Part shown: positions 1-64,000 of the stretch, in pieces
Position numbering within the stretch: position 1 is the first letter of the stretch
Layout: every line of letters begins with the position of its first letter
Origin: an uncultured delta proteobacterium
GTDB lineage: Bacteria; Desulfobacterota; RBG-13-43-22
Length of the DNA: 64,000 bases
Direction of reading: 5' to 3'
Assembly: GCA_963711835.1 (NCBI GenBank)
Contig: CAVQFQ010000017.1
Span: 544,001-608,000, forward strand
Translations under genes and position numbers: made by a program
Notes under the pieces: model-generated
What the model was told of the DNA's origin: nothing
The model's database searches: none
Seen by the model: the letters and a program-made list of their open reading frames with translations, nothing else

Positions 1-580
1 CACCTTCGCCGGTAGTCAGGGTTTTCACCGAATCAAAGGAAAAGGTGCCGATGGCCCCGTAACTCCCCAGATATCTGCCGCGGATGTGGCCGCCGCAGGC
101 CTGGGCCGTGTCCTCGATAACCGGCAGGTTGTGCCGATCGGCCACGGACATGATCTCCTCGATCCGGGCCTGGGCCCCGAGCATATGGACCGGGATGACG
201 GCCCTTGTTTTGGGAGTAATTTTTTTCTCCAGATCCGCCGGATCCATATTCAGCGAGTCATCAATTTCGGTGAAAACCGGTATGGCCCCCACTTCAAGGA
301 TGGCTTCCCAGGTGGCCACAAAGGTAAAGCAGGTTGTGATGACTTCATCACCGAAGCCGACCCCCAAGGCCCCCAGGGCCACCTTCAAGGCCGTGCTGCC
401 GGAGGAAACAGCCAGGGCATGCTTCCGTCCGGTAAAGGCGGCAAACCGCTTCTCAAATTCTTCAACTTTGAAAATCCCCTTGCGCTGGGCTGGAAAACCG
501 TAGCGGAAAAGTACCCCTGTTTCCAGGACCTCAAGGATTTCTTTCTTTTCTTCTTCACCAAGAACTTCATAGCCGGGCAT
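1..580 (-). CDS. DegT/DnrJ/EryC1/StrS PLP-dependent aminotransferase, KdnA-like (runs off the window's left edge)
   Basis: Not in the ORF track. Manual translation from ATG at 580: MPGYEVLGEEEKKEILEVLETGVLFRY...SSGSTAL...IEDTAQACGG...FSFDSVKTLTTGEG (PLP lysine motif). The MPG(F/Y)E start and FDSVKT resemble KdnA. Confidence 0.85.
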   Translation of the reverse strand, partial: MPGYEVLGEEEKKEILEVLETGVLFRYGFPAQRKGIFKVEEFEKRFAAFTGRKHALAVSSGSTALKVALGALGVGFGDEVITTCFTFVATWEAILEVGAIPVFTEIDDSLNMDPADLEKKITPKTRAVIPVHMLGAQARIEEIMSVADRHNLPVIEDTAQACGGHIRGRYLGSYGAIGTFSFDSVKTLTTGEG

Positions 581-688
581 AATCGCGCTCTCCTTCTCCC
601 TCCCACACACCTTTAATTTAGAGGAGGTTGGAGGATCATTTCCATTTAGGTTCCATTCGGAAATCGGAGATTTCCGGATCAATATAAT

Positions 689-1846
689 TTAAAACATTTT
701 TTGATAGAGAGATACAATATCCTTTTCCGTGACGGGTCTGGGATTATTCTCAATAGGCCGGGTGACCTTCATGGCCGCCTGGGCCATAGGCCGGATGGCC
801 TTCTGGGGAATACCCAGCTCCTTCAGATTGGTCGGGATGCCGATGGTGCGGGAAAGCCCGACGATGGTCTTAACGCAGTTCCTGGCACCCTGAGCAGCCG
901 AGACCCGGGCGGTTGAACCGGTCAACAAGGCCCCCATACGGGCAAAGCGCTCTGGTGCCCAAACCCGATTGTAGTCCAGAACATAAGGCAGCAGCACGGC
1001 ATTGGCCAACCCGTGGGGAACGTTAAAAAAAGCCCCCAGAGGGTAGGCCATGGCATGGACTGCTCCAACACCGGCGTTGGCCAGAGCCATTCCTCCCAGG
1101 AGGCTTCCCAAGAGCATGTCCTGGCGAGCCTCCAGATCCTGCCCTTTTTTTACCGCCTTTTTCAGGGTTCGGCCTATTAAGGCAATAGCCTTCTCCGCCA
1201 CCAGATCGCTCAGGGGATTAGCCTTATTCGAGGTATAGGCCTCCATGGCATGGGTCAGGGCATCCATTCCGGTGGTGGCAGTCACCTCCGGCGGGAGACT
1301 TAAGGTCAGTTCAGGGTCCAGCAGGGCCACCGAGGGATAAAGAAATCGGCTGTTAATCCCGCCTTTGGTTTTAGTCGCCCGGTCGGTAAAAACCGCGGTA
1401 AAGGTCACTTCGCTCCCTGTCCCGGCGGTAGTCGGTATCATGATGGTCGGCAGACCAGGTCCGGGGACCCGGTCCAACCCGACATAATCTTTTACTTTCC
1501 CTCCGTTCAGGGCCAGCATGGCCACCGCTTTGGCCGTATCCAGGGTGCTTCCCCCTCCCAGACCGATCACCAGGGAACATTTTTTCCTCCGGGCCAGCCG
1601 GGCACCGGCTTCAGCCGAAGCCGGTGAGGGCTCGGGTTCAATCTGATCAAAGAAAATGGGTTTCAGACCGTTGGAATGGAGGTCCGCTAAAAGACGGGTC
1701 TTAAGAGAGGTTTTCGAAAAACAGGGATCGATCACTACCAGGGCCGGCCCCGGACCGTAGCGCAGGGCAATACCAGCCAACTGATTGAGGGTTCCGGAAC
1801 CGAAGACGACCTCCCCGGCACCTTGAAATGAAAAAATTGAATTCAT
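689..1846 (-). CDS. Iron-containing (group III) alcohol dehydrogenase
   Basis: GLGGGSTLDTAK, PTTAGTGSEVT, GMDALTHAMEAY, HAMAYPLG and PHGLANA motifs. Confidence 0.93.
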   Translation of the reverse strand: MNSIFSFQGAGEVVFGSGTLNQLAGIALRYGPGPALVVIDPCFSKTSLKTRLLADLHSNGLKPIFFDQIEPEPSPASAEAGARLARRKKCSLVIGLGGGSTLDTAKAVAMLALNGGKVKDYVGLDRVPGPGLPTIMIPTTAGTGSEVTFTAVFTDRATKTKGGINSRFLYPSVALLDPELTLSLPPEVTATTGMDALTHAMEAYTSNKANPLSDLVAEKAIALIGRTLKKAVKKGQDLEARQDMLLGSLLGGMALANAGVGAVHAMAYPLGAFFNVPHGLANAVLLPYVLDYNRVWAPERFARMGALLTGSTARVSAAQGARNCVKTIVGLSRTIGIPTNLKELGIPQKAIRPMAQAAMKVTRPIENNPRPVTEKDIVSLYQKMF

Positions 1847-1898
1847 GTTATCTGTCCCTTTCTTTTAAGGCGCTAAACAATTCCCGCCAGGGTGATCA

Positions 1899-3467
1899 TC
1901 ACAACACTTTGAATCGCCGGGGTTCGATAGCGTACTTCTCAATTTTATAGTTGATGATGCGGGGGGTGATTTCCAGCTCTTGGGCCGCCCGGCTGCGGTT
2001 GCCGTTAACCTTTTTAAGGGCCTCGATGATCATTTCCTTTTCCACGGCTTCCACGGCCTGAATAAAAGAGAGCTTGGTCAGAGTGTCGGAGCTTTCCGCA
2101 GTCTGAAGCGTTGGTGGAAGATGGTGGGCCTTAATGGCTTCTCCTTCACAGATCAGGACGGCCCGTTCGAGGCAGTTTTGAAGTTCTCGAACATTTCCAG
2201 GCCAGTGGTATTGCATCAGCAGGTCAATGGCCGGGGTGGAGATGCGGCGGATGTTTTTACGGTTTTCTTTGTTGAACCGTTCCAAAAAAAACTCGGCCAG
2301 CAGCAGGATATCGGTCCGCCGTTCCCTGAGCGGAGGGAGGTAGATAGGGAAGACATTCAAACGGTAGTAAAGGTCTTCGCGAAACCTCTTTTCCTCGACG
2401 GCTTTCTCCAACTCCTGATGGGTGGCGGCGATAATCCGGACATCGGCCTGAAGGGATTGCCGGCCGCCCAGCCGTTCAAATTCTTTTTCCTGAATGACCC
2501 GCAACAACTTGGTCTGGATATTCGGGTTTAAATCCCCTATTTCGTCCAGAAACAGGGTACCGCCCTGGGCCCGTTCAAAGCGGCCCAATTTCAAGGAAGT
2601 GGCCCCGGTAAAGGCCCCTTTTTCGTAGCCGAACAATTCACTTTCCAACAAGGTTTCAGGCAGGGCGGCGCAGTTGATTTTAATATAGGGTTTGTGGGCC
2701 CGAAAACTCTGATAATGGATGGCGTTGGCCACCAGTTCTTTACCCGTTCCGCTTTCTCCCCGGAGCAGGACCGTGGCATTGCTTTTGGCCACCTTGTAAA
2801 TCATTTCAAAGACTTCCCGCATGGGGCGGCTGTTCCCGATGATGTTTTCGACCTGGTATTTTTCGGTCAATTCCTTTTTGAGACGGATATTCTCGTTTAA
2901 GAGTTCCTCCTTTTCCCGGGTCAGGTGCTGAACCTTCTTAACCGTTTCAGCAATCAGGGCGGTGATGATGGTCAAGAAACGCAGGTCCTCTTGTAAAGAA
3001 ACTTCATCCGAGAATAATCGATCTACACTCAGGGCCCCGATGGTGTTCCGGCCGATCTTGATGGGAACACAAATAAAGGAGATGTCCTGCTTATCCAGGT
3101 CCTTCCGGGATCGGGTACGGTTCAGGAAAAGAGGTTCTTCGCTTATCTTGGGAATAAGCGCCGGCTCCCCGGTCTGGACCACCCGGCCGGTTATGCCTTC
3201 TCCCAGAAGGTACTTCCCCCGTTTTTTGGCTTCCGGGGAGAGGTCATGGGCCACTTCAATATAAATTTCCGAGGTCGCCGGATTGAGGATGGTTAGAGTG
3301 GCCCGCCGCATGCCCATATGTTTTGAGAGGATCCGTAGGATCTCCTGCAGGGACTTGGTCAAGTCCAGGGAGGCGTTCAGGGTTTTGGCAATCTCATACA
3401 GGCAATAGACCTCCTGAACATATTGAGATTGGTTCATGGTTTTCAGTTTGGGGAATCGATCTTTCAA
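1899..3467 (-). CDS. NifA-like sigma54 enhancer-binding protein (GAF-AAA+-Fis HTH)
   Basis: N-terminal GAF (GEGITGRV...SFICVPI), [22 protein letters not shown] and a C-terminal HTH. AGGAGG lies upstream of the TTG start. Confidence 0.9.
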   Translation of the reverse strand: MKDRFPKLKTMNQSQYVQEVYCLYEIAKTLNASLDLTKSLQEILRILSKHMGMRRATLTILNPATSEIYIEVAHDLSPEAKKRGKYLLGEGITGRVVQTGEPALIPKISEEPLFLNRTRSRKDLDKQDISFICVPIKIGRNTIGALSVDRLFSDEVSLQEDLRFLTIITALIAETVKKVQHLTREKEELLNENIRLKKELTEKYQVENIIGNSRPMREVFEMIYKVAKSNATVLLRGESGTGKELVANAIHYQSFRAHKPYIKINCAALPETLLESELFGYEKGAFTGATSLKLGRFERAQGGTLFLDEIGDLNPNIQTKLLRVIQEKEFERLGGRQSLQADVRIIAATHQELEKAVEEKRFREDLYYRLNVFPIYLPPLRERRTDILLLAEFFLERFNKENRKNIRRISTPAIDLLMQYHWPGNVRELQNCLERAVLICEGEAIKAHHLPPTLQTAESSDTLTKLSFIQAVEAVEKEMIIEALKKVNGNRSRAAQELEITPRIINYKIEKYAIEPRRFKVL

Positions 3468-3580
3468 ACCTTCCTCCTGAATTAATCAGGTTATTGTAAC
3501 ACAGGGCCGGCTAATAAACAACATTTTTGTAATAACCACCCGGCCCCTGGCCATATTCTATTAGACCCGGAGATAAAATT

Positions 3581-4273
3581 TTGTTATTAAATAGAAAAAG
3601 CCGAAATTCGGAAGGGGGATTTTGTTTGCCGGGAAAAGATAGCCCTCTTTATGAAAAGACCTCGAGGATTCCGGGGATTATGCTAATGGCCGGTCGGTCG
3701 AGTCGGATGGGTTTTCCCAAGGCCTTGTTGCCCTTTGGGGATCAGCCCTTGTTGGCCGTTCTATTAGAAAGAATTTTGGAATCGGACTTGGAGCCGGTGA
3801 TTCTGGTCCTTGGACCCCATCCCCGAAAAATGCGTAAAGCTCTGGGACGGTTGCTGGGCCAGGCCAAGCTGAAGATCATCCGGAATCCGGACTACCACCA
3901 AGGCCTAAGCACTTCGATCCGGAAAGGGCTGACCCAGGTACCCCCTTGGGCCCGGGGAGTCATGTTCCTCATGGGAGACCAACCTCTGTTGACGGCTCCG
4001 GTGATCAACCGCTTAATTCGATCTTTTTTAAAGACGGCCGATGCGATTCTCGTACCTCATTACGGCCGGCGGCCCGGCAACCCGGTCCTCTTCCCCAAGG
4101 CCCTGATTCCTGAATTGAGGAAATTAAGCGGCGATACCGGGGGCCGGGAGGTGATCAAAAAATACCCGGACCGGATTCGAGCAGTGCCGATTCGACCCCA
4201 GCGCATCGGCTGGGATATGGATACCTGGGAAGACTACCAGCGGGCAAAGGGGTTTTTTTATGAAAAAAATTAA
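3581..4273 (+). CDS. mocA: Molybdenum cofactor cytidylyltransferase (MocA/YgfJ family); true start probably downstream of 3581
   Basis: MAGRSSRMGFPKALL, NPDYHQGLSTSI, GDQP, GNPVLF, GDTGGR and DMDTWEDY motifs. Confidence 0.85.
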   Translation: MLLNRKSRNSEGGFCLPGKDSPLYEKTSRIPGIMLMAGRSSRMGFPKALLPFGDQPLLAVLLERILESDLEPVILVLGPHPRKMRKALGRLLGQAKLKIIRNPDYHQGLSTSIRKGLTQVPPWARGVMFLMGDQPLLTAPVINRLIRSFLKTADAILVPHYGRRPGNPVLFPKALIPELRKLSGDTGGREVIKKYPDRIRAVPIRPQRIGWDMDTWEDYQRAKGFFYEKN

Positions 4274-5282
4274 GGTTCAAAAAGCGGTCGGTATGGTCCT
4301 GGGTCATGATCTGACCCGGATTATCCCAGGCCGCTTTAAAGGGGTGGCCTTTAAAAAGGGTCATATCATCCAGCCGGATGATATTCCGGCCTTGTTGGAT
4401 TTAGGGAAGGAGTTCATCTTTGTTCTGGAAATGCCTCCGGGGCAGGTCCACGAAAATGAAGCGGCCGAGCGCCTGGCCCAGGGTCTGAAAGGGGATCATA
4501 TTTCCCTGCAAGGGCCCGCGGAAGGAAAGATCAGCTTAATAGCCGAAATTTCAGGACTCTTAAAAATTCAAGAAATCCCTTTGACTCAAATTAATTTAAT
4601 CCCTGAGATTATTGTTTCCAGCCTGCATACCAATACCGTTATTGAAGGCGGCGACGTGGTGGCCGCCACCCGGATTATCCCTTTGACGATCGCTGAAAAG
4701 AGGGTCATCCGAGCGGAAAAAATCAGCGCCCGGTCAGGCCCGGTGGTCTCGATAAAACCATTTCAAAAGAAAAAAGTCGGCGTCGTCGTTACCGGTTCGG
4801 AGGTTTTTCAGGGCCGGGTTCGAAACGGGTTCGATGAGTGGGTGGGGAAAAAGCTGACGGCCTACGGCTGTGAAATCAACCGCCAGACTACGGTTCCGGA
4901 CCGGGTCAACCGTATCGCAGGCGCTATCCGGGAAGACCTGGCCTCCGGCTGCGATCTGATCGTTACCACGGGCGGGATGTCCATAGACCCCGATGATGTG
5001 ACCCGAAAAGGGATCCGCCGGGCCGGGGCCAAAACCATATTCTACGGGACACCGGTCCTGCCGGGGGCCATGTTTCTCTATGCCCGGATCGGACCTATTC
5101 CGGTCCTGGGCCTGCCGGCCTGTGTTTTTTATCATAAAGTGACCATGTTTGATCTGATCCTGCCCTTGATCCTGGCCGGCGAGGAACCGAGCCGGAAAGA
5201 GATCGCTGCCATGGGGTATGGCGGCCTCTGTCGCAATTGCCGGGAGTGCCGTTATCCGATTTGTCCCTTCGGCAAAGGGTAA
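4260..5282 (+). CDS. MoeA-like molybdopterin-binding protein with a C-terminal Cys cluster
   Basis: AVGMVLGHDLTRIIPG, TGGMSIDPDDVT, GTPVLPGAMF; C-terminal GGLCRNCRECRYPICPFGKG. Confidence 0.85.
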   Translation: MKKIKVQKAVGMVLGHDLTRIIPGRFKGVAFKKGHIIQPDDIPALLDLGKEFIFVLEMPPGQVHENEAAERLAQGLKGDHISLQGPAEGKISLIAEISGLLKIQEIPLTQINLIPEIIVSSLHTNTVIEGGDVVAATRIIPLTIAEKRVIRAEKISARSGPVVSIKPFQKKKVGVVVTGSEVFQGRVRNGFDEWVGKKLTAYGCEINRQTTVPDRVNRIAGAIREDLASGCDLIVTTGGMSIDPDDVTRKGIRRAGAKTIFYGTPVLPGAMFLYARIGPIPVLGLPACVFYHKVTMFDLILPLILAGEEPSRKEIAAMGYGGLCRNCRECRYPICPFGKG

Positions 5283-5298
5283 GCAGTAGGACACGTTC

Positions 5299-6099
5299 AT
5301 GAAATTATCCAATCTGATCGTTCTGATCCGCGGAGCAGGGGAGATGGCCAGCGGCGTGGCCTGGCGGCTATACCAGAGCCGCTTCAAGGTCCTGCTGACC
5401 GAGGTTCCCCATCCCCTGGCTGTCCGCCGCGAGGTTTCCTTTTGCGAAGCGGTCTATGAGGGAAGAAAAAAGGTGGAAGGGGTGGAGGCTGTTCTAATCC
5501 ATTCACCCGATGAAATCGCAGGCGCCTGGGGGTCCCTTCAAATTCCCCTCTTGATCGATCCTGACCTTTCCTTCTCTCTGGCCGTACAACCCGATGTCCT
5601 GGTGGATGCCATTCTGGCGAAGAGGAACATAGGGACCCTGATCAAACAAGCGCCGCTGGTAATTGCCTTGGGGCCGGGATTTAAAGCCGGCAGAGATGCC
5701 CATCTGGTCATTGAAACGAACCGGGGGCATAACCTGGGGAGAATTATTACCGATGGCGAGGCGGAGGCCGATACCGGCGTGCCGGGTATTATCGGAGGCT
5801 ATTCGAAAGAGCGGGTCCTGCGGGCGCCCAGGCAGGGGACCGTCGAGGGACTGAAAAGGATCGGAGATCCGGTGGCCCAGGGTGAGATCGTCGCCCAGGT
5901 TAACGGTGGGCCTGTCCAGGCCGAGATTAAAGGTATTCTTCGGGGTCTTATCCGTGATGGTACTCCCGTACCAGCAGGGCTCAAGATCGGTGATATCGAT
6001 CCCCGTGGGAATCGGGAGTTTTGTTTCACTATTTCGGAAAAGGCCCGGGCCATCGCCGGTGGTGTTTTAGAGGGGATTCTTCGGGTTTTTAATAGATGA
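5299..6099 (+). CDS. yqeB: Selenium-dependent molybdenum hydroxylase system protein YqeB
   Basis: IRGAGEMASG, AVRREVSF, VDAILAKRN, ALGPGF, IETNRGHNLG, KIGDIDPRG and ISEKARAIAGGVLE motifs. Confidence 0.9.
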   Translation: MKLSNLIVLIRGAGEMASGVAWRLYQSRFKVLLTEVPHPLAVRREVSFCEAVYEGRKKVEGVEAVLIHSPDEIAGAWGSLQIPLLIDPDLSFSLAVQPDVLVDAILAKRNIGTLIKQAPLVIALGPGFKAGRDAHLVIETNRGHNLGRIITDGEAEADTGVPGIIGGYSKERVLRAPRQGTVEGLKRIGDPVAQGEIVAQVNGGPVQAEIKGILRGLIRDGTPVPAGLKIGDIDPRGNREFCFTISEKARAIAGGVLEGILRVFNR

Positions 6100-6905
6100 A
6101 GCCCATTTCAAAGTTCAAAATTGGACAACCGGTCCATTCCCTAATCGAAGCCTTTGATCTGAAAGATAGGGAACTGGTCAGCCTGGTCGGGGCCGGAGGT
6201 AAAACCACCCTGATGTTCGCCCTGGCCAAAGAACTGCAAGACCGGGGATCCAGGGTGGTAACCACGACAACGACCAAGATTTTTTACCCGACAGCGGAAG
6301 AAAGCCCGTCGGTGCTGCTGGGTGATGCCGGCTTACTACCCGAGATCGAATCCCGTTTGGCTCGGAGAGGCCAGGTTACCTGGGCTGCCAAACACCTTCC
6401 TGAAAATAAACTGGCCGGGATCTCCCTTCAGGATATATCCGCCCTCTGGTCCTCCGGCCTAACGGATTACCTTATTGTGGAAGCTGATGGCTCGGCCCGC
6501 CGGCCCCTGAAGGCCCCGAATGAAAGGGAACCGGTAGTCCCTTCTGATACCACCCTGTTTATTACCGTTGCCGGCCTTTCGGCCCTTGGGAAGCCCTTAA
6601 ATGAAAAATGGGCCTTCAGGCCGGAGATAATCAGCCGGTTGACAGGAATGGCCCTTGATGACCCTATTAAACCCGAAGGCTTGGCTTCCCTGATTAGTCA
6701 TCCCCAGGGGGGGCTGAAAGGATGGCTTCCGGGGATGCGGATCCTGGCTTTTTTAAACCAGGCGGATGATGGCCCGGCCTGGGAAGGAGGCCGGGCTTTG
6801 GCAAAAGAAATATTAGGTAACAACAATAAAATAGAGGGGGTAATCGTCAGCCGGTTAAAATCACTTATGCAAAAAGAAGTTTTGATTCTCGAGGTTATTG
6901 ACTAA
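6096..6905 (+). CDS. yqeC: Selenium cofactor biosynthesis protein YqeC
   Basis: SLVGAGGKTTLM, TTTTKI and VEADGSARRPLKAP...EPV motifs; ATGA overlap with yqeB. Confidence 0.9.
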   Translation: MKPISKFKIGQPVHSLIEAFDLKDRELVSLVGAGGKTTLMFALAKELQDRGSRVVTTTTTKIFYPTAEESPSVLLGDAGLLPEIESRLARRGQVTWAAKHLPENKLAGISLQDISALWSSGLTDYLIVEADGSARRPLKAPNEREPVVPSDTTLFITVAGLSALGKPLNEKWAFRPEIISRLTGMALDDPIKPEGLASLISHPQGGLKGWLPGMRILAFLNQADDGPAWEGGRALAKEILGNNNKIEGVIVSRLKSLMQKEVLILEVID

Positions 6906-6908
6906 AAA

Positions 6909-6935
6909 GACACACCCCGGTCATCTTTCGGTAAC
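6909..6935 (+). promoter_or_regulatory. Putative Pho box upstream of phoB
   Basis: GACAC (6909), GTCAT (6920) and GTAAC (6931) at 11-bp period. Confidence 0.6.
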
Positions 6936-6993
6936 ATCAAGGGGGTACAGATTTGTAATAAATGCATAGACAACAGCAAAATCGGGCGATACA

Positions 6994-7686
6994 ATGACGG
7001 AACTTATGGCCAAAGCCAAGATTTTGACCGTAGAGGACGACCCGGATATCCGGGAGCTGCTCCGTTTTAATCTGGAAAAAGCCGGGTATCAGGCTATTCT
7101 GGCCGACCAGGGCGAAAAGGCCCTGGAATTAGCCAAACGGCAGCACCCTGACCTTATCCTGCTGGATCTCCTGCTTCCGGTAATGAACGGGCTGGAAGTT
7201 TGCCGTCAGGTCAAAATGGATCCTATGCTGCAGCACATTCCCATCATCATGGTTACGGCCAAGGGCGAAGAGGTGGATCGGGTCGTGGGGCTGGAACTCG
7301 GGGCCGACGACTACGTCGTCAAACCCTTCAGCGTGCGGGAGGTCATGCTGCGCGTTCAGAAACTGCTGGAAAGAAAAGATAAGGCTCCGGCCGGATCCTG
7401 CCTGAAGGCCGAGGGCCTCTTAATGGACCTGGCCGCCCATACGGTTGCTGTTGACGGGCGGCTGATGGAGCTGACGGCCACGGAATTCAAGCTGCTTTCC
7501 CACCTGATGCACAATCGCGGCCGGGTCCAGACCCGGGATGTCCTCTTAGACAGGGTTTGGGGTTATACCTTTGAAGGCTATTCCCGGACGATTGATACCC
7601 ATATACGCCGGATACGAAAAAAATTGGGAGACCGGCAAAATTTAATTGAAACGGTCCGCGGCGTCGGCTACCGCTTTCAGGCCTGA
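6994..7686 (+). CDS. phoB: Phosphate regulon response regulator PhoB/PhoP (OmpR family)
   Basis: Receiver plus winged helix (GLELGADDYVVKPF, IETVRGVGY); adjacent to phoR and the pst genes. Confidence 0.9.
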   Translation: MTELMAKAKILTVEDDPDIRELLRFNLEKAGYQAILADQGEKALELAKRQHPDLILLDLLLPVMNGLEVCRQVKMDPMLQHIPIIMVTAKGEEVDRVVGLELGADDYVVKPFSVREVMLRVQKLLERKDKAPAGSCLKAEGLLMDLAAHTVAVDGRLMELTATEFKLLSHLMHNRGRVQTRDVLLDRVWGYTFEGYSRTIDTHIRRIRKKLGDRQNLIETVRGVGYRFQA

Positions 7687-7692
7687 GTCCTT

Positions 7693-9531
7693 ATGCATCC
7701 CCGCTGGTATCTAAAAATTTTTAGCGCCTTTCTGCTGGTGATCGGGGTCGTGGTCATCCCCGGCACCCTATACCTGGGATCCAATCTGAAGTCTTTTTTG
7801 ATGAGCCAGCAGGAGCAATCCCTGCGCCGGGAGTTGAAACTGGCCGGTGTGATGGTAGCCGATTCGCTGGCCGCTGCCGGCCAGGAATCTTCCGGGATCA
7901 AGGCCTTGGCCAACAAAGTCAGCGTCCACATCGAACGCCGGGTTACGATCATCTCCAAAGACGGCCGGCTGCTTGGCGATTCGGGTTTGAGTCCCGAGGC
8001 GCTGGACCAGACCGATGACCACTCTCATCGGCCGGAAATTCTGGCTGCCAAGGCCAAGGGGTATGGCCAGAGCATCCGATTCAGCACTACCCTGCAGGCC
8101 AACACCCTCTATGGGGCCATTCCGATCTATAGCCAGGGGCGTCATCTCGGATACGTACGCCTGGCCTTACCGCTAAGCCGGGTGGAAGAAATCGTAGCCG
8201 GCCTCCGTGGGATCCTCTTCCTGGCCGGCGGATTGACCAGCCTTTTGGCGATTCTGCTCAGCCTCTTTTTGACCTGGACTATCAGCCGGCCTCTGCGCGA
8301 GATCACCGATATGGTTAAACGAATGGCTGACGGGGATCTTAAACAGCCTTTCCATCTTTTTCCCAAAAATGAATACAGCGAACTGGTGTCTTCCCTGGAA
8401 CGGATGGAGGACGATCTTCGGGAAAAGATGGAATTATTGGAAACCGAGACCGGGCAATTACGAACCCTGCTCTTCACCATGCGCGAAGGCGTGCTGGTGA
8501 CCGATGAGAAGGGCCGGATCGTTTTAGTCAATCCCTACTTAAATGAGGTCTTAGGCGGCCGCCTATCCTGGAAGCGGCGCACCATCCAGGAGGCCTTCAT
8601 GAGCGCCGATTTCCAGGATGCCCTGGAAGCGGTCTTGAAAGGCGAGGCGGTTAAAATTATTGAGATTTCCTGCTGCCGCGATCCCCAGAGACATTTTGTG
8701 GTTCAGGTGGTGGCCCTGACTTCAAGCCACCAACCGCGCCGGGCCGTGGCCTTACTGCATGATATTACCGATCTCAGGTACTTATTAAAAGTCCGGCAGG
8801 ACTTTGTAGCCAATGCTTCTCATGAGCTGCGGACCCCGCTCACCTCCATCAGCGGCTATGTGGAAACGCTCCAGTCTCTGGCCCCGGCCGATCCCCCGGA
8901 GATCCGGAAATTTTTAGCCGTCATTCAGAAAAACGTCAAGCAGATGAGCCGGCTGGTTTCGGAATTGCTGGTTTTGGCCAAACTGGATCAGCAGGAAATC
9001 TCCAAGATGCATACCGATAAGGTGCGGCTTAAAGAACTCCTCGAAACGGCCCTGGAAAGCATAGGCGAAGAGGCTCGTAAGAACGACATCGCCCTCAGCC
9101 TGAGCCGGGAGGACCTCCCGGACGATCAGGTCGTTTTCTGGGAAAAGGACCGCATCCTGCAGGCCTTGTTCAATATCCTGGATAATGCCGTAAAATATAC
9201 CTCCGCGGGCGGACGGGTCCAAGTCAGGGCCAGATCCGGCCAGGGCCTGGGCGACCAGGCCGGCCAAAAATTTATTGAAATTTCCGTTGAGGATAACGGC
9301 CTCGGCATTCCCAGGGAAGACCTTCCCCGGGTCTTTGAACGGTTCTACCGGGTCGATAAAGTCCGCTCGCGTGAACTTGGGGGGACCGGATTGGGCCTGT
9401 CCATCGTCAAACACATCGTCGAATCCCACGGCGGCACGGTCCATGTGCAAAGCGTTCCGGGTCAAGGGTCCACCTTTTCCCTGCGCCTGCCTGTCAGCCA
9501 ACCTATCCCAATCACCAAAGCCTCTGTTTAA
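7693..9531 (+). CDS. phoR: Phosphate regulon sensor kinase PhoR
   Basis: TM-Cache-TM-HAMP-PAS layout; DFVANASHELRTPLT; FERFYRVDKVRSRELGGTGLGL. Confidence 0.92.
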   Translation: MHPRWYLKIFSAFLLVIGVVVIPGTLYLGSNLKSFLMSQQEQSLRRELKLAGVMVADSLAAAGQESSGIKALANKVSVHIERRVTIISKDGRLLGDSGLSPEALDQTDDHSHRPEILAAKAKGYGQSIRFSTTLQANTLYGAIPIYSQGRHLGYVRLALPLSRVEEIVAGLRGILFLAGGLTSLLAILLSLFLTWTISRPLREITDMVKRMADGDLKQPFHLFPKNEYSELVSSLERMEDDLREKMELLETETGQLRTLLFTMREGVLVTDEKGRIVLVNPYLNEVLGGRLSWKRRTIQEAFMSADFQDALEAVLKGEAVKIIEISCCRDPQRHFVVQVVALTSSHQPRRAVALLHDITDLRYLLKVRQDFVANASHELRTPLTSISGYVETLQSLAPADPPEIRKFLAVIQKNVKQMSRLVSELLVLAKLDQQEISKMHTDKVRLKELLETALESIGEEARKNDIALSLSREDLPDDQVVFWEKDRILQALFNILDNAVKYTSAGGRVQVRARSGQGLGDQAGQKFIEISVEDNGLGIPREDLPRVFERFYRVDKVRSRELGGTGLGLSIVKHIVESHGGTVHVQSVPGQGSTFSLRLPVSQPIPITKASV

Positions 9532-9610
9532 AATGCCCCTACCCGCTGGTCGTTAAAGGCTCGTGCTTTTGACAACCGGCATCTAAATAACCCCTAAGTC
9601 TCCCCCTTTT

Positions 9611-9648
9611 TTAACCGCCATTTAACTGTAAGGTCTTCAAACGGTAAC
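9611..9648 (+). promoter_or_regulatory. Putative Pho box array upstream of the porin
   Basis: TTAAC (9611), TTAAC (9622), GTCTT (9633) and GTAAC (9644) at 11-bp period. Confidence 0.6.
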
Positions 9649-9703
9649 ATTCTTTCCTTAGTCTGCTTTTAAATTTTGTTGAAAGAAAGAAAGGAGAGAA
9701 AAA

Positions 9704-10972
9704 ATGGTTTGGAGAAAATGGTTTTGCTGTTTAACTTTCCTGGTCTGTTTCTTGGTTTGGGGAGGGATGGCCAACACCTGGGCCGGAGAGATCGATGCCC
9801 TGCATCTGATCAATGTCCTGAAAAAGAAGGGCGTCCTCACCGACGAGGAGGCCAATGAGCTGATGAAAGAGGTGAGGACCAACACCCAGAAAGAAAAAAA
9901 GGAGATGCAGGAGGAGATCAAGGCCTCCGGGGCCAAGGGCGACCTGCTGCCTTCGGCCTTGAAGGGCTTTAAACTGGGCGCTACCATTTTTGGCGAATGG
10001 AACGCTAAAAATGAATCCAACGGCGGGAAAACGACCAACGAGTTTGCCCTGAACCGGGCCTATCTGACCCTGACCAAGCAATTCAACCCCTGGCTGGGGA
10101 TGAATCTGACCTCGGATCTGTTTACCTCCAAAGATGCCAATGACGCCGGCCAGGGTTTGGAGCTGCGAATCAAGTATGCCATGGCCGAGTTATATTTGGG
10201 CGGGACCACTACCGAAATCGGTCTGACTCATACGCCTTCCGACCAGTACGATTCAGCCATCTGGCCTTACCGGGTCCAGGGGAAGCATTTCCTGGATAAT
10301 CACGGCGTCCAGGCCTCGGCTGATTTAGGTATTAATATTCGAGGGGGATTTGGAAGTTCTCTGGGTGAGGATTTCCTTAAATACGGGTCGAAAGATTATG
10401 CCGGCAAATGGGGCGGCTACCAATTGGGTATCTACAACGGCCCCGGCTACTCCAACTTGGAGTCCAATACCGACAAGGCCCTGGCCGGCTTGATTTATTT
10501 CCGACCGGCTCCCATGGTTGATCTGCTCCAGGGCCTGCAACTGGCCTATTACGGCGTTTACGGCAAGAGCAACACTAACTTCGCCGATGTAACCAAGAAG
10601 AACGATTACCCGGACTGGCAGGTCAATGTCGGACAGTTATCCTGGCAGCACAAGTACTTTACCGTCATGGGCCAGTATTACTGGGGCAAGGGCACCGGCA
10701 CCAGCACGGAGGATAAGGACCGCAAAGGTTATGTGGCGGCCGGCTTCATGCGCATCCCCGGCTTCGAAAAGATGCGTATCTTCGGGAAATATGACTATTA
10801 TGACCCTGATACCAACAAATCCGACAACGGCGATACCACCTGGACTGCCGGCATCTCCTACGATTTTTCCAAAGAGTTCATGCCCTTTATCGCCTACGAG
10901 CACAAGGATTTTGAAGCCAAAAACACCAAAGATTATGACAAGCTTCAGGTGGGCTTCCAACTTAAGTTCTAA
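9704..10972 (+). CDS. Outer-membrane beta-barrel porin, probably phosphate-starvation induced
   Basis: Signal peptide, N-terminal coiled segment, alternating aromatic beta-strands and C-terminal Phe (LQVGFQLKF); lies in the Pho cluster. Confidence 0.75.
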   Translation: MVWRKWFCCLTFLVCFLVWGGMANTWAGEIDALHLINVLKKKGVLTDEEANELMKEVRTNTQKEKKEMQEEIKASGAKGDLLPSALKGFKLGATIFGEWNAKNESNGGKTTNEFALNRAYLTLTKQFNPWLGMNLTSDLFTSKDANDAGQGLELRIKYAMAELYLGGTTTEIGLTHTPSDQYDSAIWPYRVQGKHFLDNHGVQASADLGINIRGGFGSSLGEDFLKYGSKDYAGKWGGYQLGIYNGPGYSNLESNTDKALAGLIYFRPAPMVDLLQGLQLAYYGVYGKSNTNFADVTKKNDYPDWQVNVGQLSWQHKYFTVMGQYYWGKGTGTSTEDKDRKGYVAAGFMRIPGFEKMRIFGKYDYYDPDTNKSDNGDTTWTAGISYDFSKEFMPFIAYEHKDFEAKNTKDYDKLQVGFQLKF

Positions 10973-10989
10973 GGTCCTCCCATTTTCCT

Positions 10990-11061
10990 GCCGGGAAGGG
11001 CCGAGCGGCTCTTCCCGGTTCCTCATACCGGGGCCTCCCAATCGGGAGGCCCCGCCTTTTT
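10990..11061 (+). terminator. Tandem hairpins / intrinsic terminator after the porin
   Basis: gccgggaag...cttcccgg and gggcctccc-aatc-gggaggccc followed by a T-run. Confidence 0.55.
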
Positions 11062-11170
11062 GGGTGGCCTGTCCGGAAATCACCAAAAGTTCACCGGCTG
11101 TTCATGAAAACTTCTTTCAAGCAGGATATATCTATTCCCCAACAAGAATATCAAGGAAAGTGAACCAACG

Positions 11171-11389
11171 ATGGAAGCCCTGCTTACAACCTCTATCTGC
11201 TCAGAAAAAGAAAAATCCAGGAAACCTATGACGATCCTGCTGATCGATTCAACCTACCGCATATTCTATTTTGTTTTGCAGAAGGGGACCAAAATACGAT
11301 CGGTGGTCCCGGCCGACAAGGTCTTGGAGTTGATTCGCAAGGTAAATTTCGACCTAATCATCTTTGATCCTCAATTGGGGCATTTTTAA
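11171..11389 (+). CDS. Small hypothetical protein resembling the N-terminal half of a receiver domain
   Basis: TILLID and FDLIIFDPQL strands; purine-rich RBS-like sequence; 11-bp-period repeats upstream. Confidence 0.45.
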   Translation: MEALLTTSICSEKEKSRKPMTILLIDSTYRIFYFVLQKGTKIRSVVPADKVLELIRKVNFDLIIFDPQLGHF

Positions 11390-11534
11390 CAGCCTGCCGC
11401 CCTAACCCAAAGACCCCTCCAACGTAACCTATTTCCGACAAGGCCTTGAACTCTCAAGTCGGCGAGGGACGGGTTTTCGTTCCCCAACAGGCCCTGGAAT
11501 ACCTCCAGCCTTAATAATCCCTTTCTTTTGCCTT

Positions 11535-11580
11535 AAAACAGAAACGGGCCCCCGGATTTTCCGGCAGGCCCGTTTCTGTT
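11535..11580 (-). terminator. Intrinsic terminator of phoU (possibly bidirectional)
   Basis: Perfect 14-bp inverted repeat aacagaaacgggcc / ggcccgtttctgtt. Confidence 0.7.
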
Positions 11581-11604
11581 CCTAATGGGTCCGGAGAAAT
11601 AAAA

Positions 11605-12282
11605 TCAGGCCACCTTATGCCGGATATCCTCTCCTTTTATAAAATAGACGACCATTTCAGCCACGTTGGTGGCATGGTCGGCAATCCGCTCCAGGCACTT
11701 GGAGATGTAGTTGAGTTTGATGGCCCGGTTGATGAAGGTGGGATCTTTGATCATGGCGAGGATCAGTTCTTTTTGTATCTTTATGTTCCAGGCGTTGACA
11801 ACCTGGTCGTCCTCGCAGACCTGCAGGGCCATCTCTTCACTTTGTTCCAAAAAGGTGTTTAAGGCGTTTCGGACCATCGCCACCGACCGGCTGGCCAAGC
11901 CCGTCAAATCAAAGAAGGAGGCCAGGGGAGGCTCGGCCTTCAATTCCAGGACGCGTTTGGCGATGCTGACGCATTGATCCCCTATCCGTTCCAAGTCGGT
12001 TACGATTTTCAAGGCCAGGATGATCAAGCGCAGGTCTCGGGCCGTGGGCTGACGCCGGGCAATAAGTTCGACGCTTTTCTCGTCCAGTTCGACCTCCATT
12101 TCATTGATGAGGTGGTCGTGCTCGATCAGGCGGCGGGCCAGATCCGAATCGCGGTTCACCAGGGACTCCATGGCCTGGCCGATCCTTTCCTCGACCTTAA
12201 GGCCCATGTGAATCAGATCGTGCCGAATCGCTTCCAATTCATCATCGTATTTGGTTACGATGTGCGCTTTTTCCATATCCAT
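11605..12282 (-). CDS. phoU: Phosphate signalling protein PhoU
   Basis: RRQPTARDLR, DLERIGD and LERIADHATNVAE repeats. Confidence 0.96.
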   Translation of the reverse strand: MDMEKAHIVTKYDDELEAIRHDLIHMGLKVEERIGQAMESLVNRDSDLARRLIEHDHLINEMEVELDEKSVELIARRQPTARDLRLIILALKIVTDLERIGDQCVSIAKRVLELKAEPPLASFFDLTGLASRSVAMVRNALNTFLEQSEEMALQVCEDDQVVNAWNIKIQKELILAMIKDPTFINRAIKLNYISKCLERIADHATNVAEMVVYFIKGEDIRHKVA

Positions 12283-12385
12283 TTATTCGACCTTATCAGA
12301 CCTTTGGTTATCGGACGGGCCAGGCTTCGAATAGCCTGACCACCCAAAAGATAACCGGCTCAAGCGACAGGTCCATAAATTTCAG

Positions 12386-12401
12386 GTGAAAATAAGGTGA
12401 C
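12386..12401 (-). promoter_or_regulatory. Putative Pho box upstream of phoU
   Basis: Minus-strand GTCAC and TTCAC, 11 bp apart. Confidence 0.5.
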
Positions 12402-13044
12402 ATTTTCGGCTGACAAAGAAGCCGGAATGGGAAACTCGAAAAGAACTCGGCGTCTTTTCAGTAAGGGGCGGGTATGGGGTGCATTTTGCTTCGGCGGACC
12501 ACCTCGCGGCAGTCAGCCGCACCGTTATTACCTGGGGGTCTTGGTTAAGAAATGACCGTCCTCAGGAAACCTCTTCGGGCGAACTGACTTCAGGGCTTTT
12601 TTCATCGAAATGTAACCTGTTCGAAACCAAAAAAGAAAATATAAAGGTTATAATCCATTCCGAAAGTTTCATAAAAAGCCCTTTCAGAAAGAAATATCAG
12701 GGCAGGGTGAATACTTACCATCTCGGCTAAACCTTATTAAAAGAGATCCCGGTTAGAGATTCAGATCAGGATCGGAATAGGAAAAAAATGAAAAAAAGCA
12801 ACAAACTTCTCACGTACCGAAAAAAGTCTGCCCATAATTTTTCTGCAAATAATGAACGGCCCACGGCCAAAGCCTATCAGGAAAAAGAGTGTGTTCAGTC
12901 TCTCCCTGCCGGGGACTGGAAAGAAAGGGCGAAAAACCATTTTCCAACCGAGGAGGGTGATTACAGGGATTATTATCGGGTGCGGTAGCCCCCGATCTGT
13001 TTCACCTCACCTATCCATTCCTTACGAAGGGTTTTCCGATGTTT

Positions 13045-13198
13045 TTCACCAAAGGTTCAACTTCGTGTAACCCGTTTTGGCCTCTGTGCCTTATTTTTTT
13101 ATCTCAAATTCACAAGAAGGGAGGCGGTCTTATCGGAAAAAATCAGCTCTTCTTAACCCTTTTGTAACACGATGGTAACAAAGTAACCTTATTTTAAC
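13045..13198 (+). promoter_or_regulatory. Pho box arrays upstream of pstS
   Basis: TTCAC/TTCAA/GTAAC at 13045/13056/13067; TTAAC/GTAAC/GTAAC at 13153/13164/13175; GTAAC/TTAAC at 13183/13194. Confidence 0.7.
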
Positions 13199-13224
13199 AA
13201 TGATTGAAAAATCAAGGAGGAAAA

Positions 13225-14112
13225 ATGAAAAAGATAGTGCTCTTTATTCTAATGGCAACCGTAGTGATGGCCCCTCAGTTAATCCAGGGGGCTACCTTTA
13301 TTCAGGTCAAAGGCTCCGATACGGAAGTGAACGTGGTCCAGCGTTTGGCCGAGAACTTTATGAAAAAGAATACCAATTACAGTATCGCTGTGACAGGCGG
13401 GGGCTCGGGCGTCGGTATCGCAGCCATTATCAATAAAACCACGGACTTGGCCAACGCCTCAAGGCCCATGAAAGATTCGGAATTGGCCAAGGCCAAGGCC
13501 AACGGCGTCAATCCCATCGGGGTGGCCTTTGCCGTGGACGGGCTTTCGGTTATCGTCAATCAAAAAAATTCTTTAAAAACGCTTACCTTGGATCAAGTGG
13601 GCCAGATCTACCGCGGCGAATTGGCCAACTGGAAACAGGCCGGTGGTCCGGATGTGCCGATTACCCTCTACGGGCGGCAGCCTAACTCAGGGACCTTCGT
13701 TTTCTTCCGGGAAGGGGTGGTCCGCGGGGATTATGCCAACAAGATGAATCAGATGAACGGGAACGCCCAGATCCTGGAGGCGGTCAAGAAAGACCTGGGT
13801 GGAATCGGCTACGTGGGGATCGGCTATGTCCTGGATGACCGAGGCGATATAGCCCCTGGTATTCAGGTGGTGGACATCGCCAAGGACAGCCGTAGCAAGC
13901 CTTTTTCTCCTTTGAAATTGGAAAATATCCTCACCGGAAATTACCCTATCACCCGTCCCCTTTACCAGTACTTCGACGGCAACAGCCGGGCCAAGGTCGA
14001 GGCCTTTGTCAAATTCGAGTTGAGCCCGGAAGGGGTGGCCATCATCAAAATGGACGGCTTTTATCCCTTAACCGACCAGTGGAAAAAACATAATGCCCAA
14101 CTCGGATTCTAA
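13225..14112 (+). CDS. pstS: Phosphate ABC transporter substrate-binding protein PstS
   Basis: IQVKGSDT, GGGSGVGIAA, NASRP, GRQPNSGT and YPITRPLY motifs; AGGAGG before ATG 13225. Confidence 0.95.
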   Translation: MKKIVLFILMATVVMAPQLIQGATFIQVKGSDTEVNVVQRLAENFMKKNTNYSIAVTGGGSGVGIAAIINKTTDLANASRPMKDSELAKAKANGVNPIGVAFAVDGLSVIVNQKNSLKTLTLDQVGQIYRGELANWKQAGGPDVPITLYGRQPNSGTFVFFREGVVRGDYANKMNQMNGNAQILEAVKKDLGGIGYVGIGYVLDDRGDIAPGIQVVDIAKDSRSKPFSPLKLENILTGNYPITRPLYQYFDGNSRAKVEAFVKFELSPEGVAIIKMDGFYPLTDQWKKHNAQLGF

Positions 14113-15025
14113 TCAGATAAACTTTGCCCTTCCCAAAGAGATCAGGATCTGGAGGCGGTTTCAGGACCGTTTAATCCACCGTTTTTTTCAAGCCAATGGA
14201 ATCCTCTCCATCCTGATCCTGCTGGGGATCTTCCTCTTACTATTGATAGAAGGCTTCCCTGCCGTTAAAAACTTGGGCCTGTCCAGTTTCTTTTCCATGA
14301 TCTGGAACCCCACCTCCTTTGTAAAAGAAACCTACGGCCTGGGGGCCATGATCGTCAGCACCTTAATGGTCACCTTCCTGGCCCTGTTGTTTGCCGTTCC
14401 CATCGGACTGGGCTGCGCTGCCTATCTGGCCGAAATCGCCCCGGTCTGGGTGCGGGAGACATTAAAACCAGTCATTGAAATCCTGGCCGGCATTCCTTCC
14501 GTAGTACTCGGCTTTCTGGGGATCGTGGTCGTCGGCCCGGCCATTGCTGTGGTCTTCCATCTTCCAAACGGCTTGAACGCCCTCAACGGCTCTATTCTGT
14601 TGGCCGTCATGAGCCTGCCGACCATCATCAGCATCTCCGAGGACGCCATCTCCTCCGTACCCAGAACCTATAAGGAGGCCTCCCTGGCCCTGGGGGCCAC
14701 CCGCTGGCAGACCCTGATCAAGGTGATAGTCCCCTCGGCACTTTCCGGGATTATTGCATCGATTATGCTGGGCATGGGCCGAGCCATCGGAGAAACCATG
14801 ACGGTTCTGATGGCCACCGGAAATGCCCAGAAAACGCCCCACCAGATCTTCGATGCCGTCCGGACCATGACGGCCACCATCGCCATTGAACTGGGGGAAG
14901 TGCCCTTCGGTTCCGATCACTACCACGGGCTTTTTGTAGTCGGATTCATTCTCTTTGTTATGACCTTCGCAGTGAACCTGATCGCTGATCTGGTATTGGC
15001 CAAATACCAGGAGGTGGAGCGGTGA
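14093..15025 (+). CDS. pstC: Phosphate ABC transporter permease PstC (start uncertain)
   Basis: LAGIPSVV, EASLALGATRWQT, GRAIGETM. Confidence 0.95.
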   Translation: MPNSDSNQINFALPKEIRIWRRFQDRLIHRFFQANGILSILILLGIFLLLLIEGFPAVKNLGLSSFFSMIWNPTSFVKETYGLGAMIVSTLMVTFLALLFAVPIGLGCAAYLAEIAPVWVRETLKPVIEILAGIPSVVLGFLGIVVVGPAIAVVFHLPNGLNALNGSILLAVMSLPTIISISEDAISSVPRTYKEASLALGATRWQTLIKVIVPSALSGIIASIMLGMGRAIGETMTVLMATGNAQKTPHQIFDAVRTMTATIAIELGEVPFGSDHYHGLFVVGFILFVMTFAVNLIADLVLAKYQEVER

Positions 15026-15882
15026 TCAGCAAGGCCCTCAGCGAAAAAATCGGATTTGGTATCCTGATCATGACCACCATTTTGGTGGTGATGACGCTGG
15101 CCGGAATCCTGGTAAATATTTTTTATAACGGGGCTTCCGTCATCAGTTGGGAGTTCCTGACCCAGCCTCCAAGGGACGGCATGACCGCCGGCGGCATCCT
15201 GCCGGCCATCATCGGCACCTTTATGGTCAGCATCATTACCGTGATTTTTGCCGTTCCCCTGGGGATGTTCAGCGCCATTTACCTAAACGAATATGCCCAT
15301 CAAGGCACTTTGGTGCGCTTGATCCGCCTTTCCATCAGAAATCTATCCGGGGTGCCTTCGATTGTTTACGGCCTTTTTGGGGTGGCCATTTTCGTACGCT
15401 TTTTTCATTTAGGGGCCAATATCCTGTCGTCAGGGATGACCTTGGGTCTTCTAACCCTGCCCTGGACCATTACGGCCAGCGAAGAGGCTTTAAAAACCGT
15501 GCCCAAGTCATACCGGGATGGGGCCCTGGCCCTGGGGGCCACTAAGTGGCAGGCCATCCGGACCAATGTGCTTCCCTATGCCATCCCGGGCATGTTGACC
15601 GGGGCCATTCTGGGGCTGGCCCGGGCAGCCGGCGAAACGGCGCCCATTCTGTTTACCGGGGCGGCCTTCTTTATCCCTTTCCTACCCAGGTCTCTTTTCG
15701 ATCAATTTATGGCCCTTCCATATCACCTGTATATATTGGCCACCCAGCATCAAGACATCCAAACGGTCCGTCCGATTGCCTATGGAACGGCGCTGGTGCT
15801 GATTGGTCTGATCCTCTGCCTCAATGGTGTGGCTGTGTTCATCCGTTACAGGTACCGCAAAAAGGCCAGAATGGGACAATAA
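15022..15882 (+). CDS. pstA: Phosphate ABC transporter permease PstA
   Basis: [27 protein letters not shown]. Confidence 0.95.
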
Positions 15883-15883
15883 A

Positions 15884-16672
15884 ATGGCTCCAGACCCTTT
15901 ATCGACCAAAACCTCGAGCCAAATGAAAATAACCATCCGGAACCTGAATTTTTATTATGGCCCCAACCTGGCCCTGGATAATCTCAATCTGGATATCCCA
16001 GGTTATCAGGTGACCGCTTTCATCGGCCCCTCTGGATGCGGCAAAAGCACCTTTTTGCGCTGTCTGAATAGAATGAATGAGACCATCCTCGGCACCCGGA
16101 TAGAGGGGCAGATCCTTCTGGATGGGGAAGATATCTATGCCCCGGAGGTCGATGTGGTGGATGTGAGGCGGCGGGTGGGCATGGTTTTCCAGAAATCCAA
16201 TCCCTTCCCCAAGACCATTTTTGAGAATGTGGCCTACGGACTTCGCATTAATGGGATGAGGGATAAACGGCAGCTTGCCGAGATTGTGGAAAAAAGTCTG
16301 GTAGATTCCGCCATCTGGGAAGAGGTCAAGGACCGGCTGTATGAATCAGCCATGGGGCTTTCAGGAGGCCAGCAGCAGCGCTTATGTATTGCCCGGGCCC
16401 TGGCCATTCAACCCGAAGTCATTCTCATGGATGAACCGGCCTCGGCCCTGGACCCGATCGCCACCCAGAAGATTGAAGATTTAATCCAGAAACTTAAGAA
16501 GGACTATACCATTGTCATTGTCACCCACAACATGCAACAGGCCGCCCGGGTGTCGGATATTACGGCCTTTTTTTATCTGGGGAAATTGATCGAAGTGAAT
16601 GAGACCGGCGCCCTCTTCACCAAACCGAAATTACGGCAGACCGAAGACTATATTACCGGACGCTTTGGCTAA
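15884..16672 (+). CDS. pstB: Phosphate ABC transporter ATPase PstB
   Basis: [41 protein letters not shown]; ATG at 15884 chosen as start. Confidence 0.96.
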
Positions 16673-16774
16673 TAAAGAAGTGAGGGGTGGCAAGTGATGT
16701 GTGACGAGAAGAATGCCGGAAGGGGTTACCCTTTCTGCTGGTTTATGTCTTTGCTGAAAGCCGAACGCTGACCG

Positions 16775-17899
16775 CTAATTCGGGAAGTACCAGGTTCCGC
16801 CATGGGGAATCAGAGGGGTTCTCTCTTCACTAAGACCAGCGGCCTGGGCAGCTTCGCGATAGGCTTTAGGGGGCAGGTCAAGGGGTTCGTCGGTTAAGTC
16901 GAAAACCCCCCACTGCTGAGGTATCAAAACCCGGGCCTTCAGATCCAGCAGGGCCTGAACCGCTTCCTGTGGATTCATATGATGAGGTTTCATGAACCAG
17001 CGCGGTTCATAGAGGCCGATCGGCATCAGTGCGGCATCCAAGGGGCCGAATTTTTTCCCGTATTCCTTAAAGCCAAAAAAATAACCCGAATCTCCTCCGA
17101 AAAAAACCTTTCTTCCAAACCCCTCCATCAACCAGGAACCCCAAAGACGTTTATTGGTGTCCCAGGGGGTGCGCTTGGTCCAGTGCTGTACCGGAAGCAG
17201 GCGATAGGTTATCCCTTGGATCGTTACCTGGTCAAACCAATCCAATTCCCTGACCCGGGCCCCGGGGAGGATGTTATCAAACCAGTCTTTATATCCCAAG
17301 GGGGTCAGGTAGATCGGTTTGGTTCCCAGTCTGCGGATACTGTCCTTATCCAGGTGATCATAATGGCTGTGGGAGATTAAAACGACCTCAGGGACCGGCA
17401 GATCTCCCGGTTTGAGCGGGAAAGAGGTTTGACGGTCAATAACGTATAGGATATCCTCGAAGAGGGGGTCGGTCAGTATATTTTGATTTTTCAGCCGGAT
17501 CCATAAAGTGGCGTGGCCCAGATAGGTGATGGAATCGCCGCCGGACAGTATTTCCTTTATCCTGGGTTGGATAACAGGGAAGGAGGGGGGATTTAGTTTT
17601 TCCTTTCGATAAGGATTGGGGCTCAGTTTCCACCGTAAAAAACTGAATAGCCCGCCGGATTGTCTTTCCTCAAGCCAGGGATTGATGAATCGGGGGTTCC
17701 CATGATGGGCCTTCGTCCTGGCCATAGTTTCAAGGTCCAACGGCTTCTCCTGACCATTTCCGGCCAGGGTCATCATGAATAGGATGGCCATGAAGAATAG
17801 CCCTAAACCTATCTTCCTGACCATCAAGGCTGTTTCGGGTCTTACGTTTCCGGCAATCCGCATAGGCTGCAAAATAATCATTGGCGGAAAAAGATGCAA
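16775..17899 (-). CDS. MBL-fold hydrolase (NAPE-PLD/RomA-like), probably exported; true start near 17824
   Basis: YLGHAT, ISHSHYDHLD, QHWTKR, FFGGDSGY, PIGLYEPRWFM. Confidence 0.88.
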   Translation of the reverse strand: MHLFPPMIILQPMRIAGNVRPETALMVRKIGLGLFFMAILFMMTLAGNGQEKPLDLETMARTKAHHGNPRFINPWLEERQSGGLFSFLRWKLSPNPYRKEKLNPPSFPVIQPRIKEILSGGDSITYLGHATLWIRLKNQNILTDPLFEDILYVIDRQTSFPLKPGDLPVPEVVLISHSHYDHLDKDSIRRLGTKPIYLTPLGYKDWFDNILPGARVRELDWFDQVTIQGITYRLLPVQHWTKRTPWDTNKRLWGSWLMEGFGRKVFFGGDSGYFFGFKEYGKKFGPLDAALMPIGLYEPRWFMKPHHMNPQEAVQALLDLKARVLIPQQWGVFDLTDEPLDLPPKAYREAAQAAGLSEERTPLIPHGGTWYFPN

Positions 17900-18065
17900 T
17901 CTTTTATTTTAGAGGGGCAGAGCAAGGATCATTTTCCGGATCCCGGCGCAGCTTTTTTGGAACATATTCCTTTGATTTCCAAAAAAAAATGAGTATCATG
18001 GCTCAACTGATATTTTTCAGGAGGCCATTCCCCCGTTCAACTCAGGTGAGAGTTTCTTCGTTGCC

Positions 18066-18857
18066 ATGAAATCATCTCTTCCTTCCCGGAAGCCCAACGG
18101 TCTCCGGATCTATCGATTTTCCATTTTTCAATCCGTCCCCGAACTCAGCCATGGGATATTCGGCCGTCAGGGCGGGGTCAGCCAAGGGGCCTTTTCCAGC
18201 CTTAATCTCAGTTTTTCAGTGGGGGATGAACAGGAAAGGGTAGTTCATAACCGCAGCTTACTTGTGGACGCCCTTGAAGTTGACAGCCTCCATAGTCTAA
18301 AACAGGTTCATGGAAAGGAAGTCCGGATCATTCAGGACGGCCAGGCCGCCCCGCATCCATTCCAGCCTGAAACGGTTTCCGGAGATATCCTGATGACGGA
18401 CAAACCCGGGCTCGGACTGCTGATCAAGCAAGCCGATTGTCAGGCTATTCTCCTGTATGATCCGGAACACCGGGCAGTCACCAATGTTCACTGCGGCTGG
18501 CGGGGAAATATCGGAGGGGTTATCCGGGAAACCATCTCAACCATGAGAAAAATCTACGGCTCCCGGCCTTCCCGCATGCTGGCCGGCATTGGACCTTCTT
18601 TGGGACCCTGCTGCGCTGAGTTTGTCAATTATCGGACCGAAATTCCTCCCCAATACTGGTCCTACCAAGTCCGTCGAAATTATTTTGATCTCTGGCGGAT
18701 GAGCCGGGATCAGTTGCTGGCCGAAGGGCTTCCGGAGAAGAACATCGAGGTGGCCGGCATTTGCACTTCCTGTGAAACTCCCCATTTTTTTTCTTATAGA
18801 AAAGAGAAGAAGACCGGCAGATTTGGAACCCTTATCGCTTTAAAGAGAAAAGCATGA
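18066..18857 (+). CDS. pgeF: Peptidoglycan editing factor PgeF (YfiH family)
   Basis: GGVSQGAFSSLN, QVHG, ADCQAI, HCGWRG, GPSLGPCC, CTSC, FFSYR. Confidence 0.92.
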   Translation: MKSSLPSRKPNGLRIYRFSIFQSVPELSHGIFGRQGGVSQGAFSSLNLSFSVGDEQERVVHNRSLLVDALEVDSLHSLKQVHGKEVRIIQDGQAAPHPFQPETVSGDILMTDKPGLGLLIKQADCQAILLYDPEHRAVTNVHCGWRGNIGGVIRETISTMRKIYGSRPSRMLAGIGPSLGPCCAEFVNYRTEIPPQYWSYQVRRNYFDLWRMSRDQLLAEGLPEKNIEVAGICTSCETPHFFSYRKEKKTGRFGTLIALKRKA

Positions 18858-19657
18858 GCCTTATTTTTCAGGAATCATCGGTCCAGGGAATCCAACGTAT
18901 TGCCCCGGATGTTTATCGATTGGTTTTTTCTGCCGGAGCCATAACCGGCCAGGCCAAGCCGGGCCAGTTCCTGATGATCCGTCCGGTCAAATTTCGTGAA
19001 CCGCTCCTGCCCCGACCTTTTTCCATCCATCGCATCCGGGGGAATTTTTTGGAAATCCTTTTCAAAGTGGTCGGCCTGGGGACCAGACAACTGGCTGAGG
19101 CGGCCAAAGGGGATCTGTTGGAAATCCGGGGGCCCTTAGGCCGAGGATTCCGGGTGGACCTGGCCAAGGAACCTGTGCTGGTGGCCGGCGGTCTGGGAGT
19201 AGCCCCTCTGTTAGGCCTGGCCGAATTTCTTTCGAAGCTGAAAAAATGGCCTTTTCGAATTCCGGCGAAACTTGTAATCGGGGCCAAAACGAAAAAAGAG
19301 CTGTTCTGTCTCCGGGAATTTGAGCAGGCTTGTCTGGAAGTGCTGGTGGCCACCGAGGACGGTTCCTCCGGCCATAAGGGCCTGGTTACGGATCTTTTAA
19401 AAAAACTGTTTCCAGACAGGGAAGCCCCTGTGGCCTTGTATGCCTGCGGTCCCCATCCCATGCTGAAAGCGGTCGGCCGGTGGGCCGTGGCCCGGAACAT
19501 CCCCTGCCAGGTCTCTTTGGAAGCGCGCATGGCCTGCGGCCTGGGGGCCTGTTTGGGCTGTGTGACGGCCAAAAAAAATGAGGCCGGGATATCCTATGTA
19601 AATGTCTGCCAGGAGGGGCCGGTTTTTGAGGCCAAAGACCTTGTCTGGGAAGAATAG
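18854..19657 (+). CDS. pyrK: Dihydroorotate dehydrogenase electron transfer subunit
   Basis: PGQF, RPFS, GPLGRGF, ACGPHPM, MACGLGACLGC...VCQEGPVF. Confidence 0.93.
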   Translation: MSLIFQESSVQGIQRIAPDVYRLVFSAGAITGQAKPGQFLMIRPVKFREPLLPRPFSIHRIRGNFLEILFKVVGLGTRQLAEAAKGDLLEIRGPLGRGFRVDLAKEPVLVAGGLGVAPLLGLAEFLSKLKKWPFRIPAKLVIGAKTKKELFCLREFEQACLEVLVATEDGSSGHKGLVTDLLKKLFPDREAPVALYACGPHPMLKAVGRWAVARNIPCQVSLEARMACGLGACLGCVTAKKNEAGISYVNVCQEGPVFEAKDLVWEE

Positions 19658-20576
19658 AAAATCAGGGACTGACCTTTCCACCCATATAGCCGGAATAAAA
19701 ATGCAGAACCCGGTCATGGTGGCCTCGGGTACCTTCGGCTACGGCCGGGAATACCGGGATCTTTTTGACCTGAACCAATTGGGCGCCCTGATAACCAAGG
19801 GCATTTCTTTAAGGCCCATGATGGGCAACCCGCCGCCGCGCATCTGGGAGACGCCTTCGGGGATGCTCAATGCCATCGGTCTTCAGAATGTGGGGGTAGA
19901 GGCTTTTCTGAAAGACAAGCTTCCTTTTCTAACCGCCCTGAAAATCCCGGTCATCGTAAATATTCTGGGACATTCCCTTAAGGAATACGGCGAGGTGGCC
20001 CGGCATCTGGACGGCCGTCCCGGCCTGGCCGGCCTGGAAATCAATATCTCCTGTCCTAACGTGGCCCAAGGAGGGCTGGCCTTCGGGGCCCAACCCCGAT
20101 CGGCGGCCAAGGCCGTAGATCAGGTGCGCCGGGCTACGCGGATGCCGTTGCTGGTAAAGCTTGCTCCTCAGGTAACGGATATCACCGTCATTGCTAAGGC
20201 CGTAGAGGAGGCCGGGGCCGATGCCCTTTCCCTTATCAATACCATCCCCGGCATGGCGGTGGACATTTATACCCGGCGCTCCAGACTGGGCTGTCCGGGC
20301 GGCGGCCTTTCCGGTCCGGCCATCAAACCCGTGGCCCTGCGTCTGGTCTATCAGGTGGCCCAGGCGGTTTCCATTCCGGTGATCGGCCTGGGGGGGATTC
20401 GCACGGCCGAAGATGCCCTGGAGTTTCTGGTGGTCGGCGCCAAAGCTGTCCAGATCGGCACCGCCAACTTCATCCGGCCGACGACCGCCGTTGAAGTCAT
20501 CGAGGGGATAAGAAAGTTTATGGAACAACAGAAGATAGGCAGCCTGTCAAAGCTTATCGGGACCTTTATCCCCTGA
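19641..20576 (+). CDS. pyrD: Dihydroorotate dehydrogenase 1B catalytic subunit (start taken at TTG 19641)
   Basis: NPVMVASGTFGYG, GMLNAIGLQN, EINISCPNV, GGLSGPAIKP. Confidence 0.95.
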   Translation: MSGKNRKSGTDLSTHIAGIKMQNPVMVASGTFGYGREYRDLFDLNQLGALITKGISLRPMMGNPPPRIWETPSGMLNAIGLQNVGVEAFLKDKLPFLTALKIPVIVNILGHSLKEYGEVARHLDGRPGLAGLEINISCPNVAQGGLAFGAQPRSAAKAVDQVRRATRMPLLVKLAPQVTDITVIAKAVEEAGADALSLINTIPGMAVDIYTRRSRLGCPGGGLSGPAIKPVALRLVYQVAQAVSIPVIGLGGIRTAEDALEFLVVGAKAVQIGTANFIRPTTAVEVIEGIRKFMEQQKIGSLSKLIGTFIP

Positions 20577-20662
20577 CCAGCGGAAACCAACTAAGAAAAT
20601 CCCTCCCTAAAAAACAATTAAAATCCATGAAGCCTTCCGCCGGGGAAAAATCTGATATTTTT

Positions 20663-21010
20663 CTATTTTTTCAATAACAATCCAAGTTTTTCCAGCACTT
20701 CAGAGACCGCCTTTGCTGGTAAGGAACACACCCACTCTGCTTTTCTTCTGACCCAACCCAGGCTCTTCACCTGATCCGCCAATATGACACCGGATACCGG
20801 GAAACCACTCGGAATGGCAACCTCAAAGGGATACCCCTTTATCCGGCTGGTGATGGGGCAGAGAATCGCCAGCCCAACTTTGCGGTTATAGCCTTCCGGT
20901 GAAAGGACCAGGGCTGGGCGGCGCCCGGCCTGTTCGTGGCCAATCTGGTGATTGAAGGTAATTATAACAATGTCCCCACGTCGGGGAACATAGCCGTCCA
21001 GCGCTACCAT
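20663..21010 (-). CDS. mazF: Type II toxin, endoribonuclease MazF
   Basis: GHEQAGRRPALVLSP, CPITSRIKGYPFEV, LADQVKSL. Confidence 0.93.
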   Translation of the reverse strand: MVALDGYVPRRGDIVIITFNHQIGHEQAGRRPALVLSPEGYNRKVGLAILCPITSRIKGYPFEVAIPSGFPVSGVILADQVKSLGWVRRKAEWVCSLPAKAVSEVLEKLGLLLKK

Positions 21011-21246
21011 ACTTCTCTCCCGACGGCAGGGCCGGTGTCGGTCTCCTGATGAAGGTTTTCTTCTTTGATTTGGGCCAAAAGTTGCTTAAGCGTGAACGTT
21101 GGTTTGGCGGACGGGACGATGATCAGTTTTCCCCTCTCGACCGAAATCTCCACCGAGGATTCCTGGTCGAGACCGGCTTCGGTTGCAAAGGTCTTGGGTA
21201 TGCGAAGGGCCAGGCTGTTTCCCCATTTCCGGATACGGGTTTTCAT
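21004..21246 (-). CDS. mazE: Antitoxin MazE (AbrB fold)
   Basis: IRKWGNSLALRIP...ENLH...GREVW; overlaps mazF. Confidence 0.93.
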   Translation of the reverse strand: MKTRIRKWGNSLALRIPKTFATEAGLDQESSVEISVERGKLIIVPSAKPTFTLKQLLAQIKEENLHQETDTGPAVGREVW

Positions 21247-21333
21247 GTTTCTCCTCCCTGGTATCTAAATGAGAATACATGGTCGGAGAGCTTCCGTCAA
21301 GTTTACTAGCGAACTTCTGTTTGAAGTGTGCAT

Positions 21334-21368
21334 AAAAAAAGGCAGGGCCATTGCTGCCTGCCTTTTTT
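21334..21368. terminator. Bidirectional intrinsic terminator
   Basis: aaaaaaaggcagg ... cctgcctttttt. Confidence 0.75.
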
Positions 21369-21379
21369 ATGTCCTTCAA

Positions 21380-24300
21380 TTATAAATTACGGTAGAGTCT
21401 TAGTCCATGTCCCAATTTCCTTCCAAGGATTCCCACAACAATCACAAAAGAAGAAAAGGAAGTGGATTCGCCACAAATTATATTGTTGCCCATATCCTGG
21501 CTCGTCGTTATATCAGTCCAGACTTCATATTCATAATGGAACAATCTGAGTTGAGATTCGTCGCCATAGGGGATACCGGAATAATTTATACATACCGTTC
21601 TCGGGCCGCTGACAGAAGCGGTCGTTTCCAAGTGGTAATAGGTTGGAGGATCCCCCAGTTGAAATCCTGCAGGAGGTGTCGGGCCGGTACTGCTGGTGCT
21701 CAAGGTGGTGACCCCGGCCTGGGTTACTTGGTCATAGGTTATGGTGACAGGATTTTGACCGGTTGAGGTATCAACGGGTTGGACCTGGACCGGCTCTGTG
21801 TCACAAGAGGGCGTATAATTCGCCATGGCAGGAATTTCTATATCGTCAAAGGAGGCTATAATATTAGCTGAATAGGTTGCTCCCGGGGATGGAGGACTTA
21901 AATAAGTCCTGACATATTTTAGTATATTGCTGGCAGGAAAAATGTTCCCTATTCCTGGACGTCGAACTTCTACTCCATCCACAGAAAAGGTGAATTCCGA
22001 TCCATTCCATCCTATGAAGAGGGTGTATACTTCTCCAATAGTTATATTGACTGGAATAGTGCCACTCTCTAATACGCTAAATTGGGTGTAATTAGCATTT
22101 TGAGTCCTAATTATAGACCAACTGGCTACTGGAGTTGTACCATTACCCCCTATGGATACCCTGGCAAAAATATTACCTAATCCGCTTGTATAGTTCGGGG
22201 TCGAAAAAGTATCATTATAATAGAACCCGCCGAGGTCGGCAGTGGCATAACCTCCATTGGGGGTATTAAATTCAATGATCTTGACCTTGGCCTTATAACT
22301 ATTTATTCCAGTTGAATTTTTAAAAAACAGACCACTGGCCTTTGATGAGGTAAGACTCGCTATACTATTTTCAATTATTAATTCACGATTCAAAACCGTT
22401 GGCGGTGGGGTCTGAATCGGAGTAGTAAAGGACCATTTTAAGGTATCGATGGTTCCAGAATAAAAATCATCAAAAACTGTTGGTGGAATTACTGTCTCAT
22501 AAACAAAAATGAAATCCGAACCTGTCACGGGTACAGGGGTACCTCTGTCATCTATACTTGCGGCCAAGGTCAAAGCAGTTGAAGATGGAGCAGAAGAAAA
22601 ATTCAAAGCCGAGGAGGGGAAGGTCAGCACCAAGTCAGATTTACCGTCATTGTTGACATCCTGCGGTATGCTGTCTGATGGTTGTATCCCTTGTAAGGTT
22701 ACTGTTCCAAGCTCAATCTTGTTTGCATTCAAGTCATTGGTGGAGAGGATTGCAGCGGTAAGATTCTCTTCACAAATCTTTATTAAATTGGGATAGATCC
22801 CCGGTTTAAGATCCAAAGAAACCACACTTCCGGTTGTTAGCGTGTCATTTATAGTTTTTGTCTCTCCTGCGGATATTGAAAATGGTGCCCCATTGTTATA
22901 GGATTTGGACAAATAATACCCTTCAGAGTTATAAGTATCATAATTTATTCTATAGGAATTCCCCGCGGGAACGTTGAAAGAGGTAAAACCATCACTATTC
23001 GTATTCCCGCCGGCCACAAAAGCTCCATTCAAGGAGTTCACGGCACTAACCCACACATTAGAGATTCCCCTTGGAGTTGGAGAACTATTTACTATAGTTG
23101 CGGATATTGTACCCGCTTTATTTAATCCAATGTTTTTCCCTCCCACTGTAACACCTCTTGTGACAGGAACGAGGTCATTATAATATTTAGGAAAGGAATA
23201 TTCCCCACTTGCATTGCATTGATCGACCCTGAGTTTGTAGTAAGGTCCGACTGCGAGAGTGGGTGTCTTATAAAATCCGTCAACGCCTGTTAATCCTGTT
23301 CCAGTTATATAATTTCCGTTTGCATCTTCAACGACAATACAGGCGTTGCGAACAGGAAAACCAGTGTCAGCATCATAAACTATGCCCGAGATTTTTCCCC
23401 CTTTTGCTGGCGTAAAGTTTATTTCGTCAGGATAAGTTTGCCCTGCAAGTACCGGGGAGGTAAGGGTTATACTTTGATTTAATATATAGGCATCATATTC
23501 TCCAAAGGAACAATCAAAAGCGGTTATAGTCCAGCCATCTCCGGGTGGAATGGTGAGGTAGTATCTTCCAGGCTCGGTAGGATAATAATTGCTTCCTGTC
23601 CTTGTTTGGTACATCCAGTGGCCACCTACTGCTCCGGACACGCAGGCGTAGGGGATAGGATCACCAGTATCAATATCGGAAACTGTCCCTGTAATAATTC
23701 CCCCCAATTCAAGTTGGGCGTTTATATTTGGTGTAATTGTGTCATTATATACGTCGATAAGGGTGGGTGGCGGGTTGGGAATCCCATAATTAAATAGTAG
23801 ACTGTCATAAGCTTCGGGAAGATAATTTATTCCATTCGGTGGCTGTGAGTAAGGATTGAACAATACCCAATATTTTTTAGGAGTGCCATCCCCTCCTGGA
23901 ACCATTATCCGATAGGTGCCGTCGTTTAAGGTATCTCCCCAAGTAAAAGTATTATATAAACTTGCATCGAAGGCTTGGATCGCTATCAATGGAATTCCAG
24001 TTGTTCCGTCCGAAGTTACTTTTCCTTCTATAGCCCCGCCTCTTACCAAGGTAGGACTAATATCGATCATCGAACCCTCTGTTAAAACAATTTGATCGGC
24101 GAAGAATGAATAAAGTTTGTTATTATACCATTGGTCAAGATAGAAGGGGGGACCTTGTGGGGGGTAAAAAGCCATTATGTAGGTGCCCGGAGATAAAAAC
24201 AAAGAATAGAATCCGACTCCATCGGTAAAACCATCTCCTGCCTGGATCCCATTATTTGCGTTATAGGCTACAACATGCACATTGGTAATATACTCAGTCG

Positions 24301-24436
24301 AAGATTTGTGGACCCATCCATAAATTTGTGCTTGTTGTGCTTGGACAAGGCTGGCCATTAATCCAATCGAGGCTACTAATAGAAAAATAATAAATATTAG
24401 CTTTTTCATAAAGTTGTCTCCCTTTTTATAAGTCAT
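21380..24436 (-). CDS. Large secreted/surface protein with repeated carboxypeptidase-regulatory-like beta-sandwich modules
   Basis: Signal peptide MKKLIFIIFLL...VQA. Repeated GGxIxGxV...T...GxY units, an LDLKPG...DVNNDGKSDLVLTF module and a C-terminal TSFSSFVI module. Visibly AT-rich. Confidence 0.75.
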   Translation of the reverse strand: MTYKKGDNFMKKLIFIIFLLVASIGLMASLVQAQQAQIYGWVHKSSTEYITNVHVVAYNANNGIQAGDGFTDGVGFYSLFLSPGTYIMAFYPPQGPPFYLDQWYNNKLYSFFADQIVLTEGSMIDISPTLVRGGAIEGKVTSDGTTGIPLIAIQAFDASLYNTFTWGDTLNDGTYRIMVPGGDGTPKKYWVLFNPYSQPPNGINYLPEAYDSLLFNYGIPNPPPTLIDVYNDTITPNINAQLELGGIITGTVSDIDTGDPIPYACVSGAVGGHWMYQTRTGSNYYPTEPGRYYLTIPPGDGWTITAFDCSFGEYDAYILNQSITLTSPVLAGQTYPDEINFTPAKGGKISGIVYDADTGFPVRNACIVVEDANGNYITGTGLTGVDGFYKTPTLAVGPYYKLRVDQCNASGEYSFPKYYNDLVPVTRGVTVGGKNIGLNKAGTISATIVNSSPTPRGISNVWVSAVNSLNGAFVAGGNTNSDGFTSFNVPAGNSYRINYDTYNSEGYYLSKSYNNGAPFSISAGETKTINDTLTTGSVVSLDLKPGIYPNLIKICEENLTAAILSTNDLNANKIELGTVTLQGIQPSDSIPQDVNNDGKSDLVLTFPSSALNFSSAPSSTALTLAASIDDRGTPVPVTGSDFIFVYETVIPPTVFDDFYSGTIDTLKWSFTTPIQTPPPTVLNRELIIENSIASLTSSKASGLFFKNSTGINSYKAKVKIIEFNTPNGGYATADLGGFYYNDTFSTPNYTSGLGNIFARVSIGGNGTTPVASWSIIRTQNANYTQFSVLESGTIPVNITIGEVYTLFIGWNGSEFTFSVDGVEVRRPGIGNIFPASNILKYVRTYLSPPSPGATYSANIIASFDDIEIPAMANYTPSCDTEPVQVQPVDTSTGQNPVTITYDQVTQAGVTTLSTSSTGPTPPAGFQLGDPPTYYHLETTASVSGPRTVCINYSGIPYGDESQLRLFHYEYEVWTDITTSQDMGNNIICGESTSFSSFVIVVGILGRKLGHGLRLYRNL

Positions 24437-24781
24437 ATAAATAAAAATTAAGCAATTTTTGCGCCATTGTGATTGATAGGATTTGATCCACCTAACAACT
24501 TGATATAAAAACCCTTTTTTGCTGAGGTCGAGAAGCGATGGCTGACGGTGGAAGCGGAAAAGGAACGGGAGGGGGTAACCCAGCGGGCAGATGGTGGGAA
24601 AATTTTTCTTTAAAAGAGCAATTTCTTCCTACATGGCAGATTGGGTTTTTAAAGTCAACTTCTTTGTTGTTGGGTGTTTGTGGGCAAATCAAGAAAGCCA
24701 TCCGAGCCGCTGAAGATAAAATTTTTTTCATAACCAACTTATCTTATTGCTAAATTACTCCACAGTCCAGTCTGTTCCTGT

Positions 24782-25339
24782 TTACAACCGTCCTTCCTTG
24801 ATAAATCTTGCGCCTTCCTGGAGGGCTGCGGCGTTGATGGGAATCATTTTGTGGTAGCGTTTATCCAGGGCCCGGGAAAGGGCCTGGATGACCGAATCCA
24901 GGGCCACGACCTTGCTTTCTTCCACCAGGGCGCCGAGCATGGTCATGTTGGCCAGGCGTTGGTCTCCGGCTTGGCCGGCCAGTTCAATCGTAGGCACCAG
25001 AACGGTTTTTAATTCAGGGTAATGGACTTCGTTTGAATCGATTAAAGAGAAATTGACCAGAAGCCTGCCCCGGGGTTGGACCATGGGACCGAATCGTAAC
25101 AGGGAGGGCTTGTTCATCACCACGGCGACCAGCGGATGGTGGATTATGGGAGAGCCTATCTCCTCATCGGAGACCACCACGGTACAGTTGGCCGTCCCCC
25201 CCCGCATCTCCACACCGTAGACCGGCATATAGGTCACATGCCGCCCTTCTTCCATAGCCGCATAGGCCAGAAGGTTCCCGATGAACATCACGCCCTGGCC
25301 GCCGAAACCGGCAATAATCACGTCGAAGTACATTTTCAA
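24782..25339 (-). CDS. 2-oxoacid:ferredoxin oxidoreductase gamma subunit
   Basis: IAGFGGQG, YGVEMRGGTANCTV, ANMTMLGA. Confidence 0.92.
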   Translation of the reverse strand: MKMYFDVIIAGFGGQGVMFIGNLLAYAAMEEGRHVTYMPVYGVEMRGGTANCTVVVSDEEIGSPIIHHPLVAVVMNKPSLLRFGPMVQPRGRLLVNFSLIDSNEVHYPELKTVLVPTIELAGQAGDQRLANMTMLGALVEESKVVALDSVIQALSRALDKRYHKMIPINAAALQEGARFIKEGRL

Positions 25340-25411
25340 ATACTCCTTAAAAGGGTATATGTTTTAAGCATTGCACTGGAACCCTTGAATCCTTGGCCCC
25401 TCGAACCCTAT

Positions 25412-26164
25412 TTATAGGTTATCCGCCACCGTTCTCTCTTTATAAACCCCCAACGGGAAATAAGGGATCATTTCATCCTGGACCCGCTGATTGGCTTTTT
25501 CGGGACTCATCTTCCAGTTGGTCGGGCAACTGGACAGAAATTCCACAAAGGAAAACCCCTGATCCTGGATTTGTACCTCAAAGGCCTTCTTCAAGGCCTT
25601 CTTGGCCGCCATCAGGTTCTTGGGGGTGTTGACCGCCACCCGGGCGGCAAAGGCCGTACCCTCCAGTATGGCCATCATTTCCGTCATGCGGATGGGATAG
25701 CCTTCGCGCCGGAAATCCCGGCCGTAAGGGCTGGTAGTCGTCATCTGGCCCAGCATGGTGGTGGGGGCCATCTGCCCTCCGGTCATGCCGTAGACGGTAT
25801 TGTTGACGAAGAGAACGGTAATCGATTCACCCCGGTTGGCGGCATGAAGGCTTTCGGCAATACCGATCGAAGCCAGATCCCCATCCCCCTGGTAGGTAAA
25901 GACGAAACTCTGGGGCTGGGCCCGTTTGATGCCCGTGGCCACGGCCGAGGCCCGTCCGTGGGGGGATTCGCAGACATCGATATCAAAATAATCATACATA
26001 AAGACCGAACAGCCCACCGAGGCGGCACAAATCGTTTTCTCCCGGAGATCGAAGGCATCGATGGCTTCCGCCACCAGGCGGTGGATGATGCCGTGATGGC
26101 AGCCGGGACAAAAATGAAAAGGCACATCTCGTAAGCTCTTGGGGCGTTTAAATACTTGCTTCAT
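25412..26164 (-). CDS. 2-oxoacid:ferredoxin oxidoreductase beta (TPP-binding) subunit
   Basis: [45 protein letters not shown]. Confidence 0.93.
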
Positions 26165-26214
26165 GGGTTTCCTCGTTATTATTGAGAGCATGAACTAGCT
26201 TACAATTTAAAAAA

Positions 26215-26285
26215 TTTTCCACCGCAAAGTCTCAAAGAACGCAAAAATGTTCTTCTTTGCGCCCTGGGCGTCTTGGCGGTGAAAA
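26215..26285. repeat. Imperfect palindrome built from ~9-nt units
   Basis: ttttccaccgcaaag...cgcaaa / ctttgcg...ggcggtgaaaa. Confidence 0.6.
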
Positions 26286-26305
26286 TAACCTTCTTTCAAC
26301 TCGTT

Positions 26306-27355
26306 TTAATAAACTTTTTTTATCTCTTCAAACAGTTCGTTGGGTGTTGGGATGGAACCCGGCGGCCGGCCGTAAAAATCCACATGGGAACGCCTGTCCA
26401 CCGACAGCTTCACATCCTCGACCATCTGGCCGGTATTCAACTCGACGACAAAAAAACGGGGGATCTTCAGCGATAATTCCCGCAGAGGTTTTTCCGGATA
26501 GGGATAAAGGGTAATGGGTCGGAAAAGCCCCACCTTCATTCCCTGCTCCCGGGCCATGGCGATCGAGGATTTGATGATCCGGGCTACCGATCCGAAGGAG
26601 ACCACGACCAGCTCGGCATCTTCAAGGCGATACGTTTCATACAGGATTTCCTCCTTCATCTGTTGATACTTCTGAAAAAGCTTCCAGTTATGGTCGGTCA
26701 ATTCTCCTTCGGTCAAATAAAGGCTTTTTAGGAGCTGGGCCTTCCGTTTCCCGGCCCCGGTCAGGGCCCAGGGTTTGGGAAAGGCCTTCGCTTCGTAGGG
26801 CCGCAGGACCACCGGTTCCTTGATCTGTCCCAACAGGGCATCTCCCAGAATCACCACCGGGTTGCGGTATTGATCAGCCAGGTCGAAGGCCTTCATGGCC
26901 AGATCATAATTTTCCTGTGCCGAATAGGGGGCTAAAACCAAAGTCCGGTAGTCTCCATGCCCTCCGCCTCGGGTGGCCTGAAAATAGTCCCCTTGAGAAG
27001 GGGAGATGCCTCCGAGTCCGGGGCCGCTGCGGCTCATGTTGACGATAACCCCCGGGATCTCGGAACCGGCCATATAGGATATCCCTTCCTGCTTCAAGGA
27101 AATCCCGGGACTGGAGGAGGAGGTCATGGCTCGGGCCCCGGTTGCGGCGGCTCCCAGGAGCATATTGATGGAAGCGATTTCACTCTCCGCCTGGATAAAG
27201 GTTCCCCCTAAGGTTGGGAGATGTCTGGACATATATTCCGGAATATCGTTTTGGGGGGTAATGGGATAACCGAAATAAAACTTACAGCCGGCGGCTATGG
27301 CCCCCATGGCAATCGCTTCATTGCCTTTAACCAATTCTATCTGGGACTTGGACAT
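26306..27355 (-). CDS. vorB: 2-oxoacid:ferredoxin oxidoreductase alpha subunit (VorB-like)
   Basis: KGNEAIA, YFGYPITPQ, QAESEIASINM, TSSSSPGISLKQEG, GGGHGDY, GQMVEDV. Confidence 0.88.
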   Translation of the reverse strand: MSKSQIELVKGNEAIAMGAIAAGCKFYFGYPITPQNDIPEYMSRHLPTLGGTFIQAESEIASINMLLGAAATGARAMTSSSSPGISLKQEGISYMAGSEIPGVIVNMSRSGPGLGGISPSQGDYFQATRGGGHGDYRTLVLAPYSAQENYDLAMKAFDLADQYRNPVVILGDALLGQIKEPVVLRPYEAKAFPKPWALTGAGKRKAQLLKSLYLTEGELTDHNWKLFQKYQQMKEEILYETYRLEDAELVVVSFGSVARIIKSSIAMAREQGMKVGLFRPITLYPYPEKPLRELSLKIPRFFVVELNTGQMVEDVKLSVDRRSHVDFYGRPPGSIPTPNELFEEIKKVY

Positions 27356-27576
27356 GACACCTTTTTCCCTTCCTTTTTCCAGACCTCGATGACCACATCG
27401 GGGCACATTTCAGCGCACAGGGCACAGCCCGTGCAGCGGCTTTCTTCCTTTAGGCAGGCCACCCTATACCCCTGATTGTTGATTTTTTGGCTGATGGCCA
27501 GTTCCTTTTTGGGGCAGGCCAGGACACACAGCCCGCAGCCTTTACAGCGTTCTTCATTAAAAACTACCTTGGCCAT
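27337..27576 (-). CDS. 2x[4Fe-4S] delta subunit of the 2-oxoacid oxidoreductase
   Basis: CKGCGLCVLACP and CTGCALCAEMCP. Confidence 0.92.
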   Translation of the reverse strand: MAKVVFNEERCKGCGLCVLACPKKELAISQKINNQGYRVACLKEESRCTGCALCAEMCPDVVIEVWKKEGKKVSCPSPR

Positions 27577-27592
27577 AACGATTCCTTTTCTT

Positions 27593-28531
27593 TTAACCGG
27601 CGGAAAGCAAGGCCTTCAGGGATTTCGGATCTTCCACCTGGAAGGCCTGGTAGGGATAATCCTTGGGTAGACATTTTTTAACCAGACCAAGAAGCACCTT
27701 TTTAGGGCCCACTTCGATAAATCGGGAAACGCCTTGACCCACCAAAGTCTGAACCAGATCCACCCAGCGTACGGGTTGACCGATTTGACGCCCCATGATT
27801 TCCTTTATCTTCAACGGATCGTCTTCAAGCTCAGCGGTCACATTAAAAACCATGGCCCTTCGGGGGGTCTGAAAGGGTATCTGGGAAAGAAAGGCTTTAA
27901 AAGCGATCATGGCTTCTTCCATCAAGGGGCTGTGCCAAGCCCCGCTGACAGCCAAAGAGATGGCTTTCCCCCCGGCCTGGGCCGCTTGCCGGGAAGCCTT
28001 TTCCACCAACTCCTTCCGTCCTGAAATAACCGTCTGCTCCGGCGTATTATAGTTGGCCGCACCGATGGCGCCCTCCAGGCTCAGGGTCGAGAGAATCCCC
28101 TCCAAGGCCTCGGAGGTCAGGCCGATGACGGCCGCCATGGCTCCGGGATTTTTTCGGGCTGCCTGGTCCATCAAGGCCCCCCGGGCCTTGACCAGGCTGA
28201 AGGTGTCTTCCCGGCTCAGGATTCCGGCGGCATAGAGGGCCGCATATTCACCCAGGCTATGCCCGGCCACCATCTCAGGAAAAACAGCCTGCTTTTCCAG
28301 GCAGGCCAGGACCGCCATATTCACAGCGGTAATGGCCGGCTGGACGTTGGCCGTCAAGGTCAATTGTTCCAGAGGGCCGTTAAAACACAATTCCCTGATG
28401 GGAAGCCCGGAGACTTCTTCGGCCAGAAGAAACACCTCTTTGGCCTCGGGATACTTCTCATAAAGCTCCTTACCCATACTCACAACCTGCGATCCCTGTC
28501 CGGGAAACAAAAACGCCGTCCGCCTGCTCAT
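27593..28531 (-). CDS. fabD: Malonyl-CoA:ACP transacylase
   Basis: FPGQGSQ, AGHSLGEY, VSGAWHS, EVGP. Confidence 0.95.
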   Translation of the reverse strand: MSRRTAFLFPGQGSQVVSMGKELYEKYPEAKEVFLLAEEVSGLPIRELCFNGPLEQLTLTANVQPAITAVNMAVLACLEKQAVFPEMVAGHSLGEYAALYAAGILSREDTFSLVKARGALMDQAARKNPGAMAAVIGLTSEALEGILSTLSLEGAIGAANYNTPEQTVISGRKELVEKASRQAAQAGGKAISLAVSGAWHSPLMEEAMIAFKAFLSQIPFQTPRRAMVFNVTAELEDDPLKIKEIMGRQIGQPVRWVDLVQTLVGQGVSRFIEVGPKKVLLGLVKKCLPKDYPYQAFQVEDPKSLKALLSAG

Positions 28532-28668
28532 AGCCTTCCCCCTTGTTCAAGGTAAAACAATATAAGATTAAGCCCATAATAATTCAAGTAAAAACAATCA
28601 ATGGCGATTGACTTTTTAGCCTTTTTAAACTATCCTATTCGAATCAGGGAAAAAGGAGCCGAAAAACC

Positions 28669-29184
28669 ATTAAAAAACAACGCCTCTTCAGCCGGCGGGA
28701 GATCCGGCAAAAGGTCAAGGAGTTGGCCCGATCCATTTCCCGGGATTACCGGGATAAAGAGCTGATCCTGATCGGAGTCCTGAATGGGGCCTTCATATTT
28801 ATGGCCGATCTGGTAAAAAATATCACGCTGCCGGTTCAGATCGATTTTGTCCGCTTAGCCTCTTACGGCAGCCGGACCCAGAGCCAGGGGAAGATTCGGG
28901 TAACTAAGTCCGTTGAATTGCCGCTGGCAGGCAAAGAAGTCCTGGTGGTGGAGGATATCGTCGATACCGGTCTGACCTTTGAATTTCTCCGGAATCTGTT
29001 GGAAAAGGAAGGCCCGAAATCCATTCGTTTCTGCGCCCTGATCGATAAAAAGGAAAGACGTCAGGTCCCGATTAACGTGGATTATACCGGCTTCCGGGTT
29101 ACGGAGGGCTTTATCGTCGGCTATGGGCTGGACTTTAACGAACAATACCGGAACCTCCCGGCGTTATATCACCTCCAATTTTAA
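28669..29184 (+). CDS. hpt: Hypoxanthine phosphoribosyltransferase (proposed ATT start at 28669)
   Basis: GVLNGAFIFMADL, VVEDIVDTGLT, FIVGYGLD, YRNLP. The frame extends upstream of TTG 28723 as IKKQRLFSRREIRQKVKELA. Confidence 0.93.
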   Translation: MKKQRLFSRREIRQKVKELARSISRDYRDKELILIGVLNGAFIFMADLVKNITLPVQIDFVRLASYGSRTQSQGKIRVTKSVELPLAGKEVLVVEDIVDTGLTFEFLRNLLEKEGPKSIRFCALIDKKERRQVPINVDYTGFRVTEGFIVGYGLDFNEQYRNLPALYHLQF

Positions 29185-29217
29185 AGACACCCGACTTTTC
29201 TCAGGCAAGGTGCCCCG

Positions 29218-30009
29218 TTGAAAATACGTTGTGAAGAGTGCTCCACCGTGTATGAGCTCGCGGAAACCCTCCTGGAACCCGGGGGCTCTAAGGTCCGCTG
29301 CAGCCGCTGCGGTCACATCTTCCAGGCGGCCCCCCCGGCTCCGTTGCCCTCCTCCCTCCCGGAAGCGGCTCCAGGACCTTCTGCTGAAAAGGGACCGGAC
29401 ATCCCCCCGGAAGAAGAAGGCCTGGATGTTAGACAAGCCGGGTCTAAGCAAAAATATTTCTGGGTCCTGGGCATCGTCTCGCTCGCATTTTTCTTGGCCG
29501 TTTCGGTTCGCTATTTTTACTTTCAGCACTATTATCCGGATCAGGCCAACCGGGACCTGATCCGAAAGACCTTCTTTTTGCCCTCCGATCTTGAGGGGAA
29601 TAAAAAACTTTCCCTGGTCAACGTAAAAAGTTATTTTCAGGAAAACAACCGACTGGGGCCGATCCTGGTGGCGGCCGGGGAGATTATAAACGGCTACCCC
29701 GAATCCCGACAAGGGATAACGATTCGAGGTTCTCTGTTGGACGGGAAGAATCGGGTACTCCTGAAACAGGAGACCATGGCCGGGCTGGTCCTTAACAGCG
29801 AAGAATTGGGGACCCTCTCCTGGGAAGAAATCAGCCGGCTTCCTCAAAAACAACCGGATCGCTTGGCCCTGACCGGCCCCTTGTTGCCCTCCAAGACCAT
29901 ATCCTTTATGCTCCTTTTCCCTAAACTGCCGGCTGGGGCCAGGCAGATCTCGATTGAAGTCCTCGGTTCTCAAAAAATTCAATCTCCTTCCTCGGTCCGG
30001 ACCTTTTAG
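29218..30009 (+). CDS. MJ0042-type zinc-ribbon / DUF3426-like membrane protein
   Basis: CEECSTVY...KVRCSRCGHIF, Pro-rich linker, single TM, periplasmic domain. Confidence 0.8.
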   Translation: MKIRCEECSTVYELAETLLEPGGSKVRCSRCGHIFQAAPPAPLPSSLPEAAPGPSAEKGPDIPPEEEGLDVRQAGSKQKYFWVLGIVSLAFFLAVSVRYFYFQHYYPDQANRDLIRKTFFLPSDLEGNKKLSLVNVKSYFQENNRLGPILVAAGEIINGYPESRQGITIRGSLLDGKNRVLLKQETMAGLVLNSEELGTLSWEEISRLPQKQPDRLALTGPLLPSKTISFMLLFPKLPAGARQISIEVLGSQKIQSPSSVRTF

Positions 30010-30012
30010 CGC

Positions 30013-31026
30013 ATGTCTCCCTCCTCCCGAAGATTTATCCTGGACCTTCTGATCTTCGCCCTGATCGTGCTCGGCGGTTGTATCGGCTTTATGGTGATTG
30101 AGGGCTGGACGGCCTTTGACGCCCTTTACATGACCATTACCACCCTGAGTACCGTGGGTTTCATGGAAGTCCATCCCTTGAGCACCACCGGCAGGATCTT
30201 TACCATGATTATGATTCTATCCGGAGTCGGGTTTATCCTTTATTTCCTGGGCAGCCTGACCCGGATGATAGTGGAAGGAACGATTAAAGATATCTTCGGG
30301 AGGCGAACCTTGGAAAAGAAGATCCATCATATTTCAAACCATTATATCGTTTGCGGGTATGGACGGATCGGCAGGACCGTCACCCAACTGCTTCGGGAAA
30401 AGCCGTTGGAGGTGGTGGTCATTGAGAAGGATGCGGAGTATATCGCCGGTTTCCAGGAAAAAAACCTGCTCTATGTCCTGGGGGAGGCCACCTCCGAAGA
30501 AAATCTGCTCAAGGCCGGAATTGAAAGGGCCCGGGGGCTGGTGGCCGCTGCCTCCTCCGATGCCGATAATGTCTATATTGCCTTGACCGCGCGAGGATTA
30601 AACCCCAATTTATATATCCTGGCCCGGGCCGCCGAGGAAGCCTCCGTTAAAAAATTAATCCGGGCCGGAGCCGACAGCGTCGTCTCTCCCTATGAGATCG
30701 GGGCCCGCCGTATGGCCAATACCATTCTGCGTCCGGCCGTGGTGGATTTCATCGAGTTTGCCGTTCATGACCGCAGTCTGCAACTGCAGATGGAAGAGTT
30801 GACCGTCAGGGAAAATTCCAGAATAAAAGAGGTTACCCTGATGGAGGCGGGGATCCGAAAAGATTATGATCTGATTGTGGTGGCCATTAAGAAAAAATCG
30901 GGGGAAATGATTTTCAACCCCTCCTCCAATGCCAAAATACAGATCGGGGACACCTTGATCGCTTTAGGGGAACGGGATAATTTGAGCCGCTTGGAGAAAA
31001 AACTGGGCCTATTAACAAACTCATAA
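30013..31026 (+). CDS. 2-TM potassium-channel-like protein with RCK (TrkA-N/TrkA-C) domains
   Basis: DALYMTITTLSTVGF pore helix; HYIVCGYGRIG Rossmann motif; C-terminal RCK_C. Confidence 0.9.
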   Translation: MSPSSRRFILDLLIFALIVLGGCIGFMVIEGWTAFDALYMTITTLSTVGFMEVHPLSTTGRIFTMIMILSGVGFILYFLGSLTRMIVEGTIKDIFGRRTLEKKIHHISNHYIVCGYGRIGRTVTQLLREKPLEVVVIEKDAEYIAGFQEKNLLYVLGEATSEENLLKAGIERARGLVAAASSDADNVYIALTARGLNPNLYILARAAEEASVKKLIRAGADSVVSPYEIGARRMANTILRPAVVDFIEFAVHDRSLQLQMEELTVRENSRIKEVTLMEAGIRKDYDLIVVAIKKKSGEMIFNPSSNAKIQIGDTLIALGERDNLSRLEKKLGLLTNS

Positions 31027-31035
31027 TTATGGGTA

Positions 31036-31290
31036 CCTGACGGGGCTGCCTTTTCTTCTGTCTGCGGCTTTCGGGCTGGTCTTTTCTTCGGACTTATCCA
31101 CGGGAGATCCTTTACCCCCTCCGCATTCTCGCCTGCTAAAAATCAACGGGCGAGCTGCGGTTTCCCCCATGGATAGGTCCGGAAACCGGGTCCCGCCCCG
31201 GAGGGGTGGGTGTAAGCGTTGTCTTGGACGCGAACAAAAGACAGCGCCCTTTCGCCAATGACTTCAGAAAAAGCAGCCCCGTCTGCCCTG
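31036..31290 (+). ncRNA. Unassigned highly structured element (candidate ncRNA or MITE)
   Basis: Closing stem gacggggctgc (31039) / gcagccccgtc (31273) encloses four hairpin arms with several G-U pairs on the + strand. Confidence 0.5.
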
Positions 31291-31335
31291 GTAATGTCAG
31301 TGCTATCATGAGAATATTAATAAGCTAAAAGGGGC

Positions 31336-32187
31336 TTAGGCCGCCCCATAGCTGTGGAGACCGGAGAGAACAAAATTTACCCCGAAATAGGTAAACAGGA
31401 CACAGCCGAAGCCGATAATGGAGAGCCAGGCGATGCGCCGGCCATGCCAGCCCTTGATCATCCGGGCATGCAGTAAGGCGGCATAGACCAGCCAGGTGAT
31501 CAGAGACCAGGTTTCCTTGGGATCCCAGCTCCAATAAGTCCCCCAGGCCGAATGGGCCCAGATCGAACCCGTAGCAATCCCCACCGTCAGCAGCAGAAAC
31601 CCGATGACGATGGTCTGGTAAATAAGATCATCCAAGGTCCGGAGGTCGGGAAAAAAAGAAAGTCCCTCCTTCCCGGAAGCGGTTGAAGCCGAGTTGGATT
31701 TTTTAATCAAATACATGATACTCAGACTGCAGGAAACGGCCAAGGCGGCGTAACCTAAAAAACAGGTAATGACATGGGCGATAAGCCAATTGCTCTGCAA
31801 GGCCGGAAGAAGAGGTTGGATCCGGGTATTCATATTCGGGGAAAAGGAAGCATAGGCCATGGACAAAAAAGCAAAAGGAGTGGCAAAAACCCCGATCGTT
31901 TTTGATTTTGTTTTGAGCTCGAGGAGCAGGTAAATGAGGGCAATGGTCCAGGCAAAAAAGATCAGGGATTCATAAAGATTGGACAGCGGCGCGTGCCCGA
32001 TCCCCAGTTGGTAGGATTCAACCCAGCGCAGGATAATGGCGGCCGTATGAGTGGCCAGTACGGCCCAGGTAAGCCCGGTGGCCCCTTTACCAAGCCCCGG
32101 CCTTCTCAGGACCATGGCGTTCAGGTAGAAAAGGGCCGCAAAAAAATAACCGAAGGTAACCAGGCTGAGTAAAAAAGAACTTGTCAT
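31336..32187 (-). CDS. System II cytochrome c biogenesis protein (ResC/CcsA-type, WWD domain); start at ATG 32187
   Basis: GHAPLSNLYES, PALQSNWL, GSIWAHSAWGTYWSWDPKETW, GLHSYG. Confidence 0.93.
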   Translation of the reverse strand: MTSSFLLSLVTFGYFFAALFYLNAMVLRRPGLGKGATGLTWAVLATHTAAIILRWVESYQLGIGHAPLSNLYESLIFFAWTIALIYLLLELKTKSKTIGVFATPFAFLSMAYASFSPNMNTRIQPLLPALQSNWLIAHVITCFLGYAALAVSCSLSIMYLIKKSNSASTASGKEGLSFFPDLRTLDDLIYQTIVIGFLLLTVGIATGSIWAHSAWGTYWSWDPKETWSLITWLVYAALLHARMIKGWHGRRIAWLSIIGFGCVLFTYFGVNFVLSGLHSYGAA

Positions 32188-33548
32188 AACGTGCTCCGAA
32201 TCTTTTCGAATAGTCGATCCATTTTGAGGACAAAAGCCCCCCGGTTTTTGTGGGCCGTTCCTCCCATCAGGACTTCGGTCTTGACCCTGCCCTTGGGATC
32301 CTTTTTCTCTCGAATCCAGATCCAGAGCTGTTGATGAGAGAAATAGAAGGTCACAATAAATCCGAGCAACATCAGCGAGGAGCCCACCCAGATAAACCAT
32401 ATCCCGGGGTCCCGATTTACCTGGAGACCGGTTATGTACTGGGTCTGGATTTCTTTGATCCCGAGACGGAATTCTCCCAGACGGTTTCCATGAAAACCCG
32501 GGTGGTTGGCTAAAACCCAGCCGTGGTCGATTTCCTCCTGATCCTTAAAAAGGAGGATTCCCAAGGCCGGACCCAGATCCGAAAGATTGGAGACAAAGCG
32601 AACCGCCTCCAAGGCAAAAGGGGTTCCCGGGATGGGGGTCCTTTGATCCATTTGCGTCAGAACCTCGGACTGGGTCTCTCCCTTTTTTATGGAAATCTTC
32701 AGGGAGGTAGGGGATTGGTCATAGGAGGATTGATAAAAGGTAATCCCCTTATAGGTGAAGGGATCATTAACCCGGATAACGGCTTTGTCCTTGGCTTCTC
32801 CCCCTTCCAGGATGGTGAGATCGGATCGGTATTCCTTGGGCAGGCCGTTTTCATAAAAGGTAATCCCGAACCGATCCAATCGGACTGAAAAATCAAGGGG
32901 TTTGAGAAGGTTTTGTCCCCGGAGGATGATATGATCCTTGCTTTGGCCTTCCTTAAGCTCCAGGACTCCTTTAAACCCAAAGAGGGAACCGATAATAGCC
33001 CCGGCGAAGATAACCAGGACGCTGAGATGCACCAAATAGACCCCAAACCGGGAATAGCGTCCTTTTTCCCCATAGTAAACCGTTCCAGAATCGGAGGCCA
33101 GGGGGATTATTTTTTTAAAATGCCCCTGAAGGAGGGCCCGCAGCGATTCCCGGATCCTGGCTGGATCCTGACCGGAAATGCCCTTTTCATGAAAAGGCAG
33201 GGAATTAAAAAGAGGGTCGTTGACCGGCCGCGGGGAAGCGGTAATGACCTTCCAGGTTTGGGAAAAACGCTTGATGGAACAAACAATAAGGTTGGCCGCC
33301 AAGAGGAGCAGGAGCCACTGGAACCACCAGGAATGGTACATGTCATCCAACTGAAAATACCGGATGACCTTCCCGGCCGCGGAACCGTAGCGGCTGGTAT
33401 AAAGACCCAGGGGTTCACCCTGGGGGAGGACGGTTCCCAGGATGGAAGTACTAGCCAGGGTAATTAAGATGACCAGGGCCAGCCTAACGGAGGCAAAAAA
33501 CTCGGTGATTTCGGAAAAAAAACCTTTGGATGGTTTTGGATCAGCCAT
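32184..33548 (-). CDS. resB: Cytochrome c biogenesis protein ResB
   Basis: FASVRLA, GTVLPQ, DMYHSWWF, YLVHLS, VNDPFTYKGITFYQSSY, TGLQVNRDPG. Confidence 0.92.
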   Translation of the reverse strand: MADPKPSKGFFSEITEFFASVRLALVILITLASTSILGTVLPQGEPLGLYTSRYGSAAGKVIRYFQLDDMYHSWWFQWLLLLLAANLIVCSIKRFSQTWKVITASPRPVNDPLFNSLPFHEKGISGQDPARIRESLRALLQGHFKKIIPLASDSGTVYYGEKGRYSRFGVYLVHLSVLVIFAGAIIGSLFGFKGVLELKEGQSKDHIILRGQNLLKPLDFSVRLDRFGITFYENGLPKEYRSDLTILEGGEAKDKAVIRVNDPFTYKGITFYQSSYDQSPTSLKISIKKGETQSEVLTQMDQRTPIPGTPFALEAVRFVSNLSDLGPALGILLFKDQEEIDHGWVLANHPGFHGNRLGEFRLGIKEIQTQYITGLQVNRDPGIWFIWVGSSLMLLGFIVTFYFSHQQLWIWIREKKDPKGRVKTEVLMGGTAHKNRGAFVLKMDRLFEKIRSTL

Positions 33549-33868
33549 AGTTTGATAAAAAGGTAAGAATTTTTTTTAAGATAAGGCCCAGCGGTTAAAA
33601 GTCAACCAAGCTAACACAATCCTCCCCCAGGAACAACCTTTTCCTTTCTATTTTTTGTAACTATCTATTATTACTGTATTATTAATATAGAAAGCTATTG
33701 CTGACCTTTGCCCTGGGCTCCCGAGTCGCTCCCTTTTCGGCCAGCCCTCCTGCCGAATTAAAAACCTTGGCCTCCGGCCGGATATTTTTTTTGACAGGCT
33801 GTTGATTTTCGGATAAGAACAGAAGGCTATGTTAATCATATTGAAACAGCGACCGCCCCGGGTTTCCA

Positions 33869-34846
33869 ATGGGTTCCACTGATCCCTTCAGCGTCCAATT
33901 ACGGGAGGAGATCAAGAAGGTCGATTTTTACCTGGCCGACCATCTCAAATCCCATGTGCCTTTAATTTCGGAGATCAACCGGCATATCCTCCTGGGGGGA
34001 GGCAAGAGGCTCCGGCCCCTGTTATTTGTCCTTTGCTCCCGTCTTTGCGGAAACGTTGAAGAGCGGAGCTATTACCTCTCGGCAATCTTTGAGTACCTCC
34101 ATGCCGCTACTCTGCTCCATGATGATGTTATCGACAAGGCCGATATGAGGCGGGGTAAACCGGCGGCCAACACCCTCTGGGGCAATTCGGCCTCGGTCCT
34201 GGTGGGGGATTTCTTGCTGGCCAAATCCTTTTCCCTGGCCGTCGAAAGTCAACGGTTACGGCTTCTGGAAGTCCTTTCCAGGACTACCACCCAAATGGCT
34301 GAAGGCATGGTGCTGGAATTGGTTCACAGCCATAACCTTTTCGTGGATGAGGAGACCTACCTGGACATCCTGATTAATAAAACAGCCATTCTTATCTCAG
34401 CCGCCTGTCAAACCGGGGCCATTTGGGGAAAGGCCGCGCTGAAGGAGGAAGAGGCCCTGGCCCGCTTCGGATTGGAAATGGGGATTGCCTTCCAGATGGT
34501 CGATGACCTGCTGGATTATACCGCCACCGAAAAAGAATTCGGAAAACCGGTGGGAACGGATTTTAAAGAAGGCAAGATAACGCTCCCCCTTATCCACACC
34601 CTGCAACATTGTTCCCCGGAGGATCGGGATACCCTCAAGCAATTATCCCGAAAAGACCCCTTTTCCGAGGAAGATTTTAAAAGCCTGCTGGACCTGATCA
34701 ATCACCATCACGGCTTAGCCTATGCTCAGCAAAAGGCCCTGGAATATAAGAACCGGGCCCTGGAATCACTGGCTATCTTCCCGGTCACGGAAACCCGACA
34801 AATTCTGGAAGCTTTAACGGAATTTGTTGTGGAACGAAGGAAATAG
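33869..34846 (+). CDS. ispB: Polyprenyl diphosphate synthase (IspB-like)
   Basis: GGKRLRP, LLHDDVID...RRG, FQMVDDLLD, GKPVGTDFKEGKITLP. Confidence 0.88.
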   Translation: MGSTDPFSVQLREEIKKVDFYLADHLKSHVPLISEINRHILLGGGKRLRPLLFVLCSRLCGNVEERSYYLSAIFEYLHAATLLHDDVIDKADMRRGKPAANTLWGNSASVLVGDFLLAKSFSLAVESQRLRLLEVLSRTTTQMAEGMVLELVHSHNLFVDEETYLDILINKTAILISAACQTGAIWGKAALKEEEALARFGLEMGIAFQMVDDLLDYTATEKEFGKPVGTDFKEGKITLPLIHTLQHCSPEDRDTLKQLSRKDPFSEEDFKSLLDLINHHHGLAYAQQKALEYKNRALESLAIFPVTETRQILEALTEFVVERRK

Positions 34847-34920
34847 CCGATTGGCCTTTTGAGATTAAGCCGGCTGAAGCGGATAACGACGTCCAAAACA
34901 CGAGGAGGGAACAAGAAACC

Positions 34921-35292
34921 ATGATCCAATACCAACCGGCCCCGGATATTGAAGCCCAGCTAAAAAAAATCGCCCTCCGATTAAAGATGACGCATATTGA
35001 CCATAAAAGGGTCAAAGGCATCCGGAGCTATGGATCCTCCAGTCAAGGCGTCATTGCCCGGTGTCATGCCCTGCCCAAGGTCATGCAGTTGGCCTTGGGA
35101 ATAGGGGCCCATTACGTTGTTGAGATTATAAACGACCCCTTCGAACGCCTCTCCAAAGAAGACCAAACTAAGATCCTCATCCATGAACTGATGCATATCC
35201 CCCAGACCTTTGGGGGAGGATTCCGGATGCATCGGGATCACGTCACCCGGAAAAATGTGGAGAAGTTATACCGGGAACTGGTAAAAAAATAA
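34921..35292 (+). CDS. Small putative zinc metallopeptidase
   Basis: LIHELMHIP (HExxH) followed by GGFRMH. Confidence 0.75.
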   Translation: MIQYQPAPDIEAQLKKIALRLKMTHIDHKRVKGIRSYGSSSQGVIARCHALPKVMQLALGIGAHYVVEIINDPFERLSKEDQTKILIHELMHIPQTFGGGFRMHRDHVTRKNVEKLYRELVKK

Positions 35293-35386
35293 GGATAGTC
35301 CCAAAGGTACGTGATTTTTTAATCAGCCAATAGGGTTTCAGGGGGCCTTGATTTCGTGGATTGGCCATCCTTAGGCCTTCCTTTTG

Positions 35387-35632
35387 TTATTCCTCCGGCT
35401 CCGAAGCATCGTAGAGCAGGTTGTTGACCATGGAATGAAGAATGCCCGCCAGATAGATTTCATCGCCGATATCCGAGGAAAGGGAATGATAGACCCCTTC
35501 CTTATCCATGTAAAAAACAATCAGCTCCTTCATATTTTCCTGCTCTTCACTCAACCGCTCCAGAATATCGACCACCTGTTTCCGAGTTCGATCGATGTGT
35601 ATCAGCTTGCCCCTCTTTTCATTCATCGCCAC
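35387..35632 (-). CDS. Small acidic hypothetical protein
   Basis: 81-aa ORF with AGGAG upstream and plausible composition; family not recognised. Confidence 0.55.
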   Translation of the reverse strand: MAMNEKRGKLIHIDRTRKQVVDILERLSEEQENMKELIVFYMDKEGVYHSLSSDIGDEIYLAGILHSMVNNLLYDASEPEE

Positions 35633-35894
35633 AACTCCTTCGATTAAACAGGACGTTCCCGCCCCTTACCCAGCCTTATAAGGAAAGGGTTAAAAAATAT
35701 TCGGCTAAAAAAAAAGGAAGATTCGCCGGTAAAAAGGCCGGCCTGAGCGGCCAAGTTCCATACCGAACAAGCATAATCCGAATCCCCGGAAAAGACAAGC
35801 GCCTTTCCAATAAATACGAGCAAAGAGCTTTGAAATTTTTTTTAAAGTCCTGAAGAAGTGGTATAGGGGTTTCTTATTTCTTGAAAGGGTCCGT

Positions 35895-36785
35895 TCAAGA
35901 ATCCAACAAGAGGTTATACTTCTCCACCAGGAATTCAGGATGGTAAGACATTTTCGCTTTCCGCAGCCCTTCCAGTCCCAGGTCCTGTTCCCGGTTGACC
36001 AAGGGGATGCCTTTCCATTCCTTCTCCAGAAACTGCTGCTGGATCACCTGGTACAGGCCGGAAAGATCGGGATTGGCCTTTTCAAAGTGAATCACCACGG
36101 TCTTGGGATTCAATAACTCCCCGAGGGTAAAGGCCTCCACCTTATTATTGACTCGAATGACCCCTCCTTTAAACATCAACCGATCAATGTGGGTGAAGGC
36201 CTCGATAATGGCTTGTTCTTCGCTTAGAAGGCTGGGGGATTCAAAGCACTGCCGCAACCGGCACCACTCCTCCTGAAGATTTAAACACTCGCCGATCAGG
36301 TTCGGTGTCAAGGGCTGATAATCCCAGGCCTGTTGTTTCATAAACCGGTTGCGGTGATTTTTATAGGTGTGGTAGCGATTCCCCGAAAGGCGGATCAGGT
36401 TATCGGTTAAATAAACATAATCACTGTTATCCCGATCCAGAATTTTTCGATGGCCGGGGAAGGAGGCGATGTTTTCAGCCTGGGAGGCCGGGACCCGTCC
36501 CATCCGGGGAGGATAATGGCGCTCTTTCAAGTAGGCGAAACAATCCGCCGCCCAGGAACCGAGATCCCCTTCCCCTACCGGAGGAAAGAAAAAAGGAGCC
36601 TGGTCGCGAGGCTGGGCCAACAGGGTCAAAAAGCCCTGATGAAAGGCAACCTCAAAACGGTAATTATGCCTCCAGATAAAGAGATTGGTGAAGCTCAATT
36701 CGGAAATCTCCACTGGATAGCGCCGGAGAATCGCTTCGATCGGGAATTGATGGTCCAGGGAGAGGGGTTGTAAAGGTGGAAGCAT
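35895..36785 (-). CDS. DUF2156 / aminoacyl-phosphatidylglycerol synthase C-terminal-like GNAT protein
   Basis: SELSFTNLFIW, DYVY...LSGNRY...KNH.NRF, HFEKAN, NREQDLGLEGLRKAKMSYHP. Confidence 0.88.
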   Translation of the reverse strand: MLPPLQPLSLDHQFPIEAILRRYPVEISELSFTNLFIWRHNYRFEVAFHQGFLTLLAQPRDQAPFFFPPVGEGDLGSWAADCFAYLKERHYPPRMGRVPASQAENIASFPGHRKILDRDNSDYVYLTDNLIRLSGNRYHTYKNHRNRFMKQQAWDYQPLTPNLIGECLNLQEEWCRLRQCFESPSLLSEEQAIIEAFTHIDRLMFKGGVIRVNNKVEAFTLGELLNPKTVVIHFEKANPDLSGLYQVIQQQFLEKEWKGIPLVNREQDLGLEGLRKAKMSYHPEFLVEKYNLLLDS

Positions 36786-36799
36786 GGATCCGAAAGCCT

Positions 36800-37660
36800 T
36801 CAGCCTCTCGAAGCGCCCCAGCCGGCCTGGGCTTTCAGTTTTTGCAGCAGCTCGTAGGGTATCTTTAAATCACCATATCCGCTCAGAAGGTCCACCTTCT
36901 CCTTGTTGGCGCCATGAAAATCGGTCCCGCCGGTGCACAAGAGGCCCATTTCCTCAGCCAGGTCCCGATATTGGCCCGTCTGTTCCGAGGTGTGTTCGGA
37001 ATAATAGACCTCCAGGCCCTTTAGCCCTTCTTCTTTCAGGCCCAGAATCAGGGCCCTCAATTCCTGGATAGAGCCGGTGCTCAGGGTAAAAGGGTGGGCC
37101 AGAACCGCAATCCCGCCGGCCCGGCGGATTAGAGAGATGGCCTTCTCCGGAGGAAACCGGAATTTTTCCACATAGGCCAGGGCCCCTTTTCTCAAATACT
37201 TCTGAAAAGCCTCCTCCAGAGAGGAAACCGCCTTTAATTGCAGTAAGGCTTGGGCAATATGGGGGCGACCGATTTGCCCCGGGGCCAGGGCCGCGATCTG
37301 TTCCTGGGTGATCGGGATCCCGTACCCTTGGAGTTTTTTGATGATCTTCGGGTTTCTTTCCCGCCGGGCCTGCTGGAGAATGAGAAGTTCCCGGTTCAAA
37401 TTGGGATCGGCCCGGTTAAATAAGTAACCCAGGATATGCATAGTCCCCCCGGCATACTGGGCACTGATCTCCAATCCCGGAATGATCTCCAGACCGAATT
37501 CGGTCCCGGCCTGTAAGGCCTCCTCCAGGCCGGCCAGGGTATCGTGATCCGTCAGGGCCAGTGCGGCCGCTCCCCTTCTCTGGGCATAGGCTACCAGCTC
37601 CCGGGGGGTGAAGCTGCCGTCGGAGGCGTTGGAATGCGTGTGCAGATCGATCAGGCCCAT
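36800..37660 (-). CDS. PHP-domain phosphoesterase (YciV/TrpH-like)
   Basis: IDLHTHSNASDG, ALTDHD, HILGY, GRPHIA, LAHP, GGTDFHG. Confidence 0.9.
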   Translation of the reverse strand: MGLIDLHTHSNASDGSFTPRELVAYAQRRGAAALALTDHDTLAGLEEALQAGTEFGLEIIPGLEISAQYAGGTMHILGYLFNRADPNLNRELLILQQARRERNPKIIKKLQGYGIPITQEQIAALAPGQIGRPHIAQALLQLKAVSSLEEAFQKYLRKGALAYVEKFRFPPEKAISLIRRAGGIAVLAHPFTLSTGSIQELRALILGLKEEGLKGLEVYYSEHTSEQTGQYRDLAEEMGLLCTGGTDFHGANKEKVDLLSGYGDLKIPYELLQKLKAQAGWGASRG

Positions 37661-37669
37661 GAAGAAATC

Positions 37670-40042
37670 TTAGCGTTTACAGGCCTTGGCTCTTTTACAA
37701 AGGGCCAGATCGACCACATCGTCCATACGCTCGACGAAATGAAATTTCAATCCCTTTTTTAGATGGGGGGGAATCTCCTCCAGGTCTTTTTCATTTTTCT
37801 TGGGCAAAATAATGGTCCCTATCCCGGCCCTTTTCGCCGCCAGGACCTTTTCCTTGATCCCACCGACCGGCAGGACCTGTCCTCGAAGGGTTATTTCACC
37901 AGTCATGGCCAGATCTCCCCGGACCGGTCTATCCGTTAGGAGAGAGGTTAAGGCCGCCAGGATGGCTACCCCGGCGGAGGGGCCGTCTTTGGGGATGGCC
38001 CCGGCCGGCACATGAACATGGATGTCATTTTTTTCATAAAAATCTTCCGGGATTCCCAACTGGCCGGCCTTGGATCGGATATAACTCAGACCCGCTCCGG
38101 CGGATTCCTTCATGACCTCTCCCAACTGCCCGGTCAAGGTCAGGGTCCTCCGGCCCGGCATCTTAGTCGCCTCCACGAAAAGGATATCCCCGCCGGACTG
38201 GGTCCAGGCCAGACCGGTGGCTACGCCCGGCTCTTGGGTCCGTTCAGCCAACTCGGAATAAAACCGGATAGGTCCCAGGTAGTGCGGCAGATCCCCGATC
38301 TTGATTTGTTTGGATTTTATCAGGCCTTCAGCCACCTCCCGGGCTACTCCACGGCACAGTGAGGCGATCTCTCTTTCCAAATTTCGCAGCCCGGCTTCCC
38401 GGGTATAGGAACGGATAATGGTCTGCAGGGCCTTTTTCTGGAAAGACAGGTTTTTTTGGGTCAGGCCATGCTCATGTAACTGTTTTGGAATTAAATGACT
38501 CTGAGCGATTTGGACCTTCTCCTCTTCAATATAACCGGACAGATCCAGGACTTCCATCCGGTCCCTTAAGGCCGGGGGGATGGTATCCAGGATATTAGCG
38601 GTGGTGATGAACATGACTTTAGAGAGATCAAATTCAACCTCCAGGTAATGATCCGAAAAGGTGGAGTTCTGTTCCGGATCCAGGACCTCCAGCAGGGCCG
38701 AGGAAGGGTCTCCCCGAAAATCCGTGCCCACTTTATCGATTTCATCCAGTATAAAAACCGGGTTATTTGAGCCGGCCTTGCGCAGCTCCTGTATGATCCG
38801 TCCCGGCAGGGCCCCCACATAGGTGCGCCGATGGCCTCTGATTTCAGCTTCGTCCCGAACCCCGCCTAAAGACATCCGGATAAATTTTCTTCCCAAGGCC
38901 CGGGCAATGGACCGGCCCAGAGAAGTTTTCCCCGTCCCCGGCGGTCCGGCAAAACACAGGATAGGTCCCTTCATATCCGGTTTGAGTTTCCGTACCGCCA
39001 GATATTCCAGGATCCTTTTCTTGACTTTTTCCAGGTCGAAATGATCCTCATCCAGGACCTGAGCGGCGGCCTTAATGTCAAGATTGTCTTCCGTCTTTAC
39101 CTGCCAGGGGAGCTCTGTCAACCAATCCAGATAGGAAAGGGCCACCGTATATTCCGGGGAAGCCGGGTTCATTCGGGCCAGCCGGTTCAATTCCCTTTCC
39201 GCTTCCTTGGCCGCACCGGGCGGCAGCCCCCGCTCCCCGATCTTCTTCCGATATTCCTCTATTTCCAGTGACTTTTCATCCTTTTCTCCCAATTCCTTCT
39301 GAATCGCTTTCAATTGTTCCCGGAGGTAATATTCCCGCTGGCTTTTGTCGATCCCCTCCTTGACTTCGGACTGAATTTTCTTCCCCAATTCCAATACTTC
39401 CAGTTCCTTGGTCAGGATTACGGTTATTTTTTGGAGTCTTTGTTTGACCTCTAGGGCTTCCAGAATCTCCTGTTTTTCTTCTTTGCTGACATTCAACGTC
39501 GAAGAGATCATGTCGGCCAAAGGCCCGGGGTCATCCACACTCTGAGCCAGCAGCCCCAATTCCGAGGGCAGGTAGGGAGACAGTTCCAGGACCTTGGTAA
39601 AAAGTCCCCGGGCATTATTCATCAGGGCGATGGTCTCCTTGCTTGAATCGGTCGAATCCTTGACGGCTTCAATTTTTGCCTTCAGGTAGGGATCAAGCCC
39701 GGTAAATTCCGTGATCTTGAACCGGGACAAGCCCTGGATCATGATCCGAACCCCTCCCTCAGGCACCTTGGCCATTTTAAGGATCGAGCCCACGGTCCCG
39801 TATTCGTAGAGGTCTTCCGGATTGACGGTCTCTTTTCCTTTTCCCTGGATCATGACGATACCGATCAGGTGATCCTTAAGCAGGGCTTCATCAATCAACT
39901 GAATCCAGTTTTTTTCCCATATCATCAGGGGCAGGACCATCCTGGGGAACAAGGCCACATCCAGCACAGGCAAAATAGGCACCTCTTCAGGGATGGTCAG
40001 GACCTGGGACTGGATCGGCAAGTTTGTTTCATTCGCTTCCAT
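37670..40042 (-). CDS. lon: ATP-dependent protease La
   Basis: [41 protein letters not shown]. Confidence 0.97.
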
Positions 40043-40078
40043 ACGACTCTCCTCACTATACTATCAAGCCAACAAAGG

Positions 40079-40501
40079 CTATTCGGATTTAATTTCTACC
40101 ACTTTTTTAGAGGCCGGCTTCTTAGGCAGGGTGACCACGAGCAGGCCCTCCCGGTACTGGGCTTGGATTTTCAATTCCTCGACCAGGGCCGGCAACTGAA
40201 AGATCTTTTCGAACGCGCCGAATTCTATTTCCATCTGCAGGTAACGAACCGCATTGGCCATAACCGGTCTTTCCCGCCGACCGGAAATGAAAACCCGGTT
40301 CTTTTTAACGCTGATCTGGATGTCTTCCTTTTTTATTCCGGATAATTCCGCCACAATCATAAAAGCTTCAGGTGTTTCCAAGATATCGATCTGGGGAGAC
40401 CAAATCCTTTGATCCAGCAAAAACCGGGGGCTCAGTTGATGAAGCATATCGTCCATCATGCGCCTCATTTGATTATGGAGTCGAGTCAAATCGCTGACCA
40501 C
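40079..40501 (-). CDS. Hsp20/alpha-crystallin small heat-shock protein
   Basis: WSPQIDILET...ISGRR...EIEFGAFEK...AQYREGLLVVTLPK. Confidence 0.92.
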   Translation of the reverse strand: MVSDLTRLHNQMRRMMDDMLHQLSPRFLLDQRIWSPQIDILETPEAFMIVAELSGIKKEDIQISVKKNRVFISGRRERPVMANAVRYLQMEIEFGAFEKIFQLPALVEELKIQAQYREGLLVVTLPKKPASKKVVEIKSE

Positions 40502-40825
40502 TAGCCTACCTCCTGTGCTAAGAAAAAACTCTGGGAATATTGCTCGGCCGTTTCCGATAAATGGGACGACCCTCTCTTTTTCAACAGGGTCTATTTATTT
40601 GATCTATTATAAGGTCCTAAGGGTCCGTTGTAAAGGAAAGGGGCTAAAATTTAGGAGCCGCCGGGAGGATCCGGACCGATCCGATTTAAAAAGAGGGGGT
40701 TAATTGATCCCCAAAGGCCTTAAGATTTTTCTTGCCCCGGTAAAAAAAATAAGCTATTAATATCATTTTCGTGTTTTTCAAGCTGGGTTCTAATAACGAA
40801 CGGATATGTTGAGGAGAGGATCTGG

Positions 40826-40927
40826 ATGGGCAGCGTAGTCAAGAAAAGAAAGAAAAAGATGCGCAAGCATAAGCATAAGAAATTAATGAAAAAGACCCGA
40901 CATCAGCGGAAAAAGAGGGGTAAATAA
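40826..40927 (+). CDS. 30S ribosomal protein bS22 (AURKAIP1/COX24 family), 33 aa
   Basis: Not in the ORF track. MGSVVKKRKKKMRKHKHKKLMKKTRHQRKKRGK, preceded by GAGGAG; matches the MGSVIKKRRKRM..KKH.KLL..TR pattern. Confidence 0.9.
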   Translation: MGSVVKKRKKKMRKHKHKKLMKKTRHQRKKRGK

Positions 40928-41022
40928 GCCCCGCCTGTCGGAAGGGCTCCAGCCTCGGTACCCTAAGCGGACCCCAACGGGTTCAGACCCAATTTTTGAG
41001 AGCCCCTTCAGGTTTGTTTCTC

Positions 41023-41054
41023 AACAGGCCATCCCTTCGGGTATGGCCTGTTTT
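41023..41054 (+). terminator. Intrinsic terminator between bS22 and thiD
   Basis: aacaggccatccc-ttcg-ggtatggcctgtt followed by T residues. Confidence 0.7.
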
Positions 41055-41070
41055 ATTCTAAGGAGGCCTT

Positions 41071-42411
41071 ATAAAAACACGAATTTTAACCATTGCCGGT
41101 TCGGATTCCGGTGGAGGTGCCGGTATCCAGGCCGACTTGAAGGTTATCTCCCTGTTGGGGGGATACGGCTCTTCGGTCATTACCGCCCTAACCGCTCAAA
41201 ATACCTTGGGAGTTCAAGGCATCTTCCCGGTACCGGTCCCTTTTGTCGAGCAGCAACTCCGGTCGGTCCTCTCGGATATCGGGGCGGATGCCGTTAAAAC
41301 CGGCATGTTGGCCCAGGCCGATATTATTGTCGCGGTCGCCCGGGCCGTCAAAAAATTTAGAATCAAGAAATTGGTTCTGGACCCGGTCATGGTTTCAGAA
41401 AGCGGCCAGGCCCTGCTGGAAGAAAAGGCCGAAGTCAGTTTAAGAGAAATGCTTTTCCCCTTGGCCGGTCTTATTACTCCTAACCTTCGGGAGGCCTCCA
41501 TCCTGACTGGAAAACCGGTCCGGACCATGGCCGAGATGAAAAAGGCCGCCAGGTTGATCAAAGAAAAGACCCCGGGAGTCGTCCTGATCAAGGGGGGTCA
41601 TCTCTTAGGGTCGGCCAGTGACCTCTGGTTCGATGGAACGCTCTTCAGGGAATTCAGCAGCCCCCGAATCCGGACTCCCAACACCCATGGCACCGGGTGC
41701 ACCTTTTCCTCGGCCATTACCACCTATTGGGGGCAGGGTTTTCCTTTAATGGAAGCGGTTGAAAAAGCCAAGACCTTCATCTCCAGGGCCATTTCCGGCA
41801 GCCAGCCCCTCGGGAAAGGCCATGGTCCGACAGATCCCTATGCCTGGTTTGAAATGGAACTGGAGCGCTTCCCGGTAATCCGTTCGCTTGAGGAGGCCTT
41901 TCAGCAACTCCAGGAAGCTAAGATCGGCCACATTATCCCGGAAGTCCAATCCAACCTCGGTTATGCCCTTCCCCTGGCCCAAAAAATGGAGGAAGTGGCC
42001 GCTTGGCCGGGACGGATCCTGCGCTTTCAAGAAACCATAGCCACCTTAGCCCCTCCAGCCTTCGGCGCATCCCGTCATGTGGCCCGTATTATCCTGACCG
42101 TCATGGCCAAGTTCCCGGAGACCCGTTCGGCCATGAATATACGCTTTTCAGAAGAGCTGCTCCGCCTGGGTTCCAAAATAGGTTTCAAAATCGCCGGCTT
42201 CGATCGTAGAAAGGAACCGCCCCGGATTAAGAACCGGGAGGGCGCCTCCCTTTCCTGGGGGGTGAGCCGGGTCTTGGAGAATACCTCTCAAGTCCCCGAT
42301 ATCATTTTTGACCGCGGGGATATCGGCAAGGAGCCCATGCTCCGGGTCCTCGGAAGAAATCCCGGGGAAGTGGTTGAAAAAATACTAAAGTTAAACAAGG
42401 AGCCGGCGTGA
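41071..42411 (+). CDS. thiD: Bifunctional HMP/HMP-P kinase - ThiN-type thiamine-phosphate synthase (ThiDN); proposed ATA start at 41071
   Basis: In-frame [20 protein letters not shown] lies upstream of the called [17 protein letters not shown]; C-terminal IPEVQSN...FGASRHVAR...SAMNIR...GKEPM (ThiN). Confidence 0.9.
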
Positions 42412-43694
42412 CCCAACTCGAAGCAGCGCTTAAAGGGAACCTGACCCCCGAGATCATCGAGGTAGCCCGACAGGAAGGGCAGGAGCCTGGCAGGATCCTG
42501 GGGGGAGTGGCCAAAGGAACGATCGTAATCCCAGCCAACGCCCGCCGGAAGAAAGCGCGTCCGGTTGGTATCGGGAACGGTCTGTCTATCAAGGTGAATG
42601 CCAATATCGGCACCTCCTCGGATCAGGCCGATTTGGGACAGGAACTGGAAAAACTCCGGATTTGCGTTGAGGCCAAGGCCGATACCGTCATGGACTTGAG
42701 CACCGGCGGCGACCTCCAGGAAATTCTTGGCACCCTTATCGCCCACTCCCCTTTACCCCTGGGAACGGTTCCCATTTATCAGGCCGCAGTTGAAACGATC
42801 CGGGAACAGGGCGGGATCATCCACCTGACCGCCGAGAAACTCTTCGAGGTCATAGAAAGCCAAGCCATTTTAGGGGTGGATTTCATGACCGTCCATTCCG
42901 GGGTTACCTTGCATTCCCTGGAACGCTTAAAGAAGCAGGGCCGGATCACCGATATTGTCAGCCGTGGCGGGGCCTTTCTGGCCACCTGGATGATCTATCA
43001 CGGGAAAGAAAACCCTCTTTTTGAAGGATATGATCGTCTCCTTGAACTGGCCCGGAAGTACGATGTCACCTTGAGTTTAGGAGACGGGCTACGCCCCGGT
43101 TGCCTGGCCGATGCCACCGACCGGGCCCAGGTCCAGGAATTGATTTTCCTGGGTGAGCTTAGAAACAGGGCCTTGGAGGCGGGGGTTCAGGTCATGATCG
43201 AGGGCCCGGGCCATGTCCCCTTGAATCAGATCGAGGCCAATATCCTCTTGCAAAAACAACTTTGCCAGGGGGCTCCTTTTTACGTGCTGGGGCCCCTGGT
43301 GACCGACATTGCCGCCGGCTACGATCACATCGCCTGCGCCATCGGCGGGGCCGTGGCCGGTATGGCCGGAGCCGACTTTCTCTGTTATGTGACCCCGTCG
43401 GAACATCTCAAACTTCCGACGCCTGAGGACGTCCGCGAAGGGATCATCGCTGCCCGGATCGCGGCCCATGCCGCCGATCTGGCCCGGGGCAGCAGCCGGG
43501 CCTGGGAACAGGACCGCCAGATGGCCCTGGCTCGAAAAGCCCTGGATTGGGAAAAACAGATAGGCTTCTGCCTGGACCCGGAAAAGGCCAGACGGATGCG
43601 CTCCGAAAGCAGCCCCAGCCAAACCGATGTCTGTACCATGTGCGGGGAATTCTGCGCCATCAAGATGGTCCGGGATTTTCTGAAGCAAACCTAA
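42408..43694 (+). CDS. thiC: Phosphomethylpyrimidine synthase ThiC
   Basis: [53 protein letters not shown]. Confidence 0.9.
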
Positions 43695-43725
43695 CAGCCT
43701 TCTTATCGGATGAAATTTCTCACCC

Positions 43726-44704
43726 ATGACCCGGCCCAACCGCAAACAAAAAATCCTGGAGATCCTCTCCGGGGGAGGATTTGTTTCCGGTGAATCCCTG
43801 GCCGGAGAACTGGGAATCACCCGGCCGGCCGTCTGGAAACATGTGCATCAGCTCAAGGAAGAGGGTTTCACCATTGAATCCCTGCCGGGCCGAGGCTATC
43901 GATTAAAAGCCGTCCCGGATATCCTCTTCCCCGATCTGATCCGCCGGGAAATCGACACCGGCCATTGGGGAAAAGAGATTCATCATTTTATCCGGACCGA
44001 TTCGACCAATATCCAGGCCCGCATCTTGGCTGCCGAAGGGGCTGCCGAGGGCACCCTGGTGGTGGCCGAATACCAGGAAAAAGGCCGGGGTCGCCTGCAG
44101 CGGAACTGGGACTCTCCTATCAGCCAAAACCTCTTATTTTCCATCCTCCTGCGTCCTCCCTGGCCCCCCCATCAGGCCTTTTACGGCACCGCCCTGGCCG
44201 CTATTTCCCTCTGCCAATCGATTGCCGAGGTCGCCGGTCTGGCCGTCGGAATTAAATGGCCGAATGATATCTATACCGGAAATAAAAAATTGGCCGGGAT
44301 TCTGACCGAATTTGCCACCGATCCGGATCGTCTGGAACACCTGATCATCGGCATCGGTCTCAATTGCCACTGGGCCCCGAAGGAATACAGCGCCCGGGGC
44401 CCAAGAGGCCACCTGCATCCGGGCGGAAACAGGCCAAAAAATTTCCCGCCTCCGGTTGCTGGCCCGTTTTTTAGACCACGGAGAAAAACTCTATGAAAAA
44501 GCCCAGGCCGAAGGGATCGGGTTGTTAAGGAAGGAATGGAACCGTTACTCCCTGACGAATAACCGCCGGGTGAAGCTGGTGACCCATCAGAGAACCTGGT
44601 CCGGGCTGGCCCAGGGCATTGATGACAACGGGGCTTTGATCCTGCTCCTGGACAACGGTCGGAAGGAAATCTTCCACACCGGCGACGTTCATCTCCGATT
44701 TTAG
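43726..44704 (+). pseudogene. birA: Biotin-protein ligase/repressor BirA, frameshifted near 44380-44420 (probably a sequence error)
   Basis: HTH (SGESLA..LGITRPAVWKH), DSTN, EYQEKGRGR and IKWPNDI. The C-terminus (GIDDNGALIL...HTGDV) is in another frame. Confidence 0.85.
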
Positions 44705-44776
44705 GCCGGGACCCTGCCGATCTTATTGGAAAAGGGCCGGGATTATAATGAGTAACCATCCAAGGAGGAAAACGCT

Positions 44777-45187
44777 ATGCCCTGGTTTGGCTCAAGGGTA
44801 CACTTAGGGGCGGCCATAGCGGCCCTTAGCCTGTTGTTCTGGTCTTCAACCGTTCTTTCTGCCGGACTGCTCGAGTCAAGTTTCGGAACCTGGGAGGGGA
44901 AAGGGCTTCAGGACGATGGATCGGCCTGGACGATTCAAATCGTTATTGACCGATCCGGAAATCACGCCGTGGCCTATCCCTCCCTCTTTTGCGGAGGAAA
45001 ACTGACTTCCATAGAAAACTCCCTGACCAGCGTTACCTTTAAAGAAAATTTGACCTATGGAGTGCATGCCTGTATCGACGAGGGGATGGTCAAACTCCAG
45101 AAAGGTCCAGCCGGAATTTTAAAATATTACTGGTTTTATCCCGATACCAACAAACTGGGCGCTTCGGGAGAATTAAAGCGCAAATGA
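44777..45187 (+). CDS. Small exported hypothetical protein
   Basis: AGGAGG RBS, signal peptide, GTWEGKG, YPSLFCGGKL...CID (two Cys). Confidence 0.7.
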   Translation: MPWFGSRVHLGAAIAALSLLFWSSTVLSAGLLESSFGTWEGKGLQDDGSAWTIQIVIDRSGNHAVAYPSLFCGGKLTSIENSLTSVTFKENLTYGVHACIDEGMVKLQKGPAGILKYYWFYPDTNKLGASGELKRK

Positions 45188-45451
45188 AGGAGTCCGCCTG
45201 GTCCCCGTATTGTTCCTATTTGTGCCGTGCGACAAGAAGTCCAAAAGATACTGCGCCCGGTGAGATGATAGAAAAAGGCCAGCCCGGACATCAGCGTCGA
45301 TGTGGCGGATGGCGGAATTATCCTGAACACCCTCCATCGGGTTTACCGGCAATATACCCAAAGGGTGGTATATGACGAATAAACTGCGGGAAACTTCTAA
45401 GCCGGACCTCTGCCCGATCAGGATTATTTTTCGGAAAAGGGAAAAGACAGC

Positions 45452-46797
45452 ATGATGCCGGCCTTGAATATCATGGTAGTGGATGATGAAGTCAACATCC
45501 GTAAGACCTTATCGGTTTGCCTGGAGACCGAAGGGCACAAGGTTATTGGAGTCAGCAATTTTCAGGATGCCCTGACGGAGAGCTGCACGCCGGTCTTTTG
45601 ATCTGGCCTTTGTCGATCTGCGTCTCGGCACCGAGGACGGCCTGGATCTGATTCCGGCCTTACTGGCTCACATCGCCCTGGCTCAAGATTATCGTCATCA
45701 CGGCCTATGCCTCCATTGATACGGCCGTGGAGGCCATGCGACGTGGCGCCACGGACTATATTCCCAAACCTTTCACCCCTACCCAGGTCAAGCTGACCGT
45801 CCAGAAAATGTTCCATATGCGCACCCTGGAGCAGAAGGTTGCCGCTTTGCAGGAAGACTTGGGACGGTCATATCCCGAGATAGAATTTGCCAGTACCAGC
45901 CCGGTCATGCAACGGGCGGTCAATCTGGCCCGGCAGGCTGCCCCATCCGAGGCCACGATTCTTCTTCGTGGAGAAAGTGGAACCGGCAAGACCGTCCTGG
46001 CCAAGGCCATTCACTCCTGGAGCAAGCGGGCGGCCAAACCCCTCGGCATCATTTCCTGTCCCTCTTTTTCCGCGGAATTGCTGGAAAGCGAACTTTTCGG
46101 GCATGTCAAGGGGGCCTTTACCGGGGCCGTTCGCGACAACCCGGGCCGGGTGGCCGCCTGCGAGGGCGGCACACTTTTTCTCGACGAGATCGGGGATTTG
46201 CCCCTGTCCCTTCAACCTAAATTGCTGCGTTTTATCCAGGAAAGGGAATATGAACGGGTCGGCGACTCTATCACTCGGAAAGCCGACGTTCGTCTGATTA
46301 CAGCCACCAACTTGGGATTTGGAAAAGGCGGTGCAAGGAAGGACGATTTCGAGAAGATCTCTTTTTTCGACTCAATGTAATTCAGATCGAAATCCCCCCC
46401 TTGCGCGAACGTCCGGATGATGTGATTGCACTTGCCGAACAATTACTGATTTTCTATGGCCGGAGCAATCATCAGGCCTTTATTGGTTTTACTCCGGAAG
46501 CCTCCAGGCCCTCAGACAATACCCCTGGCCGGGCAATGTCCGGGAATTAAGCAATGTCATCGAGCGGGCGGCCATTTTTTGCCGAACCGATCGTGTCGGT
46601 ATCGAGTGTCTTCCCTGCAAATCTCTACCCCAATGAATCCCTGCCCAACTATCGGTGATCCGGTCACCCTGGAAAAAATCGAAGAACAACACATCCGAAG
46701 AATTCTGGCCACCACCAGATCACTACAAGAAGCGGCCGACATCCTGGGTATCGATCAGGCTACCCTCTGGCGCCGCCGTAAAAAGTACGGGATCTGA
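45452..46797 (+). pseudogene. Sigma54-dependent NtrC/AlgB-like response regulator with multiple frameshifts
   Basis: MMPALNIMVVDDEVNIR from ATG 45452; FDLAFVDLRLG; ITAYASIDTAVEAM; GESGTGKT; GAFTGA; WPGNVREL-equivalent split across frames; HTH AADILGIDQATLWRRRKKYGI. Confidence 0.85.
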
Positions 46798-46801
46798 AGG
46801 T

Positions 46802-47581
46802 CTATTCAAGAATGAAACAATTTAATATATTAGCCGCTTTTTTTATAGCCCGTTTTCCCTTCAAGAGAAAGACAAAGGCCGCTACCATCGAATGAAGAGA
46901 GACCAAGGTGTAGCCCGTTGGAAGGTCGAATTGATAGGAAATGACGACCCCCAGAAGATTAATCAAGGTCCCATAGATCCAGGCAAATAAGAGATTGAAA
47001 CGGCTGACCATCATCAAAGAGACCAGGGCCGGGGCGACCAGAAGAGAAAAAACCACCAAGACGCCGGCCAGCTTTACCGAACTGGTTACCGTTACGGCAA
47101 AAAGCAAAAAAAAGCTAATGTCCTTTAGGCGATTTTTAAAAAATTTTCCGGTCAGGTAGAGGGCGATCCCTATCAAAAAGTAAATTCCGGTAGTGGTGTA
47201 AATGTCTTTCAGAGAGACAAAAAGCAAATCGCTGGCCAGCAGCCGTTGAAAATCTTCCGTTCCATGAGGAGATTTGGAGAGGATCAGAAACACGGTGGCA
47301 ATTCCAAAGGCATAGATCAGACCGATGAAGGCCTCGGAAAGCCTTTCGACCTTGGAAGCTACGGCTATGACAAAGGCCCCTAAAAAGGCAAAGAGCAGGG
47401 AGATCGGGTAATGAAATTCTCCTTCAAAAAAGAACAAAGAAACGGCGGCCCCCAGGGCGGCCATTTGCCCAATGGCCAGATCGGTAAAGATAATACCTCT
47501 CTTCAGAATCTCCATACCGAAGAAGGAATGGATGCCCACTAAAACGACTGAAAGAAGAAAAGCGGTCAGCAGTATATCCAT
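46802..47581 (-). CDS. Zn/Mn ABC-3 family permease (ZnuB-like)
   Basis: RGIIFTDLAIGQMAALG, EAFIGLIYA, VTSSVKLAGVLVVFSLLVAPA. Confidence 0.88.
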   Translation of the reverse strand: MDILLTAFLLSVVLVGIHSFFGMEILKRGIIFTDLAIGQMAALGAAVSLFFFEGEFHYPISLLFAFLGAFVIAVASKVERLSEAFIGLIYAFGIATVFLILSKSPHGTEDFQRLLASDLLFVSLKDIYTTTGIYFLIGIALYLTGKFFKNRLKDISFFLLFAVTVTSSVKLAGVLVVFSLLVAPALVSLMMVSRFNLLFAWIYGTLINLLGVVISYQFDLPTGYTLVSLHSMVAAFVFLLKGKRAIKKAANILNCFILE

Positions 47582-48477
47582 TATTGAGACAACCTCCGGA
47601 CTATTTCTTCAAAAAGGGAAAATAAATCCTTGGCCTCCGGGACCGCACCTATATCATGGGGAAGAAGGATATATTTAGCGCCCGTCTTTTCAGCCACGAA
47701 CTGGGCGCTCCTCTTTTCATGATAGACATCTTGCAGGATAAAATCCACTTTCTGCGATTTGGCCGTTTCTATCAGTTCCTCTATATGTCTTGCCGTCGGA
47801 GGAATCCCCGGTTTCGGCTCGATCGTCCCGGCCAGGGACAAATGGTAGGCTGAAAGGAAATAGTTAAAGAGCTGTGATATTGAATAACCTTTTTCCCTTT
47901 AACGACGGAAAGCTTATGATCCCATTCCCGTATTTTTCTCATCCCAATGTTTCAGGAACTCGACAATCTTATTTTCATAATGCCGGCAGTTGATTAGCGT
48001 CCAGACCGCACAGCTTATCTTTTATGGCCCTGGCCAGAATCGGGAATGTTATGGGGGTCAAGAGCGAAGTGGGGATTTCCTTCGGGATGAATGTCTCCCT
48101 CGGATCGGGAAACACTGGTGGGCACTTCGATGAGATTGACGTGTTGCGAGAGGTCTAAAAATCCCTTTGAGGTTTGGATCCTGGGATTATTGGCCTGCTG
48201 TAATGAGGATCGGTATAAATCCGATTTCCAGACCGGCCCCATTAATAATGACCAGGTCCGCTCCTCGAAGTTTGGCAATAAAAGAAGGTTTGGGAACAAT
48301 AAAATGGGGATCTTCCGTCCCTTTGCCCAGGACAAAGACTTCCACCTTATCCCCTCCTATCTTCTGGGTGAGGTCTCCTATGTAAGGATAGGTGACCACC
48401 ACTTTTATTTGGCCATAGGAGAAGGTGGTAAACGATAAACTCAATATCAAGCCAAGGAAAATTATAAATTTTTTCAT
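47581..48477 (-). pseudogene. Zn/Mn ABC substrate-binding protein (ZnuA/TroA family), frameshifted
   Basis: Fragments in different frames: KIGGDKVEV...EDPHFIVPKPS...NGAGLEIG; GDIHPEGNPHF; IEPKPGIPPTARH. Confidence 0.85.
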
Positions 48478-48489
48478 CTTCGTCCTCCA

Positions 48490-49987
48490 TTAATAAGCAT
48501 GGGCGCCGTGGGCCCCGATTGCCATTTGAAATTGTAGAAAAACCCCGGTAACCGGCTCCCGATTGGTTCCGTTAAAGAGCGAGTTGTCCTGGTTGAGTTG
48601 AAGTCTCAGGAGTGAGAATTCCGAGGGTTTAAATTCCAGCATGGCCGAAATTCTATCCAGGCCGCCGGGTAGACCTTGTTTTATGCCATCATTATAAACA
48701 TCATTTTGATTCAAAAGATCATACCTGACGCCGGTCCGCCACCTCTGTGCAAATCGATAGACCAATTGGGAATAAAAGCCCGATTGCTTTAGTTCCTTTC
48801 CAAAGATATTCAAGGATTGATTGGGATCGTCCGGGGCCGGGTCTGTCCCGACGTTTAAATTCATATACCGGTACATAAACTCGCTTTGCCAGGATACATA
48901 GCGGTAGGAATCGATAAAATATTTGGCCGTTAAGTCCAGGCCGTAAATTCTTGTATCTCCATAGGCCATCTGGGATTGGAATCATTAGTAAGGTTCTGCC
49001 TGGTCTGCCCTTGGGCATAGGACAATCCCCCCAAAAGCGAAAGACTGCCGATATCAAAAGAAGACTTGATATAGGACACCAAGAGGTTGGGTTGCTGGGC
49101 TCCGTCTTTGGCAAAGACGAGGCCATTTTTTTCCAAGCGGACGCATTGGTCCCGAAGCTGCCCGTCATTTTCTCCTTGCAGGATCTTCGGCCCCTAATAA
49201 AAGGTAAAAGGGGGTGGGGGCCAGCCAATTGATTTGAACCCCCTTTTCAACCAGCCCGTCCTCCCCAAAGAAGGCCCGATTCACCAGGGGGGCATCGGCA
49301 AAGTCCCAAACATGCTCGTGTTGAACATTCAATCTCCCGAAAGAAGACCTGAATTTACCTCCCTTGACCTGAAAACCCCAAGGCAAGGACTTTGGTTCTA
49401 AAATAGGCCTCTTCAAGTTCAACACCGCTCTCGGTAAAAGGGAATGGTGGCGGACAAATCAAAATAGGGATCAACCGGGGAATAAAGGGACAGTTCTCCA
49501 AAGTTGAGATTAAAGCCCCTATTCGGATTCGATATTCCGGAAGGGATCAATTCCGGGACCCTGAGATTTCTTAAGGTTTCATCATTTATATTTCGGCCCA
49601 CATAAGAGCCATCCACAATAAAAGAAATATCCGGAACGAATTTGCTCTGTGAAAAAGAATAGACTTCCAGAGGTTTGGGCATTTCAGAAAATTTTTTATC
49701 AATCGGGCTGGTCGGGTAAGCCATCCCCAATTCTTTGGCTTTTTATTGGTCCAACCATTTCCTTGGGGGTCGCCTGGGTCACTACGGGCTTGACCTCCTG
49801 GGCAACCTGAGTCCCTTTGGATTGCCCCTTCAAGTCATCGATCTCCTGTTGCTGCTTTTCAATGGTCTTTTGCTGATTTTGTAATAATCTCTTCCAAGGC
49901 CTTAAGCCTTGCTTCTATATCCGAGCCAAAGGATTGGTGTTGCCAGAACAAAGGGGAAAAAAGAACAAGGATCAGTATCCTTTTCAT
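48490..49987 (-). pseudogene. Outer-membrane metal-uptake porin/receptor, frameshifted
   Basis: GGAGG plus ATG 49987 and a signal peptide. Fragments FVPDISFIVDG, SPVDPYF, KGGKFRSSFGRLNVQHEHVWDFAD, PSEFSLLRLQ and C-terminal IGAHGAHAY. Confidence 0.8.
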
Positions 49988-50081
49988 GAACACCTCCATA
50001 AAGAATATCCTCGGAAAAGGAATAGACCTATCTTGTCAAAGGTCAACGATTCGAGAAGATCTTAGGAATGGACAAGAGGCG

Positions 50082-50424
50082 TTAAATGGAAGGAGGTGCT
50101 CGGGGGACTGTGAGATCTATAAAAAGATTTGGAGATTGGAATTGTCGTTTCAGGATTATTAAAATCAATACCCTGAAAAAGGGATTGAATAAGGCCGGCG
50201 TTATTATTAACTAAAAAAGGCAGGTTAACGGATAGACAAATCGGACAATCGGAATGGGAAGAGGAATCGTTATGGTGATGGTAGGGTAGGGTCAGGATGG
50301 AAATTAAGAAGAGAAGGGCCAGACCACAAGACCCGTTCCTGACCAATCGGATTGTTTTTGGAGAAAAGGTAATCACAGGTAACCTGCTTAATATAATCAA
50401 ATCTACTGATTTTTTATATAGCAT
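50082..50424 (-). CDS. DUF2946/CruR-like leader protein (TM, His-rich, CxxC, C-terminal RAPP after one frameshift)
   Basis: LALLFLISILTLPYHHHNDSSSHSDCPIC in the called frame. The +1 frame ends NLFIDLTVPRAPPSI-stop (RAPP codons 50102-50091, TAA 50084-50082). Confidence 0.7.
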
Positions 50425-50593
50425 CCTTGGTAGACTATCCGCAAGGGAGAAAATCGAGGATTAGATTCGCCTGTTCCAGGTGCCCTCGATTGGCCCAGAT
50501 CCTCTTTTATAATACATCTATTTACGCCGTCCCGGACCTTTTTATGGTCCATCACTTTTATCAGGAATAATTTTTCCAGCCGGGTCCCTGTCC

Positions 50594-50715
50594 TTGCAAA
50601 TTTCAAGGCGTTTTTTTGTTGCCTTTTGAGAAATGCAATCCTATAAGATTTTTCTTAAATAATTTTTATTAAATTACAACAAGTTACATAAATAAAAGAT
50701 GGCCCAGGGATTGCA
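50594..50715 (+). promoter_or_regulatory. Sigma54 promoter with candidate upstream activator sites for the kinase-kdp operon
   Basis: TGGCCCAGGGATTGCA at 50700-50715 (GG-N10-GC). Related inverted boxes TTGCAAATTTCAA (50594) and TTGAGAAATGCAA (50626), with an AT-rich spacer. Confidence 0.7.
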
Positions 50716-50742
50716 TTCTCTATCCTGTGGAAGGAAACAACC

Positions 50743-52589
50743 ATGTTAGGACTGCGCCAAAAAATATCACTCGGCTTCGGCGGGCTGCTGATCATTATTT
50801 TATTGATCGGAATCCAGAGTATCCTTCAACTCAGCCGACTGGGAGATTCCATCGATGTCATCCTGCGCGAAAATTACCGGAGTGTCATCGCCTGTCAGGA
50901 GATGAAAGAAGCCCTGGAACGTATTGACAGCGGAATCCTTTTTTCGCTTCAGGGATATACCCAAAAAGGCCATGAACAGATTCGTATCAATGAACAGGCC
51001 TTTGAAAAGGCCCTTCAGGTGGAATTGAACAATATCACCCTTCCCGGCGAAGGCGAAAAGGCCGCCTTGCTGCAAAAGAATTACAATCAATACAAAAGCG
51101 CCCTTAAGGATGTAGTGGGTAGTCCCCTTTCAATTAACCATCGTCGTCAGACTTATTTTAACGAACTCCTTCCCTTGTTCGACCGCATTAAAGGGACCGC
51201 CAACGAAATCCTTCAAATGAACCAGCAAAATATGCACGAAGCCAATGATCGGGCCCGCCGGAGTGCTGCTACGGCTAAGAGGGAGATGGTTTTTCTTTTA
51301 TTGGCGGGAATGATCATCGCCGTAGGATTTTTATTTTTTTTCGGGAAATGGGTCTTGCGGCCTATTAACCGCCTGATCCAATCTACCGATGAAATCCGAA
51401 AAGGAAACCTGGATCTGGTCGTCCAAAGCTCCTCCCGGGACGAGATCGGTCTTCTTTCCCAAGCCTTTAATGACATGGCCACAAGCCTCAGGGAGTTTCG
51501 CCGCTCGGATCAGGCCCATCTCATTCGGATCCAGCAGGCCACCCAACAGGCCTTCAACAGCCTGCCGGAGGCGATTGCGGTTATCGATCTGGAAGGCAAG
51601 GTGGAGGTGGCTACCGAAACAGCCAGGAATTCCTTTGGACTCCAGCCGAACATTTCCCTTAGCGCCTTGCCCTTTGGATGGATGGCGGAATTATACCAGG
51701 AGGCCATCAAGCAGGGCCGTACGGTGAATCTGAAAAACAGCCAAGGGGTCTTTCAGCATTTCATCCGGGGGGAAGAACGCTATTTTCATCCGGAGGCGGT
51801 TCCTATCCTCGACCGGGAGAGACAACCCGCCGGGGTGGTGATGGTCCTTCAGGATGTCACCCAGCTCCGGCAGCAGGATGAGATAAAAAGAGGGATGATA
51901 TCCACCGTATCCCATCAACTGAAAACACCTCTGACCTCCATACGTATGGCCATCCACCTCCTGTTGGAAGAAAAAGTCGGACACCTTACCGAAAAACAGG
52001 TCGAACTGCTTTTGGCGGCCCGGGAAGACAGCGATCGGCTTCACAATATCCTTAATAACCTGCTGGATATCAGCCGTATCGAATCAGGCAAGACCAAGAT
52101 GGAATTACAGCCTCGTTTCCCCGAATTCCATTGCAAATGGAAGCCCTGGAACCCTTTTGGAGGGCGGCCCACGACCAGGGGGTGACCCTGAATGTCGAGG
52201 TGCCGGGCGATTTGCCCGAGGTTTGGGCCGATCCGACCAGAATCTATTATGTCTTTGGCAATCTTCTTTCCAATGCCCTTAAATATACCCCAGCGGGCGG
52301 TAAGGTCACCGTATCCGCCAGGGCGGAAAAAAATGAGGTCCGTTTTTCCATCTCCGACACGGGAAGGGGGATTCCCGGTCAGTATCTCCCCAGGATCTTC
52401 GAACAATTCTTTCGGGTCCCGGACCAGGAAAAGGAATCGGGGGCCGGCCTCGGACTGGCCATTGTTAAAGAGATTATCGAAGCCCACGGTGGGACCGTCG
52501 GCGTAGAAAGTCAGGAAGGGAAAGGGAGCACTTTTATCTTTACCCTGAAAACAGTGGATCATCTATCGAAGCAGGAGGATCATTCATGA
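50743..52589 (+). pseudogene. KinB-like sensor histidine kinase (four-helix sensor-HAMP-PAS-HisKA-HATPase), frameshift near 52110-52140
   Basis: ILRENYRSV, DEIGLL..AFNDM, TVSHQLKTPLTS; NLLSNALKYT and GAGLGLAIVKEI are in the next frame. Confidence 0.88.
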
Positions 52590-52669
52590 TCGACGCGGTT
52601 TATATTTTAATTTCAATCGGTTTTTTCGGCTTGTGTGTCCTGTACATGCGGGCCTGTGAAAGGCTTTAA
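52586..52669 (+). CDS. 27-aa hydrophobic peptide upstream of kdpF (extra small Kdp peptide)
   Basis: MIDAVYILISIGFFGLCVLYMRACERL; AGGAGG upstream; ATGA overlap with the kinase stop codon. Confidence 0.75.
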   Translation: MIDAVYILISIGFFGLCVLYMRACERL

Positions 52670-52670
52670 C

Positions 52671-52754
52671 ATGTCGGATATTATTGGATTGATTATCGGG
52701 CTGATCCTGATCGTTTATCTTTTTATAACCGTTCTGCGGCCTGAAAAGTTTTGA
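52671..52754 (+). CDS. kdpF: K+-transporting ATPase subunit F
   Basis: MSDIIGLIIGLILIVYLFITVLRPEKF (YL...L.PEKF signature). Confidence 0.92.
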   Translation: MSDIIGLIIGLILIVYLFITVLRPEKF

Positions 52755-52769
52755 TGAAGGGATAAGATC

Positions 52770-54572
52770 ATGGACCTTTACGGATGGATTCAACTCACAC
52801 TCTATATGCTCGTTCTTCTGGCACTGACCAAACCCATGGGACTTTATCTGGTTCAGGTTCTGGATGCCGAAGGCAAGACCTTTCTGGATCCGGTTCTACG
52901 ACCTTTAGAACGGGTTTTGTACCGGTTCTTTGGTTTGGACCCAAAAAAGGAGCAGGACTGGAAAGGCTATACCTTTTCTTTGCTCCTGTTCAGCCTGGTC
53001 GGGTTGTTGTTTACCTATGTAATCCTTCGACTCCAGCATCTACTGCCCCTCAACCCCCAAGGCTTCGGGCCGGTTCCCGCCGACCTGGCCTTCAATACGG
53101 CGGCCAGTTTCACCACCAACACCAATTGGCAGAATTACGGCGGTGAATCAACCCTCTCCTATTTTTCCCAGATGGTGGGTCTTGTTTTTCATAACTTCGC
53201 CTCAGCCGCCGTGGGCCTGGCCGCAGCCGCGGCCCTGGTACGCGGCATTGCCCGACATTCGGCCAAAACGATCGGCAACTTCTGGGTCGATTTGATCCGG
53301 GGGAACCTTTATCTGCTGCTGCCGATCAGCCTGGTACTGGCCGTCTTCCTGGTCTCACAGGGCATGATCCAGAACTTTAAGGCCTATGATTCGGCCAGGG
53401 TCATCGAACCCATAACCATCCAGGTCCCTAAAAAGGACGCCGGCGGTCAGGAGATCAAGGATGCCCAGGGCAACCCGGTGCTGATCGATCAGAAGGTCGA
53501 GCAACAGACCCTTCCCCAGGGGCCGGTAGCCTCACAGGTGGCCATCAAGATGCTGGGGACCAACGGCGGTGGTTTTTTCAACGCCAATGCCGCCCATCCT
53601 TATGAAAACCCGACTCCCTTATCCAATTTTTTTCAGATGCTGGCCATCTTTCTCATCCCCAGCGGCCTGACCTATTATCTGGGCCGCATGGTCAAAAATC
53701 AAAGGCATGGCTGGGCCATCTGGAGCGCCATGACCATCCTCTTTCTCAGTGCCGTCCTGATCTGCTGGTGGGCGGAATCGGCCGGCAATCCACGTCTCCA
53801 GGCCCTTGGCCTGGACCCGGTAAGCGGAAACATGGAAGGGAAAGAGGTCCGTTTCGGGATCTTCAACTCGGCCCTTTTTGCCACCATCACCACCGGTGCC
53901 TCCTGCGGGGCCGTCAATGCCATGCATGACTCCTTTACCCCCCTCGGAGGTTTGATCCCTCTGTTCAACATCCAATTGGGCGAGGTCGTTTTCGGAGGAG
54001 TAGGTGCCGGGTTGTACGGGATGCTGATCTTCGTTATTTTGGCCGTATTCCTGACCGGCTTGATGGTCGGCCGCACCCCCGAGTATCTCGGCAAAAAAAT
54101 AGAACCCTATGATGTAAAAGTAAGCGTTCTGGCCCTGATGATCTTGATCTTCAGCATCCTGGGCTTCTCGGCCTGGGCCCTGGTCAGCCAATGGGGCTTG
54201 GCCGGCTTGAACAATGGCGGCCCCCACGGTTTGAGCGAGATACTCTATGCCTTTTCATCGGCCACCGGCAATAACGGCAGCGCCTTCGCCGGACTGAGCG
54301 GTAATACGGCCGGGTACAACACCACCCTGGGACTGGCCATGCTGTTCGGACGTTTTATTATGATCGTGCCGGTGATGGCCCTGGCCGGGAGTCTGGCCGG
54401 GAAAAAACTCGTTCCCTCCTCCGGAGGAAGCTTTCCGGTCTGGGGTTTGACCTTTACCCTCGTCCTGGTGGGGACGGTCGTAATCGTCGGGGCCTTGACC
54501 TTTCTTCCGGCCCTGGCCTTGGGTCCGATCGTCGAACATTTTTTGATGACCGGATCAAAAATTCTCTTTTAA
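52770..54572 (+). CDS. kdpA: K+-transporting ATPase subunit A
   Basis: [44 protein letters not shown]. Confidence 0.98.
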
Positions 54573-54585
54573 GGGGCCCAGGCTC

Positions 54586-56607
54586 ATGGTAACTAAAACA
54601 CATTCCCTCTTTGAACGGGCCATCATCGGACAGGCGGCCATCGATTCGTTTAAAAAACTCAATCCGGTTTCGTTGTTGAAAAATCCGGTTATCTTTGTAA
54701 CCGAAGTCGGGGCGGCCTTGACCACGGTCGGTCTTTTTTGGAGTTCCGGGAAGGATCCCTTCGGGTTTATCTTGCAAGTCAGCCTTTGGCTCTGGTTTAC
54801 CGTCCTCTTTGCCAACTTCGCCGAGGCCATGGCCGAAGGAAGGGGCAAGGCCCAGGCCAAGGCCCTGCGGAAGACCCGAACCCAGACCCTATCCAATCGG
54901 CTGAAATCCGATGGATCGGTGGAGCGGATCGAAGCCGACCGATTGCGAAAGGACGACCTGGTCCTGGTGTCGGCCGGAGAGATCATCCCCTCGGACGGTG
55001 AGATCATCGCCGGGGTGGCCACGGTGGACGAATCGGCCATTACCGGCGAATCGGCCCCGGTTATCCGCGAGGCCGGCGGCGATCGGAGTGCCGTCACCGG
55101 CGGCACCAGGGTTCTATCGGACCAGATCAAGATCCTTATAACCGCCAACCCGGGGGAAAGTTTTCTGGATCGTATGATCCAGCTTGTTGAAGGGGCCCAG
55201 CGCCAGAAAACCCCCAACGAGATCGCCCTGACGATCCTCCTTTCGGCCCTGACCATCATCTTTTTGATGGTCTGCATCACCCTGAAGCCCTTCGGTCTTT
55301 ACTCGGGTGTGGCCTTTTCGATGACCGTTTTGGTGGCCTTGCTGGTTTGTCTGATCCCGACCACGATTGGCGGTCTTCTGAGCGCTATCGGGATCGCCGG
55401 GATCGACCGTATGGTCCAAAAAAACGTCCTGGCCATGAGCGGCCGGGCCGTCGAAGCCGCCGGGGATATCGACGTGTTGCTCCTGGATAAAACGGGGACC
55501 ATCACTTTGGGGGACCGTCAGGCCAGCGCCTTTTTTCCGGCCCCTGGGGTCCGAATCGAGGAACTGGCCGATGCGGCCCAATTAGCCTCACTGGCCGACG
55601 AAACACCCGAAGGCCGTAGCATCGTTGTGCTGGCTAAAAAATATGGTTTACGAGGGCGTTCCATCTCGGAAATGTCCGAGGCCCGATTTATCAGCTTTTC
55701 CGCCCAGACCAGAATGAGCGGCGTGGACGTGGGGGGACGGCAGATCCGCAAGGGGGCCATAGACGCCGTCAAGGCCTTCACCGGGAAGGATCTTCCCCTG
55801 GAAGTTCAAGACGCCGTGGACTCCATTTCCCTTTCCGGCGGGACGCCTCTTCTGGTCGTTGACAAAGAAAAGGTCCTGGGGGCCATCCATCTGAAGGATA
55901 TTGTCAAAGGCGGGCTGAAAGATCGTTTTGAACGATTTCGGGTCATGGGGATCAAGACCATCATGGTTACCGGAGACAACCCTCTGACGGCTGCGGCCAT
56001 TGCCCGGGAGGCGGGTGTGGATGATTTTATTGCCGAGGCCAAGCCGGAGGATAAGCTGGCCCTGATTCGCAAAGAACAGGCGGCAGGTCACTTAGTGGCC
56101 ATGACCGGAGACGGCACCAACGACGCCCCGGCCCTGGCCCAGGCCGATGTCGGGGTGGCCATGAACACAGGGACCCAGGCAGCCAAGGAGGCCGGCAATA
56201 TGGTGGATCTGGATTCCAACCCGACGAAATTGATCGAGGTCGTTGAAATAGGCAAACAACTGCTCATCACCCGAGGGGCCTTGACCACCTTTAGTATCGC
56301 CAACGATGTGGCCAAATACTTTGCCATCATCCCGGCCATGCTGATGAGTGTCTTCCCGGTTATTGCCCCCCTTAACATTATGGGCCTTCAGTCCCCCCAA
56401 AGCGCCATTCTGAGTGCCGTTATTTTCAATGCCCTGATCATTATTACCCTCATCCCTTTGGCCTTGCGGGGGGTGCGTTTCCGTCCGGTAGGGGCGGCCG
56501 TACTGCTCAAACGCAACCTGTTAATATACGGCCTGGGCGGTCTCATAGCTCCCTTTCCGGGCATTAAACTGATCGATTTGATCATCAATGCCTTGCATAT
56601 CGTATGA
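54586..56607 (+). CDS. kdpB: K+-transporting ATPase subunit B
   Basis: [30 protein letters not shown]. Confidence 0.98.
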
Positions 56608-56627
56608 GGACCTGCACAACACACAGA

Positions 56628-56700
56628 AGGTATAAGGGACAAGGTCTAAGGTTCAAGGTTTAAAAAAAACCGTATGCCGTATACCTTGAACCTTTAACTG
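56628..56700. repeat. Heptamer-unit imperfect palindrome between kdpB and kdpC
   Basis: aggtata/agggaca/aggtcta/aggttca/aggttta then ccgtatg/ccgtata/ccttgaa/cctttaa. Confidence 0.6.
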
Positions 56701-56713
56701 AAAGGCTAAAAAA

Positions 56714-57298
56714 ATGAAAAATATCTTTGCCGAATTACGTATCGCCTTGCTGGCCACATTATCCCTGGCAGTGATTCTCTGTGGTTTTTACCCCCTGGTG
56801 GTCTGGGCTCTTTCCCAGGGATTATTCCCGGATAAGGCCAATGGTTCATTGGTCAAGGAAAAGCAGATGATCAGGGGATCGAGTCTTATCGCCCAGGGGT
56901 TTGGCGATCGGAAATACTTTCATCCCCGTCCCTCAGCCGCCGGGCAAGGCTATGACGGCCTCAGTTCCTCAGGCAGCAACCTCGGACCTCTTTCCAAGAA
57001 ACTGAACGATACCCTTAAAGAACGCCTGGACCGATATCGTGCTGAAAACAGACTTCCTCCGGATGTCTTGCTCCCGGCCGATGCCGTGACCGCCTCGGCC
57101 GGCGGTCTGGATCCGCACATTAGTTTGAAAAATGCCTTGTTGCAGGCCTCGCGTGTTGCCGAAGCCCGAGGTGTGGGAGATAAAACCGTTTTAAAACAGA
57201 TTGAACTTTACACCGAGGGCCGGGACTTGGGAATCTTCGGTGAACCCAGAGTAAATGTACTGATGTTGAATCTGGCCCTGGATCGCCTGGCCAAGTGA
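56714..57298 (+). CDS. kdpC: K+-transporting ATPase subunit C
   Basis: ANGSL, YFHPRPSA, SGSNLGP, DAVTASAGGLDPHIS, GEPRVNVL. Confidence 0.97.
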   Translation: MKNIFAELRIALLATLSLAVILCGFYPLVVWALSQGLFPDKANGSLVKEKQMIRGSSLIAQGFGDRKYFHPRPSAAGQGYDGLSSSGSNLGPLSKKLNDTLKERLDRYRAENRLPPDVLLPADAVTASAGGLDPHISLKNALLQASRVAEARGVGDKTVLKQIELYTEGRDLGIFGEPRVNVLMLNLALDRLAK

Positions 57299-57343
57299 TG
57301 GACATTTTATACGGATGTTAACAGTACCAATAAAAAAATTAGG

Positions 57344-58603
57344 ATGCGGAGAGTGATGACCGACTTAATAAAACCCCGGACAGAAAGGCTCGTGGTGTGC
57401 ATAGGAACAAGTCCTTCTAATAAGAATCTGGTAGAAGCCGCCAAGGAAATGGCCAGGCAGTTCAATGCCCAATGGTTTGCTTTACACGTTGAGGATCCTA
57501 AAAGTCTGATGATGTCAGAGACCGGTCAGCAAGCAGCCGTCGAGAGTCTGCGCTTGGCGGAGCAATTGGGGGCCGAGACCTTCACCTTGGCCGGACGCAA
57601 TATAGCCGAAGAAATTCTCACCTTCGCCAGACAAAGGAACATCGCAAAAATAATCGTTGGCAAACCGAGGCATTCCCTCTGGAGATCCATTTTCTTAAGG
57701 AACCCGGTGGATCAACTGGTACGCCTGAGCGGAGAGATTGATGTTTACGCCCTAACGGGTGAGAAGAAAGAACACAGAGATGAGCCTTATACCATTCACC
57801 CACAAAAGATCCGATTGTCCGACTATGGAGCGGGCCTCTTGCTTTTTATATTGGCTACCTTGCTCTGTTTTTTGATGTATCCTTACTTTCACCTCAGTAA
57901 TCTGATTATGGTCTATTTGCTGGGCGTGATGATAACGGCCACTTCCTGCGGCAGGGGTCCGGCTATCCTTGGTTCTTTCTTAAGCGTTCTGGCTTTTGAT
58001 TTCTTTTTTGTCCCTCCCCGTTTTTCAATCACGGTGGAAGAGGCTCAGTACATCGTCACCTTCATAGTGATGTTTCTGGTTGCTTTGGTCATCAGTCACT
58101 TGGCTAATCGGTTGCGGCAACAAGTCGAAGTTGCCCGTTACCAAGAGCGGCAGGCCTCCGCCATGCATGGCCTCAGCCGGCAACTCGCAAGCACGAGAGG
58201 AATGGAAAAAATTTTCCAGGTGGCCGTACAATATATTTCTGAGATTTTTGATTGCCAGTGTATAGCTATGGTGCCGAACAGTCAGGTTAGGTTTAATGTG
58301 ATCGCCGGTGATCCCTCTTCAGTTTTCCATCATGATGTTGTCAAAGAAATTCAAATCGCCCACACAGCTTTCAACACCGGGCAGATGGCCGGATTGGGCA
58401 CACAAACCTCGCAGGCAAGCGAGAATCTCTATGTGCCGATTCGAGCAGGCGATTTCACGTTAGGCGTTTTAGTCTTGCGGCCAGCAGACCGTGATCGGTT
58501 CCGGCACCCTGAACAAATATATCTTTTGGAATCACTGGTCAAACAAATTGCTTTGGCCTTAGAGGTAGAGCACTTGGCTGGAAGTGAGAAATCCAAAGTT
58601 TAA
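57344..58603 (+). CDS. Kinase-less KdpD fragment: Usp + 4-TM (DUF4118) + GAF
   Basis: ERLVVCIG...LAEQLGAE...IIVGKP; NLIMVYLLGV...AFDFFFVPPRF; GAF. Ends at ALALEVEHL with no HisKA or HATPase domain. Confidence 0.85.
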   Translation: MRRVMTDLIKPRTERLVVCIGTSPSNKNLVEAAKEMARQFNAQWFALHVEDPKSLMMSETGQQAAVESLRLAEQLGAETFTLAGRNIAEEILTFARQRNIAKIIVGKPRHSLWRSIFLRNPVDQLVRLSGEIDVYALTGEKKEHRDEPYTIHPQKIRLSDYGAGLLLFILATLLCFLMYPYFHLSNLIMVYLLGVMITATSCGRGPAILGSFLSVLAFDFFFVPPRFSITVEEAQYIVTFIVMFLVALVISHLANRLRQQVEVARYQERQASAMHGLSRQLASTRGMEKIFQVAVQYISEIFDCQCIAMVPNSQVRFNVIAGDPSSVFHHDVVKEIQIAHTAFNTGQMAGLGTQTSQASENLYVPIRAGDFTLGVLVLRPADRDRFRHPEQIYLLESLVKQIALALEVEHLAGSEKSKV

Positions 58604-58678
58604 GGTCGAGTTTAGAGGGAAAACCAGATCAGGTCTACCCTAAACCGTTAAAGTCACTCGAACCTTATTTTCATATTA

Positions 58679-58818
58679 AACCCTCATGCCCGCCTGCAGC
58701 GGGCGCCACGAAAGATGAGAATATTTAGTTCCCCCTCACCCCAACCCTCTCCCGCCAGGGGAGAGGAGGTCAGATTAACTGCCTCCCCCTTGATAGGGGA
58801 GGATAGAGGTGGGGGTGA
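58679..58818. repeat. REP/MITE-like palindromic repeats
   Basis: ccccctcaccccaaccctctccc-gcca-ggggagagg and ctccccct-tgat-aggggagg...gtgggggtg, preceded by the hairpin gcccgc-ctgca-gcgggc. Confidence 0.65.
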
Positions 58819-58844
58819 AAAAAATCTATCTTCGTATTGAACTT

Positions 58845-60521
58845 ATGAGCGACGACAGAGCCAATGCTTTTCTAAGAATGATCCGTCACGCCCAGCGGGG
58901 CCGGTTGAAGGTCTATCTGGGCTATTGCCCGGGGGTGGGGAAAACCTATCAGATGTTACAGGAAGGTCTCCGGCTTAAAAACGATGGGATCGACGTCGCT
59001 ATCGGGCTCGTTGAAACCCACGGCCGGGCCGATATCGCCAGACTGGCTGGAGGGCTGGAGGTCATCCCCCGGCGCCGGCAGGAATACCGCGGCGTTCCCG
59101 TGGAAGAGATGGATGTGGAGGCCATCCAGGCGCGCAAACCCCAAGTAGCCCTCATTGACGAACTGGCCCATACCAATGTCCCCGGCAGTCCGAACCAAAA
59201 ACGCTATCAGGACGTTCAGGATATCCTGGCAGCAGGGATCCATGTCATCACCACCTTGAATATTCAGCATTTGGAAAGCCTCTACAATATGGTCGAAAAG
59301 GCCGTGGGGGTCAAGGTCCGGGAGCGTCTTCCCGATTCGGTCCTGGCCGAAGCCGACCAGATCGTAGATGTGGATTTATCCACCGAAGACTTACAAAAAC
59401 GACTAGAAGAAGGGAAGATCTACCCTCGGGAGCGTATCCAGACCGCCCTTTCCAATTTCTTCCGGACTTCCAATTTGGAAAAGCTTCGGGAATTGACCCT
59501 TCGGGAACTCGCCTCTCAGATTGATTTAAGGAGACGGGAAACGGGGAGAAAAGAAAGCGATATCACCGCGGACCAGGTGATGGTTTGCCTGAGCTCGCGG
59601 GGCCCCAACAGTGATAAACTGTTGCGTTATGCCTCACGGCTGGCCGGAAAACTGAACCGAAACTGGTATGCCGTATATGTTCAAACCCCTTCCGAGGAGA
59701 CCACGGTCATCGATGCCCGCACCCAGCGTCTGCTCTCCGACACCTTGACCTTGGCCAAACAATTAGGGGCCCTGGTGTTTACCTACAAGGGAGAGGATAT
59801 TGTGGATACTATCCTGAGATTTGCCAAGGAATATCGGGTGGGGCATATCATTATCGGACGACCGGGTTCTAAACCTTTCTTTAAAAGATTTGGGAAGAAT
59901 AGGGATATTGTTGGGGACCTGATCAAAAATGCCGTTGGGGTCACTGTCATTGTTTCGGATACCCGTGAAGAAGAACCGCGGATGGCCGTGGCCCGGAAAG
60001 TGGTCACTGAAACACCTCCCGCGGGTGCCCTTCTTTCAGAACCCACGCCCCCTTCGCCGGATCAATTGATGCTGAGCCAACTGATCACCCCTCAACGGAT
60101 TATCATTTGGGACCGGCCGGCCATCAAAGAGGTCATCCTTCAACAATTGGTGGAAGCCGCGGCGAAATCCGACCGGATAGGCGATCCGGAGGCCTTATTA
60201 AAAGAGGTCCTCAAGCGGGAAGAACAGGGATCGACCTTTTTTAACGAGGGGGTAGCCTTCCCCCACGCCCGGATCAACGACCTGACGGCCCCCATAGTGG
60301 CTCTGGGATTAACCGGAAAGGGGGTCTCCGATGTCCTTACCGAGAAGCCCATTGAGATAGTTTTTCTGATCCTTTCTCCGGCTCAAACCCCGGACATCCA
60401 GGTCAAGGTGTTAGGTCTGACCAGCCGGGCAGCCCAAAACAGGCAGCTTCTGCAAAGCCTCAAATCCGCCCAAACCCCCGAAGAGGTGCTATCAGCCATC
60501 CACAATTGGGAAAGGCCCTAA
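58845..60521 (+). CDS. KdpD N-terminal sensor domain + Usp + PTS EIIA(Ntr/Fru-type) fusion protein
   Basis: RGRLKVYLGYCPGVGKTYQML, IDELAHTN, KRYQDV, TTLNIQHLESL; Usp; C-terminal REEQGST...GVAFPHAR. Confidence 0.88.
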   Translation: MSDDRANAFLRMIRHAQRGRLKVYLGYCPGVGKTYQMLQEGLRLKNDGIDVAIGLVETHGRADIARLAGGLEVIPRRRQEYRGVPVEEMDVEAIQARKPQVALIDELAHTNVPGSPNQKRYQDVQDILAAGIHVITTLNIQHLESLYNMVEKAVGVKVRERLPDSVLAEADQIVDVDLSTEDLQKRLEEGKIYPRERIQTALSNFFRTSNLEKLRELTLRELASQIDLRRRETGRKESDITADQVMVCLSSRGPNSDKLLRYASRLAGKLNRNWYAVYVQTPSEETTVIDARTQRLLSDTLTLAKQLGALVFTYKGEDIVDTILRFAKEYRVGHIIIGRPGSKPFFKRFGKNRDIVGDLIKNAVGVTVIVSDTREEEPRMAVARKVVTETPPAGALLSEPTPPSPDQLMLSQLITPQRIIIWDRPAIKEVILQQLVEAAAKSDRIGDPEALLKEVLKREEQGSTFFNEGVAFPHARINDLTAPIVALGLTGKGVSDVLTEKPIEIVFLILSPAQTPDIQVKVLGLTSRAAQNRQLLQSLKSAQTPEEVLSAIHNWERP

Positions 60522-61049
60522 CTGCAATCCAGTCAATCCAGGGTCGGACCAAGGTAACCTGTTGATTATAAATCCGTGCTGGTCCAAAGATAGGTATTTT
60601 CAATACCTATATCGTCGTTTTCGGCCCCAAAAAGATCCCTATAGGGAGCAGACCCCCTCCCTAAAATGATATCGTTTATCGCTTTCCATGACTTCCCTCA
60701 CTTTAGCCTGGAAGTCTAAGGGCCTTCACCCTTTCACAAAACGGACTTTTTGATCTCGAAAAACTTATTATAGGCTCGTTTTAGGGGGTTCAAATAGCAC
60801 TATTCCGTACCATATCAAATAGCTCCCTTGGCCCGCCCCCACTAGAATACTGATCGGCCATGTATGCCGGTTGTACCATCCTAGATTATTCTTTGCAGGA
60901 ATAGGTCAAAAAATCATTATTGTTTTTCATAGCGACTATTGTTTCAATCATCATCTTGATTTTATACCCGTCTCTTACCTTGTTTTTACCCAATTTGATG
61001 TTCGGGAAATGATTCGTTCTTGGTCTATGAATGGGGATGGAAAACAGGT

Positions 61050-62594
61050 CTATTTTCTTTGGACTTTCTGTTGAAGTGCAGCCATATCTTCGAAGAGCGG
61101 ACTTACCGCCTGGTAAAGGCTTTTATAGATCCGGTATATGACCTCATAGGTTTGATTATCCCCTTCCTTCGGCTTGCAGACATGCTCCACTGAATTGAAG
61201 GAGGCGGCTTCTTCCAATGAATGGATTGCCCCAGCCCCCAACATGGCCCACATGGCGGCCCCGAGGTTGGAAGTCTCTGTCCAGGAAGGGACAAGAAGTT
61301 TTCGGTTGAGTACGTTGGCTACAATCTGTGGCCAGAAAAGAGATTGGGTGAATCCGCCGGAGACCCTGATTTCTCGAATTTCATCGCTGATCTCATTGAG
61401 CACATCATAAATGCTTTTCAGCCGAAAAGCGATCCCTTCCAGGATGGCCCGCGTCAGATGTTCGAGCCTGTGCTCCAAAGAGAGGCCGAAAAACATGGCC
61501 CGTGCGTTCAGGTTCCAGTTAGGACTGCGTTCCCCGGCAAAAAAGGGAAGACAAACCAATCCGCCCCCTCCAATCCCGGCTTTTTGGGCCAGAGAAATCA
61601 AATACTCAAAAGACGGTACTGGCTTTTCTGAAAGCCCAGGGAAGGCCTGGTTGAGGGTATCTCTCAACCAGGAAAGCACCAGCCCCCCGTTATTAATTGC
61701 CCCACCGACCAGCCAACGGTTCTTATCGACCGCATAGCACCAACTGCGGGAATCCCTGTCCAGGATCGGGCGGTGAGTAATGATCCTCAGGGCACCGCTG
61801 GTGCCGACCATGCAGGTTGCCTGCCAGGGATGGACAACACCGGCCCCAAGGCTTGAATTAAAGGCATCTGAAGAACCCATTACCAGAGGTGTATCGGTTG
61901 CGATCCCCATCTCTCCGGCAATCTTGGGATCGAGCCGGTGAAATACGCTCTGCGGCGGGCACAACTCCGAAAGTTGATGCCTTTTTATCCCGGCCAACTC
62001 CAGCGAGAGATCATCCCAGGTAAAAGTATGGATATTCAGGAGACCGGATCCGGCGGCCAGACAATAATCGACCAGGTATTCTCCGGTAAGTTTCTGGAAG
62101 ATATATTCCTTGGCCGAGACAAACCGGGCGGCTTTCCTGTATAGGTCCGGCAGCTCATCGTGTAACCACATTATTTTATATAATGGGTACATCCCGTGAG
62201 GAGGGCACCCGGTTTGCTCATAAAGTCTGCGGGCGATCTCGCTTTTTTTTATTGATTCCCCTTGGGCCACCGCCCGGCCGTCGGCCCAGGTAAGGCCCCC
62301 GCTCAGAGGATTCCCTGAGCCGTCAAGGGCGATAAGGCTATGCAGTGCCCCTCCGATACTCATCGCCGCACAAGATCCGGGAGGATGATCGGCCTTGGCC
62401 AATGCCGCTTGAACCGATTGAATCATCCCGGTCAGCAAGGCCTCGGGATTTTGTTCCTTCCATTTCTGGCGAACATTGTCTGAAGGATACTCGGATTGCC
62501 CAAAACCGATGATGCCTCCTTTAGCATCAACCACGACGGTTTTACAACTGCCGGTACCTACGTCTATTCCCAGAAACCAGGACTTATACATCAT
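61050..62594 (-). CDS. FGGY-family carbohydrate kinase (gluconokinase-like)
   Basis: GIDVGTGSCK, TWADGR, GTSGALR, GGAINNGG, PFFAGERSPNW, SGGFTQS. Confidence 0.85.
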   Translation of the reverse strand: MMYKSWFLGIDVGTGSCKTVVVDAKGGIIGFGQSEYPSDNVRQKWKEQNPEALLTGMIQSVQAALAKADHPPGSCAAMSIGGALHSLIALDGSGNPLSGGLTWADGRAVAQGESIKKSEIARRLYEQTGCPPHGMYPLYKIMWLHDELPDLYRKAARFVSAKEYIFQKLTGEYLVDYCLAAGSGLLNIHTFTWDDLSLELAGIKRHQLSELCPPQSVFHRLDPKIAGEMGIATDTPLVMGSSDAFNSSLGAGVVHPWQATCMVGTSGALRIITHRPILDRDSRSWCYAVDKNRWLVGGAINNGGLVLSWLRDTLNQAFPGLSEKPVPSFEYLISLAQKAGIGGGGLVCLPFFAGERSPNWNLNARAMFFGLSLEHRLEHLTRAILEGIAFRLKSIYDVLNEISDEIREIRVSGGFTQSLFWPQIVANVLNRKLLVPSWTETSNLGAAMWAMLGAGAIHSLEEAASFNSVEHVCKPKEGDNQTYEVIYRIYKSLYQAVSPLFEDMAALQQKVQRK

Positions 62595-62600
62595 AGGAAA

Positions 62601-63677
62601 TTATATCCTCACAGAGCTATGATCGGAGACTTCCGGATTTACCGCATAAGCCGGCCTCTCTCCCCGTAAAACCGTTAGACAGGATTCGAGGGCCATCCAG
62701 CCCATCCTGTTCACGGCTTCATCGGTATGGGCCCCAACGTGGGCGGTAACGATAACTTGAGGAAAGGTTAAAAGGGGATTGTTGCTTTCAGGGGGTTCCT
62801 GGGAAAAACAATCCAAGGCCGCACCGCGCAGGAGTCCGTTCCGGATCGCTTCAGCCAGGGCCGGCTCGTCGACGAGCTCTCCCCGGGCCGTATTGATGAG
62901 AAAAGCCCCTGGTTTCATCCTAACAAGAAAATCCCGGTTGACCATCCCTGCTGTTTCCGGGGTCACGGCGGTATGGAGGGAAACGAAGTCGGCCTGGGAC
63001 AGAAGCCTGTCGAGAGGAACTATGTTAACACCCCACTGTTCTCCCCGGGAAACTTCCACATAGGGGTCATAGACCAGCAGATCGCAGCCGAAACCCTTCA
63101 ACCTTACGGCCACCTCTTTGCCTATGGCTCCAAAACCGATAAGCCCTATGGTCTTTTCGCCAAGGCCCAGGGCCTCTGTCCTGGGCCACTCTCCACGTTT
63201 GGTGCCCTCACAGACGGTCCAAAGTTGACGTGCCAGAGCCAGGATAAAAGTCAAGGTCAATTCAGCGACAGCCGCTGCATTGGCACCCGGGGTATTGGTT
63301 ACCCATATTTTTCTTTGAGTGGCCGCTTTGAGATCGACCCGGTCAACGCCGACCCCATAACGGGCTATTACCCTAAGCCTTGGGGCGGCCTGAATCACCG
63401 CTTCGTTGATTTCATCTAGTCCGGCGATGTATCCATCGATATCTTTCACCAGGGGAATCAACTCGGCTGCTTTTAACGGTCGGCTGGTAGGATTATAGAT
63501 CACCCAGCCGACAAAGGACTCCAGATCGGTTTTCAACCTGGGGTCATTTTTCCCATAAGAAGTCGGGGTGACCAATACCCGGCACTCCGAGAGTGGGCGA
63601 TTGTTGTCTCCTCCAGCCTTATCTAATGAAATCAATTGATCTGATAAGGGTCCTTCTTTCATGATTATCTTTATCAA
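62601..63677 (-). CDS. D-isomer-specific 2-hydroxyacid dehydrogenase (PGDH-like)
   Basis: ARYGVGVDRVD, NTPGANA, GLIGFGAIG, INTARGELVDE, HVGAHT. Confidence 0.9.
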   Translation of the reverse strand: MIKIIMKEGPLSDQLISLDKAGGDNNRPLSECRVLVTPTSYGKNDPRLKTDLESFVGWVIYNPTSRPLKAAELIPLVKDIDGYIAGLDEINEAVIQAAPRLRVIARYGVGVDRVDLKAATQRKIWVTNTPGANAAAVAELTLTFILALARQLWTVCEGTKRGEWPRTEALGLGEKTIGLIGFGAIGKEVAVRLKGFGCDLLVYDPYVEVSRGEQWGVNIVPLDRLLSQADFVSLHTAVTPETAGMVNRDFLVRMKPGAFLINTARGELVDEPALAEAIRNGLLRGAALDCFSQEPPESNNPLLTFPQVIVTAHVGAHTDEAVNRMGWMALESCLTVLRGERPAYAVNPEVSDHSSVRI

Positions 63678-63679
63678 TT

Positions 63680-64000
63680 CTACGGAAGAAGAATAACCTT
63701 GGCGGCCTCGAGATTTTCCAGAAGATGGAAGGCTTCATCCCACTTTTCCAAAGGCATGACATGGGTGATAAGCCGCTCGGCTTTCAACAACCCTTTAGAA
63801 ATAAGTCCCATACTGTGCTCCCAGGCAGTCCAACTGCTGGAAAAACAGAAGTCATAGCGGATGGCCTTAAAGATCCCCCGGTCATAAGGGATGGTCACCT
63901 CGTCCTTCCCCGAAATCCCGATGGCGCATACCCTTCCCAGCCTTCTTACCATTTCGAAGGTCTGAAAAATCGCCTTGCCGCCCCCGGAAGTCTCGATAAG
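63680..64000 (-). CDS. Zn-dependent (MDR) alcohol/sugar dehydrogenase, C-terminal part (5' end outside the window)
   Basis: IETSGGGKAI...LITHVMPLEKWDEAF...KVILLP. Confidence 0.8.
   Translation of the reverse strand, partial: LIETSGGGKAIFQTFEMVRRLGRVCAIGISGKDEVTIPYDRGIFKAIRYDFCFSSSWTAWEHSMGLISKGLLKAERLITHVMPLEKWDEAFHLLENLEAAKVILLP

Follow-up and report, generated by a model that had tools for sequence, protein, structure and literature searches.

A RAPP-ending leader upstream of porin and ZnuA/ZnuB-type genes in an uncultured delta proteobacterium: a candidate metal-sensing arrest peptide

The leader, porin and transporter genes

The window analysed here is a stretch of 64,000 nt from an uncultured delta proteobacterium (GCA_963711835.1, contig CAVQFQ010000017.1, positions 544,001-608,000 of the forward strand) and the feature under study lies on its minus strand (Table 1). 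Compared loci are labelled L, fetched proteins P and genomes G, with G000 being the window's own genome. The original prediction placed an open reading frame with a transmembrane segment, an HHH..H cluster and a CPIC motif directly before genes for a metal-uptake porin, a binding protein and a permease, and this arrangement is borne out. The binding protein and permease match PF01297 and PF00950, respectively, and a structure model of the porin from L016 (mean pLDDT 64) forms a beta-barrel that best matches porins such as VhChiP, OmpT and OprP. PF01297 was found in all 17 of the binding-protein candidates scanned from related loci; of 401 genomes examined in the phylum, 55 carry the porin. The gene upstream of the leader is divergent and the leader is the first gene of the operon, separated from the porin gene by a spacer in which we found neither an intrinsic terminator nor an Rfam riboswitch, the Rfam search returning only two sub-threshold eukaryotic matches.

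In the window ORF list no ATPase gene follows the permease gene. A second, complete ZnuA-ATPase-permease operon with neither leader nor Zur box is present in the same genome (G000:C5:264600-267250) and, judging from its gene content, could supply the missing ATPase. The leader-porin operon is flanked by genes for a sigma-54-type response regulator (45727-46797, plus strand) and a histidine kinase (50743-52589, plus strand), the latter standing before kdpA/kdpB; the end of a similar regulator gene lies directly upstream of the distant leader-porin operon in both L025 and L026.

Table 1. Features of the leader-porin operon, in positions of the window
Feature	Position	Strand	Basis or remark
Promoter-like element, TTGCGG-18 nt-TATATA	50415..50444	-	conserved in four-way alignment; TTGCGA-17 nt-TATAAA in L016/L017
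Leader ORF of about 98 codons with GTG 50376 as probable start, interrupted by a surplus base near 50127	50082..50376	-	alignment
Leader hydrophobic segment, putative signal peptide or signal anchor	50281..50328	-	read from translation; lies ahead of the His cluster, also in the alignment
HHH-x5-H-x2-CPIC, putative metal site	50236..50280	-	same or nearly same in close relatives
CPIC within putative metal site	50247-50236	-	HHH begins at 50280
RAPP codons CGA GCA CCT CCT, putative arrest motif	50091..50102	-	in frame in close relatives
RAPPSI-stop	50102-50082	-	other frame than HHH/CPIC in window assembly
Anti-SD arm GAGCACCTCC within RAPP codons	50101-50092	-	complementarity and predicted fold
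Intergenic region, 94 nt, first half with more C than G	49988..50081	-	leader stop to porin
Porin SD and spacer GGAGGTGTTC	49997-49988	-	immediately 5' of ATG 49987-49985
Outer-membrane porin gene	48490..49987	-	intact relatives encode 497 aa; about 10 indels in window
ZnuA-family metal-binding protein gene, frameshifted in window	47581..48477	-	PF01297
ABC-3 (ZnuB-like) permease gene, intact	46802..47581	-	PF00950

The start of the leader, originally put at 50424, has to be moved: the ATG at that position overlaps the promoter-like element and a stop codon follows it in L016 and L017. The start codon of the relatives aligns about 40-50 nt further downstream, where the window has the GTG at 50376, and the real start probably lies near this codon. 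The promoter-like element itself is supported by its conservation, since it is absent from the list returned by a consensus promoter scan. No evident Shine-Dalgarno (SD) sequence precedes the leader's own start codon in L016 and L017, which suggests that ribosome loading on the leader may be sparse.

As originally proposed, one frameshift joins the HHH/CPIC frame to RAPPSI-stop, and comparison with L015 and L016 traces it to a single surplus base near 50127. Close relatives encode an intact leader of ~100 residues with a RAPPSI end, and over its N-terminal 83 residues the window leader shares 70% identity with the intact L016 leader. Ten close loci (L015-L019 and L088-L092) have RAPP in frame, and RAPP-[SA]-I is the C-terminus in all nine close proteins (P0001, P0002 and P0004-P0010; 11 of 36 matches were fetched), which removes the concern that RAPP might never be in frame. 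Two contigs of related organisms from public runs are a net one base shorter over 50110-50127. In addition to the leader, unrelated neighbours in the window ORF list (biotin ligase, response regulator and kinase) also look frameshifted, and alignment of 3.5 kb of the operon with L015 at 90% identity opens 27 gaps, mostly single extra bases and one of them at 50127; both the gap pattern and the broken neighbours fit an error-rich assembly. Because the relatives are intact with RAPP in frame, the related contigs are one base shorter and the neighbours are broken too, an assembly error near 50127 is very likely. The porin and binding-protein genes are broken as well, as they would be had the operon truly decayed in the window organism; given single-base gaps at this level of identity, intact motifs and damage that extends to unrelated genes, we consider decay highly improbable. 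One related genome, G018 (76% complete), carries three copies of the leader-porin-binding protein-permease operon (L015, L016 and L017).

A family of DUF2946-like leaders

Using a single porin protein as query, we examined 82 loci and dropped two without a porin, 12 duplicates, one without a start candidate and four without a usable start or upstream DNA, which left 63 porin loci, the window included. A RAPP-like leader precedes the porin in 56 of the 63, ending in RAPP in 45 cases, RSPP in five, RGPP in four, and RPPP and HGPP in one each. A CxxC motif is found in 42 of the 54 unbroken leaders and in 41 of these 42 the distance from its first Cys to the Arg of the RAPP-like motif is 47-50, with 48 in the window.

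Among the closest known systems is CruR (Bp2923, DUF2946/PF11162), which precedes bfrG in Bordetella pertussis and in which copper is described as relieving a stall with Rho-dependent output; CruR has C90 and R139, and its CxxC-RAPP spacing is reported as conserved and important (PMC9426467). Its arrest has been located to RAPP, the two prolines occupying the P and A sites (PMC12992588). Like CruR, the window leader is the first gene of a metal-uptake operon and has an N-terminal hydrophobic segment, CxxC, a C-terminal RAPP, a long spacer and an excess of C over G. The CxxC-to-Arg distance of 48 in the window compares with 49 in CruR, and 44 residues intervene between CxxC and RAPP in close relatives versus 45 in CruR. 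Unlike CruR, the window leader carries a His cluster before CxxC and is followed by a porin and ZnuA/ZnuB, where the CruR locus has a TonB receptor and PepSY; the ion is probably zinc here and copper for CruR, and the Pfam score falls under the cut-off.

Likeness to DUF2946 leaders had been part of the original prediction, and it holds for anatomy and spacing but not for the profile score. DUF2946 is the best family for the L016, L017 and L018 leaders with 17.2-18.6 bits (E 0.003-0.009), below the PF11162 gathering cut-off of 23.7 bits; the distant L021 leader clears this cut-off with 24.1 bits, one of four close proteins matches at E<0.01, and three other scanned leaders gave no DUF2946 match. 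DUF2946 clusters are also among the leader's atlas neighbours at 0.94. We file the leader as DUF2946-like and not as a DUF2946 member. A PF11162 search of the window genome found no match, as expected since its leader gene is broken, and a custom leader profile found no second leader in that genome.

With the same profile, further leaders turn up immediately ahead of a ZnuA operon (L132-L134), and also ahead of TonB receptors, a CzcB/CzcA pump and a multicopper oxidase. In L132 and L133, where the leader stands directly before a ZnuA-type gene, RAPP is encoded with CCT CCT and a strong SD follows about 50 nt downstream. The leaders of L131, L137, L141, L142 and L144 precede the CzcB/CzcA pump (L131), an OprC-like receptor, another TonB receptor and the multicopper oxidase, with KAPP and KSPP replacing RAPP as the ending in L141 and L144. 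Among the porin loci, L067-L071, L073, L074 and L076 keep the His cluster and the RAPP-like end and have no CxxC, and this subgroup perhaps senses another metal; in L068 a weak chelatase match comes from the second gene downstream of the porin. Two further loci depart from the pattern: L146 (G010:C43, about 26724-26816) is a truncated leader of the close type that ends soon past the His cluster and has no porin behind it, and in L066, which has no leader, the porin frame is open upstream into sequence that by eye looks FeoA-type.

RAPP codons and the porin Shine-Dalgarno sequence

Within the RAPP codons of the window leader, GAGCACCTCC pairs with GGAGGTGTTC, the porin SD and spacer, over 10 contiguous positions with one G-U, confirming the complementarity first noticed by inspection. 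The resulting helix is the outer helix of the minimum-energy fold with a probability of 0.98-1.0 in six sizes of folding window; the stability of the whole fold is modest (z -1.9; matched by 9 of 200 shuffles). When 1172 other SD regions from the window genome were compared, just 19 could pair 10 contiguous nt with the RAPP arm. In a set of 11 close loci, whose spacers range over 70-209 nt, the RAPP-codon/SD helix is the sole consensus structure, but it is absent in L022, L023, L025, L026 and others, a sizeable part of the family, and it does not covary: 1 of 12 pairs changes on both sides, which 376 of 500 shuffles reach, and permutations of the flanks (p 0.05-0.33) were no better than control positions and gave no covariation beyond the SD core. 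A comparison of cognate with non-cognate duplex energies (p 0.015) was set aside as evidence for pairing because control positions behaved similarly.

We masked the footprint of a modelled stalled ribosome on the RAPP codons and calculated the cost of opening the porin initiation site, which in the window falls from 13.4 to 6.8 kcal/mol. Among control genes (220 of 367) the median opening cost is 5.4 kcal/mol and four reach 13.4; none of the 220 shows a relief of 6.6 kcal/mol, in a control that is fairer than upstream-mask controls, which are confounded by distance, but is built on the window geometry only. Relief exceeding 1.4 kcal/mol was seen in 20 of 34 representatives versus 12 of the 220 control genes, and over the 34 representatives SD occlusion is stronger with the native RAPP codons than with random synonymous ones (p 0.0013; L092 left out). 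In silico, the modelled footprint relieves SD occlusion far more than in control genes, in line with the original proposal that a stalled ribosome frees the porin ribosome-binding site. The window SD remains mostly paired under the modelled ribosome, in weaker alternative helices (unpaired 0.05-0.18), and relief is small in the close relatives L015, L018 and L089 (1.6, 1.2 and 0.0 kcal/mol, respectively). Anti-SD-like sequences are reported to repress at long range in vivo and to be depleted from genes (preprint PMC12697547).

The codon of the first proline (Pro1) of the motif is biased. CCT, which gives CCTCC, stands there in 35 of 56 loci, where 11.8 would be expected; counted by clusters, the figure is 21 of 34. 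Measured against backgrounds of 23% (other leader prolines) and of 30% and 33% (first of Pro-Pro in the window genome, overall and near gene ends, respectively), the excess over clusters has p values of 2e-6 to 6e-4, which overstate its significance because the loci are kin. Third-position T stands at 63% for Pro1, 39% for Pro2 and 22-27% in earlier leader codons, with third-position C at 11% for Pro1. The bias is the same for short and long spacers (30 of 47 and 5 of 9), and CCT could also be favoured for decoding or for avoidance of frameshifting. As regards a chance resemblance of CCU-CCU to an anti-SD, the RAPP codons are biased to the anti-SD spelling, but covariation does not accompany the bias.

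A candidate switch, competing readings and known systems

We envisage the following sequence of events. The conserved RAPP-ending leader heads the porin/ZnuA/ZnuB-type operon, and when metal (probably zinc) is scarce a ribosome would stall on the RAPP codons of its own leader and cover the anti-SD that these codons spell, making porin initiation possible. Binding of metal to the His cluster/CxxC, 48 residues upstream of RAPP, would release the ribosome. Once bare, the RAPP codons would form the helix with the porin SD, 94 nt downstream, and so prevent initiation, and Rho would then probably also gain access to the C-rich mRNA left untranslated. The gene anatomy, its conservation, the CCT bias and the predicted helix come from the sequences themselves. 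By analogy with CruR, the arrest would be intrinsic, the ribosome holding the Pro codons in its P and A sites, and metal at the His/CxxC site would end it; the polarity of the switch and the ion are inferred. We give this mechanism an even chance of being right.

The ion sensed may well be zinc, and we favour it somewhat because of the binding protein, the name of the porin, a Zur-like gene and a Zur box. The best NCBIfam match of the binding protein is the zinc protein AztC, under its cut-off, and a His/His/His/Asp ligand pattern can be read from the L016 copy; one member of the porin family is annotated as zinc-regulated; a gene with Zur as its best match stands on the same strand about 2.6 kb downstream of the leaderless L065; and the leaderless L041 has a Desulfovibrio-type Zur box with one mismatch. 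The neighbours in the operon (porin, PF01297 and PF00950) include none of copper homeostasis. The zinc signs weigh against a switch of the same design responding to Mn, Co, Ni or Cu, which would be compatible with either output mechanism and which we regard as possible though unlikely. In favour of another ion, Mn or Fe can be the cargo of PF01297 proteins as well (MntC and EfaA models), the permease gene of L015 is followed by a fragment of a cbiM-like cobalt/nickel transporter gene (L015:2969-3924), similar leaders stand ahead of an OprC-like receptor, of a multicopper oxidase and of a CzcB/CzcA pump, every family member described as tested senses copper, and the window genome has its second ZnuACB-like operon without a leader.

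Zur was rejected as regulator of the window operon: there is no Desulfovibrio-type box upstream, and none of the three Fur-family genes in the window genome (89% complete; two scanned and one judged by eye) is Zur-like. A looser Caulobacter-type Zur pattern tells nothing, matching five loci with a leader and one without. Replacement of Zur by the leader in control of the importer is a hint only, because Zur signs appear in two of seven leaderless loci, with a clear Zur box in only one of the seven.

The strongest competitor on the side of output is the mechanism published for CruR, in which the stalled ribosome would shield a C-rich Rho entry site, metal-triggered release would lead to Rho termination in the 94-nt spacer and the helix would be incidental or auxiliary. 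An excess of C over G marks the final 60 nt in 53 of 54 leaders and the stretch past the stop codon in 48 of 54, versus 35% of ends and 43% of post-stop stretches for ordinary genes, and G at synonymous positions drops to 12% over the final ten leader codons before RAPP, the kind of signature that CruR uses for Rho; spacing and importer context are shared with CruR, and the lack of covariation in the RAPP/SD helix points the same way. Rho itself is present in 19 of 20 family genomes. We found no rho match in the window genome, which probably reflects incompleteness and weighs little, the genome being 89% complete; as an argument against a Rho mechanism it was dropped, since Rho is so widely present in the family. 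A plasmid search for proteobacterial comparators (Rho-type DUF2946 loci) gave no match. What a Rho site leaves unexplained is the preference for T over C at Pro1, and also the SD occlusion, far above that of control genes and relieved by the modelled ribosome; CruR, acting through Rho, is described as spelling its own RAPP with frequent B. pertussis codons, whereas the RAPP codons here spell an anti-SD. We consider a purely Rho-based output unlikely.

The other described relative, CutF of the CutF-cutO system of Rhodobacter capsulatus, has the opposite polarity: a copper-induced, EF-P-dependent stall turns a detoxifying oxidase on (10.1101/2022.11.11.516240 = PMC9973294; 10.1101/2025.02.05.636593). 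As in those accounts of CutF, a leader with a Cys motif, in the window putatively exported, precedes the regulated gene and a stalled ribosome unmasks the following gene's SD by opening a helix, for the window in silico only. Were metal binding to trigger the stall here too, the operon would be switched on by metal, as might suit the one related leader (L131) that precedes an efflux pump. The importer context argues for the opposite polarity, the RAPP arrest of CruR is described as intrinsic, and CutF has CxxxC and PPP where the porin leader has CxxC and RAPP; metal-induced stalling is accordingly improbable in our estimation. In the porin leader, moreover, the helix arm consists of the RAPP codons, 94 nt from the SD and before an importer, whereas the CutF stem-loop is described as lying between the genes. 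CruR (Rho, copper relieving the stall) and CutF (SD-masking stem, copper inducing the stall) bracket the porin leader, for which we continue to favour release by metal and closure of the RAPP/SD helix.

The SD-unmasking logic is also that of SecM and the RAPP-type Sec/YidC monitoring peptides, in which a RAPP-like arrest is reported to free a downstream SD from a helix; unlike the porin leader, these are described as sensing secretion force, without a metal site, and as controlling sec or yidC (PMC10987492). The original prediction named no description in this lineage, but the arrangement is partly on record. The source data (4B) of PMC12992588 list RAPP uORFs before this porin annotation, with at least nine rows carrying the zinc-regulated name and, for 'carbohydrate porin', 54 RAPP versus 5 AAPP among the matches listed. 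These rows have the same arrangement of a small His/CxxC-RAPP ORF before a porin-sized gene and are given as entries with no mechanism; the tie between the porin family here and the zinc-regulated name is through one member only. The words 'zinc', 'porin' and 'Shine' do not occur in the main text of PMC12992588, and three supplements of PMC9426467 gave no match for zinc, porin or Desulf. In a literature search that covered few subscription journals, neither a zinc-sensing arrest peptide nor an anti-SD role of RAPP codons was the subject of any paper found. A list of 5,334 CutF-like proteins accompanies 10.1101/2022.11.11.516240 and may include loci like the porin leader.

Published papers or source data already contain the class of peptide, the logic of SD unmasking and the arrangement of the genes, so that pending tests the advance is an incremental one. 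The metal-sensing arrest peptides that we found tested in print respond to copper, and a zinc version, if true, would widen the class. If the anti-SD role is true, synonymous codon choice within an arrest motif would itself be the regulatory element. Several delta-proteobacteria are reported to have znuABC without Zur or Zur boxes, and another mechanism has been suggested (PMC545781); the leader, if it acts as proposed with zinc, would offer an answer. Our broadest reading, which we hold tentatively and with less confidence than the mechanism itself, is that zinc-sensing arrest peptides of this kind may be widespread, with the same twelve nucleotides serving as RAPP stall and anti-SD, and may stand in for Zur in control of the importer in many anaerobes.
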